Assembly (NCBI RefSeq): GCF_009931435.1 | Contig: NZ_CP043414.1 | Length of the DNA: 64,000 nucleotides | Direction: 5' to 3' (one strand) | DNA from: Escherichia coli | GTDB lineage: Bacteria; Pseudomonadota; Gammaproteobacteria; Enterobacterales; Enterobacteriaceae | Part shown: one piece after another, positions 1-64,000 of the stretch | Layout of the letters: each line of letters opens with the position of its first letter | Position numbering within the stretch: the stretch's first letter is position 1 | Notes under the pieces: model-generated | What the model was told of the DNA's origin: nothing | Databases searched by the model: none | What the model saw: the letters and a program-made list of their open reading frames with translations, nothing else | Made by a program: the position numbers and the translations under genes

Positions 1-2
1 TG

Positions 3-3000
3 ATGGCCTCCGACGGTACAATCTATAAACGACCACTGTTGTTGAAAGAGCTGAGTAACACCAGTGGTCGAAATTCTACGGCTGAAAACGGTGAAGATTG
101 GGCAAGATTCACCTGGACTCAGTCGGCTGACACCAGCATGAATGGGTGTGGTACAGATTATATGCCGACGCTGGATGGACTGAAGTCTTTGTATGACGCC
201 AATAGCGGTAATGTGATGAGTACGGTGCAGGGATGGCCGGTAAAAACGACCTATCTCACCAATACCCCGAGTGATACGCAAACAGGGAGCCGTTACTACA
301 ATGTGGTGCAACTGAATACTGGTGCAGTCTCACAAATCTCGACGAACACAGTCGTGCAACAAACCTGCCGCACAACGCCGTTGACGGCTGCTAGCCAGAT
401 TACGCTGGAGGCCTCAGACCCCTCGCAATTTGTCAGCATTGACAGTACGCTTAGCGCGATCAAAGTGCAGAAAGGCGATAGCGTGTCGATCCGCATTTCG
501 ACTAAAGATGCACAGGGGAATTTAGTCGGCAATACGCCGTTTGCCCTGAAACACGCTAACCCGGTCAATCGCCAAAATGTGGCGTCAACATCGCAGAAAG
601 TGTCGGTCACGACTGCGTCGGGTACGACGGTGGATACCACTGCATCGACCATTCTGTATGGCGTGACCGGGCCAGACGGAACCACCACGATGACACTCCG
701 ACAGGATGTGTCTACTGGACTCAAAACCGACTTTTATGCTCTGTTGAACGATACCGGCGTGTCGTCGAACACCTTGCCAGTGATCTTCACCGTCGTCACC
801 AGCCCGGATACACCGCTGGCGGCCAACTGGGGGCATATGGCGGAAACCTTTACCAGCAGCAAGGGCGTCACCTTCAAACGGCCTTTCCTCAAAGCTGAAC
901 TTTCTGGTGGTACGGCGGTAACGACCAATAATGAAGTCTGGTCGCGCCTGACAGCAACGGAGAAAACGGATGCCAGCAAGGCTGGGTGTGATGAGAGTTA
1001 TCAACCGCTGATGACTGACATGCAGGGGTTGTATGCGGATTACCCTAACAACCAGTTGGGCACGGTGCTCGGCTTGCCGACTTCCGCCGGGTATATGTGG
1101 GCCTACGACATGATGACGGTTTCTGGCAGCAGCTGGAGCAACCAGGCATATTCGCTCGTTAATGGTCAGACAGTTCAGGCATCGTCCAGTTATACGGCGG
1201 TAGTGATGTGCCTGGTGGAACCGCATACCGTTCCGGCGATGATAGAGATCACTTCAACAGCACAGGATGCGGCAAAAACGGTCAGCAATGGTGGTCGACC
1301 GAGCGCCGTAGCGAAGAAAGGTGAGACGATTCCGCTGACGGTGACCGTACGTGATAGCACCGGGAATCCGGTACCCTACGCCGACTTTACCCTCACGCGT
1401 GGAACGACGCTGGATCGCTCGAAAGCAACCGTTAACTCGAGTGCGGACGATCTTACCGTGAAGTCATTGATACCCGCGAACAGCGACGCTGGGCTGACGG
1501 CAAATGGGGCAAAAGTGCTCAGAACAACGGGCAGTGATGGCACAGCCACCTTTGAAGTGAGCCAGAATGCCACGACAGGTCTGGCGACACCGATAACCGT
1601 CACGCTGGCGCGCGATACAACCAAAACCGCCACGCTGGATGTTATCTACACGGTGATAACCAGCCCGGACTCACCGAGCGCGAAATTCTGGGGATACATG
1701 CCGGACACCTTTACCAGTTCGGCAGGCGTCACCTTCAGACGACCGCTCCTGAAAGCCGAAGCGACTTCAGGGTCATCGATTAGCACTAACGGCAATGGTG
1801 AAGTGTGGTCGTATATGAGCAACGTTCAAAATTTAACATCGACAGATTGTCCGCTGGAGAATCAACCGCGCAGTAATGAATTGTTGGATTTGTATAATGA
1901 TCATCCCAACGGCGCGATAATGACTGACCTGGGGCTGCCGATATATGCAGGCAAGTGGTGGGCTTATGATATGGTCATGCCGGATTTATATACGTGGCAG
2001 TATCAGACTGTCAGCCTGAGCGCAGGAGATATCGCGAAGAGCTCGGCAAACAACGCGCTGATGCTTTGCCTGGCGAAGCCGCATCCGGCAGGCGTCAGCG
2101 TAATGTTGACGTCATCCGCAATGGATAACGCCAGAACCCTCAGTAATGGCGGGCGACCCAGCGCGTCAGTGAAAAAAGGTAACCCACTGCCAATTGTGGT
2201 GACGGTCAAAGATCGTGATGGCAACCCGCTGGCGGGAGAGGCCGTTACGCTCAGGCGTGGTTCAGCGATGAGCCGTTCAGGAGCAGGAGTGGGCACGCCG
2301 GCAAATGCAATGACGTTGACAGAGTTGACACCTGTGTCGGCGGAGTTTTCTCTGGCCGCACACGATACGCAATGGCAAGGTTTCACCGGCAGTGATGGTA
2401 CGGCCACTTTCAATGTTGAACAGCCTGAGACCATCGGCCTGGCCATTCCGTTCACCGCTATACTGGCGCGAGATGTCGCAACTACCAGCGTCCTTGATAC
2501 GATCTTTACCGTCGTCACCAGCCCGGATTCCGCAATGGCGACCTACTGGGGCCATATGCCGGATACGGTAACGGCGGAAAACGGCGTGGTCTTTGAACGG
2601 CCTAAATTGTTGAAAGAGCTGCCGTCGAGCGCCGGAGTCAGTCAGGTGACGGATAACAATGAAGTGTGGCCGTTGTTTAAGGCAACGCAAAGGGAAGATA
2701 GCAGCCTCAGTCCTTGTGAAGCGGCACGTCGGCCATTGAGCGATGATTTATTATCGCTCTACGCGCGCTATCCGGGGAACACGCTGACGACTCAAATCGG
2801 CTGGTCTACGAAGTATGCATGGTGGGCACTGGATAACAAGCAGGGGAATGCCCTGGTTGTCAGTCTGAATAATGGTTTTGAGTCGTCGACGGCGAGTACG
2901 GGGTATCAGGGATGTCTGGTCAATCCCCGCGCGACCGTCTCCAGCGTCACGCTGACATCGACGGTGATAGATGCCACTACGCAGGCGGCGAAGGTAAAAA

Positions 3001-3761
3001 AAGGTGAAGCCGCGCCCGTCGTTGTTACCGTAAAAGACAGCGCCGGGAAGCCGGTACCGAATGTCGCTTTCACCTTAAAACGTGGTGATGCCGTGCCGCG
3101 TAACAGCGGGGCGACGTTGTATGGTGATGTTGCGGCGATGGATGATATGACGGTACAACCTGCCAGCGGGACGGTGGTAACGCTGGCTGACAGTGGGAAT
3201 ACGATCGACGGTGTGACAGGGGCGGACGGTACGGCAAGTTTTGCCGTTCGTCAGGATAATACGCCAGGATATAAAACGCCGTTGACGGTGACGCTGACGG
3301 ATAACGCCACAATAACGGCGACGCTGGATACGATTTTCACCGTGCCGACCAGCCCGAATGTCGCCACGGCGTATTTCTGGGGGCATATGGCGGATACCGC
3401 CACCGTAAGTGGCAAGACGTTACATCGCCCGCTATTGCAATCAGAGTTGCCGTCAGGGGCTACAGCGGCAGTAGCGCCAACGGTGAATAATGAAATCTGG
3501 GCGCTGGCACATGTGATCGATGCTCAAAAATGGGATATTGCAAAGCAGTGCGGTGACTTTAGTAGAGCACCGAGCTATACCGATTTACAGTCGTTACATA
3601 GCAGCTTTAGCGCGCTGGGATGGCCATCATCGATAAGCTTCCCCTATTTCTCTACCGATCGGGCCGGTTCGTTCTATTGTGGCATGGATGAAGGGGCGGG
3701 GACACAAAACTGCGGTATTCAGGCATCCAGTACTGCGGGGTTTGCAACCTGTTTCCAGTAG
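3..3761 (+). CDS. Large repetitive surface/adhesin-like protein, RatA/RatB-like; 5'-truncated by window edge (C-terminal 1252 aa present)
   Basis: Open frame runs from the window start. Four tandem modules of about 285 aa each begin near nt 781, 1641, 2501 and 3331 with a conserved motif (FTVVTSPD...WGHM.DT.T...GV.F.RP.L.KEL). Position next to xseA matches the Salmonella CS54 islet; the family assignment is from memory. Confidence 0.6.
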   Translation: MASDGTIYKRPLLLKELSNTSGRNSTAENGEDWARFTWTQSADTSMNGCGTDYMPTLDGLKSLYDANSGNVMSTVQGWPVKTTYLTNTPSDTQTGSRYYNVVQLNTGAVSQISTNTVVQQTCRTTPLTAASQITLEASDPSQFVSIDSTLSAIKVQKGDSVSIRISTKDAQGNLVGNTPFALKHANPVNRQNVASTSQKVSVTTASGTTVDTTASTILYGVTGPDGTTTMTLRQDVSTGLKTDFYALLNDTGVSSNTLPVIFTVVTSPDTPLAANWGHMAETFTSSKGVTFKRPFLKAELSGGTAVTTNNEVWSRLTATEKTDASKAGCDESYQPLMTDMQGLYADYPNNQLGTVLGLPTSAGYMWAYDMMTVSGSSWSNQAYSLVNGQTVQASSSYTAVVMCLVEPHTVPAMIEITSTAQDAAKTVSNGGRPSAVAKKGETIPLTVTVRDSTGNPVPYADFTLTRGTTLDRSKATVNSSADDLTVKSLIPANSDAGLTANGAKVLRTTGSDGTATFEVSQNATTGLATPITVTLARDTTKTATLDVIYTVITSPDSPSAKFWGYMPDTFTSSAGVTFRRPLLKAEATSGSSISTNGNGEVWSYMSNVQNLTSTDCPLENQPRSNELLDLYNDHPNGAIMTDLGLPIYAGKWWAYDMVMPDLYTWQYQTVSLSAGDIAKSSANNALMLCLAKPHPAGVSVMLTSSAMDNARTLSNGGRPSASVKKGNPLPIVVTVKDRDGNPLAGEAVTLRRGSAMSRSGAGVGTPANAMTLTELTPVSAEFSLAAHDTQWQGFTGSDGTATFNVEQPETIGLAIPFTAILARDVATTSVLDTIFTVVTSPDSAMATYWGHMPDTVTAENGVVFERPKLLKELPSSAGVSQVTDNNEVWPLFKATQREDSSLSPCEAARRPLSDDLLSLYARYPGNTLTTQIGWSTKYAWWALDNKQGNALVVSLNNGFESSTASTGYQGCLVNPRATVSSVTLTSTVIDATTQAAKVKKGEAAPVVVTVKDSAGKPVPNVAFTLKRGDAVPRNSGATLYGDVAAMDDMTVQPASGTVVTLADSGNTIDGVTGADGTASFAVRQDNTPGYKTPLTVTLTDNATITATLDTIFTVPTSPNVATAYFWGHMADTATVSGKTLHRPLLQSELPSGATAAVAPTVNNEIWALAHVIDAQKWDIAKQCGDFSRAPSYTDLQSLHSSFSALGWPSSISFPYFSTDRAGSFYCGMDEGAGTQNCGIQASSTAGFATCFQ

Positions 3762-3816
3762 TCTTAACGGGTCTGTAAATGGGGGCCAAGATGTAAATAA
3801 GATTCGCAATACGTCA

Positions 3817-5214
<1,398 letters not shown>

Positions 5215-5273
5215 TTATTCAGTCGATAGTAACCCGCCCTCCGGGGATAGCAAGCATTTTTTGCAAAAAGGGG

Positions 5274-5302
5274 TAGATGCAATCGGTTACGCTCTGTATA
5301 AT
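5274..5302 (+). promoter_or_regulatory. guaBA promoter region; -10 TATAAT at 5297-5302, possible PurR-like operator at 5277-5292
   Basis: TATAAT hexamer 44 nt upstream of the guaB ATG; ATGCAATCGGTTACGC resembles the PurR consensus with mismatches. Confidence 0.45.
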
Positions 5303-5345
5303 GCCGCGGCAATATTTATTAACCACTCTGGTCGAGATATTGCCC

Positions 5346-6812
5346 ATGCTACGTATCGCTAAAGAAGCTCTGACGTTTGACGACGTTCTCCTCGTTCCTG
5401 CACATTCTACCGTTCTGCCGAATACCGCTGACCTCAGCACCCAGCTGACGAAAACTATTCGTCTGAATATCCCTATGCTCTCCGCAGCAATGGATACCGT
5501 AACGGAAGCGCGCCTGGCTATCGCCCTGGCTCAGGAAGGCGGTATCGGCTTTATCCACAAAAACATGTCCATTGAACGCCAGGCTGAAGAAGTTCGCCGC
5601 GTGAAAAAACACGAATCTGGCGTGGTAACCGATCCGCAGACTGTTCTGCCGACAACCACCCTGCGTGAAGTGAAAGAACTGACCGAGCGTAACGGCTTTG
5701 CAGGCTATCCGGTAGTTACCGAAGAAAACGAACTGGTCGGCATCATCACCGGTCGTGACGTGCGTTTTGTTACCGACCTGAACCAGCCGGTCAGCGTTTA
5801 CATGACGCCGAAAGAGCGTCTGGTAACCGTGCGTGAAGGCGAAGCCCGTGAAGTTGTGCTGGCAAAAATGCACGAAAAACGCGTTGAAAAAGCGCTGGTG
5901 GTTGATGATGAATTCCACCTGATCGGCATGATCACTGTGAAGGACTTCCAGAAAGCGGAGCGTAAACCGAACGCCTGTAAAGACGAGCAAGGCCGTCTGC
6001 GTGTTGGTGCAGCGGTTGGTGCAGGTGCGGGTAACGAAGAGCGTGTTGATGCGCTGGTTGCCGCAGGCGTTGACGTTCTGCTGATCGACTCCTCTCACGG
6101 TCACTCTGAAGGCGTTCTGCAGCGTATCCGTGAAACTCGCGCTAAATATCCTGATCTGCAAATCATCGGCGGCAACGTGGCAACAGCTGCAGGTGCCCGC
6201 GCGCTGGCAGAAGCCGGTTGCAGTGCCGTTAAAGTGGGTATCGGCCCTGGTTCTATTTGTACTACCCGCATTGTTACTGGCGTCGGTGTTCCGCAGATCA
6301 CCGCCGTTGCTGACGCAGTAGAAGCCCTGGAAGGCACCGGGATTCCGGTTATCGCAGACGGTGGTATTCGTTTCTCTGGCGATATCGCGAAAGCTATCGC
6401 TGCTGGTGCAAGCGCGGTGATGGTAGGCTCCATGCTGGCGGGTACTGAAGAATCCCCGGGTGAAATCGAACTCTACCAGGGCCGTTCTTACAAGTCTTAC
6501 CGTGGGATGGGCTCTCTGGGCGCGATGTCCAAAGGTTCTTCTGACCGTTACTTCCAGAGCGACAACGCTGCCGACAAACTGGTGCCGGAAGGTATCGAAG
6601 GCCGTGTAGCCTACAAAGGTCGTCTGAAAGAGATCATTCACCAGCAGATGGGCGGCCTGCGCTCCTGTATGGGCCTGACCGGCTGTGGTACTATCGACGA
6701 ACTGCGTACTAAAGCGGAGTTTGTACGTATCAGCGGTGCGGGCATTCAGGAAAGCCACGTTCACGACGTGACCATTACTAAAGAGTCCCCGAACTACCGT
6801 CTGGGCTCCTGA
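5346..6812 (+). CDS. guaB: IMP dehydrogenase
   Basis: 488 aa from the ATG at 5346 ([13 protein letters not shown]...); the ORF track's upstream extension is rejected in favour of the conserved start. Confidence 0.97.
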
Positions 6813-6880
6813 TTCTCTTCGCCCGACTTCATGTCGGGCGATTTATATTATCTGTTTCACTTGCCTCGGAATAAGCGTCA

Positions 6881-8458
6881 ATGACGGAAAACATTCATAA
6901 GCATCGCATCCTCATTCTGGACTTCGGTTCTCAGTACACCCAACTGGTTGCGCGCCGCGTGCGTGAACTGGGTGTTTACTGCGAACTGTGGGCGTGGGAT
7001 GTGACAGAAGCACAAATTCGTGACTTCAATCCAAGCGGCATTATTCTTTCCGGCGGCCCGGAAAGCACCACCGAAGAAAACAGCCCGCGTGCGCCGCAGT
7101 ATGTCTTTGAAGCAGGCGTACCGGTATTCGGCGTTTGCTATGGTATGCAGACCATGGCAATGCAGTTGGGTGGTCATGTTGAAGCCTCTAACGAACGTGA
7201 ATTTGGCTATGCGCAGGTTGAAGTCGTAAACGACAGCGCACTGGTTCGCGGTATCGAAGATGCTCTGACAGCAGACGGTAAACCTCTGCTCGATGTCTGG
7301 ATGAGCCACGGCGATAAAGTTACCGCTATCCCGTCCGACTTCATCACCGTAGCCAGCACCGAAAGCTGCCCGTTCGCCATCATGGCAAATGAAGAAAAAC
7401 GCTTCTATGGCGTACAGTTCCACCCGGAAGTGACTCATACCCGCCAGGGGATGCGCATGCTGGAGCGTTTTGTGCGTGATATCTGCCAGTGTGAAGCCCT
7501 GTGGACGCCAGCGAAAATTATCGACGATGCAGTAGCCCGTATCCGCGAGCAGGTAGGCGACGATAAAGTGATCCTCGGCCTCTCTGGTGGCGTGGATTCC
7601 TCCGTGACTGCAATGCTGCTGCACCGCGCAATCGGCAAAAACCTGACTTGCGTATTCGTTGACAACGGCCTGCTGCGTCTCAACGAAGCAGAGCAGGTTC
7701 TGGATATGTTTGGCGATCACTTTGGTCTGAACATTGTTCACGTTCCGGCAGAAGATCGCTTCTTGTCAGCGCTGGCTGGTGAAAACGATCCGGAAGCAAA
7801 ACGTAAAATCATCGGTCGCGTTTTCGTTGAAGTATTCGATGAAGAAGCGCTGAAACTGGAAGATGTGAAGTGGCTGGCGCAGGGTACTATCTACCCTGAT
7901 GTTATCGAATCTGCCGCGTCTGCAACCGGTAAAGCTCACGTCATCAAATCTCACCACAACGTGGGCGGCCTGCCGAAAGAGATGAAGATGGGCCTGGTTG
8001 AACCGCTGAAAGAGCTGTTCAAAGACGAAGTGCGTAAAATTGGTCTGGAGCTGGGCCTGCCGTACGACATGCTGTACCGTCACCCGTTCCCGGGACCAGG
8101 GCTTGGCGTTCGTGTGCTGGGCGAAGTGAAGAAAGAGTACTGCGACCTGCTGCGCCGTGCTGATGCCATCTTCATTGAAGAACTGCGTAAAGCGGACCTG
8201 TACGACAAAGTTAGCCAGGCGTTTACCGTGTTCCTGCCGGTACGTTCTGTTGGCGTAATGGGCGATGGTCGTAAATACGACTGGGTTGTGTCTCTGCGTG
8301 CCGTCGAAACCATCGACTTTATGACCGCACACTGGGCACATCTGCCGTACGATTTCCTTGGTCGCGTTTCCAACCGCATTATCAATGAAGTGAACGGTAT
8401 TTCCCGCGTGGTGTATGACATCAGCGGCAAGCCGCCAGCGACTATTGAGTGGGAGTAG
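6881..8458 (+). CDS. guaA: GMP synthase (glutamine-hydrolysing)
   Basis: 525 aa [25 protein letters not shown]...; 68 bp downstream of guaB. Confidence 0.97.
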
Positions 8459-8500
8459 GACTGGCTATAAATAGTAAATTAAGCCTTTCCAACTAACTTT

Positions 8501-8532
8501 AATGCCAGTCAGTTTGCTGACTGGCATTTTTT
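8501..8532 (+). terminator. Intrinsic terminator of guaBA
   Basis: 12 bp perfect stem (AATGCCAGTCAG / CTGACTGGCATT), 4 nt loop, then a T6 run; 43 nt after the guaA stop. Confidence 0.75.
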
Positions 8533-8752
8533 ATTGGTTTTTCATTGAGTTTATGACTTCTATTTTTAAGGCCGTAACTCTATAACATCGGCTATGGCCT
8601 AAAGATAAAAGCCATTACCAACAAAATGGCGGTATTCCAAAACAGTCTAGCCGGAAGTGCTTACAATGAGATCGATCAAATCGACAAATGAGATACTGGC
8701 CGTTGTGAGCGCCCGGCAACCGTAGCCGTAGGGGGCGAATTTAATGGCTTTG

Positions 8753-9529
8753 TTATGAGCCATTGGTAATCGCACCCATGACAATTTGAAAGAGTTCTTC
8801 TGCTCGATTAGTGGAGCCAATTGCACCTCTTTCTCTCGCCATTCTCTTGTGCTCTGGTAGATCTGAGGACGCATAGATCATAAAAGGAGTTTTGTCTCCC
8901 ATTGCGCGTAATCTTTCTAGTAAGACATAACCTTCTTGCGCCCCTTCTTTGCGATCCATATCCGAAATAATAGCTGCAAACTTATTTGTTTTTAACAATT
9001 CCAAGGCTTCGTCAGTTGAAAGAGCTAAAGCGAACTCTATTCCCTGTGCCTCAAATGCCTGTCTTTCGTAAACATTATTTTCTGGTCGATCATCCACCCA
9101 TAAAATACGATTTCGCCATTTTTCATGCTTACTCTGCCGTTTTGCATTGGATACAACGTTGACGATTTTTTGCAGTTGGCTTTCAGTGACCCCTGCACTA
9201 TTTTCAGGCTGTTTTGCTGTGGCGGCGGTCAATGATGCTGCTGTAGCTATTTGCGCTCTTAAAAAATTATTTTCATCTTTGAAATCTGACGGCCCGTAAA
9301 GCTTATTATGATGTTTCGCAACAAGCCAGAGAAAGCCAAGAAACACAATGACAGGAAAGAAAACCATGAAATAAATAAGGGGAGCTATATGCTCTGATAA
9401 GCCATTACCAAAGCCAACGACGAAAGAGGCAAATCCATAAACGAGAACAATAAAGAGTGCAATGATACCAAGAGGGCTTTTGGTAAATCCTATTGCAGTT
9501 TCAGCAAATTTCTCTGGTTCCATATCCAT
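8753..9529 (-). CDS. Membrane-anchored receiver-like (CheY-fold) protein: two predicted TM helices plus C-terminal pseudo-receiver domain
   Basis: 258 aa ORF. Hydrophobic stretches at about residues 19-41 and 48-72. Residues about 141-252 align by eye to CheY (ILWVDD for the beta1 acidic pair, IISDMD for the phospho-acceptor Asp, IYASS for the Thr/Ser position), but no lysine at the K109-equivalent position. Low GC, about 40 percent. Confidence 0.55.
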   Translation of the reverse strand: MDMEPEKFAETAIGFTKSPLGIIALFIVLVYGFASFVVGFGNGLSEHIAPLIYFMVFFPVIVFLGFLWLVAKHHNKLYGPSDFKDENNFLRAQIATAASLTAATAKQPENSAGVTESQLQKIVNVVSNAKRQSKHEKWRNRILWVDDRPENNVYERQAFEAQGIEFALALSTDEALELLKTNKFAAIISDMDRKEGAQEGYVLLERLRAMGDKTPFMIYASSDLPEHKRMARERGAIGSTNRAEELFQIVMGAITNGS

Positions 9530-9616
9530 CCTCAGTATTGCTCATAACACAGTTAAGTTGTATTAGATCAGACCTGATCTGACAATTACCGGCTATTTAT
9601 AAAGGTATCTGTCAGA

Positions 9617-10012
9617 TTACATCTGGCTTAAGTTTTTCTCATCCCAGATGTGCTTTCCATCAAGTAACGTTTCCATCGGCGTTCGGCCACTGCACATTTT
9701 TCCCTGATGGGTTCGCTCATTATTATAGTGAACCCGCCATTCATCAAGAACCGATTGTAATGCTTCAAGATCATCATATAACTTTTTGCGGAACGTCACC
9801 TGATAAAACTCGTTCAGTATCGTTTTATGGAACTGCTCGCAGATACTATTGGTCTTAGATGACATTGCTTTCGTTTTCGTATGCTCAATATCATTTATCG
9901 CCAGATAAAGCTGGTAATCATGCTGCTCCACTTTACCGCAATCTCTTGGTGTATTGAGAGGCGGGTTATAAAATAAATACTGATACCATGAGGGCGGATC
10001 AATCGTGGTCAT
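9617..10012 (-). pseudogene. 3' remnant of a DDE (rve-type) transposase gene
   Basis: 131 aa ORF whose C-terminal part (SSKTNSICEQFHKTILNEF...HYNNERTHQG...GRTP) matches the integrase-core C-terminus typical of IS481/IS3-type transposases. The N-terminal two thirds of a transposase are absent and the ATPase gene abuts the truncation point. Confidence 0.55.
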
Positions 10013-10027
10013 AGTATCAGGTCATTC

Positions 10028-11542
10028 TCATGGGTTTATTGCGTCCCTGAAGATGACGTCGCTGACCATCTCTCCTCCAAGAAAATCGATCAACATATTC
10101 GAGTTTTCAAGGTCTTCTCTGGTCAATGCCCCGATTGCTTGTCCAACTACTACCTCCCAAGGTTTTTTACACTCAACAATAGCACAGACGAGTTGGCGGA
10201 TTTTCTTGATCTTCTTGTGACGCAATCGGTCGTTCGATTCCATTAGTTCTGCAATCAACGCTATGTCGGAGTGTGTTTGATTATCCTCAACCCATTTTTT
10301 GGCTGCGTCTACAAATTCCACCCATGTAACATTCATTACTGCAAGGCATGAATCAGTCAAAAGAACATTTTCGATAGCGTAGCATCGTAAGCGATAGCGT
10401 TTAAGAGGTAGGCGATGTTCAAGCGACTTGTTGATTACACCATCGCCATCACGAAGGGAAAAGGCGATTGGATTGTCATAGAGTGTACTAAGGAGGTCTA
10501 CGCAAAAATCCTCAAGTTGACTCTGTTGATCTACGCTACCTGCTAGTACGGGAAAGATTTTTATTCGACCCTGTGATGTTCTGGCCGCTTGTTGCCAGAC
10601 TCGTTCGTCGTCCTCTCCTTCCAAAATTAATGCAGCGTCTTCGCTAAGAGAAAGCGATAGGGGGTGCCCGAAGAATGGTGCAATCTTTCGAAGTTCATCG
10701 CTGGCCGGTATCAATGAGATTTCATTTACTGCAAAGCTCTTCGTGCCGATTGATACATATGGGGAGGCGGCAAGAGAACAGACGAGCGGGGAACTATGGG
10801 TGGATAAGCATATGGCAATACTGTTCGCGTGTGTTCTAAATTCGTCGAGCATACTGATTATCAGCTTGCCCAGTCTAGCTTGGAGGTCGGGGTGCAGATG
10901 TACATCAGGCTCATCGAGGAGGAGTACGTTGAATTTCTCCGGATCTATTGTGTCGAAGAAATAGATGATTTCCGCGGCTAATGCAACCGCTTCCGATTCA
11001 CCGCTACTGATTTGGGCCGGATCAATAATCTGACCATCTACAAGTGATCGAAACTCATAATCGACATTACCCATCTCGAGCGAAATGTTAGTGAGAAGCT
11101 GATTAATTTTACTTAATCGGTCTGTCTGAAAGTTTCGCGTTAGATCAGTTCGAATTTCCGGAGTATTGGCAAGTCGACGTAAGTAAAGCGTCTCGGCCTC
11201 GCGAAATAGCATAGCCGATGCAGCTTTGAAGTTGCTTGCCTGATTAACTGCCCGAGTGTGCCTCAGCCATTCGGGGTTGTCGCTCATATTTGTGAGGACG
11301 GTGCCATCACGCTTGAACGATCCTGCTCGCTCTGGACTTACATACCGGACATAAAATTGCTGCTTGTTCTGGCTGATTGTTTGTTCGATATCGCGAAGGA
11401 AACGACTTTTTCCCGCACCGTTTCGGCCCATAATTATGTTGATGTTGTTTAAGCCGTAAAGTCGGCCAATTTGGCTAGATAACTCGCTTACTTTCAAGAT
11501 TGTAACTCCATTTCTTGTTGCCACATACGGTAACAAATACAC
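10028..11542 (-). CDS. ABC-type ATPase fused to TOPRIM-like nuclease motif (OLD-family / Gabija GajA-like), candidate anti-phage protein
   Basis: 504 aa ORF. Walker A GRNGAGKS (residues 39-46, nt 11405-11428), signature-like SSGESE (179-184), Walker B VLLLDEPD (206-213), H-loop-like STHS (247-250), TOPRIM-like Glu in LILEGEDDE (E308) and DxD in LRDGDG (D365/D367). Start codon uncertain: GTG at 11542, or a TTG at residue 16 preceded by GGAG. About 43-45 percent GC. Confidence 0.6.
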   Translation of the reverse strand: MYLLPYVATRNGVTILKVSELSSQIGRLYGLNNINIIMGRNGAGKSRFLRDIEQTISQNKQQFYVRYVSPERAGSFKRDGTVLTNMSDNPEWLRHTRAVNQASNFKAASAMLFREAETLYLRRLANTPEIRTDLTRNFQTDRLSKINQLLTNISLEMGNVDYEFRSLVDGQIIDPAQISSGESEAVALAAEIIYFFDTIDPEKFNVLLLDEPDVHLHPDLQARLGKLIISMLDEFRTHANSIAICLSTHSSPLVCSLAASPYVSIGTKSFAVNEISLIPASDELRKIAPFFGHPLSLSLSEDAALILEGEDDERVWQQAARTSQGRIKIFPVLAGSVDQQSQLEDFCVDLLSTLYDNPIAFSLRDGDGVINKSLEHRLPLKRYRLRCYAIENVLLTDSCLAVMNVTWVEFVDAAKKWVEDNQTHSDIALIAELMESNDRLRHKKIKKIRQLVCAIVECKKPWEVVVGQAIGALTREDLENSNMLIDFLGGEMVSDVIFRDAINP

Positions 11543-11800
11543 TAACTGAATAGGTGCGTTGATGCCTCATTTTGTTCACATCTATGTTGAAATTAGTGAT
11601 GTGAACGAGCTAAGGACTCTATTAGGAGTAGAGCGGCCATATTGTTCGTCTGAACAGCCTGTAGACAGCTCTATTATTGAGACATGGTATTTTTCGTGGT
11701 ATCTGCTAAGTAGTTTGTTTCAAGGCATTGATTTATTTATATTTTATTTTCTCATTGATAGCTGAGTGGGAATGATTTGATCCCTGCACTATGAATTAGC

Positions 11801-11830
11801 AAAACCCTCTGTTACTACAGAGGGTTTTTT
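11801..11830. terminator. Bidirectional hairpin terminator downstream of yfgI, at the islet boundary
   Basis: AAAA-CCCTCTG-TTACTA-CAGAGGG-TTTTTT; the A-tract/T-tract flanks allow termination in both directions. Confidence 0.55.
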
Positions 11831-11868
11831 ATACTCACGAATCATAGGATTGAAGTTACTGACATCGC

Positions 11869-12408
11869 TTAGTTAAACCAGCTGTCCGATTTGTTCTCTT
11901 CTGCTTTGCCCACGCTTTTCATCAGATCGCGACCGCCTTCAGTCATATTCCTGTTTGCGTCAGCTTCAGATTGCACCACATCGGTTTGCGCAGCTTTGTG
12001 CTTCAGTTCCTGATCGATAAATTCGTTTTCTCGCTTAACGCGGGCTTCTTCTTTCGCCAGCGCCAGTTTTTGTTTCTGAATCTCTAAGCTGCGTAGCTCA
12101 TCTTCATAACTTTGATCGCGTTTCTTGTCCGCAGTGGCTTCGGCGTCCAGTTTATCCTGACGAGCTTTCTTATTTGCCGCTGCCGTTGCCGCTCTTTTGT
12201 TAGCGGCGGCCTGGGCGTTTGCGCGACGTTGCTTCTCTTGCTGGATTTCCCTGTTGCGCTCCGCGACCCATTCGTCATGCTGCCTTTGCTCTTCATTTTT
12301 ACCTTGCTGTTCCGCTTCTGCGACAGCAGAGAGTTGATCCTGCAATGATGAGGCGATAGCCGGATAGCTTAAGGAGGCTAAGATGGCGCAAAGAAAAACT
12401 TTCTTCAT
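11869..12408 (-). CDS. yfgI: Periplasmic protein YfgI
   Basis: 179 aa, signal peptide MKKVFLCAILASLSYPAIA, charged K/E/Q-rich body; synteny with yfgH. Confidence 0.85.
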   Translation of the reverse strand: MKKVFLCAILASLSYPAIASSLQDQLSAVAEAEQQGKNEEQRQHDEWVAERNREIQQEKQRRANAQAAANKRAATAAANKKARQDKLDAEATADKKRDQSYEDELRSLEIQKQKLALAKEEARVKRENEFIDQELKHKAAQTDVVQSEADANRNMTEGGRDLMKSVGKAEENKSDSWFN

Positions 12409-12423
12409 GACTCCTCCTGATTA

Positions 12424-12942
12424 TTAGCTCTTTTCAGGACATTTGGTATTTGGCTGAATACGCGTTTCGTTATACGTCGTGGTAATAACAACGGCTAAAC
12501 CTGTCGTAAACTGGCACTCTTTACCCACCTGGGTGGAGGTATACACTTTGGTGCCTTCCTTATACGTTAGAGAAACACCTTCCACTAAGGTTTTATCATT
12601 CACCATAGAACCTGCTGCCGCGCCAACAGCTCCGCCGCCAACTGCACCTGCCGTCGTTCCGGAATTGCTGCCAGACCCCACGTTGTGGCCGATAACACCG
12701 CCAGCGACTGCACCAATAAGCGCGCCGAAGGCTTGTGCGTTTCGTTTATTTTGGGAGTTGTCTACGGCAACTTTTGCGGGAAGAATGGAAATAATATTAA
12801 CGGTTTTAGTTTCTTGTTTGGTATTCAGTTGATCGGTTTGATAAACATCGGCGGCATGATCATCAGCATTTGACTGGCATCCTGCCAGAGTGAATGACGC
12901 TAACATTGCCACAGGCAGAAGACATTTTTTAAATTTCATCAC
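12424..12942 (-). CDS. yfgH: Outer-membrane lipoprotein YfgH (glycine-zipper)
   Basis: 172 aa, lipobox LAGC, Gly-rich zipper GALIGAVAGGVIGHNVGSG. Confidence 0.85.
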   Translation of the reverse strand: MMKFKKCLLPVAMLASFTLAGCQSNADDHAADVYQTDQLNTKQETKTVNIISILPAKVAVDNSQNKRNAQAFGALIGAVAGGVIGHNVGSGSNSGTTAGAVGGGAVGAAAGSMVNDKTLVEGVSLTYKEGTKVYTSTQVGKECQFTTGLAVVITTTYNETRIQPNTKCPEKS

Positions 12943-13252
12943 TATTCCTTGTTATACACATTACGAAAAATAAGACATTTAAGATCATCAAAAGAGGAAA
13001 GTAAATGTATTGCGTATAAAGGAATAGATTAAATTTATTAAAATTCATGTGGAAAATAATTTATAAAAATACATCATTAAAACATATGTATTAATTTTAT
13101 ATTTATTTCGCAGCCAAACAGGATAAACATCAGTCAGGACAAAGACGTAAAATTTAAGATGAAAGAATATCTGCCGCTTTGATAATCTCAAAGAGCAACT
13201 GCATCCGACAGCGAGGTGCCGTTATGTTCAGTGAAGGTGGAGAAGGTAACCG

Positions 13253-13444
13253 CTAACGTTGTACCGGTGATTCGACGGAGAGTGTGGATTGTTGAGCTTC
13301 TTTTTTGCTCTGATGGTGCTGCCAGGCACCGACGGACGAGTAGATAAAGCGGCCAAAGAAGAAGATAAAGCTGATGAGCAGTACGATACGGGTCATGCGA
13401 CTGTTAAATCGGTGTCGTTTTCGCATACTGGTTGCCTGACTCAC
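13253..13444 (-). CDS. yfgG: Small membrane protein YfgG
   Basis: 63 aa ORF with one hydrophobic helix; conserved position divergent from pdeF. Confidence 0.7.
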   Translation of the reverse strand: MSQATSMRKRHRFNSRMTRIVLLISFIFFFGRFIYSSVGAWQHHQSKKEAQQSTLSVESPVQR

Positions 13445-13654
13445 AAAAGGTTCCTTGAAGTATGTCCCACGCCGTGGACGGTACTTACATTAAGGCACAA
13501 CAGGACAAAATGGTCAATTCTTCGTTATGTAAAAAAGCGTCAGTGGATACATATTTTAATGTTATGGAAGTTAATTTAATTATTTACAATGATGATGTAA
13601 TAATGATGAATTAACATGATAAACGTAATAATTCATTAATCAGGGTTATTTTGT

Positions 13655-13668
13655 TTGATATATATCAA
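13655..13668 (+). promoter_or_regulatory. FNR/CRP-type box TTGAT-ATAT-ATCAA upstream of pdeF, with candidate -10 TAGAAT at 13690-13695
   Basis: Perfect TTGAT-N4-ATCAA palindrome centred about 40 bp upstream of the predicted start site, a class II arrangement. Confidence 0.5.
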
Positions 13669-13795
13669 TTGGAACTTTCATATGACACTTAGAATCAATG
13701 CTCTCTATAGTGATGAATAATCATCATTCGAAGTCAGGTGGGATGCCTGTCTGAATACACCTCCTTCACGATGTGGGGGATTCTGCTGAGCATCT

Positions 13796-16039
13796 ATGAA
13801 ACTGAATGCAACCTATATAAAAATACGTGATAAATGGTGGGGGCTTCCGCTGTTCCTGCCTTCTTTCATCTTGCCCATTTTCGCCCATATTAATACTTTC
13901 GCGCATATTTCTTCCGGTGAGGTTTTTCTCTTTTACCTGCCTTTGGCACTGATGATCAGCATGATGATGTTTTTCAGCTGGGCGGCATTGCCAGGGATCG
14001 CCTTAGGGATTTTTGTCCGCAAATATGCAGAGCTGGGTATTTACGAAACGCTCTCATTAACAGCTAATTTTATTATCATTATCATTCTCTGTTGGGGCGG
14101 TTACAGGGTCTTTACTCCCCGGCGTAACAACGTTTCACATGGTGATACCCGTTTAATTGCCCAGCGTATATTCTGGCAGATTGTATTTCCTGCAACGCTG
14201 TTTCTAATACTTTTCCAATTTGCTGCGTTTGTTGGATTACTGGCGAGCAGAGAAAATCTGGTCGGCGTCATGCCTTTTAACCTCGGGACCTTAATCAATT
14301 ATCAGGCCTTACTGGTGGGCAATCTGATTGGTGTTCCGCTGTGCTACTTCATCATTCGGGTGGTGCGAAATCCGTTTTATTTACGCAGCTATTATTCGCA
14401 ATTAAAACAGCAAGTTGATGTCAAAGTCACCAAAAAAGAGTTCGCGCTCTGGCTACTGGCATTAGGTGCGTTGTTGTTGCTGTTATGCATGCCGTTAAAT
14501 GAAAAAAGCACGATTTTCAGCACCAATTATACCTTGTCATTATTGCTACCCCTGATGATGTGGGGAGCCATGCGCTATGGTTATAAGTTGATTTCGCTGC
14601 TCTGGGCGGTCGTGCTGATGATCAGCATCCACAGCTATCAAAATTACATTCCCATTTATCCTGGCTATACCACGCAACTGACCATAACCTCCTCCAGTTA
14701 TCTGGTATTCTCTTTTATTGTCAATTATATGGTTGTACTGGCAACCCGTCAGCGAGCGGTAGTCAGACGCATTCAGCGGCTTGCGTATGTGGACCCGGTG
14801 GTTCATCTGCCAAATGTTCGCGCCCTGAATCGCGCGTTGCGTGATGCCCCCTGGTCTGCGCTTTGTTATTTACGCATCCCCGGCATGGAAATGCTGGTTA
14901 AGAACTATGGCATCATGCTACGGATTCAATACAAGCAAAAACTTTCTCACTGGCTGTCACCATTGCTGGAACCGGGTGAAGATGTTTATCAGCTTTCGGG
15001 TAACGATCTCGCGCTGCGACTGAATACAGAATCGCACCAGGAGCGCATTACCGCACTGGATAGCCATCTCAAGCAATTTCGTTTCTTTTGGGATGGAATG
15101 CCGATGCAACCGCAGATTGGCGTCAGTTACTGCTATGTGCGCTCGCCAGTGAATCATATCTACTTACTGCTGGGAGAGCTAAATACGGTCGCCGAACTTT
15201 CCATCGTGACCAACGCCCCGGAAAATATGCAGCGTCGCGGGGCAATGTATTTGCAACGCGAATTGAAAGATAAAGTCGCGATGATGAATCGGCTACAGCA
15301 GGCGCTGGAACACAACCATTTTTTCCTGATGGCCCAGCCGATTACCGGTATGCGTGGTGATGTCTACCATGAGATCCTTCTGCGCATGAAAGGTGATAAT
15401 GATGAACTGATCAGCCCCGACAGCTTCTTGCCGGTCGCGCACGAATTTGGTTTATCGTCGAGTATCGACATGTGGGTCATTGAGCATACGCTGCAATTTA
15501 TGGCTGAAAACAGAGCGAAGATGCCCGCTCACCGTTTTGCGATTAATCTGTCGCCAACCTCGGTATGTCAGGCTCGTTTTCCCGTTGAAGTCAGTCAGCT
15601 GCTGGCTAAATACCAGATTGAAGCGTGGCAACTTATTTTTGAAGTCACCGAAAGTAATGCGCTGACCAATGTTAAGCAGGCGCAAATCACCTTGCAGCAT
15701 CTTCAGGAATTAGGCTGCCAGATTGCGATTGATGATTTCGGCACCGGCTACGCCAGCTATGCGCGGCTTAAAAATGTGAATGCCGATCTCCTTAAAATTG
15801 ACGGCAGTTTTATCCGCAATATTGTGTCAAATAGTCTGGATTACCAGATAGTGGCGTCGATTTGTCACCTGGCGCGAATGAAGAAAATGCTGGTAGTGGC
15901 AGAGTACGTTGAAAACGAAGAGATCCGCGAGGCGGTGCTTTCTTTAGGGATAGATTATATGCAGGGTTATCTTATTGGTAAGCCGCAACCGTTAATTGAT
16001 ACGCTGAATGAAATCGAACCCATTCGCGAAAGTGCCTGA
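13796..16039 (+). CDS. pdeF: Cyclic-di-GMP phosphodiesterase PdeF (MASE1 - degenerate GGDEF - EAL)
   Basis: 747 aa; multi-TM N-terminus; EAL-domain motifs in the C-terminal part. Confidence 0.92.
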   Translation: MKLNATYIKIRDKWWGLPLFLPSFILPIFAHINTFAHISSGEVFLFYLPLALMISMMMFFSWAALPGIALGIFVRKYAELGIYETLSLTANFIIIIILCWGGYRVFTPRRNNVSHGDTRLIAQRIFWQIVFPATLFLILFQFAAFVGLLASRENLVGVMPFNLGTLINYQALLVGNLIGVPLCYFIIRVVRNPFYLRSYYSQLKQQVDVKVTKKEFALWLLALGALLLLLCMPLNEKSTIFSTNYTLSLLLPLMMWGAMRYGYKLISLLWAVVLMISIHSYQNYIPIYPGYTTQLTITSSSYLVFSFIVNYMVVLATRQRAVVRRIQRLAYVDPVVHLPNVRALNRALRDAPWSALCYLRIPGMEMLVKNYGIMLRIQYKQKLSHWLSPLLEPGEDVYQLSGNDLALRLNTESHQERITALDSHLKQFRFFWDGMPMQPQIGVSYCYVRSPVNHIYLLLGELNTVAELSIVTNAPENMQRRGAMYLQRELKDKVAMMNRLQQALEHNHFFLMAQPITGMRGDVYHEILLRMKGDNDELISPDSFLPVAHEFGLSSSIDMWVIEHTLQFMAENRAKMPAHRFAINLSPTSVCQARFPVEVSQLLAKYQIEAWQLIFEVTESNALTNVKQAQITLQHLQELGCQIAIDDFGTGYASYARLKNVNADLLKIDGSFIRNIVSNSLDYQIVASICHLARMKKMLVVAEYVENEEIREAVLSLGIDYMQGYLIGKPQPLIDTLNEIEPIRESA

Positions 16040-16077
16040 ACAGCGAGGGCCGACATTTCTCGTCGGCCCGCAAAGCA

Positions 16078-19690
<3,613 letters not shown>

Positions 19691-19861
19691 TACCACTTTT
19701 ACTCCGTTTTATTCACGGGACACTGCCTGGATATTATGGCGAGCAATATTGGCAGATGTCCAACTATGCCAGAAAAGGGGGAAAAAAACTGCTGGAGCTT
19801 GCGATTTACAGGTGAATTGAAAAACGCCAGCGGCAGAGCTGGCGCTTTAACTACGGGGGCA

Positions 19862-20499
19862 TTACTCGTCGGCAGCGTAGCCCTGCGGCGGCAGACGTTG
19901 ACCATCCAGCCACGCGGCGTTTTCGTGCATTTTCAGACGACCATCGGCAAACCAGCTAATCACCAGTGGATAAATAGCGTGTTCCTGGGTTTGCACGCGG
20001 GCGGTGATGTCATCCTCCGTATCACCAGCAAATACCGGGACTTTCGCCTGTAAAATAACCGGGCCACCGTCCAGTTCATCGGTGACGAAATGCACCGATG
20101 TACCGTGCTCTTCATCGCCATTTTCCAGCGCCTGACGATGGGTGTGTAATCCGGGATATTTCGGCAGCAGAGAAGGGTGAATGTTCAGCAAACGCCCGGC
20201 ATAGTGGGAGACAAACGCCGGGCTGAGAATGCGCATAAAACCAGCCAGCACGACCACATCGGGTGCGTACATGTCGATTTCATGAATCAACTCCCGGTCA
20301 TAGGCTTCACGACTGTCAAACGCGCTGGCGATGAGCGTATGCGTTGCAATACCCGCCTGGCGGGCGCGTTCAAGGCCGAACGCGTCGGCCTTATTGCTGA
20401 AAACTGCCCGTACGGTGCCTTTAATTTTATTGGTTTTGCAGGAGTCAATAATTGCCTGCAAATTACTTCCGTTGCCGGAAATAAGCACCACAATATTCA

Positions 20500-20500
<1 letters not shown>
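19862..20500 (-). CDS. purN: Phosphoribosylglycinamide formyltransferase 1
   Basis: 212 aa, MNIVVLISGNGSNLQAIID...; start overlaps the purM stop. Confidence 0.96.
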
Positions 20501-21555
<1,055 letters not shown>

Positions 21556-21600
21556 TTACTTGCGGTAGAAAAATAAAATTCGGCGCAATTCTAACAGGGA

Positions 21601-21616
21601 AAGCAAACGTTTGCGA
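21601..21616. promoter_or_regulatory. PurR operator of purMN
   Basis: AAGCAAACGTTTGCGA, a near-perfect match to the PurR palindrome, about 65 bp upstream of the purM start. Confidence 0.65.
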
Positions 21617-21791
21617 GACTGCTTTACACAACCTTTTTGCACGTCTTTTCCCCAGGCGCGCGGCGAAAGAATACTTGTACCAGGGCAAAGGATCGTTTTC
21701 GGATGGAATAATCTTCTTCCATAACCATTTGAATACAAAATAACTTTATCTCAAACCGTTATCATTTTGACTAAAGTCAACGAAAATAATA

Positions 21792-21835
21792 TTGCCGCCT
21801 TGAAGAAAGGAGGTATAATCCGTCGATTTTTTTTG
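21792..21835 (+). promoter_or_regulatory. upp promoter with T8 initiation tract (UTP-sensitive reiterative transcription)
   Basis: -35 TTGCCG (21792-21797), 16 bp spacer, -10 TATAAT (21814-21819), then GATTTTTTTTG at 21825-21835. Confidence 0.65.
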
Positions 21836-21861
21836 TGGCTGCCCCTCAAAGGAGAAAGAGT

Positions 21862-22488
21862 ATGAAGATCGTGGAAGTCAAACACCCACTCGTCAAACAC
21901 AAGCTGGGACTGATGCGTGAGCAAGATATCAGCACCAAGCGCTTTCGCGAACTCGCTTCCGAAGTGGGTAGCCTGCTGACTTACGAAGCGACCGCCGACC
22001 TCGAAACGGAAAAAGTAACTATCGAAGGCTGGAACGGCCCGGTAGAAATCGACCAGATCAAAGGTAAGAAAATTACCGTGGTGCCAATTTTACGTGCCGG
22101 TCTGGGGATGATGGACGGTGTGCTGGAAAACGTTCCGAGCGCGCGCATCAGCGTCGTCGGTATGTACCGTAATGAAGAAACGCTGGAGCCGGTACCGTAC
22201 TTCCAGAAACTGGTTTCTAACATCGATGAGCGTATGGCGCTGATCGTTGACCCAATGCTGGCAACCGGTGGTTCCGTTATCGCGACCATCGACCTGCTGA
22301 AAAAAGCGGGCTGCAGCAGCATCAAAGTTCTGGTGCTGGTAGCTGCGCCAGAAGGTATCGCAGCGCTGGAAAAAGCGCACCCGGACGTCGAACTGTATAC
22401 TGCATCGATTGACCAGGGACTGAACGAGCACGGATACATTATTCCGGGCCTCGGCGATGCCGGTGACAAAATCTTTGGTACGAAATAA
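21862..22488 (+). CDS. upp: Uracil phosphoribosyltransferase
   Basis: 208 aa from [20 protein letters not shown]...; Shine-Dalgarno AAAGGAGA. Confidence 0.96.
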
Positions 22489-22503
22489 AGAATAAAAATT
22501 ATT

Positions 22504-22533
22504 AAAGCCGACTTTAAGAGTCGGCTTTTTTTT
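22504..22533 (+). terminator. Intrinsic terminator/attenuator between upp and uraA
   Basis: AAAGCCGACT / AGTCGGCTTT stem followed by T8. Confidence 0.7.
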
Positions 22534-22573
22534 GAGTAAAGCGCCTATAACACATAATACAGAGGAATATACT

Positions 22574-23863
22574 ATGACGCGCCGTGCTATCGGGGTGAGT
22601 GAAAGACCGCCACTTTTACAAACAATCCCGCTTAGTTTGCAACATTTGTTCGCCATGTTTGGTGCAACCGTCCTGGTGCCCGTCTTATTTCATATTAACC
22701 CGGCGACTGTACTGTTATTCAATGGTATCGGGACGCTGCTGTATCTCTTCATCTGTAAAGGGAAAATCCCGGCTTATCTTGGTTCCAGCTTTGCCTTTAT
22801 TTCACCGGTATTGTTACTGTTGCCGTTAGGGTATGAAGTCGCGCTGGGCGGCTTTATTATGTGCGGCGTGCTGTTCTGCCTGGTTTCTTTTATCGTGAAG
22901 AAAGCGGGGACCGGCTGGCTGGACGTGCTGTTTCCACCTGCGGCAATGGGCGCAATCGTTGCCGTCATCGGTCTGGAGTTGGCGGGCGTAGCTGCCGGTA
23001 TGGCAGGTTTACTCCCGGCTGAAGGGCAAACGCCAGACTCCAAAACCATCATCATCTCCATTACCACGCTGGCAGTCACGGTTTTAGGTTCCGTGCTGTT
23101 TCGTGGTTTCCTGGCAATTATCCCGATTTTAATTGGCGTGCTGGTGGGCTACGCGCTCTCTTTCGCAATGGGAATTGTCGATACTACGCCGATTATTAAT
23201 GCTCACTGGTTTGCGCTGCCAACTCTCTATACGCCGCGCTTCGAGTGGTTTGCCATTCTGACTATTCTGCCAGCGGCGTTAGTGGTTATTGCCGAACACG
23301 TAGGGCACCTGGTGGTAACGGCTAATATCGTCAAAAAAGATCTGCTGCGCGATCCAGGTCTGCACCGTTCGATGTTTGCTAACGGCTTGTCGACCGTGAT
23401 CTCCGGCTTCTTTGGCTCCACGCCAAATACTACCTACGGGGAAAACATTGGCGTGATGGCGATCACCCGTGTTTACAGTACCTGGGTTATCGGCGGGGCG
23501 GCGATTTTCGCTATCCTGCTTTCCTGCGTCGGTAAACTGGCTGCTGCTATCCAGATGATCCCATTGCCGGTGATGGGCGGCGTTTCGCTGCTGCTTTATG
23601 GTGTTATCGGTGCTTCCGGTATTCGTGTTTTGATCGAATCGAAAGTGGATTACAACAAAGCACAGAACCTGATCCTGACTTCTGTCATTTTGATCATCGG
23701 TGTCAGTGGCGCGAAGGTAAACATCGGCGCGGCGGAGCTGAAAGGTATGGCGCTGGCGACCATCGTCGGTATCGGCTTAAGTTTGATCTTCAAACTGATT
23801 AGTGTGCTGCGCCCTGAAGAAGTGGTGCTGGACGCAGAAGACGCGGATATAACAGACAAATAA
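22574..23863 (+). CDS. uraA: Uracil:H+ symporter
   Basis: 429 aa from [21 protein letters not shown]... Confidence 0.96.
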
Positions 23864-23957
23864 TGTACCGACCGGGCAGTGTTGCTGCCCGGTTCAAACA
23901 TCATGGGATTCTGTGGTAAACTTCTCGCGATTTTGTGAAATCCTGGTTGAGGTATCT

Positions 23958-24659
23958 CTGAACACACCGGCACAGCTCTCTTTGCCACTTTATCTTCCTG
24001 ACGACGAAACCTTTGCAAGTTTCTGGCCGGGGGATAACTCCTCTTTACTGGCCGCGCTGCAAAACGTGCTGCGTCAGGAACATAGCGGTTACATCTATCT
24101 CTGGGCACGCGAAGGCGCGGGGCGCAGCCATCTGCTGCACGCGGCTTGCGCGGAATTGTCGCAGCGTGGCGATGCGGTGGGCTATGTCCCGCTGGATAAA
24201 CGCACCTGGTTTGTTCCGGAAGTGCTCGACGGTATGGAGCATTTGTCGCTGGTCTGTATCGACAACATTGAGTGTATTGCAGGCGATGAGTTGTGGGAGA
24301 TGGCGATTTTCGATCTCTACAATCGAATTCTGGAATCGGGTAAAACACGGTTGTTAATCACCGGCGATCGTCCACCGCGGCAGTTGAATCTGGGATTACC
24401 GGATCTCGCGTCGCGACTCGACTGGGGGCAGATCTACAAATTGCAGCCTCTTTCTGATGAAGATAAGTTGCAGGCGCTACAGTTACGCGCGCGTTTGCGT
24501 GGTTTTGAACTGCCGGAAGATGTGGGGCGTTTCTTGCTGAAGCGGCTCGACAGAGAGATGCGCACGTTATTTATGACGTTGGATCAGTTGGATCGTGCGT
24601 CGATTACCGCGCAACGTAAGCTGACCATTCCGTTTGTGAAAGAAATTCTGAAACTGTAG
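23958..24659 (+). CDS. hda: DnaA-inactivating protein Hda (RIDA)
   Basis: 233 aa if initiated at the CTG at 23958 ([19 protein letters not shown]...), as is established for K-12 hda. Confidence 0.85.
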
Positions 24660-24669
24660 ACAAGACGTT

Positions 24670-24740
24670 TATCGTCGGATGCGCGCCCATCGTATTCGTA
24701 GGCCGGATAAGACGCGGCAAGCGTCGTATCCGGCAACGTG
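24670..24740. repeat. REP element(s)
   Basis: GTAGGCCGGATAAGACGCGGCAAGCGTCGTATCCGGCAACG-type palindromic unit in the convergent hda/yfgD gap. Confidence 0.7.
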
Positions 24741-24764
24741 ACTTAACTCGCGAAAGGGCGCATA

Positions 24765-25124
24765 TTAACCCACGATTTCCAGTACCTGCTCCGGTGGACG
24801 ACCAATCCGCGCTTTGCCATTGGCGACCACAATTGGGCGCTCCATTAGCTTCGGATTATCCACCATTGCCTGAATCAGCGCCTCTTCGCTAAGCGAACTG
24901 TCAGTCAGGTTCAGCTCTTTATAAAGATCCTCTTTCTGGCGCATCAACTCACGGGCACTATTCATCCCAAGCATTTTAAGCAAATCGCGCAGCGTTGCCG
25001 CATCGGCGGGTGTCTCAAGGTAGAGCACCACTTCTGGCTCCACGCCGTTTTCTTTCAGCAGGTTCAGCGTTTCCCGGCTCTTTGAACAGCGTGGATTATG
25101 GTAGATTTTTACCTGTTTGGTCAT
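24765..25124 (-). CDS. yfgD: ArsC-family reductase-like protein
   Basis: 119 aa, MTKQVKIYHNPRCSKSRETL... Confidence 0.9.
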   Translation of the reverse strand: MTKQVKIYHNPRCSKSRETLNLLKENGVEPEVVLYLETPADAATLRDLLKMLGMNSARELMRQKEDLYKELNLTDSSLSEEALIQAMVDNPKLMERPIVVANGKARIGRPPEQVLEIVG

Positions 25125-25144
25125 GGTTCTTCCTTTAATGCGAA

Positions 25145-26608
25145 TTACATCTTGGTATAAGGCTTAAAGCGTTCCTGCAGCTGGCGCAACTGGTCGATGC
25201 GCGCATCGTAACGTGCTTGTTGCAGGCTGCCTAATTTCACCTGAGAACTGGCGCTACTCAACAAGGAAATGGCCTGATCGAGTCGCCCGGCGAGCGCATA
25301 ACCTTCTGCTCGCGCAGCCAGTTCCTGATCGCGGTTATTTAGTGCGGCTTCCGCCTGTGCCAGTAAATCCCAGCCGTTGCTGTCATCTTTATTGTTAAAA
25401 GTGTAGCGATTCAGAATATTGGCCGCTTCCTGTGGTTGCCCCCCTTGCAGATAAGCGTTCGCCAGGTTGAGCTGCAACACCGGATTGGTGCGCAAATCGC
25501 GGGCATTTTTCAGGCGATTGATAGCGTCATTGGCTTTGTTTTGCCCAAGGTCGATATCGGTAGCCAGATCGAGATACCATGCGTTGCCAGGTTCTGCCGC
25601 CAGTAACGGTTGCAGCGTTTTACGCGCTTCGTCGTATTTATTGGCTTCCATCGCCTGTAAAGCACGACCATATTGCGCCGCTCGTTGCTGACGAACGTTT
25701 CCTTTCGCCCATTCATCCAGCAAATCACTGGTGAGCTGATTACGTCCGGAATTATACATCCCCAGTGTGCGCGCTTTCGCCAGATAGAAATCCTCCGACG
25801 ACTGCACCACCATCGGGCGCATCTGATTAGCACGGTTGCGGGCATCTGCCAGACGACTTTCCGGCAACGGGTGAGTCAACAAAATTTCCGGTGGACGCGA
25901 GGAGTAACGTGCCTGATCGAGCAATTTTTCGAGGAAGGTCGGCATCGCCTGCGGATCGAATCCTGAGCGTTGCAGCACCTGAATACCAATGCGATCCGCT
26001 TCCTGTTCATTTTGCTGGGTGAAGCTGATCATCCCCTGGCGCGTTCCCGCCAGTGTACCGGTCAGCGCTGCCATCCCCGCCTGCGGACTGGCCATCGCCA
26101 GTAAAATAGAACCTAACGCGCCGACCCAGGTCAGCGGCGCGCTGCGCTGTTGATCTTCCATCGCTCGCGCCAGGTGACGTTGGGTGACGTGGGAGATTTC
26201 GTGCGCCATAACTGAAGCCAGTTGACTTTCGTTATCGGAATAACGGAACAGGGCAGAGTGCAGCACCACGTTGCCGCCAAAGAAAGCAAAGGCGTTAATT
26301 TCGTCGTTGTTGATCAGAAAAAAATGAAACGGTGTCTTAACCGAATTGGCATGCGAAACCAGACGCATTCCTAGTGAATTAATGTACTGCGTTAATAGTG
26401 GATCATTAATTAACGGCGCGCTACCGCGTAGCTGGCGGACATAATAGTCGCCCATCTGCATTTCCTGACCAATGGAAAGCGTGCTTCCTGCGGAGGTTCC
26501 CATATCCGGCAAGGTGTCTGCACTATCGGCAAACGCCGGGGCTACCTGACCAATGGTCATGGCAGCAATGAGGGTTGCAACCAGGTTTTTTTTCAACTGC
26601 CTGAACAT
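25145..26608 (-). CDS. bepA: Beta-barrel assembly-enhancing protease (M48 peptidase with TPR)
   Basis: 487 aa, signal peptide, HEISH zinc motif. Confidence 0.93.
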
Positions 26609-26820
26609 AACCTCTGTCCTGTGTTTCTGGAGATAGTCATTTGACCGATACTGTGAAATATCGTTCCCACCGCGCCGCCTTTGAGTGTAACGGCGAAGAT
26701 TAGCCCACTCAAATGACTTTTCAGTTTCCTGAATTCGTCATAAAAAGCGAAGTCTTTTTTGTGACATTTCGATACAATTGCGGATCGCAATCCCGCTCTT
26801 GAGGTTCAGGGAAGGTCTTT

Positions 26821-27882
26821 ATGCTCGAAATGTTGATGCAATGGTATCGCCGCCGTTTTAGTGACCCGGAAGCGATTGCCTTGCTGGTTATTTTAGTTGC
26901 CGGATTTGGCATTATCTTTTTCTTTAGCGGCCTACTCGCACCGTTGCTGGTGGCGATTGTGCTGGCCTATTTACTGGAATGGCCAACCGTGCGCCTACAA
27001 TCAATAGGCTGCTCCCGACGTTGGGCGACATCGATTGTATTGGTCGTTTTCGTCGGTATTTTGCTGCTGATGGCGTTCGTGGTAATGCCTATCGCCTGGC
27101 AACAGGGCATCTACTTAATCCGTGATATGCCGGGGATGCTCAATAAGCTCTCTGATTTTGCCGCCACGTTGCCGCGCCGCTATCCGGCGTTAATGGATGC
27201 GGGGATTATTGATGCAATGGCCGAAAATATGCGCAGCCGAATGCTCACCATGGGCGATTCGGTGGTGAAAATTTCCCTCGCCTCGCTGGTCGGTTTGCTG
27301 ACCATTGCCGTCTATCTGGTGCTGGTGCCATTGATGGTCTTCTTCCTGCTGAAAGACAAAGAGCAAATGTTGAACGCCGTTCGCCGGGTGCTGCCGCGTA
27401 ACCGTGGTCTGGCAGGCCAGGTGTGGAAGGAGATGAATCAACAAATCACCAACTATATCCGTGGGAAAGTGCTGGAGATGATCGTGGTGGGGATTGCCAC
27501 CTGGCTGGGATTCTTACTCTTCGGGCTGAACTATTCGCTGCTGCTGGCGGTGCTGGTCGGCTTCTCGGTACTTATTCCGTACATTGGTGCATTTGTGGTG
27601 ACCATTCCGGTGGTTGGCGTGGCGCTATTCCAGTTTGGTGCTGGCACGGAATTCTGGAGCTGCTTCGCGGTGTATCTGATCATTCAGGCGCTGGACGGCA
27701 ACCTGTTAGTACCTGTGTTGTTCTCCGAAGCGGTTAACCTGCATCCGCTGGTCATTATTTTATCAGTAGTGATCTTCGGTGGTTTGTGGGGATTCTGGGG
27801 CGTATTCTTCGCCATTCCATTGGCGACGCTGATCAAAGCCGTGATTCACGCCTGGCCCGATGGGCAAATCGCGCAAGAATAA
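26821..27882 (+). CDS. perM: AI-2E family transporter (putative permease)
   Basis: 353 aa polytopic membrane protein, MLEMLMQWYRRRFSDPEAIALLVIL... Confidence 0.9.
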   Translation: MLEMLMQWYRRRFSDPEAIALLVILVAGFGIIFFFSGLLAPLLVAIVLAYLLEWPTVRLQSIGCSRRWATSIVLVVFVGILLLMAFVVMPIAWQQGIYLIRDMPGMLNKLSDFAATLPRRYPALMDAGIIDAMAENMRSRMLTMGDSVVKISLASLVGLLTIAVYLVLVPLMVFFLLKDKEQMLNAVRRVLPRNRGLAGQVWKEMNQQITNYIRGKVLEMIVVGIATWLGFLLFGLNYSLLLAVLVGFSVLIPYIGAFVVTIPVVGVALFQFGAGTEFWSCFAVYLIIQALDGNLLVPVLFSEAVNLHPLVIILSVVIFGGLWGFWGVFFAIPLATLIKAVIHAWPDGQIAQE

Positions 27883-27918
27883 TCTTCAGCCCGACGAACT
27901 GTTTCGCCGGGCTGATTT

Positions 27919-28767
27919 TTAGGGTTCCTGACGTAAATAAATAGCCCGATAACAAATACTCACCAGCACTGCACCGCCGATAATATTACCCAGCATCACC
28001 GGGAGCAGATTGGCGGTAATAAAATGGCTGACCGTCAGTGCCGGAAAATTGTCTGCGCTACTGTGCGCCAGTTGCCAGAAGGAGGTAGGGGCGAAATGGC
28101 GAATGGCAATGGCGAACGGAATCACAAACAAATTGGCGATACAGTGCTCAAAGCCACTGGCGACAAACAGGGTGATGGGCAAAATCATGGCGACGATTTT
28201 GTCGCATAATGAACGTCCGCAATAACTCATCCACAGCGCCAGACAAACCATCAGATTGCACATAATGCCGAGGCTGACTGATTCAGTAAATGTATGATGC
28301 ATTTTGCCCTCGGCGCAGTGTAAAACCGCGACTCCCCACATCGCGTTTTCACTCATCACCAGCCCGGAAAACCAGATTAACAAACTGAAACAGGCAATAC
28401 CTGCCAGATTACCGCAGGCCACCAGAAGTGCATTAATCAGCCATGTTCGCAAGCTAATAACGCCCCGACTTTTTGCCATCACCGTCATTACCGACGAGGT
28501 GAACAGGCTGGTGCCGCAAACCGCCAGCAAAATAAAGCCGAGTGTAAAGCAAAGGCCACCCACCAGATGGGTTAATGCCTGTGAAGACGGGGCATCGGCG
28601 ATAACGGTAAGGTAAAAAGTAAATCCGATCGCCATAAACACGCCTGCGGACATCGCCATTAAAAAGACCGACACTTTGCTGCGGGCAATTTTATGGGCGG
28701 CAATCCGTTCAGCGATTGCCGCTTTTCTGGCGCTCAACTGCAAGTCGAAAGAGAGTTTGTTTCTCAT
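27919..28767 (-). CDS. focB: Formate channel FocB
   Basis: 282 aa FNT-family sequence immediately downstream of hyfR. Confidence 0.9.
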   Translation of the reverse strand: MRNKLSFDLQLSARKAAIAERIAAHKIARSKVSVFLMAMSAGVFMAIGFTFYLTVIADAPSSQALTHLVGGLCFTLGFILLAVCGTSLFTSSVMTVMAKSRGVISLRTWLINALLVACGNLAGIACFSLLIWFSGLVMSENAMWGVAVLHCAEGKMHHTFTESVSLGIMCNLMVCLALWMSYCGRSLCDKIVAMILPITLFVASGFEHCIANLFVIPFAIAIRHFAPTSFWQLAHSSADNFPALTVSHFITANLLPVMLGNIIGGAVLVSICYRAIYLRQEP

Positions 28768-28788
28768 GCATACTCCTGCAAAAACAGA

Positions 28789-30801
28789 TTACAACACCTC
28801 GCGAACCGAGATCCCCAGCCGCTGCATTCGTGACAGCAGCGTGGTGCGCTTCATCCCTAATCGCGTCGCCGCGCCACGGGGCCCGGCAACAATGCCATTG
28901 GTTTCTCGCAATACCTGAACAATGCGCTGACGTTCTTCTTCGTCATTCTCTGGCGTCGTCGGGTGCAGTAACTGCGCCATTGAACTGCGAAGCGCCGAAT
29001 TTTCATTTAACGTCGGCAGTAAACGGCTTTGTCGGACATTAAGATGTAAATTCAGACTGTTACCGCGAGTCAGTAGTACCGCTCGCTCAATCACGTTTTC
29101 CAGCTCGCGCACGTTGCCCGGCCAGTCCCACGACATCAACTGGCGTAGCGCCTCGGTCGGGATGGCGTCAATTGCGCGATTCATATGGCGCGCCATTTTT
29201 TGCGTGAAATGCTTTGCTAAAAGAGGGATATCTTCCGGACGGTCGCGCAGTGGCGGCAGTTCCAGTGGGAAGACATTCAGGCGATAAAAGAGATCGCTGC
29301 GAAACTGGCGATCTTCAACCATTTGCCACAAATCACGGTTGGTGGCGGCAATGACTCTGACATTCACCGGGATCGTTCTACTCCCACCGAGACGCTCAAT
29401 TTCCCGCTCCTGTAATACGCGTAGCAGTTTGGGCTGAAGTTCTAACGGCAGATCGCCAATTTCATCGAGAAATAACGTGCCGCCATCGGCAATTTCAAAA
29501 CGACCACGATGAGTGTTAATCGCGCCAGTAAATGCCCCTTTGTCGTGACCGAATAACTCACTTTCCAGAAGACTGGCGGGGATAGCGGCGCAGTTGATTT
29601 TGACCAGCGGCTTGTCGCGTCGCGGGCTCAGTTGATGGATCGCCCTGGCGATCACCTCTTTGCCGGTTCCGGTTTCACCACAAATCAACACCGTACTGTC
29701 GCTCTTCGCCACAATATCTACCTGCTGGAGTAAATCTTCCATTGCCTGGCTTTGGTAGATAATGTCACCGACGCCCAGATTCGAAAGGAGCTGCTCGCTA
29801 AGCTGGTGGTTTTCTTGCTGCAAGCTTTCCTGCAAATCGGTCATGCTGCGCCAGGCATCGGCATTGCCAACGGCAATAGCGATGCGATCGGCAATATGTT
29901 GTAGTAGCTGGCAGTTTTCCTCACTAAAGAGAGTGGGAGAGGTATGCGCCAGCAACAATGCACCCGGTGTATGGTTGCCAAAGGTGAGCGGTATAAGGAG
30001 CGCAGATTCGCAGCCGTTAGATGCAAGTAAGTGTAATAACGGGTCGCGTTGCCAGAGAAACAGATCGTCTGCACGGTGCGTCAAGGTCGGTTGTCGGGTT
30101 TGTAGCGTTTGTGTCAGCAATACACTTTCGCCAGGCATACAGCGTGGCAGACACGCACAATGTGAGGCAGAAAGATCGCTGCACCACAGGCTGAACTTCT
30201 CGTTCTTTCGATGATCGCCCAGTACCATACTGACTGAAGCCAGACCGAAAAAATGATGGATCTCACGAGCGACGTCAGCGATCAGATCGTCGAGATCAAG
30301 ATGTGACAACACTGCATTAGTGATATCCACCAGTACCCGATGATGATCGCGATCTTTCTCCAGCAAACGCAGCGCCACCTGCTGTTCTTCATCATTGAGC
30401 CATGATTGCAGAACCGGAGTGATTATGTGTGCCAGCCAGTTAAACAGTGTGCAATCCTGGGGAGTAAAACGACTGCCGTGGGTGCGAATAAAGCGTAGCT
30501 CCGCCATTCCACTACTGCCGAGAAGGACGGCGTGGCGCGAATAATCGACCATCTCGCCCTGATACTCTGTTGTTGCCGTCACATCGCTGCCATCATCATG
30601 GTAGCGGTAATAGAAGTTGCTTTTGAGAACATGCAGTTCAATAAGTTGTACCGGGCTGAACGGCGGCGGCAGCGGGATGAAGGCGCGTAATAAAGACGCC
30701 TTGCCGTGTTTCTGCGCTAACCGCTCCGCGAGCATTCCGTTTACCGCTTCAATTGTTATTCCTTGTGGCGGGGCAAACATCGCCTCGTCTGACATAGCCA
30801 T
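28789..30801 (-). CDS. hyfR: Sigma54-dependent activator of the hyf operon
   Basis: 670 aa; GAF-like N-terminus, AAA+ sigma54-interaction core (GETGTGKE, ESELFGH), C-terminal HTH. Confidence 0.92.
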   Translation of the reverse strand: MAMSDEAMFAPPQGITIEAVNGMLAERLAQKHGKASLLRAFIPLPPPFSPVQLIELHVLKSNFYYRYHDDGSDVTATTEYQGEMVDYSRHAVLLGSSGMAELRFIRTHGSRFTPQDCTLFNWLAHIITPVLQSWLNDEEQQVALRLLEKDRDHHRVLVDITNAVLSHLDLDDLIADVAREIHHFFGLASVSMVLGDHRKNEKFSLWCSDLSASHCACLPRCMPGESVLLTQTLQTRQPTLTHRADDLFLWQRDPLLHLLASNGCESALLIPLTFGNHTPGALLLAHTSPTLFSEENCQLLQHIADRIAIAVGNADAWRSMTDLQESLQQENHQLSEQLLSNLGVGDIIYQSQAMEDLLQQVDIVAKSDSTVLICGETGTGKEVIARAIHQLSPRRDKPLVKINCAAIPASLLESELFGHDKGAFTGAINTHRGRFEIADGGTLFLDEIGDLPLELQPKLLRVLQEREIERLGGSRTIPVNVRVIAATNRDLWQMVEDRQFRSDLFYRLNVFPLELPPLRDRPEDIPLLAKHFTQKMARHMNRAIDAIPTEALRQLMSWDWPGNVRELENVIERAVLLTRGNSLNLHLNVRQSRLLPTLNENSALRSSMAQLLHPTTPENDEEERQRIVQVLRETNGIVAGPRGAATRLGMKRTTLLSRMQRLGISVREVL

Positions 30802-30830
30802 CAACAGTCCTTATTAATGAGAAATCCTTC

Positions 30831-31244
30831 TCATGCAATTTTTCTGGCCATCATATAGATGGCCGGTTCCTGCACAATTTCATCCAACAGATGAATGAAT
30901 TGAATGCTACGCGCCTGCCACACAGACGTCGCGTCATCTGCCAGTGGCGCGAATGCCCGGGTCAACAGGGCGGTGTGGCTGGCGTCAATAACAATCTCAC
31001 CAAAGGTCATCACCCCCAGCATCTTACGTCGGGCTTGCTCCTCTTCGACCTGTGCAAGCCAATCTTCGTATTCCGTCTGTGGGCAGCGGAAGGCGACATT
31101 CAGACAATCAATCACGCCAACGTGATGACCGATAGCCAACGAGTAATACATTACCTGGGAGCTGTGTTCCGGCATCTCGTCGCTACTGGCGATAAATTTT
31201 TTTCGCAGCGTCCAGAAAACAATTTCCCCGCACTCCTCAGCCAT
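30831..31244 (-). CDS. hyfJ: Hydrogenase-4 component J
   Basis: 137 aa; overlaps the hyfI stop by 8 nt. Confidence 0.88.
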
Positions 31245-31995
31245 GTAACCCCCGGAGAACGCGAAAGAGTTGCTGAACGATACTATTGAGACGCGGATCG
31301 TCGGCTTCGCGCAACCAGGTGTTAACCCGATTTCCTGTAGGATCGTCGCTTAAATGGCGCAGGAGCCGATCGCAAATTTCTCGCCCCTGACGATAGCCCG
31401 CCAGCCGCCTCGCTTCTCGCTCAATGGCGATACGCTGTGATGGCGGGATCTGCGGCCACAGCGGTTGCATGGTCACCCCGGTGGGATCGCGATAATCCAC
31501 CGCGTGAATCTTCTGTTGTAGCAAACCGAGCGCCACGGCGAAACCGTGAATGGTGGCGGCCGGTGTTGGCGGGCAGCCGGGGATCCAAACATCAATGGGG
31601 ACAATGGTGTCGCTGCCGCCCCAGACGCTGTAGAGATCGTGGAAAATACCGCCGCCGACACCGCACGCGCCGTAGGAAACACAGATTTTATGATCGGGGG
31701 CAGACTCATATGCCCGAAGTGCAGGCATACGCATCGCCCGGGTGACTGCGCCAGTAAATAACAAAATATCGGCGTGACGCGGTGATGAAACAACCTTAAT
31801 GCCAAAACGTTCTGCGTCGAATACTGGTGTGATGGCGGCAAAAATTTCGATTTCGCAGGCGTTGCAGCCGCCGCAATCGACGCGATAAACGTAGGCCGAG
31901 CGACGGATATCCTGTAACAAATGCTGCTTCATCTTTTGCGTTTGTTCGTCCAGCGTGATGGGCTGGCTGACATGTTGCGTAAGCACTGGACTCAT
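31237..31995 (-). CDS. hyfI: Hydrogenase-4 small subunit-like component I
   Basis: 252 aa NuoB-like sequence. Confidence 0.9.
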
Positions 31996-32537
31996 AGCTG
32001 CTCCTTAGCCACCAGCGGTTCATCTGTGTCGTCGTTGATCAGCGTCGCGCGTTGTTTGCATTCCGGGCAGACGCTCGCTTGCGCCCACAACATTTCGCGG
32101 TTTTGTGGTGCATTTTGTTGCTGTGCCAACAGTTCTGCAGCCAGTGCGACGGTTTTTTGCGGGGCAAACGGGCGTTCGCAACGGCTGCAACGTTGTAGCT
32201 GGAACGTCGCGCGGGTATAGAGATCGGCTTTATTGGTGACGGTCAGTTCAAAGTTATTGGTAAGCTGAATGGCTCTGGTCGGGCACACTTCTTCACAACG
32301 TCCGCAGTAAATACAACGCCCCAGATAGAGCTGCCAGGTGCGCGTATTTTGCTGGTCGTCGGTCTGGATAGTCAGCGCATTTGCCGGACAAGCACAGGCG
32401 CAGGCACCGCAGGCAATACATTGGCTGGGCATCAGGTCAGGTTTCCCGCGAAAGCCTGGGCTGACCTCCAGTGGCGCGAAGGGATATTTCACCGTCGCGG
32501 TTCCGGCGCGCATAATAGTTTTCAGTAACTTCAGCAT
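31992..32537 (-). CDS. hyfH: Hydrogenase-4 ferredoxin-like component H
   Basis: 181 aa with two 4Fe-4S Cys clusters. Confidence 0.9.
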
Positions 32538-32546
32538 TTTCTGTCC

Positions 32547-34262
32547 TTACTTCAGCGGCGAACGGTTACGATCAATGCCGTAGCGTTCGATCTCTTTATA
32601 CGGCACGGTTTTTGACTGGCGCTTGCGCACATCAACCAGCGTCACACGGTCGGTACAGGAGTAGCAGGGATCAAGGCTACCGATAATCAGCGGTGCGTCA
32701 GAAACGGTATTGCCGCGCAGCATGTAACGCAGCACTGGCCAGTTGGCGTAGGTGGCGGCACGACAGCGCCAGCGGAACAATTTTTGGTTATCACCGAGCA
32801 TGCTCCAGTGCACGTCTTCACCGCGTGGCGCTTCAACAAAGCCCAGCGCGAATGCGTGAGGTTTATAGCTAAAGCCTTCGGTCAGCAGCGGGGTATCCGG
32901 CATGTTGTCGAGGGCAAATTCCAGCATTGCCAGCGAATCAAACGTCTCTTTGACACGGACCATCACGCGGGAGAAGACATCGCCGCCGGTAAAGGTAAAC
33001 AGCGTTTTTGGAATATTGCCGTAGTCGGCGTAGGGGTGATCAAAGCGCAAATCACGGGCAAAACCACTGCCACGGATCAGCGGCCCTACGGGGCTATAAT
33101 CACGGGCGATTTGTCGGTCGAGAATGCCAATGCCCTGAGTGCGTTGTTCCATATTCGGCGTGGCAAGCAGCATCTCTACCAGCTCCGACACGTCGGCGCG
33201 CATCTCGCGCACCAGTTTCATCGTTTGCAGACGTTGCTCTTTGAGAATATCGCGGCGAACACCACCAATCAGATTCAGACCGTAGGTTTTACGCGACCCG
33301 GTCAGCAATTCCGCCATCGTCATCGACTTTTCCCGCACGCGGAAAAATTGCATAAAACCGGTATCAAAACCAACAAAATGGCAGGAGAGGCCAAGGTTGA
33401 GCAAATGACTATGCAGCCGTTCGACTTCCAGCAGAATCGAGCGAATAGTATGCGCTCGTTGCGGCACCTCAATCCCCAGTGCATTTTCAACCGAGTTGGT
33501 ATAGGCCACACTGTGGGCAAAACCGCAAATCCCACACACGCGGTCCGACAAGAAGGTCACTTCGTTGTAGCCCATCCGCGTTTCTGCCAGTTTCTCCATG
33601 CCGCGATGGACATAAAACAGGCGGTAATCAGCATCGACAATTTGCTCGCCATCCACAAACAAGCGGAAGTGACCTGGTTCATCGGAGGTGATATGCAGCG
33701 GGCCAACAGGGATCACCCGCGCATCGCTGTTGCCCTCGTTGATAAACGGATACGTTTCGGTATCAGTCGTCGGTTCAGGGCGCAGTCGATAATCCATCGC
33801 GTCTTTGCGCAGCGGATGCATGTCTTCCGGCCAGTCATCGGGCAACACCAGGCGACGCTGATCCGGCAGGCCAACCGGAATCAGCCCGTACATATCGCGA
33901 ATTTCTCGCTCGCCCCAGACCGCGGCAGGGACGCGCGGTGTGACTGACGGAAACTCCCTACTGTCGGCATCGACCAGTGCCTTCACCACGATCCAGCATT
34001 TTTCGGCCCCTTCCATTGAAAGGGCATAATAAACCGCGTAATGACCGTTAAGTGTCCGCTCGTCGTTGCCAAACAGGACCGGAAGCCAGCCATCATGTTG
34101 ATAATAAAGATAATGTACAACGTCAGGCAGCAGATTTATTTTCACCGTAATGGTGACCTGTTCAGGCGTTTGTCGCTCTTCATCCAGCACCGCGCCGGGG
34201 AACTGCGTTTTCAGGGCGGCGAGAATCGCTTCGCCACGATTTGACGATGAATTAACGTTCAC
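32547..34262 (-). CDS. hyfG: Hydrogenase-4 large (NiFe) subunit G
   Basis: HycE-like sequence. Start placed at the GTG at 34262, overlapping the hyfF stop by 11 nt; the exact start is uncertain (the ORF track extends to 34307). Confidence 0.85.
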
Positions 34263-35832
34263 TGTGTTTCTCCGAAACAGATGCGGTGCCTGAAGGCAAA
34301 AAATCATGCCAGGTGCTACGTTGTGCAGGCAGGTCGTGCGTCCCTGAGAGGACTATAGTGGAAGCGCCCGCCAGGATCCTGATGACAGGTTGTGGAATAT
34401 GCGTTCCCATCGCCAGCATCATGACCAGCAGAATCACCATTGGCGAGGTGGTCAACCAGCCAAGTTCACCCCGGTTAACGGCCTGCGGCGGTTTCGCCAT
34501 TAACACCCGCGCAGCCATCCGTACCAGGCCCGCCAGCACCAGCGTTAACAGCAATAACAGCAGGACGATAATCAACAGGTGATTACGAGCCAGTCCGGCG
34601 GTAACGGTCATAAATTCGCTAAGAAAAATGTTGAAGGGCGGCATCCCGGCCAGCGCCAGCGCACCGCCGCCAAACAGCACGGCGGTAAATGGCATGATTT
34701 TGAGCATTCCGCAGACGACGTTGAGATCGCGCGTGCCGTACTTGAGCAGTACATTGCCGGAACCGCAGAACAGCAGCGTTTTTGCCAGACTGTGGTTTAA
34801 GGTGTGCAGCAGCGCAGCAAAAATTCCCAGCGGCCCGCCAATGCCTAGCGCCACCGCGACCAGTCCCATGTTCTCCACGCTGGAGTACGCCAGCAGACGC
34901 TTAATGTCCCGCTGTACCAGAATGAAAAATGCCGCCACGGCAACCGACAACATGCCGAAGATGAGCAACAACCGGTTGGGGAAATCGCTGCCGATGGCCT
35001 GGCAAATAATGATGTAATAGCGAATCAGCACCAACAGCGCGCAGTTCAGCAATACGGCGGAGAGCAGGGCGCTGACCGGACTCGGCGCTTCACTGTGAGC
35101 ATCCGGCAGCCAGGCGTGCATGGGAAATAGCCCGGTTTTGGTGCCAAAGCCAATTAGCACAAACACAAAGGCCAACAGCATTAATGTTGGGTCAAGCAAG
35201 GACGATTGCTTAAGAACCTCGCTCCAGAATATCGCCATTTCTGCCTGCGGCATAACGCTGGCGGCGTTGGCGTATACCAGCACGGTACCGAACAGACCAA
35301 AAGCGACACCAACAGTACAAATAATGATGTACTTCCATGCAGCTTCCAGAGATGAACGCTGACCGTAAATGCCTACCAGAAACGCCGAGCTTAAGGTGGT
35401 GGCTTCGATTGCCGCCCACATCACAATCAGGTTATTGCTGGTAACAACCAGCAGCATGGTGAACAAAAACAGATGGAAGAAACCGTAGTAATCGCACAGC
35501 GTAACGGGTGAAATCTCGCCGTGAGCCACTTCATGACGCATGTAGCCAATCGAGTAAACACCGGTGAGAAAGCCAATCACACCAAGAATGGCGAGGAACA
35601 AACCGCCCAGACCATCAATATGAAGCCACAGTCCGGCGGCGAATATTTCTTCCGCATCCGCGGCGGTTTTGACCACCCAGAGTGCCAGAATCAGCAGCAG
35701 TGTGATCCCTAAGCTATGTAATACTGTCACCGTGCGAGTCGCAGAGTGTCCCCGTTTCCGGCAGGCAAAACAGAGCAGCGAAAAAAGCAGCGGCGTGAGC
35801 AGGAGTAAAGCGAACATCACAGAATAACTCAT
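34252..35832 (-). CDS. hyfF: Hydrogenase-4 membrane subunit F (antiporter-like)
   Basis: 526 aa polytopic NuoN/NuoM-like protein. Confidence 0.9.
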
Positions 35833-35836
35833 CTCA

Positions 35837-36487
35837 TTATCCCTTCAGCGCGGTCAAGTTGTTCACGTCCAGCGTGCCGTGGGTACGCCATATTTTTCTT
35901 GCCAGCAACACCATCACAACGACGGCGAAAATGGCGTCGGTAGCGATACCAATTTCCACCAGTTCCGGTGCACGCCAGGCAAGAAGTGCCAGCACCAGAT
36001 GGGAGCCGTTTTCCATCAGGCAGTAACCAAAAATTTGCCGCAGGATATTGCGCTGGCTGACAATGCACAGCAGGCCAAGCAGAAAATGACCTAACGCCAC
36101 CGCCAGCGCCGGTTTCAGCCCGGTAGCCATCGGTAGCTTCACGGGCTGAACGACAAATGCGCAAAGCAGGACAATTAATGCCGCGAGCAATGCCATCATT
36201 GCCGGACCGAATAACGCTTTTTCCGGGAGGTTCTGGGGAATATTTCGTGCAGCGTAAATCATGATTAACGGTACCATCAGTACTTTGGTGATAAAGGCGC
36301 TGGCGGACCAGATCAGCAGTTGCTCTGCGGCGAACAGGCACGAGAGGGTGGCGAAAATAGACACCAGCACCAGCGACTGGCAGGCGTAAAATCCGCATGA
36401 CAGGCGATAGCTTTTGACACTAATCACAAACAGCGATGTCAGCATCATCAGTCCCGCCAGATTATTTACGATCATAGAACCGGTCAT
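35837..36487 (-). CDS. hyfE: Hydrogenase-4 membrane subunit E
   Basis: 216 aa membrane protein. Confidence 0.88.
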
Positions 36488-36498
36488 TCATCATCTCC

Positions 36499-37938
36499 TT
36501 ACTGCAACCAGGTCGCGGCGAATACGCTGGAAATCAGCGACATCACAATCAGTACAATCAACACCAGGCGCATTGATCCTGGCAGCGGTGCGGCATCGGC
36601 GACGGCTTCGCTCGGTTTGCCAGGCACGACGCGACCAAACCAGCGAATAAACCAGGCGAAACTGGCGACCGATTCAATCATCAGCAGAATCATGGCGGGC
36701 AGCAGGATCCAGTACTCCACTGACAACGAAAAACCGGCAGCAAACAGTGGGAATTTACTGAAGAAGCCGTTGAACGGCGGCACGCCAGTAATCGCCAGCG
36801 CGGCCACGCAGAAACCCACGCCTGGCAACGGCAGGGTGTGCAATACGCCACGCAGACGCGGCAACAAGCGCGTGCCGCAGCTGTAACTCAGCGCACCTGC
36901 TACAAGGAAAAACAGGCTTTTAGCGAACGCGTGGTTGACGATGTAGGCGATGCTGCCCTCCAGTGCCAGCCGCGAGCCGAAGATGGAGAGCGACAAGCCG
37001 AAGAACATCCAGCCAAGTTGAGTGATGGTCGACCAGGCCAGCAACCGCTTCATATCCTGCTGCGGCAAATACATCAGAAAGCCGTAAAGAATGGTGACCA
37101 GTGCCATGACCATGCCAACGCCGCCAATCACATGCGGGATATTGCCGCCGTCGATAATGGCGCGGGCAAAAATGTAAACGCCCACTTTCACCATCGATGC
37201 GGCGTGGAGATAGGCGCTGATCGGTGTTGGCGCTTCCATTGCATCCGGTAGCCACGCTTGCATCGGTAGCTGGGCCGATTTTCCCCACGCGGCAAACAGG
37301 ATGCCGCCATAAACCAGATAACGTGCGTCGCCGTGTAACTCGCTCATCGCGCTAAGCGCAAACGTTCCGGTCTGCAAAAACAGCGTGGCGGCGGCAAGAT
37401 ACAACCCCAGCGAACCGATATGAGTGATAAGTAACGCTTTTAGTGCTGAACGTTGCGCTTTATCGCTCTGGTAATAACTGATCAATGCCCAGGAGCAGCC
37501 GCCCGTAATTTCAAAAAACAATAACTGACCGAGCAGCGTCGAGGAGAGTACCAGTCCCGCCATCGCGCCGATAAAAACCAGCAAAAATGCGTAATAACGA
37601 TTCGTGCCGTTATGCGGGTGTTCGCGATTTTTATCCGTCAGATAACCCGTGGAGTAGATCGTGACCAGCAAACCGAGGAACACCACCACAAACAGAATCA
37701 GCGTACTCACGCGATCAATGACCAGGCCAAACAACGCCACATCCCCCACGTTGACCAACGTCAACGTGACGGCAACTTTATCGGCCTGATAAAACGCGGA
37801 GATCAGCGACAACATGCACAGCGTGGTCAGCGCGGCGAACAAAATCCCCCATTCGGCGGCCCGACGTTGTGGCGAAAACGAAACGACCAGTGCGCCGATA
37901 AAAGGCAGCAATAACGTCGTCAGAGCAAGATTTTCCAT
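36499..37938 (-). CDS. hyfD: Hydrogenase-4 membrane subunit D (antiporter-like)
   Basis: 479 aa. Confidence 0.9.
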   Translation of the reverse strand: MENLALTTLLLPFIGALVVSFSPQRRAAEWGILFAALTTLCMLSLISAFYQADKVAVTLTLVNVGDVALFGLVIDRVSTLILFVVVFLGLLVTIYSTGYLTDKNREHPHNGTNRYYAFLLVFIGAMAGLVLSSTLLGQLLFFEITGGCSWALISYYQSDKAQRSALKALLITHIGSLGLYLAAATLFLQTGTFALSAMSELHGDARYLVYGGILFAAWGKSAQLPMQAWLPDAMEAPTPISAYLHAASMVKVGVYIFARAIIDGGNIPHVIGGVGMVMALVTILYGFLMYLPQQDMKRLLAWSTITQLGWMFFGLSLSIFGSRLALEGSIAYIVNHAFAKSLFFLVAGALSYSCGTRLLPRLRGVLHTLPLPGVGFCVAALAITGVPPFNGFFSKFPLFAAGFSLSVEYWILLPAMILLMIESVASFAWFIRWFGRVVPGKPSEAVADAAPLPGSMRLVLIVLIVMSLISSVFAATWLQ

Positions 37939-37954
37939 ATTCCGTCAGTGCTCC

Positions 37955-38902
37955 TTACAGACCGGTTAACCAGAAGACCCAGGCAAGCGCAGCAAGGCTG
38001 AAGCCAAGCCAGGTCACATGGTGAATGAGTAAAAAACGCCCGCGTGCCAGCGTGTTTTCTGCGATAGAGGCCAGAACAAAAATCAGCAAAACCTTGAGCA
38101 GCGTAACGACAAGTGAAGTCAGCAGGCAGGTGAGAGAAAGCTCTTGCGCGCGCCCAAAGGGCAGAAACAGGGCCACAAACAGTGATGCCATCACGACCTG
38201 TTTCAGCCCCAGCCCCAACTTCGCCAGCGCCAGCCCGGCACCGGAATATTCGGTCAGCGGGCCTTCCTGTAATTCCTGTTCTGCTTCAGCAACATCAAAG
38301 GGAATTTTTCCCATCTCAATGAAGCAGGCAAAACCACAGGCCAGTAACGCCAGTACGGTGGTTAGTGGCGAGTTCCAGCCCGTCGCCAGCGTCTTGCTGA
38401 TCATCTCGATATGCGTGGAATCCGCTATCAGCGCCAATACCAGCAGTGAGAGAATGAGCATTGGTTCGACCAGAATGCCGAGCGTCAACTCGCGACTGGC
38501 ACCGACTCCCGCAAACGGGCTTCCGGTATCCAGCCCGGAAAGAGCAAAGAAAAAACGAAACAGGGCAAGAAGATAGATAAGGGTGATCAGATCGCCGCCG
38601 CCCGCAAAAGGGGAAACAGTAATAAATAGTGGTAGGGCCATCGCCAGCACCAGCATGCTGCTGATTAATACCCACGGCATCAGGCGGAACATCAGACCTG
38701 AAGATGTCGGCGCAACTTCCTGGCGTTTAAACAGTTTGTGGATATCGCGATAATCCTGCCAGATCCCCGGTCCGCGGCGGGAGTGCATACGCGCGCGTAT
38801 CTGCCGGGAAATCCCCGTAAAAAGCGGGGTTAGCGCCAGCAGAATCACGGCCTGTGCTAACGCAAAAATGATCAGATATCCGTCGCAAAGAGTTTGTCTC
38901 AT
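37955..38902 (-). CDS. hyfC: Hydrogenase-4 membrane subunit C (NuoH-like)
   Basis: 315 aa from the ATG at 38902 (MRQTLCDGYLIIFALAQ...). Confidence 0.9.
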   Translation of the reverse strand: MRQTLCDGYLIIFALAQAVILLALTPLFTGISRQIRARMHSRRGPGIWQDYRDIHKLFKRQEVAPTSSGLMFRLMPWVLISSMLVLAMALPLFITVSPFAGGGDLITLIYLLALFRFFFALSGLDTGSPFAGVGASRELTLGILVEPMLILSLLVLALIADSTHIEMISKTLATGWNSPLTTVLALLACGFACFIEMGKIPFDVAEAEQELQEGPLTEYSGAGLALAKLGLGLKQVVMASLFVALFLPFGRAQELSLTCLLTSLVVTLLKVLLIFVLASIAENTLARGRFLLIHHVTWLGFSLAALAWVFWLTGL

Positions 38903-38912
38903 GGTGATTTCC

Positions 38913-40931
38913 TTAGACGGCAATAGCGATTAGCAGCACAACCAGTGCGGCGACCACATACAGGCAATAGAGACGAAAGTCGCCGCTTTGCAGATGCTGT
39001 ATTTCTTTGGCCAGCCGTTGGGTGGCGCTCACGATGGGGCGGATCACCCGCTCATCCCAAAAGGGTTCTGTGCTCTGAGCCCTGGCGGTGATGTGCGCGA
39101 GACCTTTGTTCAGCCTCAGCGTAGGGTCGAGCTGTTGTCGTAGACGAAATAGCGCAGAAAAGACCACACGCAGCGGCTGCATCACGCCATTGCCTGACGG
39201 GGCCATCGCATTTTCCCAGCCGTAGCCGCATGCCCAGGCATCTCCTGTGCGACGAAACGCTGCGCGTCGCGAACGACACCACAGCCAGTAAAGGCCAGGC
39301 AGCAAAGGCATCGCCAGTAGTAACAGCAACAGTAATGAGGGAGTGACCCGTGTATGAAACGTGCCGGGGACAAGTGCCATTCCGCTGGCGACAGTGACGG
39401 GAGGGGTATTGGTAAACGCATGGGCAATGTGCATTATCTTCGGTGCCAGCCAACTGGCACTAAGCGCAATGAATACGCAGAGTGCCGCGAGCAGTAGCAT
39501 GGCGACGATCATCGTATTTGGCACTTCCTGTGCCTCTTCAGCGTGTGTACTGCGCGGCGCACCACAGAAAGTAATGCCGTACATTTTGACGAAGCACATT
39601 ACTGCCAGCCCACCAGTGACTGCCAGCATCACCATAGCAATAGGACCCGCAAGTTGTAGCGCTACGGCTTCCACACGACTTAGTGAGAACAGCGACTGCC
39701 AGGTGTACCATTCGCTGATAAAACCATTCAGCGGAGGAATGGCTGATATCGCGAGGCAACCAATCAGGCATGCTGCGGCTGTCCACGGCATCCGTTTTGC
39801 CAGTGCCCCCATTTTTTCCATGTCGTGGGTATGCAAACGCGAAATAATCGCACCCGCGCCGAGAAATAGCAGCCCTTTGAACAGCGCATGGTTGAGCAGA
39901 TGAAACAGTGCGCCGAGCAGTCCAACCACGGTGAGCAGCGGGGCGTGCAGTGACAGACCGACCATGGACACACCGACCGCCAGCAAAATAATGCCGACGT
40001 TTTCGACGGTACTCCAGGCCAGCAGCCGTTTGATATCCTGTTCCGCCAGCGCATACAGCACGCCCAGGAGCGCGGAGATTGCGCCGATCGCCATCACCAG
40101 AATGCCCCACCACAGCGGCAAACCCGTTTGCGCCAGCAGATCCATCGCCACTTTCAGGATGCCGAAAATACCGATTTTGACCATTACGCCAGACATCAAC
40201 GCCGAAGCGTGCGATGGTGCGGCAGGGTGAGCGCGCGGCAACCAGCTGTGCAACGGCATCATCCCGGCTTTCGCGCCAAAACCGAAGAAGGCCAGCAGGA
40301 ACACCGCCGACGCCAGCCCCGGAGAAAGTGAAAGCGTGCGGAAACTGGCAAAATCGAGGTTGCCGCTTTCGCGCCACATCAGCAAGAAGGCAATCATAAT
40401 CAGCACCGATCCGGCGTGGGCGATAAAAAAGTAGAGCATGCCAGCGTTGATTGACGTTTTATCCTGCCTGGCAATGACCAGAAACCAGGAAGACAGCGAC
40501 ATCATTTCAAACAGCACGATGAACCAAAAAGCGTTGTCCATCACCAGCAGGGCAACCATCGATGCGATGAAAAGATTCATAAAGAAGCCCATCGCCGCCG
40601 CGCCTTTGCCCTCGTATTCGCGCATATAAGTCAATGAATAGAGCGAACAAACCACCACCAGCAAGGAGATAACCAGCACCATAAATGCCGAGAGGCTATC
40701 CATTCGCAGGGTTAAATCGGCAAAGTCAAAAGGCGTGGCAAAACGGGCGACTAAAGTTACGCCTGCATGTAATTGCGTAATTCCGCTGATGATGCCAATC
40801 GCGCCGCCCACCAGCGATGTGATGCCGGAAAGCTTAATAGCCAGTCTGTCCAGACCGAGTAAAAACAGCGAAGCCAGACTGGCAAACAGATAGAGGATCA
40901 GCGACCAGATTAATAATTGCAGGGCATCCAT
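38913..40931 (-). CDS. hyfB: Hydrogenase-4 membrane subunit B (antiporter-like)
   Basis: 672 aa NuoL-like protein; start overlaps the hyfA stop. Confidence 0.92.
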   Translation of the reverse strand: MDALQLLIWSLILYLFASLASLFLLGLDRLAIKLSGITSLVGGAIGIISGITQLHAGVTLVARFATPFDFADLTLRMDSLSAFMVLVISLLVVVCSLYSLTYMREYEGKGAAAMGFFMNLFIASMVALLVMDNAFWFIVLFEMMSLSSWFLVIARQDKTSINAGMLYFFIAHAGSVLIMIAFLLMWRESGNLDFASFRTLSLSPGLASAVFLLAFFGFGAKAGMMPLHSWLPRAHPAAPSHASALMSGVMVKIGIFGILKVAMDLLAQTGLPLWWGILVMAIGAISALLGVLYALAEQDIKRLLAWSTVENVGIILLAVGVSMVGLSLHAPLLTVVGLLGALFHLLNHALFKGLLFLGAGAIISRLHTHDMEKMGALAKRMPWTAAACLIGCLAISAIPPLNGFISEWYTWQSLFSLSRVEAVALQLAGPIAMVMLAVTGGLAVMCFVKMYGITFCGAPRSTHAEEAQEVPNTMIVAMLLLAALCVFIALSASWLAPKIMHIAHAFTNTPPVTVASGMALVPGTFHTRVTPSLLLLLLLAMPLLPGLYWLWCRSRRAAFRRTGDAWACGYGWENAMAPSGNGVMQPLRVVFSALFRLRQQLDPTLRLNKGLAHITARAQSTEPFWDERVIRPIVSATQRLAKEIQHLQSGDFRLYCLYVVAALVVLLIAIAV

Positions 40932-41548
40932 TAGCGTTGCTCCTGAGTGAGTGAAAGGGGATCCTCCCCGCCATTGGCAAACCAGCTTGCGGCAAGGCGC
41001 TGTTTTTCTTTCATCTGACGTTGCAGGCTATCGTCGGTGATCAGACGTAACGCATGATTCGGGCAAGCGCGAACGCAGGCCGGACCTTCTGGCAAGAAAT
41101 CACACAGGTCGCATTTCACCGCGACGGTCTGGACACCCGGTTCCCAGCGCAGCAAAGCATGTTGGGTCGGCGCGTTTTCTTCGCCGTCTTTGAGTGAGCC
41201 GTCAGCCTGAAAAACATATTGCGCAGGGGCATTCACCGGACGGCTTCCTGAAGCGCTGATTGCGCCAAATGGGCAGACCACGGCGCAAAGCTTGCAGCCA
41301 ATACAGAGGCTTTCGTTGAGTTGGATCGCATCATCTCTCTGGGAGATGGCATTGACCGGGCAGACCTGCAGGCAAGGGGCTTCCTCACAGTGATGACACA
41401 CGACAGGGGCAGTGAGTGTTGACGTCTTCGCCAGGGCCAGGCGCGGGTGTTGCTGTAAACCTTGCGTTTTATGCACGTCCGAACAGGCAGCGAGACAGGT
41501 ATTACATCCTGTACACCACAGTGGTTCGGCCACCACAAAGCGGTTCAT
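40931..41548 (-). CDS. hyfA: Hydrogenase-4 ferredoxin-type component A
   Basis: 205 aa from the ATG at 41548 (MNRFVVAEPLWCTGCNTC...), with 4Fe-4S Cys motifs. Confidence 0.9.
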   Translation of the reverse strand: MNRFVVAEPLWCTGCNTCLAACSDVHKTQGLQQHPRLALAKTSTLTAPVVCHHCEEAPCLQVCPVNAISQRDDAIQLNESLCIGCKLCAVVCPFGAISASGSRPVNAPAQYVFQADGSLKDGEENAPTQHALLRWEPGVQTVAVKCDLCDFLPEGPACVRACPNHALRLITDDSLQRQMKEKQRLAASWFANGGEDPLSLTQEQR

Positions 41549-41588
41549 GTCGGCTCCTTGAAAATGATATGAAACATTGCATTTCATA

Positions 41589-41606
41589 TTGCATAAAGGA
41601 TGCCAG
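41589..41606 (-). promoter_or_regulatory. Sigma54 (-24/-12) promoter of the hyf operon
   Basis: Minus-strand reading cTGGCATcctttATGCAa with GG-N10-GC spacing, about 40 bp upstream of the hyfA ATG; consistent with the HyfR enhancer-binding protein encoded in the same operon. Confidence 0.55.
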
Positions 41607-41800
41607 TCTGATTAATTTAATATATTCAATAAGTTATGTGTTAACTGGATTCTGAACGGTACAAAAATGATGGTCATTAACGTTCAGCAATAAATGGATT
41701 CGACACCCGTGTCGCAGGGGAAAGCGAGAATGTGATCTTGATCACGAGAAGTGAGGTGTGCTGGCCGCAAGCGCAGCCAGCACTGAATGGAGCAAAGTAA

Positions 41801-42271
41801 TCAGGCGTGTTCTTTCAGCCAGTTCAGCACAACGTCGTGGTGATTGCTGGTTTTGAAATCGTCAAAGACATGTTCGATTTTGCCATCAGCGTCAATCAGG
41901 AAGCTGATGCGATGAATACCATCGTAGGTTTTGCCCATGAAGGACTTTTCACCCCAGACGCCGAATTGTTCGCACACCTGGTGGTCCTCATCAGACAGGA
42001 GCGTAAAGTTAAGCAGCTCTTTTTCCGCAAAACGGGAGAGTTTTTCGGGTTTATCGGTGCTGATACCCAGCACATCAACGCCCGCTTTTTTCAATTCATC
42101 CATGTTATCGCGTAAGCCGCAGGCCTGTACGGTACAGCCGGGAGTCATGGCTTTTGGGTAAAAATAAACCAGAACACGCTGTCCCTGGAAGTCGGTCAAA
42201 TTAACTTGTTCTCCGTCTTGATCCGGCAAGCTAAATTTCGGTGCGATATCACCGGCTTTCAGTGGATTCAT
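41801..42271 (-). CDS. bcp: Thiol peroxidase Bcp (peroxiredoxin Q type)
   Basis: 156 aa, MNPLKAGDIAPKFSLPDQDG... Confidence 0.95.
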   Translation of the reverse strand: MNPLKAGDIAPKFSLPDQDGEQVNLTDFQGQRVLVYFYPKAMTPGCTVQACGLRDNMDELKKAGVDVLGISTDKPEKLSRFAEKELLNFTLLSDEDHQVCEQFGVWGEKSFMGKTYDGIHRISFLIDADGKIEHVFDDFKTSNHHDVVLNWLKEHA

Positions 42272-42843
42272 TACTTAACTCCATCCTGTTCATCATGTGG
42301 GGAATAATTGACGACGTTTATACTGCCTTGTGCATTGAGTTCTGTACATAGGGCTTTAAACGCTTGCTCAATATTTGCTGCATCCGCAGAGGCGGGACTG
42401 TGGGCGGTTATCTGAATATGCAACTGTGCAGCCCGTTCATTTTCAGCAGGTTGCGTGCGCGACACCAGCTCCGCAATGTTCATATGGTGCGCGTCAAAAA
42501 GTGCCGTGAAGCGTTCAATTAAATGCGGGGAGTCTGCCACATCGACCTGAACCCAGACAGATGCTGGCATTGGCGGACGCGGACGCGCCGTCGTGCGCTT
42601 CATCACGATTAAAAGATCCAGTTCGGCACCTTTCAACGGTAACGTTGATTCAATCAGAGTGATGGCATTCCATGAACCGGAAAGCAGCATGATAAACGTG
42701 AACTCTTCTCCCAGCATTGCCAGGCGACTGTCTTCGATATTACAGCCGCAACTACTGACATGACGGGTGATGGTGTTCACAATTCCAGGGCGATCGGCAC
42801 CCAACGCAGTGATCACCAGATAATGTTGCGATGACAGTGTCAA
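42271..42843 (-). CDS. gcvR: Glycine cleavage system transcriptional repressor
   Basis: 190 aa from the TTG at 42843 (MTLSSQHYLVITALGADRPG...); ACT-domain protein. Confidence 0.88.
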   Translation of the reverse strand: MTLSSQHYLVITALGADRPGIVNTITRHVSSCGCNIEDSRLAMLGEEFTFIMLLSGSWNAITLIESTLPLKGAELDLLIVMKRTTARPRPPMPASVWVQVDVADSPHLIERFTALFDAHHMNIAELVSRTQPAENERAAQLHIQITAHSPASADAANIEQAFKALCTELNAQGSINVVNYSPHDEQDGVK

Positions 42844-42988
42844 ACTGGTTATTCCTTTAAGGGGTGAGTTGTTCTTAAGGAAAGCATAAAAAAAACATGC
42901 ATACAACAATCAGAACGGTTCTGTCTGCTTGCTTTTAATGCCTTACCAAACGTACCATTGAGACACTTGTTTGCACAGAGGATGGCCC

Positions 42989-43867
42989 ATGTTCACGGGA
43001 AGTATTGTCGCGATTGTTACTCCGATGGATGAAAAAGGTAATGTCTGTCGGGCTAGCTTGAAAAAACTGATTGATTATCATGTCGCCAGCGGTACTTCGG
43101 CGATCGTTTCTGTTGGCACCACTGGCGAGTCCGCTACCTTAAATCATGACGAACATGCTGATGTGGTGATGATGACGCTGGAGCTGGCTGACGGGCGCAT
43201 TCCGGTAATTGCAGGGACCGGCGCTAATGCCACTACGGAAGCCATTAGCCTGACGCAGCGTTTCAATGACAGTGGTATCGTCGGCTGTCTGACGGTAACC
43301 CCTTACTATAATCGTCCGTCGCAAGAAGGTTTGTATCAGCATTTCAAAGCCATCGCTGAACATACTGACCTGCCGCAAATTCTGTATAATGTGCCGTCCC
43401 GTACTGGTTGCGATCTGCTCCCGGAAACGGTGGGCCGTCTGGCGAAAGTAAAAAATATTATCGGAATCAAAGAGGCTACAGGGAACTTAACGCGTGTAAA
43501 CCAGATCAAAGAGCTGGTTTCAGATGATTTTGTTCTGCTGAGCGGCGATGATGCGAGCGCGCTGGACTTCATGCAATTAGGCGGTCATGGGGTTATTTCC
43601 GTTACGGCTAACGTCGCAGCGCGTGATATGGCCCAGATGTGCAAACTGGCGGCAGAAGGGCATTTTGCCGAGGCACGCGTTATTAATCAGCGTCTGATGC
43701 CATTACACAACAAACTATTTGTCGAACCCAATCCAATCCCGGTGAAATGGGCATGTAAGGAATTGGGTCTTGTGGCGACCGATACGCTGCGCCTGCCAAT
43801 GACTCCAATCACCGACAGTGGTCGTGAGACGGTCAGAGCGGCGCTTAAGCATGCCGGTTTGCTGTAA
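42989..43867 (+). CDS. dapA: 4-hydroxy-tetrahydrodipicolinate synthase
   Basis: 292 aa from the ATG at 42989 ([19 protein letters not shown]...). Confidence 0.96.
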
Positions 43868-43883
43868 AGTTTAGGGAGATTTG

Positions 43884-44918
43884 ATGGCTTACTCTGTTCA
43901 AAAGTCGCGCCTGGCAAAGGTTGCGGGTGTTTCGCTTGTTTTATTACTCGCAGCCTGTAGTTCTGACTCACGCTATAAGCGCCAGGTCAGTGGTGATGAA
44001 TCCTACCTGGAAGCAGCACCGCTTGCGGAGCTTCATGCCCCGGCTGGAATGATTTTGCCGGTGACCTCCGGTGATTACGCAATCCCGGTGACCAACGGTA
44101 GTGGTGCTGTCGGTAAGGCGCTGGACATTCGTCCGCCAGCCCAGCCGCTGGCACTGGTTTCTGGCGCGCGTACCCAGTTCACGGGCGATACCGCTTCATT
44201 GCTGGTGGAAAATGGTCGTGGCAATACTCTGTGGCCGCAGGTGGTTAGCGTGCTGCAGGCGAAAAACTACACCATCACCCAACGTGATGATGCTGGTCAG
44301 ACACTGACCACCGATTGGGTACAATGGAACCGTCTGGACGAAGACGAGCAGTATCGTGGTCGTTATCAAATCTCTGTTAAGCCGCAGGGTTATCAGCAGG
44401 CGGTTACGGTTAAACTGCTGAACCTGGAACAGGCGGGCAAACCGGTTGCAGACGCGGCTTCCATGCAGCGTTACAGCACGGAGATGATGAACGTTATTTC
44501 CGCCGGTCTGGATAAATCTGCCACTGACGCCGCGAACGCTGCGCAAAATCGTGCCTCCACCACTATGGACGTACAAAGTGCAGCTGATGACACCGGTTTA
44601 CCGATGCTGGTCGTACGCGGGCCGTTCAATGTGGTTTGGCAACGTCTGCCAGCGGCGCTGGAAAAAGTGGGCATGAAAGTGACCGACAGCACCCGTTCGC
44701 AGGGCAACATGGCCGTAACTTACAAGCCGCTGTCTGACAGCGACTGGCAGGAACTGGGCGCGAGCGATCCAGGCCTGGCATCCGGTGACTATAAACTGCA
44801 GGTTGGCGATTTAGATAACCGCAGCAGCCTACAGTTCATCGATCCGAAAGGTCATACTCTGACTCAGAGTCAGAACGACGCGCTGGTAGCTGTCTTCCAG
44901 GCTGCGTTTAGCAAGTAA
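43884..44918 (+). CDS. bamC: Outer-membrane protein assembly factor BamC (NlpB)
   Basis: 344 aa lipoprotein (LLLAACSS lipobox) immediately downstream of dapA. Confidence 0.95.
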
Positions 44919-44961
44919 AAATACAGGGCTGGAGTCATCCGGCCCTTTTTTCTGATATGAT

Positions 44962-44977
44962 ACGCAAACGTGTGCGT
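44962..44977. promoter_or_regulatory. PurR operator of purC
   Basis: ACGCAAACGTGTGCGT, matching the PurR consensus, upstream of purC. Confidence 0.65.
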
Positions 44978-45023
44978 CGGCAGAAAAATGCGATTTTAGC
45001 GGTAATTCGCACGAAATTTGTTT

Positions 45024-45068
45024 GTCGGACGTAGGTCGGATAAGGCGTTCTTGCCGCATCCGACAAAA
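45024..45068. repeat. REP element
   Basis: GTCGGACGTAGGTCGGATAAGGCGTTCTTGCCGCATCCGACAA palindromic unit in the bamC-purC gap. Confidence 0.65.
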
Positions 45069-45130
45069 CATCTGGCACATCAGACAGCAAAAGATTTTAA
45101 AACGTTAATTCACACCCAGGAGTGATAAAG

Positions 45131-45844
45131 ATGCAAAAGCAAGCTGAGTTGTATCGTGGTAAAGCGAAAACCGTATACAGCACGGAAAACCCGGACCTGT
45201 TGGTGCTCGAATTCCGCAATGATACGTCAGCAGGGGATGGCGCGCGCATTGAGCAGTTTGATCGCAAAGGTATGGTGAACAACAAGTTCAACTACTTCAT
45301 TATGAGCAAACTGGCTGAAGCGGGTATCCCGACTCAAATGGAGCGTCTGCTCTCCGATACCGAATGTCTGGTGAAAAAGCTGGATATGGTGCCGGTTGAG
45401 TGTGTCGTGCGTAACCGTGCTGCTGGCTCTCTGGTGAAACGTCTTGGAATCGAAGAAGGTATTGAGCTGAACCCGCCGCTGTTCGATCTGTTCCTGAAAA
45501 ACGACGCCATGCACGATCCGATGGTCAACGAATCTTACTGCGAAACCTTTGGCTGGGTAAGTAAAGAGAATCTGGCGCGTATGAAAGAGCTGACCTACAA
45601 AGCGAACGACGTGCTGAAAAAACTGTTCGATGATGCTGGTCTGATTCTGGTCGACTTCAAGCTGGAGTTTGGTCTGTACAAAGGCGAAGTGGTTCTGGGC
45701 GATGAGTTCTCCCCGGACGGCAGCCGCCTGTGGGACAAAGAAACGCTGGAGAAAATGGATAAAGACCGTTTCCGCCAGAGCCTCGGTGGCCTGATCGAAG
45801 CCTATGAAGCCGTTGCCCGCCGCCTGGGTGTACAGCTGGACTGA
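45131..45844 (+). CDS. purC: SAICAR synthetase
   Basis: 237 aa from the ATG at 45131 ([24 protein letters not shown]...). Confidence 0.96.
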
Positions 45845-46011
45845 TTTTTCTATTCATCATCTTGCCGTGCTGCTGGCACGGCAAGACAACCGCTCTCATA
45901 AGATGTGCATTGAACGCTCATTCCTCCGCCATTTCATCCCGCTTTCCTGTGGTAATCTTCCTCTGAACCACCTACGATCATTTCTATAATGAATATATTG
46001 TTGAGGTATCT

Positions 46012-46875
46012 ATGCGTTGGCAAGGGCGACGTGAAAGTGACAATGTTGAAGACAGGCGCAATAGCTCCGGTGGTCCGTCAATGGGCGGTCCCGGTTTCCG
46101 TCTGCCAAGCGGTAAAGGCGGGCTGATTTTACTGATAGTCGTGCTGGTTGCAGGCTACTATGGCGTTGATTTAACCGGATTGATGACCGGACAGCCGGTT
46201 TCCCAACAACAATCAACGCGGTCAATTAGCCCTAATGAAGACGAAGCCGCAAAATTCACCTCGGTGATTCTGGCAACCACGGAAGACACCTGGGGACAGC
46301 AGTTCGAGAAGATGGGTAAGACCTATCAGCAACCGAAGCTGGTCATGTACCGTGGAATGACGCGTACCGGCTGCGGGGCGGGCCAGTCCATAATGGGGCC
46401 GTTCTATTGCCCGGCGGATGGCACGGTTTATATCGATCTCTCCTTCTATGATGACATGAAAGACAAACTTGGCGCGGATGGCGATTTTGCCCAGGGGTAC
46501 GTTATCGCCCATGAAGTCGGTCATCATGTGCAGAAACTGTTAGGCATCGAGCCGAAAGTCCGTCAACTGCAACAAAACGCGACGCAGGCGGAAGTGAACC
46601 GCTTATCTGTACGTATGGAACTCCAGGCCGACTGTTTTGCCGGTGTCTGGGGGCATAGCATGCAGCAGCAAGGCGTTCTGGAAACCGGCGATCTGGAAGA
46701 AGCGCTGAACGCGGCGCAGGCCATCGGCGATGACCGTTTACAGCAGCAAAGTCAGGGGCGAGTCGTACCAGACAGTTTCACTCATGGCACTTCTCAGCAA
46801 CGCTACAGCTGGTTTAAACGTGGTTTCGACAGCGGCGATCCGGCACAATGCAATACTTTTGGTAAAAGCATTTAA
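46012..46875 (+). CDS. ypfJ: Putative zinc metallopeptidase YpfJ
   Basis: 287 aa, one TM helix, HEVGHH zinc motif. Confidence 0.88.
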
Positions 46876-46889
46876 CTTTCGGGGCAGGG

Positions 46890-48905
46890 ATGGCTGAACT
46901 GACTGCGCTTCACCCATTAACAGCGCAAATGAAACGTGAAGGGATCCGCCGCTTGCTGGTGTTGAGCGGGGAAGAGGATTGGTGTTTTGAGCATGCGCTT
47001 AAGTTGAGTGATGCTTTACCTGGCGACTGGTTGTGGGTTTCGCCGCAGCCAGTCGCTGAAAACCACTGTACTCCCTCGACGCTACAAACTTTACTTGGAC
47101 GCGAGTTCCGGCATGCGGTATTCGACGCCCGCCAGGGCTTTGATGCCGCTGCCTTTGCGGCACTTAGCGGAACGTTGAAAGCGGGAAGCTGGCTGGTGTT
47201 GTTACTCCCTGTATGGGAAGAGTGGGAAAACCAACCTGATGCCGATTCGCTGCGCTGGAGTGATTGCCCTGACCCTATTGCGACGCCGCATTTTGTCCGG
47301 CACCTCAAACGCGTACTTACGGCGGATCACGACGCTATCCTCTGGCGGCAAAACCAGCCGTTCACGTTGACGCATTTTATTCCCCGTACTGACTGGCAAC
47401 CCGCGACTGGCGCACCACAACCAGAACAACAGCAACTCTTACAGCAGCTACTCACCATGCCGCCGGGTGTGTCAGCGGTAACTGCTGCGCGTGGGCGCGG
47501 TAAGTCGGCGCTGGCAGGGCAACTCATTTCTCGTATTGCGGGCAGTGCGATTGTCACCGCGCCTGCAAAAGCGGCAACGGATGTACTGGCACAATTTGCG
47601 GGCGAAAAGTTTCGCTTTATTGCGCCGGATGCCTTGTTAGCCAGCGATGAGCAAGCCGACTGGCTGGTGGTCGATGAAGCCGCAGCCATACCTGCGCCGT
47701 TGTTGCATCAACTGGTATCGCGTTTTCCTCGAACGTTGTTAACCACTACGGTGCAGGGCTACGAAGGTACCGGACGTGGTTTTTTGCTGAAATTTTGTGC
47801 GCGTTTCCCGCATTTACACCGTTTCGAATTGCAACAGCCGATCCGCTGGGCGCAGGGATGCCCGCTGGAAAAAATGGTCAGCGAGGCACTGGTTTTTGAC
47901 GATGAAAACTTCACTCACGAACCACAAGGTGACATCGTCATTTCCGCTTTTGAACAGACCTTATGGCGAAGCGATCCGGATACACCGTTAAAGGTATATC
48001 AGCTATTGTCTGGCGCGCACTACCGGACCTCGCCGCTGGATTTACGCCGCATGATGGATGTACCTGGGCAACATTTTTTCCAGGCGGCTTGTGAAAACGA
48101 GATCGCCGGGGCGCTGTGGCTGGTCGAGGAGGGCGGATTATCTCAAGAACTCAGCCAGGCGGTATGGGCAGGTTTTCGTCGCCCGCGGGGTAATCTGGTA
48201 GCCCAGTCGCTGGCGGCGCACGGCAGCAATCCACTGGCAGCGACATTGCGCGGACGGCGGGTCAGCCGGATTGCAGTCCATCCGGCGCGTCAGCGCGAAG
48301 GCGTTGGGCAACAGCTCATTGCCAGCGCTTTGCAATATACGCCTGGCCTCGACTACATTTCGGTAAGCTTTGGTTATACCGAGGAGTTATGGCGTTTCTG
48401 GCAACGCTGCGGTTTTGTGCTGGTGCGAATGGGTAATCATCGTGAAGCCAGCAGCGGTTGCTATACGGCGATGGCGTTGTTACCGATTAGCGAAGCGGGT
48501 AAACAATTGGCAGAACGTGAGCATTTTCGTTTACGCCGCGATGCGCAAATTATCGCGCAGTGGAATGGCGAAACTGTTCCAGTCGATCCGCTTAACGATA
48601 TCGTGGTTACTGACGGCGACTGGCTGGAACTGGCCGGTTTTGCTTTCGCTCATCGTCCGCTTTTAACGTCATTAGGTTGCTTAACGCGTCTGCTACAAAC
48701 CAGTGAACTGGCATTACCGGCGCTGCGTGGTCGTTTACAGAAAAACGTCAGTGACGCGCAGTTATGTACCACACTTAAACTTTCAGGCCGCAAGATGTTA
48801 CTGGCCCGTCAGCGAGAAGAGGCCGCGCAGGCGCTGTTCGCACTTGATAATGTTCGCACTGAGCGTCTGCGCGATCGCATAACGCAATGGCAATTTTTTC
48901 ACTGA
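46890..48905 (+). CDS. tmcA: tRNA(Met) cytidine acetyltransferase
   Basis: 671 aa; helicase-like ATPase motif (GRGKSA) plus C-terminal GNAT region. Confidence 0.9.
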   Translation: MAELTALHPLTAQMKREGIRRLLVLSGEEDWCFEHALKLSDALPGDWLWVSPQPVAENHCTPSTLQTLLGREFRHAVFDARQGFDAAAFAALSGTLKAGSWLVLLLPVWEEWENQPDADSLRWSDCPDPIATPHFVRHLKRVLTADHDAILWRQNQPFTLTHFIPRTDWQPATGAPQPEQQQLLQQLLTMPPGVSAVTAARGRGKSALAGQLISRIAGSAIVTAPAKAATDVLAQFAGEKFRFIAPDALLASDEQADWLVVDEAAAIPAPLLHQLVSRFPRTLLTTTVQGYEGTGRGFLLKFCARFPHLHRFELQQPIRWAQGCPLEKMVSEALVFDDENFTHEPQGDIVISAFEQTLWRSDPDTPLKVYQLLSGAHYRTSPLDLRRMMDVPGQHFFQAACENEIAGALWLVEEGGLSQELSQAVWAGFRRPRGNLVAQSLAAHGSNPLAATLRGRRVSRIAVHPARQREGVGQQLIASALQYTPGLDYISVSFGYTEELWRFWQRCGFVLVRMGNHREASSGCYTAMALLPISEAGKQLAEREHFRLRRDAQIIAQWNGETVPVDPLNDIVVTDGDWLELAGFAFAHRPLLTSLGCLTRLLQTSELALPALRGRLQKNVSDAQLCTTLKLSGRKMLLARQREEAAQALFALDNVRTERLRDRITQWQFFH

Positions 48906-48978
48906 CTCCTTCAATTTTCTCCCATGGTCATTGTGAGTCAGCGGCGTAAAATTAATGACATCAGTTAAGGAGTTCGCC

Positions 48979-49680
48979 ATGAAACATGACCATTTTGTTG
49001 TTCAAAGCCCGGATAAACCTGCACAACAGTTGTTACTGCTTTTCCACGGTGTCGGGGATAACCCGGTAGCAATGGGAGAGATCGGCAGCTGGTTTGCGCC
49101 GCTATTTCCTGATGCGCTGGTAGTGAGCGTCGGAGGCGCGGAGCCGAGCGGTAATCCGGCGGGGCGTCAGTGGTTTTCGGTGCAGGGTATTACGGAAGAT
49201 AATCGCCAGGCGCGTGTGGATGCCATCATGCCGACGTTTATTGAGACGGTGCGCTACTGGCAGAAACAGAGCGGAGTAGGGGCAAACGCCACGGCGCTAA
49301 TCGGTTTCTCACAAGGCGCGATTATGGCGCTGGAGAGCATTAAAGCCGAACCGGGTCTTGCTTCGCGCGTCATTGCCTTTAACGGACGTTATGCCAGCTT
49401 GCCGGAAACCGCGTCTACAGCCACGACAATTCACTTGATTCATGGCGGTGAAGATCCGGTTATCGATCTGGCGTATGCGGTTGCGGCGCAGGAAGCGTTA
49501 ATCAGTGCCGGTGGCGATGTGACGCTGGATATTGTGGAGGATTTAGGCCATGCGATCGACAATCGCAGTATGCAATTTGCCCTGGATCACTTGCGTTATA
49601 CCATTCCGAAACATTATTTCGACGAAGCGCTAAGTGGTGGCAAACCTGGCGATGATGATGTAATTGAAATGATGCAATAA
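48979..49680 (+). CDS. ypfH: Esterase/carboxylesterase YpfH
   Basis: About 233 aa from the ATG at 48979 (MKHDHFVVQSPDKPAQQLLLLFHGVGDN...); alpha/beta hydrolase with GFSQGA nucleophile elbow. Confidence 0.88.
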   Translation: MKHDHFVVQSPDKPAQQLLLLFHGVGDNPVAMGEIGSWFAPLFPDALVVSVGGAEPSGNPAGRQWFSVQGITEDNRQARVDAIMPTFIETVRYWQKQSGVGANATALIGFSQGAIMALESIKAEPGLASRVIAFNGRYASLPETASTATTIHLIHGGEDPVIDLAYAVAAQEALISAGGDVTLDIVEDLGHAIDNRSMQFALDHLRYTIPKHYFDEALSGGKPGDDDVIEMMQ

Positions 49681-49687
49681 TAGCCTG

Positions 49688-49767
49688 GTAGGCCTGATAA
49701 GACGCGTGAGCGTCGCATCAGGCATCGTTCACCATTGCCGGATGCGGCATTAACGCCTTATCCGGCC
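49688..49767. repeat. REP/BIME cluster
   Basis: GGCCTGATAAGACGCGTGAGCGTCGCATCAGGC ... GCCGGATGCGGCATTAACGCCTTATCCGGCC palindromic units between convergent ypfH and ypfN. Confidence 0.7.
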
Positions 49768-49774
49768 ACTTAGC

Positions 49775-49975
49775 TTACTTCTTCGGTTGATCCTTTTTCG
49801 GCCAATCGTCGTCATCGTCCCACTTATCGTTGAAATCACGATGCGGGGGAAGCTCCGGTTTGTTGGCGAGAAATTTCTTATGGTCGACGCGCTTGAGATC
49901 TTTAATCACGTTCAGCAGGACGCCTACCAAAAAGACAATCACCAGAATCCACCAATATTTAGCCAGCCAATCCAT
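49775..49975 (-). CDS. ypfN: Small membrane protein YpfN (UPF0370)
   Basis: 66 aa from the ATG at 49975 ([25 protein letters not shown]...). Confidence 0.8.
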
Positions 49976-50002
49976 GCTTATTTCCTCTTGCAGAACCACT
50001 CA

Positions 50003-51130
50003 TCAGGCGACGAGCTGTTCCATGATACGTTGATACATACGGGCAAGTAGCTGCAGGTCGGCAGCGTTCACACATTCATTAATTTTATGAATAGTGGCAT
50101 TGACCGGCCCGAGTTCCACCACCTGCGCCCCCATGCGGGCAATAAAGCGCCCGTCGGACGTTCCGCCTGTGGTCAGTAGCTGCGGTTTAATTTCATTATA
50201 GTGCTCAACCGCGTTAACGACCGCATCCACCAGTTTGCCGCGCGCGGTCAAAAATGGCTGCCCGGAAAGCCACCAATCCACCGTATAACGCAGTTGATGT
50301 TTTTCAAGCAGGGCAAGCACCTGCGCTTTGATCATCTCATCCGTCAGTTCGGTGCTGAAGCGGAAGTTAAACTGCACAAACAGTTCACCCGGAATAACGT
50401 TGTTACTGCCCGTTCCCGCCTGAATATTGGCAATCTGCATACTGGTCGCCGGGAAGAATTCATTACCCTGATCCCACTCAATAGCCACTAATTCATTAAG
50501 GAAAGGTGCTGCGCGATGTACCGGGTTGTCAGCCAGATGCGGGTAGGCTACATGCCCCTGCACGCCATGAATGGTGAGGTTGCAGGTTAACGATCCGCGA
50601 CGACCATTTTTCACCACGTCACCAACCACTTCGATGCTCGATGGTTCGCCGACCAGGCAGTAATCGAGACGCTCATTACGCGCCATTAACGCTTCGACGA
50701 CTTTTACCGTACCGTTGTGGGCACTGGCTTCTTCATCAGAAGTGATCAGAAATGCCAGTCGGCCTGTATGGTTGGGATGTTGCGCGACAAAACGTTCTGC
50801 TGCTACCACCATCGCCGCCAGTGAGCCTTTCATATCTGCCGCACCACGCCCGAACAACATGCCGTCACGAATGGTTGGTTCAAACGGCGGATTAATCCAA
50901 CGGTCGGCGTCGCCAGGCGGTACCACATCGGTATGCCCGGCAAAGGCTAACGTTTCGCCCTGCCCACGCCACGCCCAAAAGTTTTGCGTATCGGCAAAGT
51001 CCATGCGTTCAACGGTAAAACCGATCGCCTGCAGACGTTCGATCATGATTGCCTGACATCCCGCATCATCAGGGCTTAAGGATGGGCGGCGAATAAGCTG
51101 CTGGGTCAGCTCAATAACCGGGCACGACAT
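50003..51130 (-). CDS. dapE: Succinyl-diaminopimelate desuccinylase
   Basis: 375 aa M20 peptidase family, [24 protein letters not shown]... Confidence 0.96.
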
Positions 51131-51133
51131 AGA

Positions 51134-51508
<375 letters not shown>

Positions 51509-51870
51509 TTATGAGAATAAATACTCATTTAAGGGTGAAAACATTTTGCCTGCAAATGATTATCAAGAAATATAACATTATCGAAGTATTCAAATTAACA
51601 ACTATTAAATAATATTAAACATTTTTAACGTAAGCATTAAGAATATTCACCTTGTTATCTGCCTGTATTTTAAACAGAATTAAACCAGTACTAGATTCCG
51701 TATGAATATCTCGAAATGTTGCTGTGTATCACATACAAATCATTGCTGCAGGACCATAGTATTTACATAAAGTTTGTCCCCCGGAGGTAGTCATCGCAGC
51801 AATCGAGTAAATTAGCTTCACCACGGTATATTGTTTCCGTAGAATACCCATAATTATAAGAGAGGTTGTT

Positions 51871-51930
51871 ATGATTGAACGTGAACTGGGGAACTGGAAA
51901 GACTTTATCGAAGTTATGCTTCGTAAGTAA
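51871..51930 (+). CDS. ypfM: 19-aa micro-protein YpfM
   Basis: ATGATTGAACGTGAACTGGGGAACTGGAAAGACTTTATCGAAGTTATGCTTCGTAAGTAA encodes MIERELGNWKDFIEVMLRK; Shine-Dalgarno AGAGG 6 nt upstream. Not in the ORF track because it is too short. Confidence 0.7.
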   Translation: MIERELGNWKDFIEVMLRK

Positions 51931-51990
51931 TTCCTGAGACAAAGTACAAACAGAAAGTACCTGCTGAACAGGTTCTTTATCGGAAAGTTG

Positions 51991-52024
51991 AAAAAGGCGA
52001 CACATTGGTATGTCGCCTTTTTAA
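51991..52024. terminator. Bidirectional intrinsic terminator between ypfM and acrD
   Basis: AAAAAGGCGACA / TGTCGCCTTTTT hairpin flanked by A- and T-runs. Confidence 0.7.
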
Positions 52025-52028
52025 TTGC

Positions 52029-55000
52029 TTATTCCGGGCGTGGCTTCAGCGGGAAGCGGCGGCGCACCAGCACAAAGAACAGCGGCACGAAGTAAATAGC
52101 CAGAATCGTGGCCGAAATCATCCCGCCCATTACGCCAGTACCCACCGCATGCTGGCCACCGGAACCGGCCCCTGTGCTGGTTGCCATTGGCAATACGCCG
52201 AAGATAAAGGCCAGAGAGGTCATCAGAATCGGACGTAAACGCTGACGGCAGGCGTGGAGCGTCGCTTCAAACAGGTCGTGGCCTTTTTGGTTCATCTCGT
52301 TAGCAAACTCGACGATAAGGATGGCGTTTTTCGCTGATAAACCAATCACCGTTAACAGGCCTACCTGGAAGTAAACGTCGTTTTCCAGCCCGCGCAGCCA
52401 TGTTGCCAGCAGCGCGCCGATAACGCCCAGCGGCACGACCAGCATTACCGAGAACGGCACCGACCAGCTTTCATACAGCGCCGCCAGACACAGGAATACC
52501 ACCAGCAATGAAATGGCATACAGCGCCGGAGCCTGCGCGCCGGAGAGTCGCTCCTGATACGACATCGCCGTCCATTCCAGACCAAAGCCGCTTGGCAACT
52601 GCTTCACTAACGATTCCATAATATCCATCGCCGTACCGGTGCTGACCCCCGGTGCGGCTTCCCCGACAATCTCTACCGCTGAATAACCGTTATAGCGTTC
52701 CAGACGCGGCGAGCCTGTTTCCCAGCGTGAGGTCGCGAAAGCAGAGAAGGGGACCATGCCACCATCTTTATTTCGTACATACCAGAGATTGATGTCATCT
52801 GGCAGCATGCGATATGGCGCAGCGGCCTGCACATAGACTTTCTTCACGCGACCGCGATCCATAAAGTCATTCACATAGCTCGAACCCCACGCGGTTTGCA
52901 GCGTGTCGTTAATATCGTCGATAGCAACGCCCAGCGCCTGAGCTTTACGCTGATCGATATCAATCTGCAACTGCGGACTGTCGTCGAGGCCGTTATGGCG
53001 TACACGGGTTAACTCCGGATTTTCCGCCGCCAGAGCCAGCAACTGGTTACGTGCTGCCATCAGCGCATCGTGACCCGCACCAGCGTGGTCCTGCAACTCC
53101 ATATCAAAACCCGCAGAACTGCCAAGGCCGCTAATTGCTGGCGGGCTGCTGGCGATAACGCGAGCTTCTTTAATCTTATTAAATTCCTTCGTTGCACGTT
53201 CGATAATGGCAAACGAGGTGCCGGTCTTACTGTCGCGTTCGCTCCAGTCTTTCAGGCGGATAAACATTCGTGCCACGTTTTGCCCGTTCCCCCCGGGGCC
53301 AGAACCAACGGTGGCAAACACCGACATGATATTGTCTTTTTCATGGGTGAAGTAATACTTCTCGATTTGCTCAACGACTTTCAGGGTCTGTTGTTGGGTT
53401 GAACCGCTGGGCAACTGTACCGAGGTAGTAAACATGCCCCGGTCTTCCAGTGGCAAGAACGACGTCGGCAAACGCAGGAACAGGAACACCATGCCGCCAA
53501 GCAGCAGGACATAAATCACAATCCAGCGCAGGCTACGGTGGAGAATTTTCGCCACCCCTTTTTCGTAGCGTTCGGCGTTGCGGTTAAACATCTGGTTAAA
53601 CCAGGCAAAAAAGCCTTTTTGCCCGTGATGCTCACCCTTTTTCAGTGGCTTAAGTAGCGTGGCACACAGAGCCGGAGTGAGGATCATCGCTACCAGTACT
53701 GACAGCACCATCGCCGCAACAATGGTAATAGAGAACTGGCGATAGATGGCACCGGTGGTGCCGCCGAAGAAGGCCATTGGTACAAATACCGCCGAAAGCA
53801 CCATCGCAATCCCGACCAGTGCCCCCTGGATCTGCCCCATCGATTTACGTGTGGCTTCGCGAGGAGTGAGTCCTTCCTCACTCATAATACGTTCGACGTT
53901 TTCCACCACCACGATGGCGTCATCCACCAGCAGACCGATCGCCAGCACCATCGCGAACATGGTTAAGGTGTTGACGCTGTAACCGAAGGCGTAAAGTACG
54001 GAGAAGGTTCCCATCAACACCACCGGCACGGCGATAGTTGGTATCAGCGTGGCACGGAAGTTTTGCAAGAACAGATACATAACGAGGAAAACCAGGGCGA
54101 TAGCTTCCAGCAGCGTTTTCACCACGTCTTCAATGGAGGCTTTAACAAATGAGGTGGTTTCATATGCCACCTTGTATTCCAGTCCATGTGGGAAGTACTG
54201 CGCCAGTTCGTCGAGACGATTGAGTACCAGCTCCGCTGTTGCCATTTCGTTCGCGCCGGAGGCCAGTTTTACCCCCAGCCCGGAGGCTGGCTTACCGTTG
54301 AAGCGGCTGAGATAATCGTATTTCTCTGCCCCCATTTCGACGGTGGCGACATCGCCCAGCCTTACTTCTGAGCCGTCCTGATTCACCCGTAAGGTGATAT
54401 CGCGGAACTGTTCTGGTGTTTGCAGCAGTGACTGGGCGTTAATGGTGGCGTTGAGCGCCTGCTTATCGATGGAAGGCGTACCACCAAGTTGCCCAACCGC
54501 AATCTGCGCGTTCTGTGACTCAATGGCATCAGTGACATCTTTAGCCGTCATCTGAAAACTGTTGAGTTTCGCCGGGTCCAGCCAGATACGCATTGAATAT
54601 TGCGAACCATAGGCATCGATATCCCCGACGCCATTCACGCGGCTTAATGGGTCCTGAATATTACTGGCAACGTAATCGGCAATATCCTGCTTATCCATCG
54701 AACCATCGGTAGAGACGAAGGCAATGGTAAGAATGTTGGTATCGCCGGTTTTACGCACCGTCACGCCCTGATTTTGCACCGCCTGCGGCAACTTTCGCAT
54801 GGCTGATTGCAGCTGGTTTTGTACTTGCTGCACTGCTTCGTCCGGATCGGTGCCCGCTTTAAAACTTAAGGTGACAGATGCCTGACCGGTGCCACTGCTT
54901 TGAGACGACATATACATGAGATTATCGAGGCCGGTCATATTTTGCTCGATAACCTGGGTCACGGTGTTTTCCAGCGTCTGAGCCGATGCGCCGGGGTAGT

Positions 55001-55142
55001 TAGCGGTTACTCGCACGTTAGGCGGTGCAAGATCCGGGTATTGTTCAACGGGCAATGAGAAAATCGCTAGGGTTCCTGTCAGACACAACAGGATTGCCAG
55101 TACCCAAGCAAAAATGGGGCGATCAATAAAGAAATTCGCCAT
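52029..55142 (-). CDS. acrD: RND aminoglycoside efflux pump AcrD
   Basis: 1037 aa, [21 protein letters not shown]... Confidence 0.96.
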
Positions 55143-55305
55143 TAAAAGAGGACCTCGTGTTTCTGCGTATTGTTGTTGGCATGCCTTGCTTCACTGTAGC
55201 GGCAAGGTACGGACCAATCGTGGAGAAAAAAAGGAGTTAATGTAAATTATCATGCCCTTTTATACTGAACCTTAAGTGCAAGTATTCTTTGGTCAGTAGG
55301 TGGCA

Positions 55306-57006
55306 TTACATTAGCTGGCTTTCCTCACCCTCCGCAGAGCGAAAGCTAATACTCACTAACGTGCCGCCACCGGAAGGTTGTGAAAAAGTCAGCGTTCCAC
55401 CCAGTCGTTCCGCGCGTTCGCGCATAATATTCAGACCATAGTGACCTTCGGGTTCTTTCGGTTCTCCGATGCCAATCCCGTTATCACGGATATAGACTGT
55501 GTGATTGCCGTCCGGCGCGGTGACGCAACTAACGGCTATTTCGCTGGCGTTGGCGTGCTTCATCGCATTGAGTACCGCTTCGCGAATAATTTGCAACAAA
55601 TGCACCTGCATTTGCGCATCCAGCGCCAGTGTTGGCAGACGGCAGTCGAGAGTCAGTTTTGCGCTGGTTTGATTTTGTAACGTATCCAGCATTTCCCGCA
55701 ACGCGGAGGGAAGATCCGCTTGCTGCAGCGTCAGGCGGAACGTGGTCAACAGCTCGCGTAACTGTCGATAAGCATCATTCAATGCCTGGGAGAAATCGGC
55801 CATGATATTTTGTGCGGTGGCGTTATCTTCCGGTATCGAACGTTTAAGTAACGTCAACTGGATACGTAAGTAAGAAAGCACCTGGGCCAGCGAATCATGT
55901 AATTCCCGTGCGATGGTGGCACGTTCTTCCATCAACAGTAACTGCTGAAAATGCTTCTGCGCCTGATTAAAGTACAAACCGCGCCCCAGCATCGACGAAA
56001 CGCTGTTAAGCAGCGGTTCTGATGATGACACGTGGCTATTTTGCCAGTGCAGTTCGCCGTAAACCGTCTCTTGCATCGTTACCGGTAAAATCTGCATCGG
56101 CAATTCGGGGTTTGGTTTCCCTTCACTAATCCGCCAGTTTTCACCGACATTCAACTCCAGATATTCAGCCGCTTCATTGTCGCGAACAATCTGCAAAATA
56201 TGGCGGAAACAATGCACATCTATCTGGCTGGTGTTCAGCGCCTGCGAACACTGATACAACACCTCCAGGCGACGCTTGGCCTCGTGGAGATCACGGGTTT
56301 TTTCTTCTACTGACGCTTCCAGCGAACGATACAATTTATGCAGCTCGCTCGACATCTGGTTAAAGGTTTTGGCCAACAGTCCCAGCTCATTGGGCAGACT
56401 TGTATCCAGCGGCGGCGAATCGAACTGGCCGTGTTCAATACGCTGACTGGCGGTAACCAGCTGATTCAGCGGGGCAACCACCTGATGGCGTATGCGGCGC
56501 AGAGTAAAAAAGACCAGCGTGAAAATACCGATGCCGCCAGCCAGGGAGATCGCCACCACCAGCAGCATTTTGCGTTCGGCGTAGTGCTGTAAAGCCAGCA
56601 CGAACAGGTCTATCTGATTAACATAATTATTAATATTGGCCTGATACCACGGCAAATCGCCCTTGCTGAGCCGATTATTCATCTCCAGCCAGTTGGCATT
56701 CAGATGCGCATAGCGGGTTTTTACTGCCTCTGGCACATACCAGACGTTGAGATTGGTTAACACCGGTGAGTGCAGTGCCTGTTGGAACAGTTGGCGATGC
56801 GCATTGAGTTGTGGACTGCCGCTTTGCAAGTCGTAGCCCAGGCGGTAACTCTGCATACGCAACGATCCGGCAATATTGATAGCCTCAGCGTCGCGCAAAC
56901 TGCTCGCCAGAGTTAGCAGTGCGATACCCGTGGAAAGAATCGACAGCAGCACAATGTAAAAAAAGGCCCGGGCCAGACTGGCCGAGACGGGGCGTTTAAC
57001 AATCAC
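55306..57006 (-). CDS. narQ: Nitrate/nitrite sensor histidine kinase NarQ
   Basis: 566 aa from the GTG at 57006 (MIVKRPVSASLARAFFYIVLL...). Confidence 0.93.
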   Translation of the reverse strand: MIVKRPVSASLARAFFYIVLLSILSTGIALLTLASSLRDAEAINIAGSLRMQSYRLGYDLQSGSPQLNAHRQLFQQALHSPVLTNLNVWYVPEAVKTRYAHLNANWLEMNNRLSKGDLPWYQANINNYVNQIDLFVLALQHYAERKMLLVVAISLAGGIGIFTLVFFTLRRIRHQVVAPLNQLVTASQRIEHGQFDSPPLDTSLPNELGLLAKTFNQMSSELHKLYRSLEASVEEKTRDLHEAKRRLEVLYQCSQALNTSQIDVHCFRHILQIVRDNEAAEYLELNVGENWRISEGKPNPELPMQILPVTMQETVYGELHWQNSHVSSSEPLLNSVSSMLGRGLYFNQAQKHFQQLLLMEERATIARELHDSLAQVLSYLRIQLTLLKRSIPEDNATAQNIMADFSQALNDAYRQLRELLTTFRLTLQQADLPSALREMLDTLQNQTSAKLTLDCRLPTLALDAQMQVHLLQIIREAVLNAMKHANASEIAVSCVTAPDGNHTVYIRDNGIGIGEPKEPEGHYGLNIMRERAERLGGTLTFSQPSGGGTLVSISFRSAEGEESQLM

Positions 57007-57211
57007 ACGCGTCTTCTCCACATAAAATCATTAATGTTCCAGTTTGCTGAAATGCAATTTAATCAGTGATGGGATTATTTGATCTGCCACAGTTTATAGC
57101 GAAATAGTGACTTATTCTGGGCACATGAACATTGCCGATTCCCCTGTAAGTCGGGTAATAACAACACTCATATAAAGAATAAGGTTTTTACAACCAAAAA
57201 AGAAGGTCGTT

Positions 57212-59191
57212 ATGAATCGTTTTATTATGGCCAACAGTCAGCAATGTCTGGGTTGTCATGCTTGTGAAATCGCCTGTGTCATGGCTCACAATGATGAGCA
57301 ACATGTCCTGAGCCAACACCATTTTCATCCCCGAATTACGGTTATCAAACATCAGCAGCAACGTAGTGCGGTGACCTGTCACCATTGCGAAGATGCGCCC
57401 TGTGCCCGTAGTTGCCCTAATGGCGCGATCAGCCATGTTGATGACAGCATTCAGGTCAATCAGCAAAAGTGTATTGGCTGTAAATCCTGCGTGGTAGCTT
57501 GTCCATTTGGTACGATGAAAATCGTCCTGATACCCGTCGCGGCAGGCAAAGTTAAAGCCACGGCGCATAAATGCGACCTTTGTGCAGGTCGCGAAAGTGG
57601 TCCTGCCTGTGTCGAGAATTGTCCGGCGGACGCTCTGCAACTGGTCACTGACGCCGCACTTTCCGGCATAGCGAAATCTCGCCGCCTGCGCACCGCACGT
57701 CAGGAGCATCAACCGTGGCATGCCAGTACTGGGGCACCAGAAATGCCGGCGATGAGTAAAGTCGAGCAAATGCAGGCAACCCCCGCGCGAGGCGAGCCGG
57801 ATAAACTGGCGATTGAAGCGCGCAAAACTGGTTTTGATGAAATTTATCTGCCATTTCGCGCCGACCAGGCACAACGGGAAGCCTCGCGTTGCCTGAAGTG
57901 CGGCGAGCACAGCGTTTGTGAATGGACCTGCCCTCTGCATAACCACATTCCGCAGTGGATAGAGCTGGTGAAAGCCGGAAATATCGACGCCGCCGTCGAG
58001 CTTTCTCACCAGACCAACACCCTGCCAGAAATTACCGGACGCGTTTGCCCGCAAGACCGTCTGTGCGAAGGAGCCTGCACCATTCGCGATGAGCACGGAG
58101 CGGTAACTATCGGCAACATCGAACGCTACATTTCGGATCAGGCGTTGGCGAAAGGTTGGCGTCCTGACTTAAGCCATGTCACCAAAGTGGATAAGCGGGT
58201 GGCGATTATCGGTGCAGGTCCGGCAGGGCTAGCCTGTGCGGATGTTCTGATCCGCAATGGCGTGGAGGTGACGGTGTACGATCGCCATCCAGAAATCGGT
58301 GGCCTGCTCACCTTCGGCATTCCTTCTTTCAAACTGGATAAGTCCCTGCTGGCGCGTCGCCGGGAAATCTTCAGCGCGATGGGGATTCACTTCGAACTCA
58401 ATTGTGAAGTGGGTAAAGATGTCTCTTTGGATTCGCTTTTGGAACAATACGACGCGGTCTTCGTTGGCGTAGGCACTTACCGTTCCATGAAAGCGGGTTT
58501 ACCTAATGAAGATGCGCCGGGCGTTTATGACGCGCTGCCATTCCTCATCGCCAACACTAAACAGGTGATGGGACTTGAAGAGTTACCTGAAGAGCCGTTT
58601 ATCAATACCGCCGGACTCAATGTCGTGGTACTGGGCGGTGGCGACACCGCGATGGACTGTGTGCGTACCGCGCTGCGCCATGGCGCGAGTAACGTCACCT
58701 GTGCCTATCGTCGTGATGAAGCTAACATGCCTGGCTCGAAGAAGGAGGTGAAGAACGCCCGCGAAGAGGGGGCAAACTTCGAATTTAACGTCCAGCCGGT
58801 GGCGCTTGAGCTGAATGAGCAAGGTCATGTTTGCGGAATTCGTTTCCTGCGTACGTGTCTTGGCGAGCCGGATGCCCAGGGGCGTCGGCGTCCGGTGCCG
58901 GTGGAAGGCAGTGAGTTTGTGATGCCAGCCGATGCGGTGATCATGGCATTTGGTTTTAATCCTCATGGTATGCCGTGGCTGGAGTCGCACGGTGTAACGG
59001 TGGATAAATGGGGCCGCATCGTAGCGGACGTTGAAAGCCAGTACCGTTACCAGACCACGAATCCGAAAATCTTCGCAGGTGGCGATGCCGTGCGTGGTGC
59101 GGATCTGGTGGTTACCGCAATGGCAGAAGGACGTCATGCGGCACAGGGGATCATTGACTGGCTGGGGGTAAAATCAGTCAAATCTCACTAA
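57212..59191 (+). CDS. aegA: Fe-S/FAD oxidoreductase AegA (GltD-like)
   Basis: 659 aa; N-terminal ferredoxin Cys clusters, C-terminal GltD-like NAD(P)/FAD domain. Confidence 0.93.
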   Translation: MNRFIMANSQQCLGCHACEIACVMAHNDEQHVLSQHHFHPRITVIKHQQQRSAVTCHHCEDAPCARSCPNGAISHVDDSIQVNQQKCIGCKSCVVACPFGTMKIVLIPVAAGKVKATAHKCDLCAGRESGPACVENCPADALQLVTDAALSGIAKSRRLRTARQEHQPWHASTGAPEMPAMSKVEQMQATPARGEPDKLAIEARKTGFDEIYLPFRADQAQREASRCLKCGEHSVCEWTCPLHNHIPQWIELVKAGNIDAAVELSHQTNTLPEITGRVCPQDRLCEGACTIRDEHGAVTIGNIERYISDQALAKGWRPDLSHVTKVDKRVAIIGAGPAGLACADVLIRNGVEVTVYDRHPEIGGLLTFGIPSFKLDKSLLARRREIFSAMGIHFELNCEVGKDVSLDSLLEQYDAVFVGVGTYRSMKAGLPNEDAPGVYDALPFLIANTKQVMGLEELPEEPFINTAGLNVVVLGGGDTAMDCVRTALRHGASNVTCAYRRDEANMPGSKKEVKNAREEGANFEFNVQPVALELNEQGHVCGIRFLRTCLGEPDAQGRRRPVPVEGSEFVMPADAVIMAFGFNPHGMPWLESHGVTVDKWGRIVADVESQYRYQTTNPKIFAGGDAVRGADLVVTAMAEGRHAAQGIIDWLGVKSVKSH

Positions 59192-59258
59192 TAGCCTGCG
59201 CAGACAAATCCGGCTTCACAGCGTAAGATAATTGTTCATTTCGCGCTGTGGAGTCGGT

Positions 59259-59834
59259 ATGACGCAACAAATCACCCTCATCAAAGACAAAATTCTCTCC
59301 GATAACTATTTCACCCTGCACAACATAACTTACGATCTCACGCGAAAAGATGGCGAAGTTATCCGCCATAAACGTGAAGTTTATGATCGCGGTAATGGTG
59401 CGACGATCCTCCTGTACAACGCGAAGAAAAAGACCGTCGTTCTGATTCGTCAGTTCCGCGTCGCTACCTGGGTTAATGGCAATGACAGCGGGCAGCTGAT
59501 TGAAACCTGCGCCGGGCTGCTGGATAACGACGAACCGGAAGTGTGTATTCGCAAAGAAGCGATTGAAGAGACGGGGTATGAAGTTGGCGAAGTCCGCAAA
59601 TTATTTGAACTGTATATGTCGCCAGGCGGTGTGACTGAGCTAATCCACTTTTTTATCGCCGAATACAGTGACAGCCAGCGCGCTAATGCGGGCGGTGGTG
59701 TCGAAGATGAAGATATTGAAGTGCTCGAGCTGCCGTTCAGCCAGGCGCTGGAGATGATCAAAAGCGGCGAAATACGTGACGGTAAGACGGTGTTATTGCT
59801 TAACTATTTGCAAACATCACATTTAATGGACTGA
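59259..59834 (+). CDS. nudK: GDP-mannose pyrophosphatase (Nudix)
   Basis: 191 aa from the ATG at 59259 ([27 protein letters not shown]...); Nudix box [21 protein letters not shown]. Confidence 0.93.
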
Positions 59835-59959
59835 AAAATAACAATAATATTTCGTTGTTTATTATTGGCTCAATCCGATAAATCCGATTGAGCCGCGCTA
59901 CCTGCGCAACGAAGATACGACTTGTGCTGTTTGTTTGAACTTCTGGGGTCGTACCGTCC

Positions 59960-61003
59960 ATGCGCTATCGCATTTTCCTTCTCTTTTTTTTCGCTTTGTT
60001 GCCGACGTCTTTGGTGTGGGCGGCACCAGCGCAACGGGCATTTTCCGACTGGCAGGTCACCTGTAATAATCAAAATTTCTGTGTGGCGCGCAATACGGGC
60101 AATCATAATGGACTGGTGATGACCCTGAGCCGCAGCGCCGGGGCGCATACCGATGCCGTTTTACGTATTGAGCGCGGCGGGTTGAAGTCGCCGGGTGCGT
60201 CGGAAGGGGAGATAGCGCCACGGCTGCTGTTAGATGGCGAGCCGTTGGCGTTGAGTGGTAACACGTGGCGGATTTCACCATGGTTATTAGTAACCGATGA
60301 TACGACAACCATCACCGCGTTTTTGCAGATGATTCAGGAAGGGAAAGCGATCACCTTACGCGACGGCGATCAGACCATTTCACTGAGTGGCTTAAAAGCA
60401 GCGTTGTTGTTTATTGATGCCCAGCAAAAGCGCCTCGGCAGTGAAACCGCGTGGATCAAGAAAGGGGACGAACCGCCGCTCAGCGTACCGCCAGCGCCTG
60501 CGCTAAAAGAGGTCGCCGTAGTGAACCCGACGCCGACCCCGCTTTCTCGTGAAGAACGTAACGATTTGCTGGATTACGGTAACTGGCGGATGAATGGTCT
60601 GCGCTGTTCGCTTGATCCGTTGCGTCGTGAAGTGAATGTGACTGCGCTGACCGACGATAAAGCGTTGATGATGATTAGCTGTGAAGCAGGCGCGTATAAC
60701 ACCATTGATCTTGCGTGGATTGTGTCGCGTAAAAAGCCACTGGCCTCGCGCCCGGTACGGTTGCGTTTACCGTTCAACAACGGTCAGGAGACCAATGAAC
60801 TCGAACTGATGAACGCAACATTCGATGAAAAATCGCGTGAACTGGTGACCTTAGCGAAAGGGCGAGGATTAAGCGATTGTGGCATTCAGGCGCGCTGGCG
60901 CTTTGACGGTCAGCGTTTTCGCCTGGTGCGTTACGCTGCAGAACCTACCTGCGATAACTGGCATGGACCAGACGCCTGGCCCACGTTGTGGATCACCCGT
61001 TAA
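59960..61003 (+). CDS. ypfG: DUF1176 periplasmic protein YpfG
   Basis: 347 aa with signal peptide. Confidence 0.88.
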   Translation: MRYRIFLLFFFALLPTSLVWAAPAQRAFSDWQVTCNNQNFCVARNTGNHNGLVMTLSRSAGAHTDAVLRIERGGLKSPGASEGEIAPRLLLDGEPLALSGNTWRISPWLLVTDDTTTITAFLQMIQEGKAITLRDGDQTISLSGLKAALLFIDAQQKRLGSETAWIKKGDEPPLSVPPAPALKEVAVVNPTPTPLSREERNDLLDYGNWRMNGLRCSLDPLRREVNVTALTDDKALMMISCEAGAYNTIDLAWIVSRKKPLASRPVRLRLPFNNGQETNELELMNATFDEKSRELVTLAKGRGLSDCGIQARWRFDGQRFRLVRYAAEPTCDNWHGPDAWPTLWITR

Positions 61004-61020
61004 ACATAATAGCGGGAACA

Positions 61021-61145
61021 TGTCAGCCTGATAAGACGCGTCAGGCCGGATAAGACGCGGTAGGCCGGATAAGACGCGTCAGCGTCGCATCCGGCAATCA
61101 GCATCCGGCAATCAGCATCCGGCAATCAGCATCCGGCGATCACCA
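61021..61145. repeat. BIME-like composite: three CGGATAAGACGCG-type REP half-units followed by four tandem copies of a 14 bp unit (CATCCGGCAATCAG)
   Basis: Read directly: GCCTGATAAGACGCG, GCCGGATAAGACGCG, GCCGGATAAGACGCG, then GCATCCGGCAATCA x3 plus a GCATCCGGCGATCA variant, in the convergent ypfG/tktB gap. Confidence 0.8.
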
Positions 61146-63149
61146 TCAGGCACCTTTCACTCCCAGTACCTTATGCGCTTTTGCCACAATATTCTCGGCG
61201 GTAAAGCCAAAGAACGGGAACAGCTTATCCGCAGGAGCAGATTCCCCATAACCCGTCATCCCGACAATTGCCCCTTTCAGACCAACATATTTGTACCAGT
61301 AATCGGCGATGCCTGCTTCCACCGCCACGCGAGCCGCAACGTTAGAAGGCAACACAGACTCCCGATATTCCTCATCCTGGGCGTCGAAAATATCGGTCGA
61401 GGGCAGGGAAACTACGCGTACATTGCGACCTTCTCCCGCTAATTTCTCCGCTGCTTGCAAGGTGATTTCCATCTCTGAACCAGTGGCAATCAAAATAATA
61501 TCCGGCTTGCCGCCGCTGTCTTTCAACACATAACCACCGCGGGCAATCTCTTTTACCTGATCTGGCGTACGTTCCACCTGGGCCAGATTCTGTCTTGAGA
61601 GGATCAGCGCCGTCGGCCCGTTGTGACGCTCGACCGCCAGCTTCCAGCCCACCGCAGCTTCCACCTGATCACACGGTCGCCAGGTGCTGAAATTCGGCGT
61701 TAAGCGCAGACTTGCAAGTTGTTCAACCGCCTGGTGCGTCGGACCATCCTCCCCCAGACCAATTGAGTCGTGGGTATAAACCATAATTTGCCGCGCTTTC
61801 ATCAGTGCCGCCATCCGCGCGGCGTTACGGGCGTATTCAACAAACATCAGGAACGTCGCGGTATACGGCACAAAGCCGCCGTGGTGCGCGATGCCGTTGG
61901 CGATGGCGGTCATGCCAAATTCACGTACCCCGTAGTGAATATAATTCCCCGCTGGATCTTCCTTCAGCGACACAGAACCTTTCCAGATGGTGAGGTTGCT
62001 GGGAGCCAGATCCGCCGAACCGCCAAGCAGTTCAGGCAGCATGGGCCCGTAAGCGTTAAGCGTATTTTGCGAAGCCTTACGAGTAGCGATTTTCGCCGGA
62101 TTCGCCTGCAACTCATTGATATATTTCTGCGTCGTTTTTTCCCAGTCTTTTGGTAAACCACCGCTCATCCGGCGAGTAAACTCTTCTGCCAGTTGCGGAT
62201 GAGCCTTTTTATACGCGGCAAACTTCTCATTCCAGCTCTGCTGTGCTTTTTCGCCTTTTTCGCGAGCGTCCCAGGCGTGATAAATCTCTTTGGGGATCTC
62301 AAATGGCGGATGATGCCAGCCCAGTTTTTGCCGTGCCAATGCCACTTCTTCTTCCCCCAGTGGTGCGCCATGCGCCTCTTCCTTACCTGCTTTATTCGGC
62401 GAACCAAAGCCAATCACCGTACGGCAGATAATCAACGACGGCTTATCTTTTACGCTTTGCGCTTCAAGAATCGCTTCCTTCACCGCCTGCGGATCGTGAC
62501 CGTCGATTTCATGGATCACATGCCAGTGATAGGCTTCAAAACGTTTTGCCGTATCGTCGGTAAACCAGCCTTCGGTTTCACCGTCGATGGAAATACCATT
62601 GTGATCGTAAAAACCAATCAGCTTGCCCAGCCCCAGCGTGCCCGCCAGCGAACAGACTTCGTGAGAAATACCTTCCATCAGGCAGCCGTCGCCCATAAAC
62701 ACATAGGTGAAGTGATCGATAATTTCATGATCCGGCTGGTTAAACTGCGCCGCTAGTGTACGTTCTGCTATCGCCAGTCCGACCGCGTTCGCCAAACCTT
62801 GTCCAAGTGGACCGGTGGTGGTTTCAACACCAGGCGTATAGCCAATCTCCGGGTGACCAGGGGTTTTCGAATGCAACTGACGGAAGTTCTTCAGCTCTTC
62901 CAGCGGCAGGTCGTAACCGGTCAGATGAAGCAAACTGTAGAGCAGCATCGACGCGTGACCGTTGGAGAGAATAAAGCGGTCGCGATCATACCAGGTTGGA
63001 TCGGTGGGGTTATGTTTAAGAAAATCGTTCCACAGCACTTCGGCAATATCAGCCATGCCCATCGGCGCGCCGGGATGACCAGAATTGGCTTTTTGTACCG
63101 CATCCATACTGAGCGCGCGAATCGCATTGGCAAGGTCTTTTCGGGACAT
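61146..63149 (-). CDS. tktB: Transketolase 2
   Basis: 667 aa from the ATG at 63149 ([27 protein letters not shown]...). Confidence 0.96.
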
Positions 63150-63168
63150 ATAACACTCCGTGGCTGGT

Positions 63169-64000
63169 TTATAGTTTGACGGCAAGAAGATCTTCCAGTT
63201 TGCGTTGATCAACGGCGAACAGGCGGATGCCTTCAGAGAGTTTTTCTACCGCCATTGCATCCTGATTGTGCTCCCAACGGAACTCCGCTTCGCTCATCGG
63301 GGCTGGGCGTGGGAACGTCTGAGAAGGCGGGATTAATTTACGCACTACTGGAGAAACTTTTTCCTGCAGCTCCTTCAGCAAATTCGGCGCAATAGTCAGT
63401 CGATCGCAGCCGGTTAAGGCGAGGATTTGTTCGGTGCGACGGAAGCTCGCGCCCATTACAATGGTTTCGTAGTGGTGTTGCTTATAGTAGTCGTAGATAT
63501 TGCGCACTGACTTAACGCCCGGATCTTCTTCCACCACATACGGGTCCATCGGCTTACGCGCCTGATACCAGTCATAAATACGCCCGACAAACGGCGAAAT
63601 CAGAAAAACGCCTGCTTCTGCACAGGCCCGCGCCTGAGCAAAAGAAAACAGTAGCGTCAGGTTGCAGTTAATACCTTCTTTTTCCAGTTCTTCTGCCGCG
63701 CGAATTCCTTCCCAGGTTGAAGCCAGCTTGATCAGAATACGTGATTTCTCAACGCCTTGTTGCTGATACAAGTCCACCAAATGGCGCGCCTTCTCAATAC
63801 TTTTTTCTTTATCAAAAGAGAGGCGTGCATCAACTTCTGTTGACACGCGACCGGGTACGATTTTGAGAATTTCAGTACCGAAATTGACCGCCAGTTTGTC
63901 ACATGCAGCGACCACCTGTTGTTCCTGGGTCTTGCCATTTTTTTTACCCCAGGCGATAGCATCGTCTATTAAATGCTCATATTGTGATAATCCGGCAGCC
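63169..64000 (-). CDS. talA: Transaldolase A, 5'-truncated by window edge
   Basis: Frame stays open to the window end (...[30 protein letters not shown]...); the N-terminus lies beyond 64000. Confidence 0.93.

Follow-up and report, generated by a model that had tools for sequence, protein, structure and literature searches.

The PurR operator of Escherichia coli purC lies at the transcription start site, and its unusual distance from the gene is probably explained by a REP-bearing leader insertion found in Escherichia

The 64,000-nucleotide stretch of Escherichia coli DNA analysed here (the window; RefSeq assembly GCF_009931435.1, contig NZ_CP043414.1) carries the genes dapA, bamC, purC, ypfJ and tmcA in that order, all on the + strand. 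According to the list of open reading frames, dapA occupies positions 42971-43867 and bamC positions 43881-44918, with the bamC stop at 44918. The purC coding sequence (45131..45844, + strand, stop codon included) encodes a SAICAR synthetase of 237 amino acids, as assigned from the same list, the RefSeq annotation of the BLAST matches and the K-12 annotation. Using BLAST, a 261-nt bamC-purC stretch was found in 5425 of the 5426 complete E. coli genomes, annotated there as bamC / purC; it displayed 100% identity to one strain, and just 13 E. coli records reached an identity of at least 99%. In the K-12 reference the four genes are the same, and the bamC-purC spacer measures 212 bp both there and in the window. 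Over the 241 bp around the PurR box described below, K-12 and the window align without gaps and with nine substitutions; the box and the nine bases 5' of it are free of them, two are located in the loop and one in the stem of a REP unit. Downstream of bamC a terminator scan returned the intrinsic terminator of dapA-bamC (44925..44952, + strand), which consists of a 9-pair G+C-rich hairpin (44925-44946) followed by a T-run, and both elements are kept in 17/17 aligned enterobacterial sequences.

The preliminary description of this DNA had claimed a PurR consensus match at 44962-44977, and the match was recovered at exactly that position. The 16-mer ACGCAAACGTGTGCGT (44962..44977, read on the + strand, with no strand assigned to the site itself) agrees with the perfect palindrome ACGCAAACGTTTGCGT at 15/16 positions, with one mismatch and with the central CG present. 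It is the sole copy of the palindrome with at most one mismatch in the 64-kb window, where three copies with at most three mismatches were observed against 0.48 expected. A PurR position weight matrix was built from the 27 other ChIP-supported sites of Cho et al. (2011, Table 1), the purC site being omitted to avoid circularity. With 18.69 bits the purC box obtained the top score of the window, within the range spanned by the known sites (11.3-24.8 bits), and the same score was attained in 3/200 shuffled windows. Taken alone, this score is suggestive and not overwhelming, and it is the context of the box that is decisive.

We collected purC loci from 80 species and searched the 400 nt upstream of purC in each of them for the box that fits PurR best. 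A box with at most one mismatch was found in 27/80 loci, always directly after the terminator T-run. In the alignment of 17 enterobacterial sequences the box is invariant (17/17) and the adjoining leader diverges. Within the species, a 43-mer comprising part of the terminator, the -10 element and the box is identical in 5336/5416 E. coli records, and the purC promoter and its box are fixed in E. coli. Two further observations concern the surroundings of the box. An inverted repeat, TTTTTCTG/CAGAAAAA, brackets it in the window and was rejected as a chance occurrence because its right arm is not conserved in K-12. In two Enterobacter species (L021 and L064) the box is present in mirror image, ACGCACACGTTTGCGT, at about 100 and 69 nt upstream of purC, respectively, with the single asymmetric position in the other half-site, a state that can be reached via two substitutions or a 16-bp inversion.

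The PurR matrix also drew attention to other sites in the window. The 16-mer AAGCAAACGTTTGCGA at 21601-21616 (18.2 bits) reads as the reverse complement of the site given for purMN by Cho et al. (2011) and corresponds to the purMN operator; it lies between a purM-sized ORF (20500-21552, - strand) and an upp-sized ORF (21835-22488, + strand). Directly upstream of a guaB-sized ORF, ATGCAATCGGTTACGC at 5277-5292 corresponds exactly, on the opposite strand, to the PurR site of guaBA in the same work, and CCGGAAGCGATTGCCT at 26866-26881, in the divergent region of the ORFs 25145-26608 (- strand) and 26821-27882 (+ strand), is identical to the yfgO/yfgC (perM/bepA) ChIP-chip PurR site. A fourth match, GCGCAATCGTTGCCGT at 22950-22965 (17.7 bits), is situated inside a uraA-sized ORF (22532-23863) and is absent from the ChIP-chip table; it could be a chance match or an unreported intragenic PurR site. 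The guaBA and purMN operators are 16,324 bp apart in the window, against about 13,006 bp implied by the K-12 coordinates of Cho et al. (2011), a distance longer by roughly 3.3 kb. The window strain may carry extra DNA in the guaA-purN interval.

PurR is a dimeric repressor of the LacI/GalR family that uses hypoxanthine or guanine as corepressor. He and colleagues reportedly found in 1990 that a purC-lacZ fusion is regulated 5- to 17-fold in a purR-dependent manner, that the purified repressor binds pur operators in vitro and that every operator of the pur regulon overlaps its promoter. Derepression of purC in purR mutants is said to have been described in the same year by both He and colleagues and Meng and colleagues. 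The preliminary description had assigned the operator to purC, and the genomic occupancy data agree: the box of the window is identical to the purC site of K-12, where this 16-mer, written as the other strand (ACGCACACGTTTGCGT), is located under a PurR ChIP-chip peak with a log2 enrichment of 2.08 when adenine is supplied and 1.52 when it is not (Cho et al., 2011; PMC3159470). The site is, then, the purC operator already known and published for the pur regulon of E. coli. Both the occupancy and the transcription start discussed below are K-12 data, from one dataset each, carried over to the window strain.

Genome-wide transcription start mapping in K-12 gives a single purC start, at 2595803 on the - strand, supported by 24 reads, which puts the length of the 5'UTR at 163 nt (Kim et al., 2012; PMC3415461, Table S1). 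In that work the sequence upstream of the start ends in ...TGATATGATACGCAAA, and the -50..+1 segment ends in ...CCTTTTTTCTGATATGATACGCAAA. Transferred via the gapless alignment, the start corresponds to the A at 44968 (+ strand) of the window, which is the seventh base of the box, so that the operator spans positions -6 to +10. Directly upstream, at 44953..44961 (+ strand), we read a putative extended -10 element, TGaTATGAT, in which TATGAT is preceded by TGa and ends 7 nt before the K-12-mapped start; its assignment as the purC -10 is inferred from this position. The element recurs without change in K-12, E. albertii, Citrobacter, Pseudocitrobacter and others. As a -35, the best candidate agrees with TTGACA at 3/6 positions and falls within the stem of the bamC terminator. 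A consensus promoter scan of 44700-45300 called no promoter, neither at the box nor between the REP unit and the ATG, and its silence at the box is due to the fact that the scan requires a -35 match. Among the entries listed from the supplements of Ettwiller 2016 and Mendoza-Vargas 2009, consulted as further sources of start sites, purC was absent, and a Klebsiella purC start sought in the data of Kim et al. (2012; PMC3415461) yielded KPN_02810 in the ortholog table only.

A natural variant bears on the -35 region. In E. coli strain MEW (L082, 1790-2500) an IS200C element, with its tnpA annotated, is inserted at the position equivalent to 44952/44953 of the window, precisely where the T-run of the bamC terminator gives way to the TG of the extended -10; it takes the place of all native sequence 5' of that TG, the -35 zone included, and leaves the -10 element and the box intact. 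This arrangement would fit a purC promoter that is independent of a native -35. About 20 E. coli genomes showed no full coverage of the spacer and may carry similar insertions.

From the end of the box to the purC ATG there are 153 nt, which makes the "about 155 bp" of the preliminary description a fair estimate, and 169 nt separate the box start from the ATG. That description had taken such spacing to imply either that the leader is long or that transcription starts near the operator, and both turned out to hold. The untranslated leader covers 163 nt (44968..45130, + strand, with the K-12 start transferred) and contains a Shine-Dalgarno sequence, AGGAG, at 45118..45122 (+ strand), 8 nt before the ATG, whose GGAG is invariant in the alignment. 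Leaving the REP hairpin aside, the leader as a whole is no more structured than shuffled sequences (z = -1.3). We identified in it no plausible small ORF for a leader peptide and no C-over-G bias indicative of a Rho-utilisation site (13 C vs 11 G downstream of the REP hairpin), and Rfam returned no riboswitch or leader family, the sole match being a partial, sub-threshold one of the REP to naRNA4, a REP-derived family.

The REP unit between operator and coding region, placed by the preliminary description at 45024-45068, was located about there. It is extragenic, between the bamC stop at 44918 and the purC ATG at 45131, and its core (GTAGGTCGGATAAGGCGTTCTTGCCGCATCCGAC, 45031-45064) starts with GTAG and agrees at 30/34 positions with the Y-type consensus. 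With four mismatches, the copy was missed at a threshold of at most three and found by a looser scan, and shuffled sequence gave zero matches to the consensus even when up to eight mismatches were allowed. The inverted-repeat arms of the unit are joined by an outer pair, TTTGTCGGA/TCCGACAAA, so that the extended palindrome reaches from 45021 to 45067. As RNA the REP folds with -20.4 kcal/mol (z = -3.5; 2/200 shuffles fold as well), and its hairpin is the sole element retained in the centroid fold of the whole leader. The core occupies approximately +64 to +97 of the purC mRNA. A 50-nt query across the REP matched at least 40 places in the median E. coli genome, and this number was reached in 4923 records. 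At the purC locus itself the REP was seen in no fewer than 5405 of 5426 E. coli genomes, and E. albertii has a REP there too. The REP unit is genuine.

Two details of the REP complement deserve mention. The left-arm hexamer GTCGGA occurs twice, at 45024-45029 and 45035-45040, and either copy can pair with TCCGAC at 45059-45064 to give alternative hairpins; in the minimum-energy fold the outer GTCGGA is used in E. coli and the canonical inner copy in E. albertii. A second REP unit of the window (49737-49770, - strand, 29/34 vs the consensus) is located downstream of tmcA.

The origin of the spacing was approached by comparison across genera. An identical 16-mer begins 65-68 nt upstream of the ATG, and no REP is present, in Citrobacter, Enterobacter, Pseudocitrobacter, Leclercia, Phytobacter, a Pluralibacter MAG (UBA7423) and others, whereas among the 80 loci a box start 168-169 nt before the ATG was encountered only in E. 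coli and E. albertii. Intermediate distances of 75-130 nt occur in a few taxa. In the alignment (n=17) the Shine-Dalgarno region is conserved and one block of about 103 nt is present in Escherichia and missing from the others. In Escherichia the leader opens with ancestral sequence as far as ...TTCGCAC, continues with about 72 nt that contain the REP and with a second leader copy of about 31 nt, and runs from there into the ribosome-binding site. The REP-bearing segment (45013..45084, + strand) is specific to Escherichia and absent from the 14 aligned non-Escherichia sequences. The first copy of the ancestral leader segment (CAGAAAAATGCGATTTTAGCGGTAATTCGCAC, 44981..45012, + strand) aligns both to the Citrobacter leader, in which it is single, and to the second copy (CAGCAAAAGATTTTAAAACGTTAATTCACAC, 45085..45115, + strand), which is contiguous with the Shine-Dalgarno region; from the 3' end of the second copy through that region, 27/28 positions match the Citrobacter leader. 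The flank-to-flank local score of the two copies is 22, a value reached in 7/2000 shuffles, and a 13-nt core of the duplication was found independently by a repeat search.

The long distance between box and ATG can thus be attributed to the roughly 103 nt that Escherichia has gained in a leader measuring about 60 nt in related genera. By this comparison of sequences, the unusual spacing is an insertion into the 5'UTR made in the Escherichia lineage and not an unusual operator arrangement. Both E. coli and E. albertii have the insertion and the sampled neighbours lack it, and since the 80 loci contain no Salmonella, Shigella-named genomes, E. fergusonii, Klebsiella or other Escherichia clades, it is dated coarsely. 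Neither the promoter-operator unit nor the translation-initiation region was damaged, as would be expected if an insertion is to persist in the control region of an essential biosynthetic gene. A different insert is seen in Kluyvera genomosp. 1 (L018, 1371-1500), where about 64 nt of non-REP sequence lie between the box and the Shine-Dalgarno sequence and the box starts 130 nt before the ATG.

Taken as a whole, we hold with high confidence that 44962-44977 is a classical purC PurR operator placed at the start site, and that its spacing from the gene comes from a leader insert tolerated in Escherichia. In the mechanism we propose, a sigma-70 promoter with the extended -10 at 44953-44961, directly after the bamC terminator, would drive purC from 44968, the extended -10 presumably being sufficient for promoter function. 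A PurR dimer loaded with hypoxanthine or guanine would bind the box and cover the start site together with the downstream edge of the -10, and the -6 to +10 placement of the box suggests that the bound repressor would act sterically, excluding RNA polymerase from the start site or trapping it there, with repression of purC as the outcome. The REP would be transcribed as a hairpin in the middle of the leader and would take no part in PurR control. It is most likely a tolerated passenger, which we take to be neutral: the non-REP insert of Kluyvera, the variable leader lengths, the variation of the REP within E. coli and the broken helix of E. albertii together suggest a permissive site.

An alternative view of the insert, which would complement and not replace the reading of 44962-44977 as the operator, is that it acts as a lineage-specific regulatory module atop PurR, through attenuation or through a changed stability or processing of the leader. 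The near-universal presence of the REP at the locus in E. coli, the occurrence of a REP in E. albertii and the stability of the hairpin are in agreement with such a role. In other contexts, REP and BIME elements are reported to act as exonuclease roadblocks and as leaky or Rho-linked attenuators, according to the literature cited by Dar and Sorek (2018) and by a 2026 preprint. On the other hand, the supplements of Adams 2021, which map 3' ends in 5'UTRs, list none for purC, and the hairpin is followed neither by a U-tract nor by a rut-like C-over-G bias. Furthermore, the outer helix of the REP is broken in E. albertii with no compensation, its loop and stem vary within E. coli, and other genera carry different inserts or none at the same spot of the leader, which points to a permissive site rather than to a selected function. 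A literature search for purC together with REP gave nothing relevant, and no expression data with and without the REP were found. We regard a regulatory role of the insert as doubtful. A bolder version is more of a long shot: the Escherichia insert could give purC, alone in the pur regulon, a control step after initiation, and the target duplication could record the insertion of a single REP.

A second alternative places a functional purC promoter downstream of the REP, with the box remote or vestigial and serving either as a roadblock to read-through from bamC or for nothing at all. A distance of some 155 bp is indeed atypical for a repressor that overlaps its promoter, and the consensus scan called no promoter at the box; the same scan, however, found no promoter-like site anywhere in 44700-45300, and the sole purC-associated start of Kim et al. 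(2012; PMC3415461) lies inside the box. The preliminary description had itself raised a promoter downstream of the REP as the case against its proposal, and neither the mapped starts nor the scan contain one. In the genera with short leaders, moreover, the -10 and the box are conserved as one block beside the terminator, which leaves no room for another promoter, and PurR occupies the region in vivo in K-12, as judged by ChIP-chip. This arrangement is very unlikely. That the 16-mer is a chance consensus match devoid of function, as its attainable score in shuffled 64-kb windows might suggest, has next to no probability and is effectively refuted by conservation and ChIP data, given that the box fronts a purine biosynthesis gene, is invariant over many genera while the flanking leader diverges and coincides with the K-12 ChIP-chip peak.

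With the classical operator and the tolerated leader insert as the preferred reading, the consequences beyond a correct annotation are small, considering that the purC operator is textbook material and that both its occupancy and its start site are published. The modest addition made here to a known operator is to account for the spacing by comparison and to describe the duplicated sequence on either side of the REP: a datable REP insertion, absent from at least a dozen neighbouring genera and carrying a copy of part of the old leader at both ends, explains the odd distance. The locus also offers a clean natural pair, a long and a short leader under an identical operator, that is usable for questions on the effect of a REP in a 5'UTR and on REP insertion. 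Should the insert prove regulatory, the flanking duplication would in addition inform on the insertion of single REPs, a poorly understood process.

Compared with known systems, the closest is the purC operator of K-12, which shares the 16-bp box, the -10, the neighbouring terminator, the leader length and the position of the REP, and from which the window differs solely by the substitutions described above, with operator and -10 untouched. The purMN (21601-21616) and guaBA (5277-5292) operators have in common with it the 16-bp palindromic motif, the central CG and a site upstream of purine-nucleotide genes; they likewise appear in the ChIP-chip table of Cho et al. (2011) and differ from the purC box in at least two positions. 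The purC REP resembles the Y-type, GTAG-tagged REP units in that it matches the consensus, is extragenic, forms a hairpin and is multicopy. Unlike BIMEs, which contain a pair of REPs, it is a single unit, and in contrast to the usual REPs of 3'UTRs or inter-cistronic regions it is found in a 5'UTR, downstream of the promoter. It is also flanked by a direct duplication of its target of about 31 nt, and we know of no description of a target duplication flanking REPs. Finally, the purC regions of Citrobacter, Enterobacter, Pseudocitrobacter and Pluralibacter display the same order of terminator, T-run and box and the same Shine-Dalgarno region, and in most of these genera the -10 abuts the box as it does in E. 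coli; they differ in having no REP and in a box that starts 65-68 nt before the ATG, as opposed to 169 nt in the window.

Follow-up and report, generated by a model that had tools for sequence, protein, structure and literature searches.

An RcsB-box-like palindrome abutting a predicted ypfG promoter in Escherichia coli and other Enterobacteriaceae

Introduction

The DNA box recognized by RcsB homodimers, TN(G/A)GAN4TC(T/C)NA, was established in Salmonella by crystal structures, EMSA and mutagenesis (PMC7913699). Its placement relative to a promoter can be read at rprA, where the MG1655 sequence runs TGAGACGAATCTGA|TCGACG-17-TACTAT-6-A(+1), so that the box spans -49 to -36 and abuts the -35 element. 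At osmC p1/bdm and osmB the box also lies just upstream of a TTGA-type -35 (TAAGATTAGTCCTG-g-TTGATG and TAAGATGATTCCTG-g-TTGATA, respectively), and the osmB and osmC boxes are proven sites with one mismatch to the consensus, a G for A at the last position. A perfect RcsB box is carried by ycfJ. The RcsAB boxes of capsule and rcsA promoters (TaAGaatatTCctA) are usually found far upstream (around -100 or more) and need RcsA, whereas a box abutting the -35 is the arrangement of RcsA-independent promoters.

Palindromes located shortly after a stop codon may also be viewed from the side of the preceding gene, either as intrinsic terminators, in which a GC-containing stem-loop is followed by a U-tract, or as the protective stem-loops described for Rho-terminated transcripts, which are stable, have no U-tract and follow genes without an intrinsic terminator (Dar and Sorek, 2018; PMC6061677). 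Here we analyzed a palindrome between nudK and ypfG of E. coli for which an earlier note, made from the sequence alone, had offered two options, an RNA-stability element or a protein-binding palindrome. Our results favor the second, given a conserved DNA motif, and speak against the first, given an unconserved stem. We consider it likely that the palindrome combines an RcsB operator with the -35 element of an activator-dependent sigma-70 promoter of ypfG. This control element is apparently unannotated, and would be new unless RegulonDB or EcoCyc lists the site.

Results

A Single-Copy Palindrome Between nudK and ypfG

The window, by which we mean the whole 64,000-nt stretch of E. coli DNA analyzed, contains in order aegA (57212-59191), nudK, ypfG, a REP/BIME cluster and, on the minus strand, tktB. 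The gene preceding the palindrome, nudK (59259-59834, + strand), encodes a GDP-mannose hydrolase according to its gene call and protein identity, and ypfG (59960-61003, + strand), the gene that we propose to be regulated, encodes a DUF1176 protein with a signal peptide; the names previously given to the two genes were thus correct, nudK being of the NUDIX type. The palindrome itself, GGCTCAATCCGATAAATCCGATTGAGCC, occupies 28 bp at 59867-59894, without assigned strand. It folds in silico into a hairpin of 9 bp, a C·C mismatch and 2 further bp closed by the loop UAAA (TAAA in DNA), with + strand and - strand energies of -14.1 and -16.0 kcal/mol (z about -5.8 and -5.4, respectively); none of 200 shuffles folded equally well. 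Sequence and fold therefore confirm the near-perfect 12-bp stem with one mismatch that had been described, beginning 33 nt downstream of the nudK stop codon (59832-59834).

In being a GC-containing stem-loop soon after a stop codon the palindrome resembles an intrinsic terminator, but it lacks a U-tract and its stem is not conserved. The sequence directly 3′ of it, GCGCTACCTGCGC, is GC-rich and has no T-run, and a terminator scan reported no terminator at the site, in keeping with the earlier judgment that the hairpin is no classic intrinsic terminator.

A search for inverted repeats (arms of 12 nt or longer, no more than one mismatch) gave 15 matches at 9 places in the window, compared with a mean of 1.15 matches in 20 dinucleotide shuffles of it. 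Could the palindrome be one of chance, or a member of a REP/BIME-like repeat family, without specific function? REP/BIME repeats do occur nearby, at 61010-61140. However, membership in such a family would need many dispersed copies, and the palindrome was found once in the 64-kb window and at one place per E. coli genome; shuffled sequence yields about one such repeat per window; and conservation of the palindrome far exceeds that of the flanking sequence, both between genera and in loci with YpfG identity as low as 43%. Conservation and copy number refute this explanation, to which we give almost no credence, and it was rejected.

Variation within E. coli was limited. At this locus, strain 2013C-4282 and the window do not differ (100% identity), and a 251-nt region around the palindrome is present with at least 95% identity in 5425 of 5426 complete E. 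coli genomes. Across five strains compared, the palindrome varies solely at the first loop base (59879), where the window strain has T and K-12, LF82 and others have C; the T allele is carried by 417 of the 5426 complete genomes and is the commoner state in other genera. This polymorphic base falls within the unspecified N4 of the RcsB box described below. Among 5427 places at which the nudK-ypfG region was located, one belongs to a record that is labelled a plasmid, and in one genome there are two such places, which may reflect a mis-assigned replicon or a duplication.

Several features of the neighborhood were recorded along the way. Directly after the nudK stop, 59836-59866 is AT-rich, with a weak hairpin (CAATAATA/TATTATTG) and the sequence ATATTTC(T/G)TT, whose fixed position, some 26-27 nt before the box, is conserved in no genera other than Escherichia, Citrobacter and Salmonella. 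In E. coli strain G5 (locus L004, 1751-2448) an IS1A is inserted directly after the nudK stop, at the equivalent of window position ~59835, and spares the AT-rich region, the palindrome and the predicted ypfG promoter. The REP/BIME-type cluster separates the stop codons of the convergent genes ypfG and tktB and contains tandem GCATCCGGCAATCA copies and GGCCGGATAAGACGCG repeats; it gives sub-threshold Rfam matches to naRNA4 (RF02564) on both strands (39.2 and 28.6 bits, gathering score 59.5). A Term-seq 3′ end antisense to ypfG maps to about 60959 on the - strand, which is K-12 position 2581778 on the + strand (Adams et al., 2021), and the convergent tktB transcript thus seems to run past the REP cluster and to stop about 45 nt into the ypfG reading frame.

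A Promoter-Like Unit Conserved Across Genera

Eighty nudK loci were fetched, one genome per species, and ypfG follows nudK in 77 of them. What is conserved in Enterobacteriaceae is the inner and right part of the palindrome, TCCGAYAAATCYKA, followed by TTGAGN, while the left arm is essentially restricted to Escherichia; the conservation check that had been proposed for this family thus holds for one part of the palindrome and fails for the other. The common pattern is a nearly invariant block, ATCCGAYAAATCYGATTGAG, then 17 nt of free sequence, then GAAGATAC, followed by the ypfG translation start region. Among 73 unique sequences, G4, A5, A8, T10, C11, A14, T15, T16 and G17 of the block are invariant, and T1, C2, A18 and G19 are changed in at most 2. 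The variable positions of its first 14 nt are 3 (C/T), 6, 7, 9, 12 (C/T only) and 13 (G/T).

These first 14 nt form an RcsB-box-like 14-mer, TCCGATAAATCCGA (59874-59887, + strand), a putative operator that is present in 79 of 79 loci with ypfG and would lie at about -49 to -36. It is directly followed by TTGAGN in 78 of the 79; in the window this is TTGAGC (59888-59893, + strand), the right outer arm of the palindrome, which we predict to be the -35 of the ypfG promoter based on its conservation and on its abutting the box. The sequence xAxxAT occurs exactly 17 nt past TTGAGN in 74 of the 79 loci, and 16 or 18 nt past it in the others, being GAAGAT in 62. In the window the spacer is 59894-59910 (+ strand), conserved in length and free in sequence (0.1-0.7 bit per column), and GAAGAT at 59911-59916 (+ strand) is predicted to be a weak -10, matching the consensus at 3 of 6 positions, with A2 and T6 kept. 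A hexamer close to TTGACA and a hexamer with A2 and T6, held 17±1 bp apart with conserved spacing across a gap of free sequence, are together the hallmark of a sigma-70 promoter. Given where the -10 lies, the ypfG start is predicted to fall within 59921-59926 (+ strand; about 2582811-2582816 on the minus strand of K-12 MG1655), near 59923.

This predicted promoter was missed by a consensus promoter scan, which did not flag the ypfG GAAGAT, because the -10 is weak. Weak -10 elements are typical of activator-dependent promoters. The non-consensus bases of GAAGATAC are themselves strongly conserved. No start site was present in the interval (K-12 25828xx) in the Cappable-seq and SMRT-Cappable-seq supplements, and in the searchable literature we found no start site, EMSA, footprint or ChIP data for the ypfG promoter. 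A resemblance of TCCGATAA to a sigma-28 -10 (7 of 8 positions) was rejected, as it has no conserved -35 partner. We also rejected a candidate structure in the ypfG 5′ UTR (ACGAC/GUCGU in E. coli, covarying with GCCCC/GGGGC in Enterobacter): RNAalifold applied to 28 diverse leaders returned 2 pairs only and no compensatory change, and the 5′ partner of the suspected stem is probably located upstream of the start site.

The Conserved Unit Is Linked to ypfG Rather Than to nudK

The box is absent from the loci that do not have ypfG, namely L008 (E. albertii) and L051 and L052 (Pluralibacter). In the E. albertii locus the flanks survive (GGCTCA-CTCCGG-TTGAAC ... AATGAATATACG) and the box is deleted, which looks like decay of a regulatory site following loss of ypfG. 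In Klebsiella and Raoultella, the intergenic region is 71-85 nt long, with the box overlapping the stop codon or the final codons of nudK.

More distant YpfG homologues were obtained by a representative-library search, as a word-indexed search gave relatives of at least 75% identity only. In front of distant ypfG homologues the box was found at a distance of about 85-115 nt, also in loci where nudK is not adjacent. At 50% YpfG identity (L091 and L092) the unit is intact, TCCGACAAATCTTA|TTGAGC-17-GAAGAT; at 46% (L093 and L094) it reads TCCGATAAATCTGA|TTGAGG-17-CATGAT and is located 113 nt before ypfG and more than 600 nt after nudK; and at 43% (L095), in a locus with other neighbors and no nudK nearby, TCCGATAAATCTTA|TTGAGT-18-CAGGAT is found 103 nt before ypfG. 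Three loci with YpfG identities of 40-41% (L096-L098) lack the unit. Judged from this distribution, the conserved unit belongs to the predicted ypfG promoter and not to the nudK 3′ end. In Buttiauxella (L082-L084) the ypfG leader has an insertion of about 140 nt between promoter and start codon, approximately 60-200 nt downstream of the -10; its core, CCCAGGTCACTTACTTATGTAAGCTCCCTGGG, seems to resemble an ERIC repeat.

The Stem Is Not Conserved as an RNA Structure

The same palindrome, if transcribed from nudK, could act as a 3′ UTR hairpin: after Rho-dependent or unspecific termination downstream, exonucleases would trim the transcript back to the stem, which would then protect the nudK mRNA. 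In a variant of this explanation, the stem would pause or terminate transcription without a U-tract. The stem is strong enough for such a role (-14.1 kcal/mol, z -5.8), it is located 33 nt past the nudK stop, and there is no intrinsic terminator between nudK and ypfG. Moreover, the 7 outer pairs are not required by the RcsB box, would arise by chance with a probability of 4^-7, and persist in every E. coli examined, in neighboring Escherichia species and in one Kluyvera-like genome.

Comparative data, however, point away from RNA. Of 69 unique sequences, just 4 fold at -10 kcal/mol or lower in the segment equivalent to the hairpin; outside Escherichia the stem collapses (median -3.0 kcal/mol). 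In an alignment of 54 sequences, 69.0% of cells were paired, compared with 69.8% in shuffles, and the covariation score was 0.044, compared with 0.049 in shuffles, with no compensatory change; five of the seven outer pairs, the non-conserved ones, were unpaired in 43, 27, 37, 29 and 33 of these sequences. The right arm, being the predicted -35, shows no variation. The conserved part moves into the coding end of nudK in Klebsiella and Raoultella and is far from any nudK in L093-L095. An Rfam search of 59000-61300 with E-values up to 10 returned only chance-level matches at the hairpin, to plant and animal microRNA families with E of about 5. Mapping of nudK 3′ ends by Term-seq, the other check that had been suggested, did not place one here: there is none among the ends listed by Adams et al. 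(2021), although nudK may be too weakly expressed. According to these alignments, the palindrome is not a conserved RNA structure. It shares stability, lack of a U-tract and a gene without intrinsic terminator with the protective 3′ stem-loops described by Dar and Sorek (2018), but differs from those of Rho-terminated transcripts in that its conservation tracks the DNA motif and not the structure, and in that no mapped 3′ end was found (PMC6061677). We therefore hold a nudK 3′ UTR hairpin to be decidedly unlikely as the explanation of the element; an Escherichia-specific role of the stem in nudK mRNA could nevertheless exist alongside promoter function.

The strong 12-bp stem exists because, in Escherichia only, the 7 bp to the left of the box mirror the -35 region. 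This left outer arm, GGCTCAA (59867-59873, no strand assigned), reads TTGAGCC on the - strand, and GGCTCA is found essentially in Escherichia and in a few Kluyvera-like genomes. The extension is possibly a by-product, for example of template-switch “correction” of a quasi-palindrome, or possibly a protective 3′ stem for the nudK mRNA. It also creates, on the - strand, a promoter-like TTGAGC-18-TATTAT running from 59873 to 59844 (9 of 12 matches), with the -10 TATTAT at 59849-59844. If a single RcsB dimer on the symmetric box fired in both directions, it would drive ypfG and a stress-induced antisense transcript through nudK, which could start near 59837 (K-12 ~2582900, + strand). GDP-mannose feeds the synthesis of the colanic-acid capsule, which is switched on by Rcs, and Rcs-driven antisense silencing of nudK, a GDP-mannose hydrolase, would be physiologically sensible if true, albeit speculative. 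Because promoter-like matches of this kind are common by chance (2.1 expected in the 2.2-kb region), we regard such a divergent promoter as highly improbable. The Escherichia left arm makes a second, overlapping match to the RcsB consensus as well, TTGGCTCAATCCGA at 59865-59878, which has 1 mismatch, is offset by 9 bp from the conserved box and shares TCCGA with it; it is Escherichia-specific, and such matches are common.

Comparison With Known RcsB Sites and Other Regulators

The sequence TCCGATAAATCCGA matches 7 of the 8 specified positions of the RcsB consensus. This consensus is weak, with 27 sites of at most one mismatch in the 64 kb, and the match by itself is no more than suggestive; a match at that exact position would occur by chance with a probability of roughly 10^-3. 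In every one of the 79 loci with ypfG the 14-mer has exactly 1 mismatch, and the sole deviation is always a C or T at position 3, where the consensus has G or A. Variation between species sits at the degenerate positions of the consensus, namely the N4 spacer, Y12 (C/T only) and N13; its fully specified positions (T1, G4, A5, T10, C11 and A14) are constant in the 79 loci.

The closest counterpart is rprA. In both cases a 14-bp pseudo-palindrome of the T-N-R-GA-N4-TC-Y-N-A type abuts the -35, at ypfG with the box ending at 59887 and the predicted TTGAGC starting at 59888; a spacer of 17 nt and a sigma-70 -10 come next. The two sites are near-identical in the right half of the box and at the junction (AATCTGA|TCGACG in rprA, AATCYGA|TTGAGC in ypfG), and in both the gene downstream is induced by Rcs-activating stress. 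Unlike at rprA, position 3 of the ypfG box is a pyrimidine in all species, the -10 is much weaker (GAAGAT as opposed to TACTAT) and the start is a predicted one, and in Escherichia the palindrome extends 7 bp to each side. The location of the box just upstream of a TTGA-type -35 is shared with osmC p1/bdm and osmB, which differ in having one extra base between box and -35; the single mismatch of the proven osmB and osmC boxes is also located elsewhere, at the last position rather than at position 3. The ypfG box has the GA-N4-TC core of RcsAB boxes, and its right half, TCCGA, is common to the Salmonella rcsA site TAAGGTTTATCCGA; unlike RcsAB boxes, it abuts the predicted -35.

Alternatively, the site may be an operator for another DNA-binding protein, such as an RcsB heterodimer (RcsA-RcsB or another FixJ/NarL-type partner), H-NS, Fur or an uncharacterized regulator recognizing CWATCCGAYAAATCYGATTG. 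In favor of such a protein, the pyrimidine at position 3 is at odds with the consensus for RcsB homodimers in 79 of 79 loci, and in most genera the symmetry reaches 3 bp past the box (C-2, A0). For H-NS, CCGATAAATC matches the high-affinity motif (tCGATAAATt) at 8 of 10 positions, but the core of this match is broken in K-12 (GACAAATC) and in Citrobacter (GACGATTC) with the flanking invariant bases retained. The H-NS motif was rejected since the conservation pattern does not support it. For Fur, a box upstream of ypfG has been predicted computationally (PMC4145685). The best match to GATAATGATAATCATTATC, at 11 of 19 positions, nevertheless equals the background mode and falls within the non-conserved, AT-rich intergenic part, and ypfG responded to complement and not to iron-poor inactive serum; the Fur box was rejected because its match is at background level. 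Co-regulation of ypfG with osmB, ycfJ, ypeC and bdm, together with its dependence on rcsB, points to RcsB or an RcsB-containing complex, and we consider an operator for another protein to be unlikely.

Published Expression of ypfG Follows an Rcs Pattern

Published transcriptomes place ypfG among genes that respond to Rcs activation. A LolCDE inhibitor raised ypfG 38-44-fold, among the most induced genes, together with osmB, ycfJ, bdm, wca, ypeC, ivy, mliC, yjbEFG and rcsA (PMC5105897), so that two of the genes with comparable box positions, osmB and bdm, are co-induced with it. As nudK is missing from this list, the induction of ypfG arises between nudK and ypfG. In an O157:H7 isolate with disrupted rcsB, ypfG was 4.6-fold down (p = 9e-9), and ycfJ and ypeC were 25-fold and 24-fold down (PMC5343319). 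Active serum, but not heat-inactivated serum, induced ypfG, ycfJ, ygaC and fepE (PMC4145685); what ypfG responds to in serum is thus the attack of complement on the envelope rather than iron limitation. During RP4 conjugation, ypfG and ypeC were among 13 genes that responded in two recipient species. Cpx and RpoS also come into play under the LolCDE inhibitor and complement, and only the rcsB-disruption data are therefore specific. Taken from this literature, expression of ypfG depends on RcsB and Rcs activation, an effect that may be indirect.

Discussion

The arrangement described here suggests how ypfG would be switched on. Envelope damage would lead the Rcs phosphorelay to phosphorylate RcsB, a dimer of which would bind the box at 59874-59887, centered near -42.5, and contact RNA polymerase at the adjacent -35, TTGAGC. 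RcsB would in this way recruit or activate polymerase at TTGAGC/GAAGAT and turn on ypfG, as at rprA.

Some observations fit this RcsB-dependent promoter less well. The box is never perfect, having C or T at position 3 in every species, and can also be read as a direct repeat, with two copies of AATCCGAT at 9-bp spacing; the consensus has low information, and the -10 matches at only 3 of 6 positions. The conserved non-consensus bases of GAAGATAC and the 7-bp extension in Escherichia are not accounted for by it either.

An RcsB-type operator for ypfG would be ordinary gene control and would not surprise specialists. The locus illustrates that a strong hairpin past a stop codon can be merely the palindromic operator of the next gene. 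If confirmed, the site would show that a pyrimidine at position 3 of the RcsB box is tolerated, and the published computational placing of ypfG in the Fur regulon would be corrected. A deeply conserved, promoter-proximal site would also join the small set of well-defined RcsB-activated promoters, and there would be a direct mechanism for the control of ypfG, a y-gene that encodes a secreted DUF1176 protein and whose induction under envelope stress is among the strongest.

Follow-up and report, generated by a model that had tools for sequence, protein, structure and literature searches.

The window analyzed here, a 64,000-nucleotide stretch of Escherichia coli DNA taken at its full length, contains a gap between two convergent genes. 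The gene upstream of the gap is ypfG, which encodes a DUF1176 protein, lies on the plus strand at 59960-61003 and ends, according to the list of open reading frames, with a TAA stop at 61001-61003. The gene downstream of the gap is tktB (transketolase 2), located on the minus strand at 61146-63149 within an open reading frame of 61146-63212, and its TGA stop is at 61146-61148. The RefSeq annotation of homologous E. coli loci (ypfG/DUF1176 and tkt/tktB) confirmed both neighbors and gives the tkt gene a length of 2004 nt; the K-12 tktB is b2465. Reading along the plus strand, the gap consists of the ypfG TAA, 22 nt, three 19-bp units, CGTC, four 14-bp units and CCATCAGGCACC. In the RefSeq record of K-12 MG1655, this gap has no repeat annotation, and the features are the tktB and ypfG CDS only.

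Direct inspection of the sequence located four head-to-tail 14-bp units, GCATCCGGCRATCA, at 61087-61142. They start at 61087, 61101, 61115 and 61129, and the repeat search resolved them as three perfect units followed by a GATCA variant. Tandem Repeats Finder reported this array at 61087-61152, with a period of 14, 4.7 copies, 92% matches, a score of 111 and the consensus GCATCCGGCAATCA, along with a second array at 61022-61082, with a period of 19, 3.3 copies and a score of 94. These are the sole arrays with a score above 50 across the 64-kb window, and the exact 14-mer pattern matches at its four array positions and nowhere else in the window. The 19-bp array resolves into three copies at 61026-61082, which start at 61026, 61045 and 61064.

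The relation between the two arrays becomes evident from the complete repetitive extragenic palindrome (REP) that lies where they meet. The palindrome occupies 61064-61095 on the plus strand, with arms GCCGGATAAGACGC (61064-61077) and GCGTCGCATCCGGC (61082-61095), and it was recovered by the inverted-repeat search and by both RNA and DNA folds. The arms are 14 nt long and 86% complementary, they are separated by a 4-nt loop, and two internal mismatches form a bulge. To the left of it, L3 to L1 share the general form GCCKGATAAGACGCG followed by TCAG or GTAG. The outermost unit, L3 (61026-61044, plus strand; GCCTGATAAGACGCG plus TCAG), repeats the 5′ arm of the REP together with a 4-5-nt linker, as indicated by the repeat search and by the period of 19. 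The second unit, L2 (61045-61063, plus strand; GCCGGATAAGACGCG plus GTAG), was seen in the sequence and in the repeat search, and it ends in the GTAG (61060-61063) located directly before the complete REP. To the right, R1-R4 (61087-61142, plus strand) each consist of the base of the 3′ arm of the REP, GCATCCGGC, and a 5-nt linker, which is AATCA in R1-R3 and GATCA in R4; L1 and R1 together make up the complete REP. The sequence GCATCCGGC is the complement of GCCGGAT..GC and, because the 14-bp unit is the REP 3′ arm plus a linker, the two arrays are the two halves of one hairpin. The locus is a single REP (GTAG plus the bulged palindrome, 61060-61095), each arm of which has been amplified outward as direct repeats.

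The 14-bp array is followed at 61143-61156 (plus strand) by a degenerate fifth unit that resembles a REP arm, CCATCAGGCACCTT, which was recognized from the extension of the Tandem Repeats Finder array to 61152 and as the fourth 28-nt repeat window, with 75% identity. This unit, CCATCAGGCACC in the gap, overlaps the tktB stop; its complement reads GGT GCC TGA TGG, the end of the tktB coding sequence with its stop. The tktB end GCCTGATG is likewise present in Escherichia and Citrobacter relatives. The nearest GCCGGAUGC unit lies 8 nt from the tktB stop, inside the tktB 3′ UTR.

An E. coli REP is defined by a GTAG tetranucleotide and a bulged palindrome (PMC8266576). At this locus, an imperfect palindrome of about 30-35 nt carries a bulge (arms 61064-61077 and 61082-61095), and GTAG is directly 5′ of it (61060-61063, just before 61064). 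The element is extragenic, between the ypfG and tktB stops, and dispersed, as the arm motif has ten matches at four loci in the 64-kb window against 0.83 expected. In addition, the Rfam model naRNA4 (RF02564) matches both strands with 39.2 and 28.6 bits, both below the gathering score of 59.5. These observations agree with the first-pass annotation, made from the sequence alone, which had described three REP half-units followed by four head-to-tail 14-bp units (three perfect and one variant) between ypfG and tktB. It had not recorded that the 14-bp unit represents the other, complementary arm of the REP, that the 19-bp array is variable as well, or that about one-fifth of the genomes carry another repeat at this site. 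The other REP sites in the window are at 24669-24734, 37784-37797 and 49692-49766, and none of them has arm-only tandem arrays; the site near 49.7 kb is a REP pair, with arms on the two strands.

The copy number of both units was then followed across 5,426 complete E. coli genomes, a heavily clonal collection in which counts are not independent events. A 451-nt query covering the locus matched 5,425 of the 5,426 genomes. Alleles are denoted here by the number of 19-bp units and the number of 14-bp units, in this order. The 14-bp unit ranged from 2 to 7 copies and the 19-bp unit from 1 to 3, and 11 alleles were read directly from representative loci, namely (1,2), (1,3), (2,2), (2,3), (2,4), (2,5), (2,6), (2,7), (3,2), (3,3) and (3,4). 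The commonest form is (2,2), found in K-12 and O157 and, judging from the 80-90% identity band of the 451-nt query, in about 3,128 genomes. The (1,2) allele occurs in several lineages and is degenerate in ST131/B2, while (3,4) is the allele of the window and, independently, of strain DAM. Strain 8GC carries (2,7). The exact window allele was absent among the 5,426 genomes, the best match being 96.5% identical and one 14-bp unit shorter, and the combination (3,4) on the haplotype of the window was not found among them. The tandem repeat had been expected to differ in copy number between strains, and counting copies across E. coli genomes gave differing numbers, not a single number in all strains.

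Longer arrays occur in a minority of the genomes. At least three 14-bp units were found in 198 of the 5,426 genomes by using an exact 41-nt probe that needs three units. By BLAST with a 41-nt left anchor, at least four units were present in 101 genomes, at least five in 70, at least six in 6 and seven in 1, these counts being the reach of the alignment from the anchor, with the sequence checked for five, six and seven units. Expressed per copy number, about 97 genomes have three units, 31 have four, 64 have five, 5 have six and 1 has seven. The distribution is not monotonic, which could reflect clonal sampling or selection.

The flanks of the alleles were compared as well. The (2,3), (2,4), (3,4), (2,5), (2,6) and (2,7) alleles have 0 differences across 270 nt of flanks, a pattern that points to recurrent change of these six alleles on the same background. 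On the haplotype of the window, (3,2), (3,3) and (3,4) differ by 0-1 in the flanks. The third left unit arose at least twice and from different sources, since the window carries GCCTGAT...TCAG and strain DAM has duplicated ACCGGATAAGACGCTGTAG. Both arrays are polymorphic in E. coli, by single-unit steps on otherwise identical haplotypes.

Assemblers can collapse or expand short tandem repeats, and differences of this type may raise the suspicion of an assembly or sequencing artefact. However, a typical read is longer than the longest array, of about 100 bp, the alleles differ by whole, perfect units of 14 or 19 bp, and they recur in independent assemblies (five units in 64 genomes, six units in 5, and (3,3) in 11). 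The shortness of the arrays and this recurrence make an artefact very unlikely, to the point that its probability is close to negligible. The ypfG-tktB spot is a real hypervariable site, and an unremarkable one.

As for the mechanism, the explanation that we favor, with good though not complete confidence, combines three elements: one REP whose arms were amplified outward, changes in size by slipped-strand mispairing, and a function of the element as a stem-loop at the 3′ end of the two convergent transcripts. From the pattern of the alleles, units would be gained and lost by slipped-strand mispairing during replication between the perfect short direct repeats, and the adjacent stable hairpin probably aids slippage by pausing the polymerase. 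Slippage is the standard RecA-independent route for repeats of such short length. Recombination by RecA is disfavored because the total array is less than 100 bp, too short for an efficient RecA route. On the evidence of the sequences, replication slippage is the most likely mechanism.

A different proposal assigns the arm arrays, or their resizing, to the REP-associated transposase TnpAREP/RayT, which would cut single-stranded REP DNA between C and T by the hairpin and rejoin it. The E. coli TnpAREP catalyzes strand transfer and cleaves at a CT on either side, 5′ or 3′, of a REP that bears GTAG (PMC8266576), and Nunvar et al. considered slippage or recombination alone an unlikely source of the length differences of BIMEs (PMC2817692). 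Moreover, the left units of the K-12-type lineage all fit the form T-GTAG-RCCGGATAAGACGC, bounded by a C and T junction. The phase in which tandem units are written is arbitrary, though, so these boundaries do not discriminate between the two models, and the left-unit junctions in the lineage of the window lack CT. The origin by RayT is less likely for the 14-bp array, the more variable of the two, because the enzyme cuts at CT, a dinucleotide missing from the REP strand of the 14-bp unit. In addition, gain or loss of one unit at a time in a perfect repeat is the change expected under slippage. For these reasons, the involvement of the transposase appears improbable, and slippage is retained as the preferred route.

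Prediction of the folding offers a view of what the element may do once transcribed. RNA folds of both strands gave the nested helices L1:R1, L2:R2 and L3:R3, with z-scores of -3.3 and -4.2, and the core REP helix had a pairing probability of 1.0 in every allele folded. In the fold of single-stranded DNA, the core REP helix alone was robust, and the minimum-energy structure had a frequency of 0.003, which implies many alternative registers. No intrinsic-terminator-like site was found in 60800-61400. REPs are reported to stabilize the upstream mRNA and to attenuate transcription (PMC12306157, PMC2817692). This established role, together with the lack of an intrinsic terminator at the locus and the presence of a bidirectional terminator at the same place in other genera, indicates that the element likely serves as a 3′ hairpin, forming and protecting the ends of both convergent mRNAs. 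As the 3′ stem-loop of the ypfG and tktB mRNAs, it would act as a barrier to 3′ exonucleases and attenuate transcription. The extra arms would be mostly neutral by-products, which may lengthen the hairpin or change its register without being required for it.

Two further features emerged from the same region. On the tktB mRNA strand, a helix is predicted between GAUGGUG, over the tktB stop, and CGCCAUU or CGCUAUUAU, beside the ypfG stop; this helix closes the whole gap (window about 61004-61016 with 61140-61148) in every REP allele folded, and it may be due to chance. A weak promoter-like match occurs on the minus strand at 61034-61006 (TTATCA, 17 nt, TATTAT; 9/12), in the outermost left unit and directed into the ypfG 3′ end. 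The match requires the ACATAATAG of the haplotype of the window and, as one such match was found against 0.4 expected, it is probably due to chance.

The proximity of the array to the tktB stop raises the question of whether the number of units has a regulatory meaning. The distance in nucleotides from the stop to the first paired base was dropped as a measure, because a weak outer helix closes the gap in every allele, and it was replaced by partition-function pairing probabilities after trimming. The stop-proximal unit starts 8-9 nt past the tktB stop in all alleles. Its pairing with a left arm has a predicted probability of 0.83-0.85 in (2,2), 0.59 in (2,3), 0.30 in the (3,4) allele of the window, and 0-0.03 in (2,4) to (2,7), (1,2), (1,3) and (3,2).

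On this basis, copy number could be conceived as a selected tuning device, in which the balance of the arms decides whether a stable helix forms within about 15 nt of the tktB stop and, in turn, sets ribosome stalling, the output of TktB or the stability of its mRNA. REPs within 15 nt of a stop codon are cited as lowering translation (Liang et al. 2015, as referred to in PMC12306157), and the stop-proximal unit, 8-9 nt past the stop, falls from strong predicted pairing in (2,2) to nearly none in other alleles. This argument is one of thermodynamic prediction. The balance between left and right units is not kept, with up to seven right units beside two left ones, and about one-fifth of the genomes have another repeat in place of the REP with no visible consequence. 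Selected tuning is improbable. A related model would join slippage and tuning in a rheostat similar to a contingency locus, where the gain or loss of a unit would re-pair the arms so that the helix starts either 9 nt or at least 23 nt past the tktB stop, switching stalling, mRNA protection and the level of TktB; we regard it as a speculative model with little likelihood. If the link to tktB translation were true, it would represent a case in which a metabolic enzyme is adjusted heritably and reversibly by way of the 3′ UTR.

The GCCGGAUGC units of the tktB 3′ UTR might also be read as an array of putative protein-binding sites, for CsrA through its GGA motif, for gyrase or for Pol I. GGAUG does occur in each unit on the tktB mRNA strand, with a spacing of 14 nt, and binding of gyrase, Pol I and IHF to REPs and BIMEs has been reported (PMC2817692). 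Nevertheless, GGAUG is simply part of every REP arm and the copy number is not conserved, which leaves a binding array highly improbable.

The REP is not the only occupant of this gap. In about one-fifth of E. coli genomes an unrelated GC-rich dispersed repeat (...CCCCTCGCCCCTCTGGGGAGAGGGTTAGGGTGAGGGG...) takes its place, and the last unit, GCATCCGGCGATCACCATCA, is kept. This alternative repeat was seen in E. coli WB61, E. coli elppa9 and Escherichia sp. E1V33. The family to which it belongs is dispersed, E. coli genomes having it at a median of 16 places, and 1,253 records contain copies with 95% or more identity to the one at ypfG-tktB; systematic sampling gave 6 of 39 genomes with this occupant of the gap. 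The alternative repeat appears to resemble the intergenic repeat known as Box C.

Information on the history of the site was obtained from the ypfG loci of 80 species, among which arm-only arrays at the ypfG-tktB gap were found in E. coli only. Intergenic DNA is missing altogether in many Citrobacter and other genera, where the tails of ypfG and tktB overlap by 11 nt (...TGGATCACGCGTTAAGCACCTTATG...; TCACGCGTTAA) and the TktB protein finishes in KVLNA before its stop; this 11-nt overlap looks like the empty site. The E. coli TktB tail is GVKGA before the stop, unlike the KVLNA of Citrobacter and related genera. In E. coli, moreover, the heptamer GATCACC flanks the insert on either side, and the end next to tktB has GCACCTT in two copies. 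The flanking GATCACC, the doubled GCACCTT and the differing tail of TktB suggest an old insertion that would have duplicated the overlapped gene ends in E. coli.

Other lineages have different elements at this junction: different REPs, true REP pairs, a 54-bp whole-REP array, or terminators made of a hairpin and a T-run. True iREP+REP pairs are present at the site in three relatives, including E. coli SCPM-O-B-8794. In Atlantibacter, Leclercia and Phytobacter, the same gap has a classic hairpin followed by a T-run. The gap of Enterobacter sp. MGH 24 holds a 54-bp tandem array (locus positions 2259-2460, 3.7 copies, Tandem Repeats Finder score 314), whose unit contains a whole Enterobacter-type REP and represents the more usual amplification of REPs as whole units. 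In E. coli SCPM-O-B-8794, Citrobacter youngae and Citrobacter sp., a whole REP begins exactly at the last tktB sense codon and stop (GCC TGA TG...), which places the tktB stop inside the hairpin arm in these three loci. The idea that a REP supplied the tktB stop codon is weakened by the insert-free species, which already end tktB with GCG/GCC TGA.

Metagenomes were also scanned for three copies of GCATCCGGC followed by spacers of 3-8 nt and, among the 120 matches listed, all were (GGCATCC)n or similar and none was E. coli-like. This heptamer microsatellite is common in environmental metagenomes, and several contigs share the flank CACCCCTTGACAT...GATTTCGTC before the array. In one contig, the (GGCATCC)n array runs on into (TGGTCAC)n, a continuation similar in kind to the short tandem heptamer repeats of cyanobacteria. 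These heptamer arrays have no relation to the ypfG-tktB element.

The variability of the locus has some practical implications. With at least 11 length alleles in E. coli, it is a small marker that can be sized by PCR and that could help separate closely related isolates; conversely, alignment and variant callers will give spurious indels at this place. The locus shows that a REP can grow by amplification of single arms, besides the addition of whole REP pairs. With 2 to 7 perfect 14-bp units by a stable hairpin, it also represents a compact natural substrate on which the question of slippage versus RayT can be addressed.

A search of the accessible literature found no description of this locus or unit, and no relevant paper joining ypfG or tktB with REP. 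It likewise found no MLVA or VNTR paper naming tktB or ypfG, and the search for the 14-mer found nothing relevant, just one unrelated table. The locus can be compared with several known systems. It resembles naRNA4/REP325 in being REP-derived sequence with a covariance-model match on both strands, but REP325 lies at a different locus and consists of clustered whole REPs, and the match at ypfG-tktB is sub-threshold. The likeness to a CRISPR array is limited to short repeated units with partial dyad symmetry. The units here are 14 bp, they abut with a start-to-start spacing equal to the unit length, no unique spacers lie between them, and a leader was not identified either. For lack of spacers the CRISPR reading is rejected, as the first-pass annotation had maintained.

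Closer is the resemblance to Z-type REPs and BIMEs, with which the locus shares the GTAG, the bulged 14+14-nt palindrome, the extragenic position between convergent genes, the dispersed arm motif and a length that varies with the strain. BIME/REP regions vary in length among strains, according to Bachellier et al. 1997 as cited in PMC2817692. A BIME contains at least two whole REPs in alternating orientation and grows by whole REP-pair units with linkers, whereas here there is a single complete palindrome and the additional units are 19-bp and 14-bp single arms in direct orientation. Accordingly, the canonical BIME reading was rejected, as the locus has just one whole REP and no second one in inverse orientation.

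With bacterial VNTR/MLVA loci, it shares perfect short head-to-tail units (periods of 14 and 19, with 4.7 and 3.3 copies in the window), an intergenic site and a copy number that differs among strains in a stepwise manner on identical flanks. It differs from them in that the ypfG-tktB unit is half of a hairpin-forming relic of a mobile element, and in that two complementary arrays flank one hairpin. REP/BIME length polymorphism and bacterial VNTRs are both already known, and the locus is a new instance of them.
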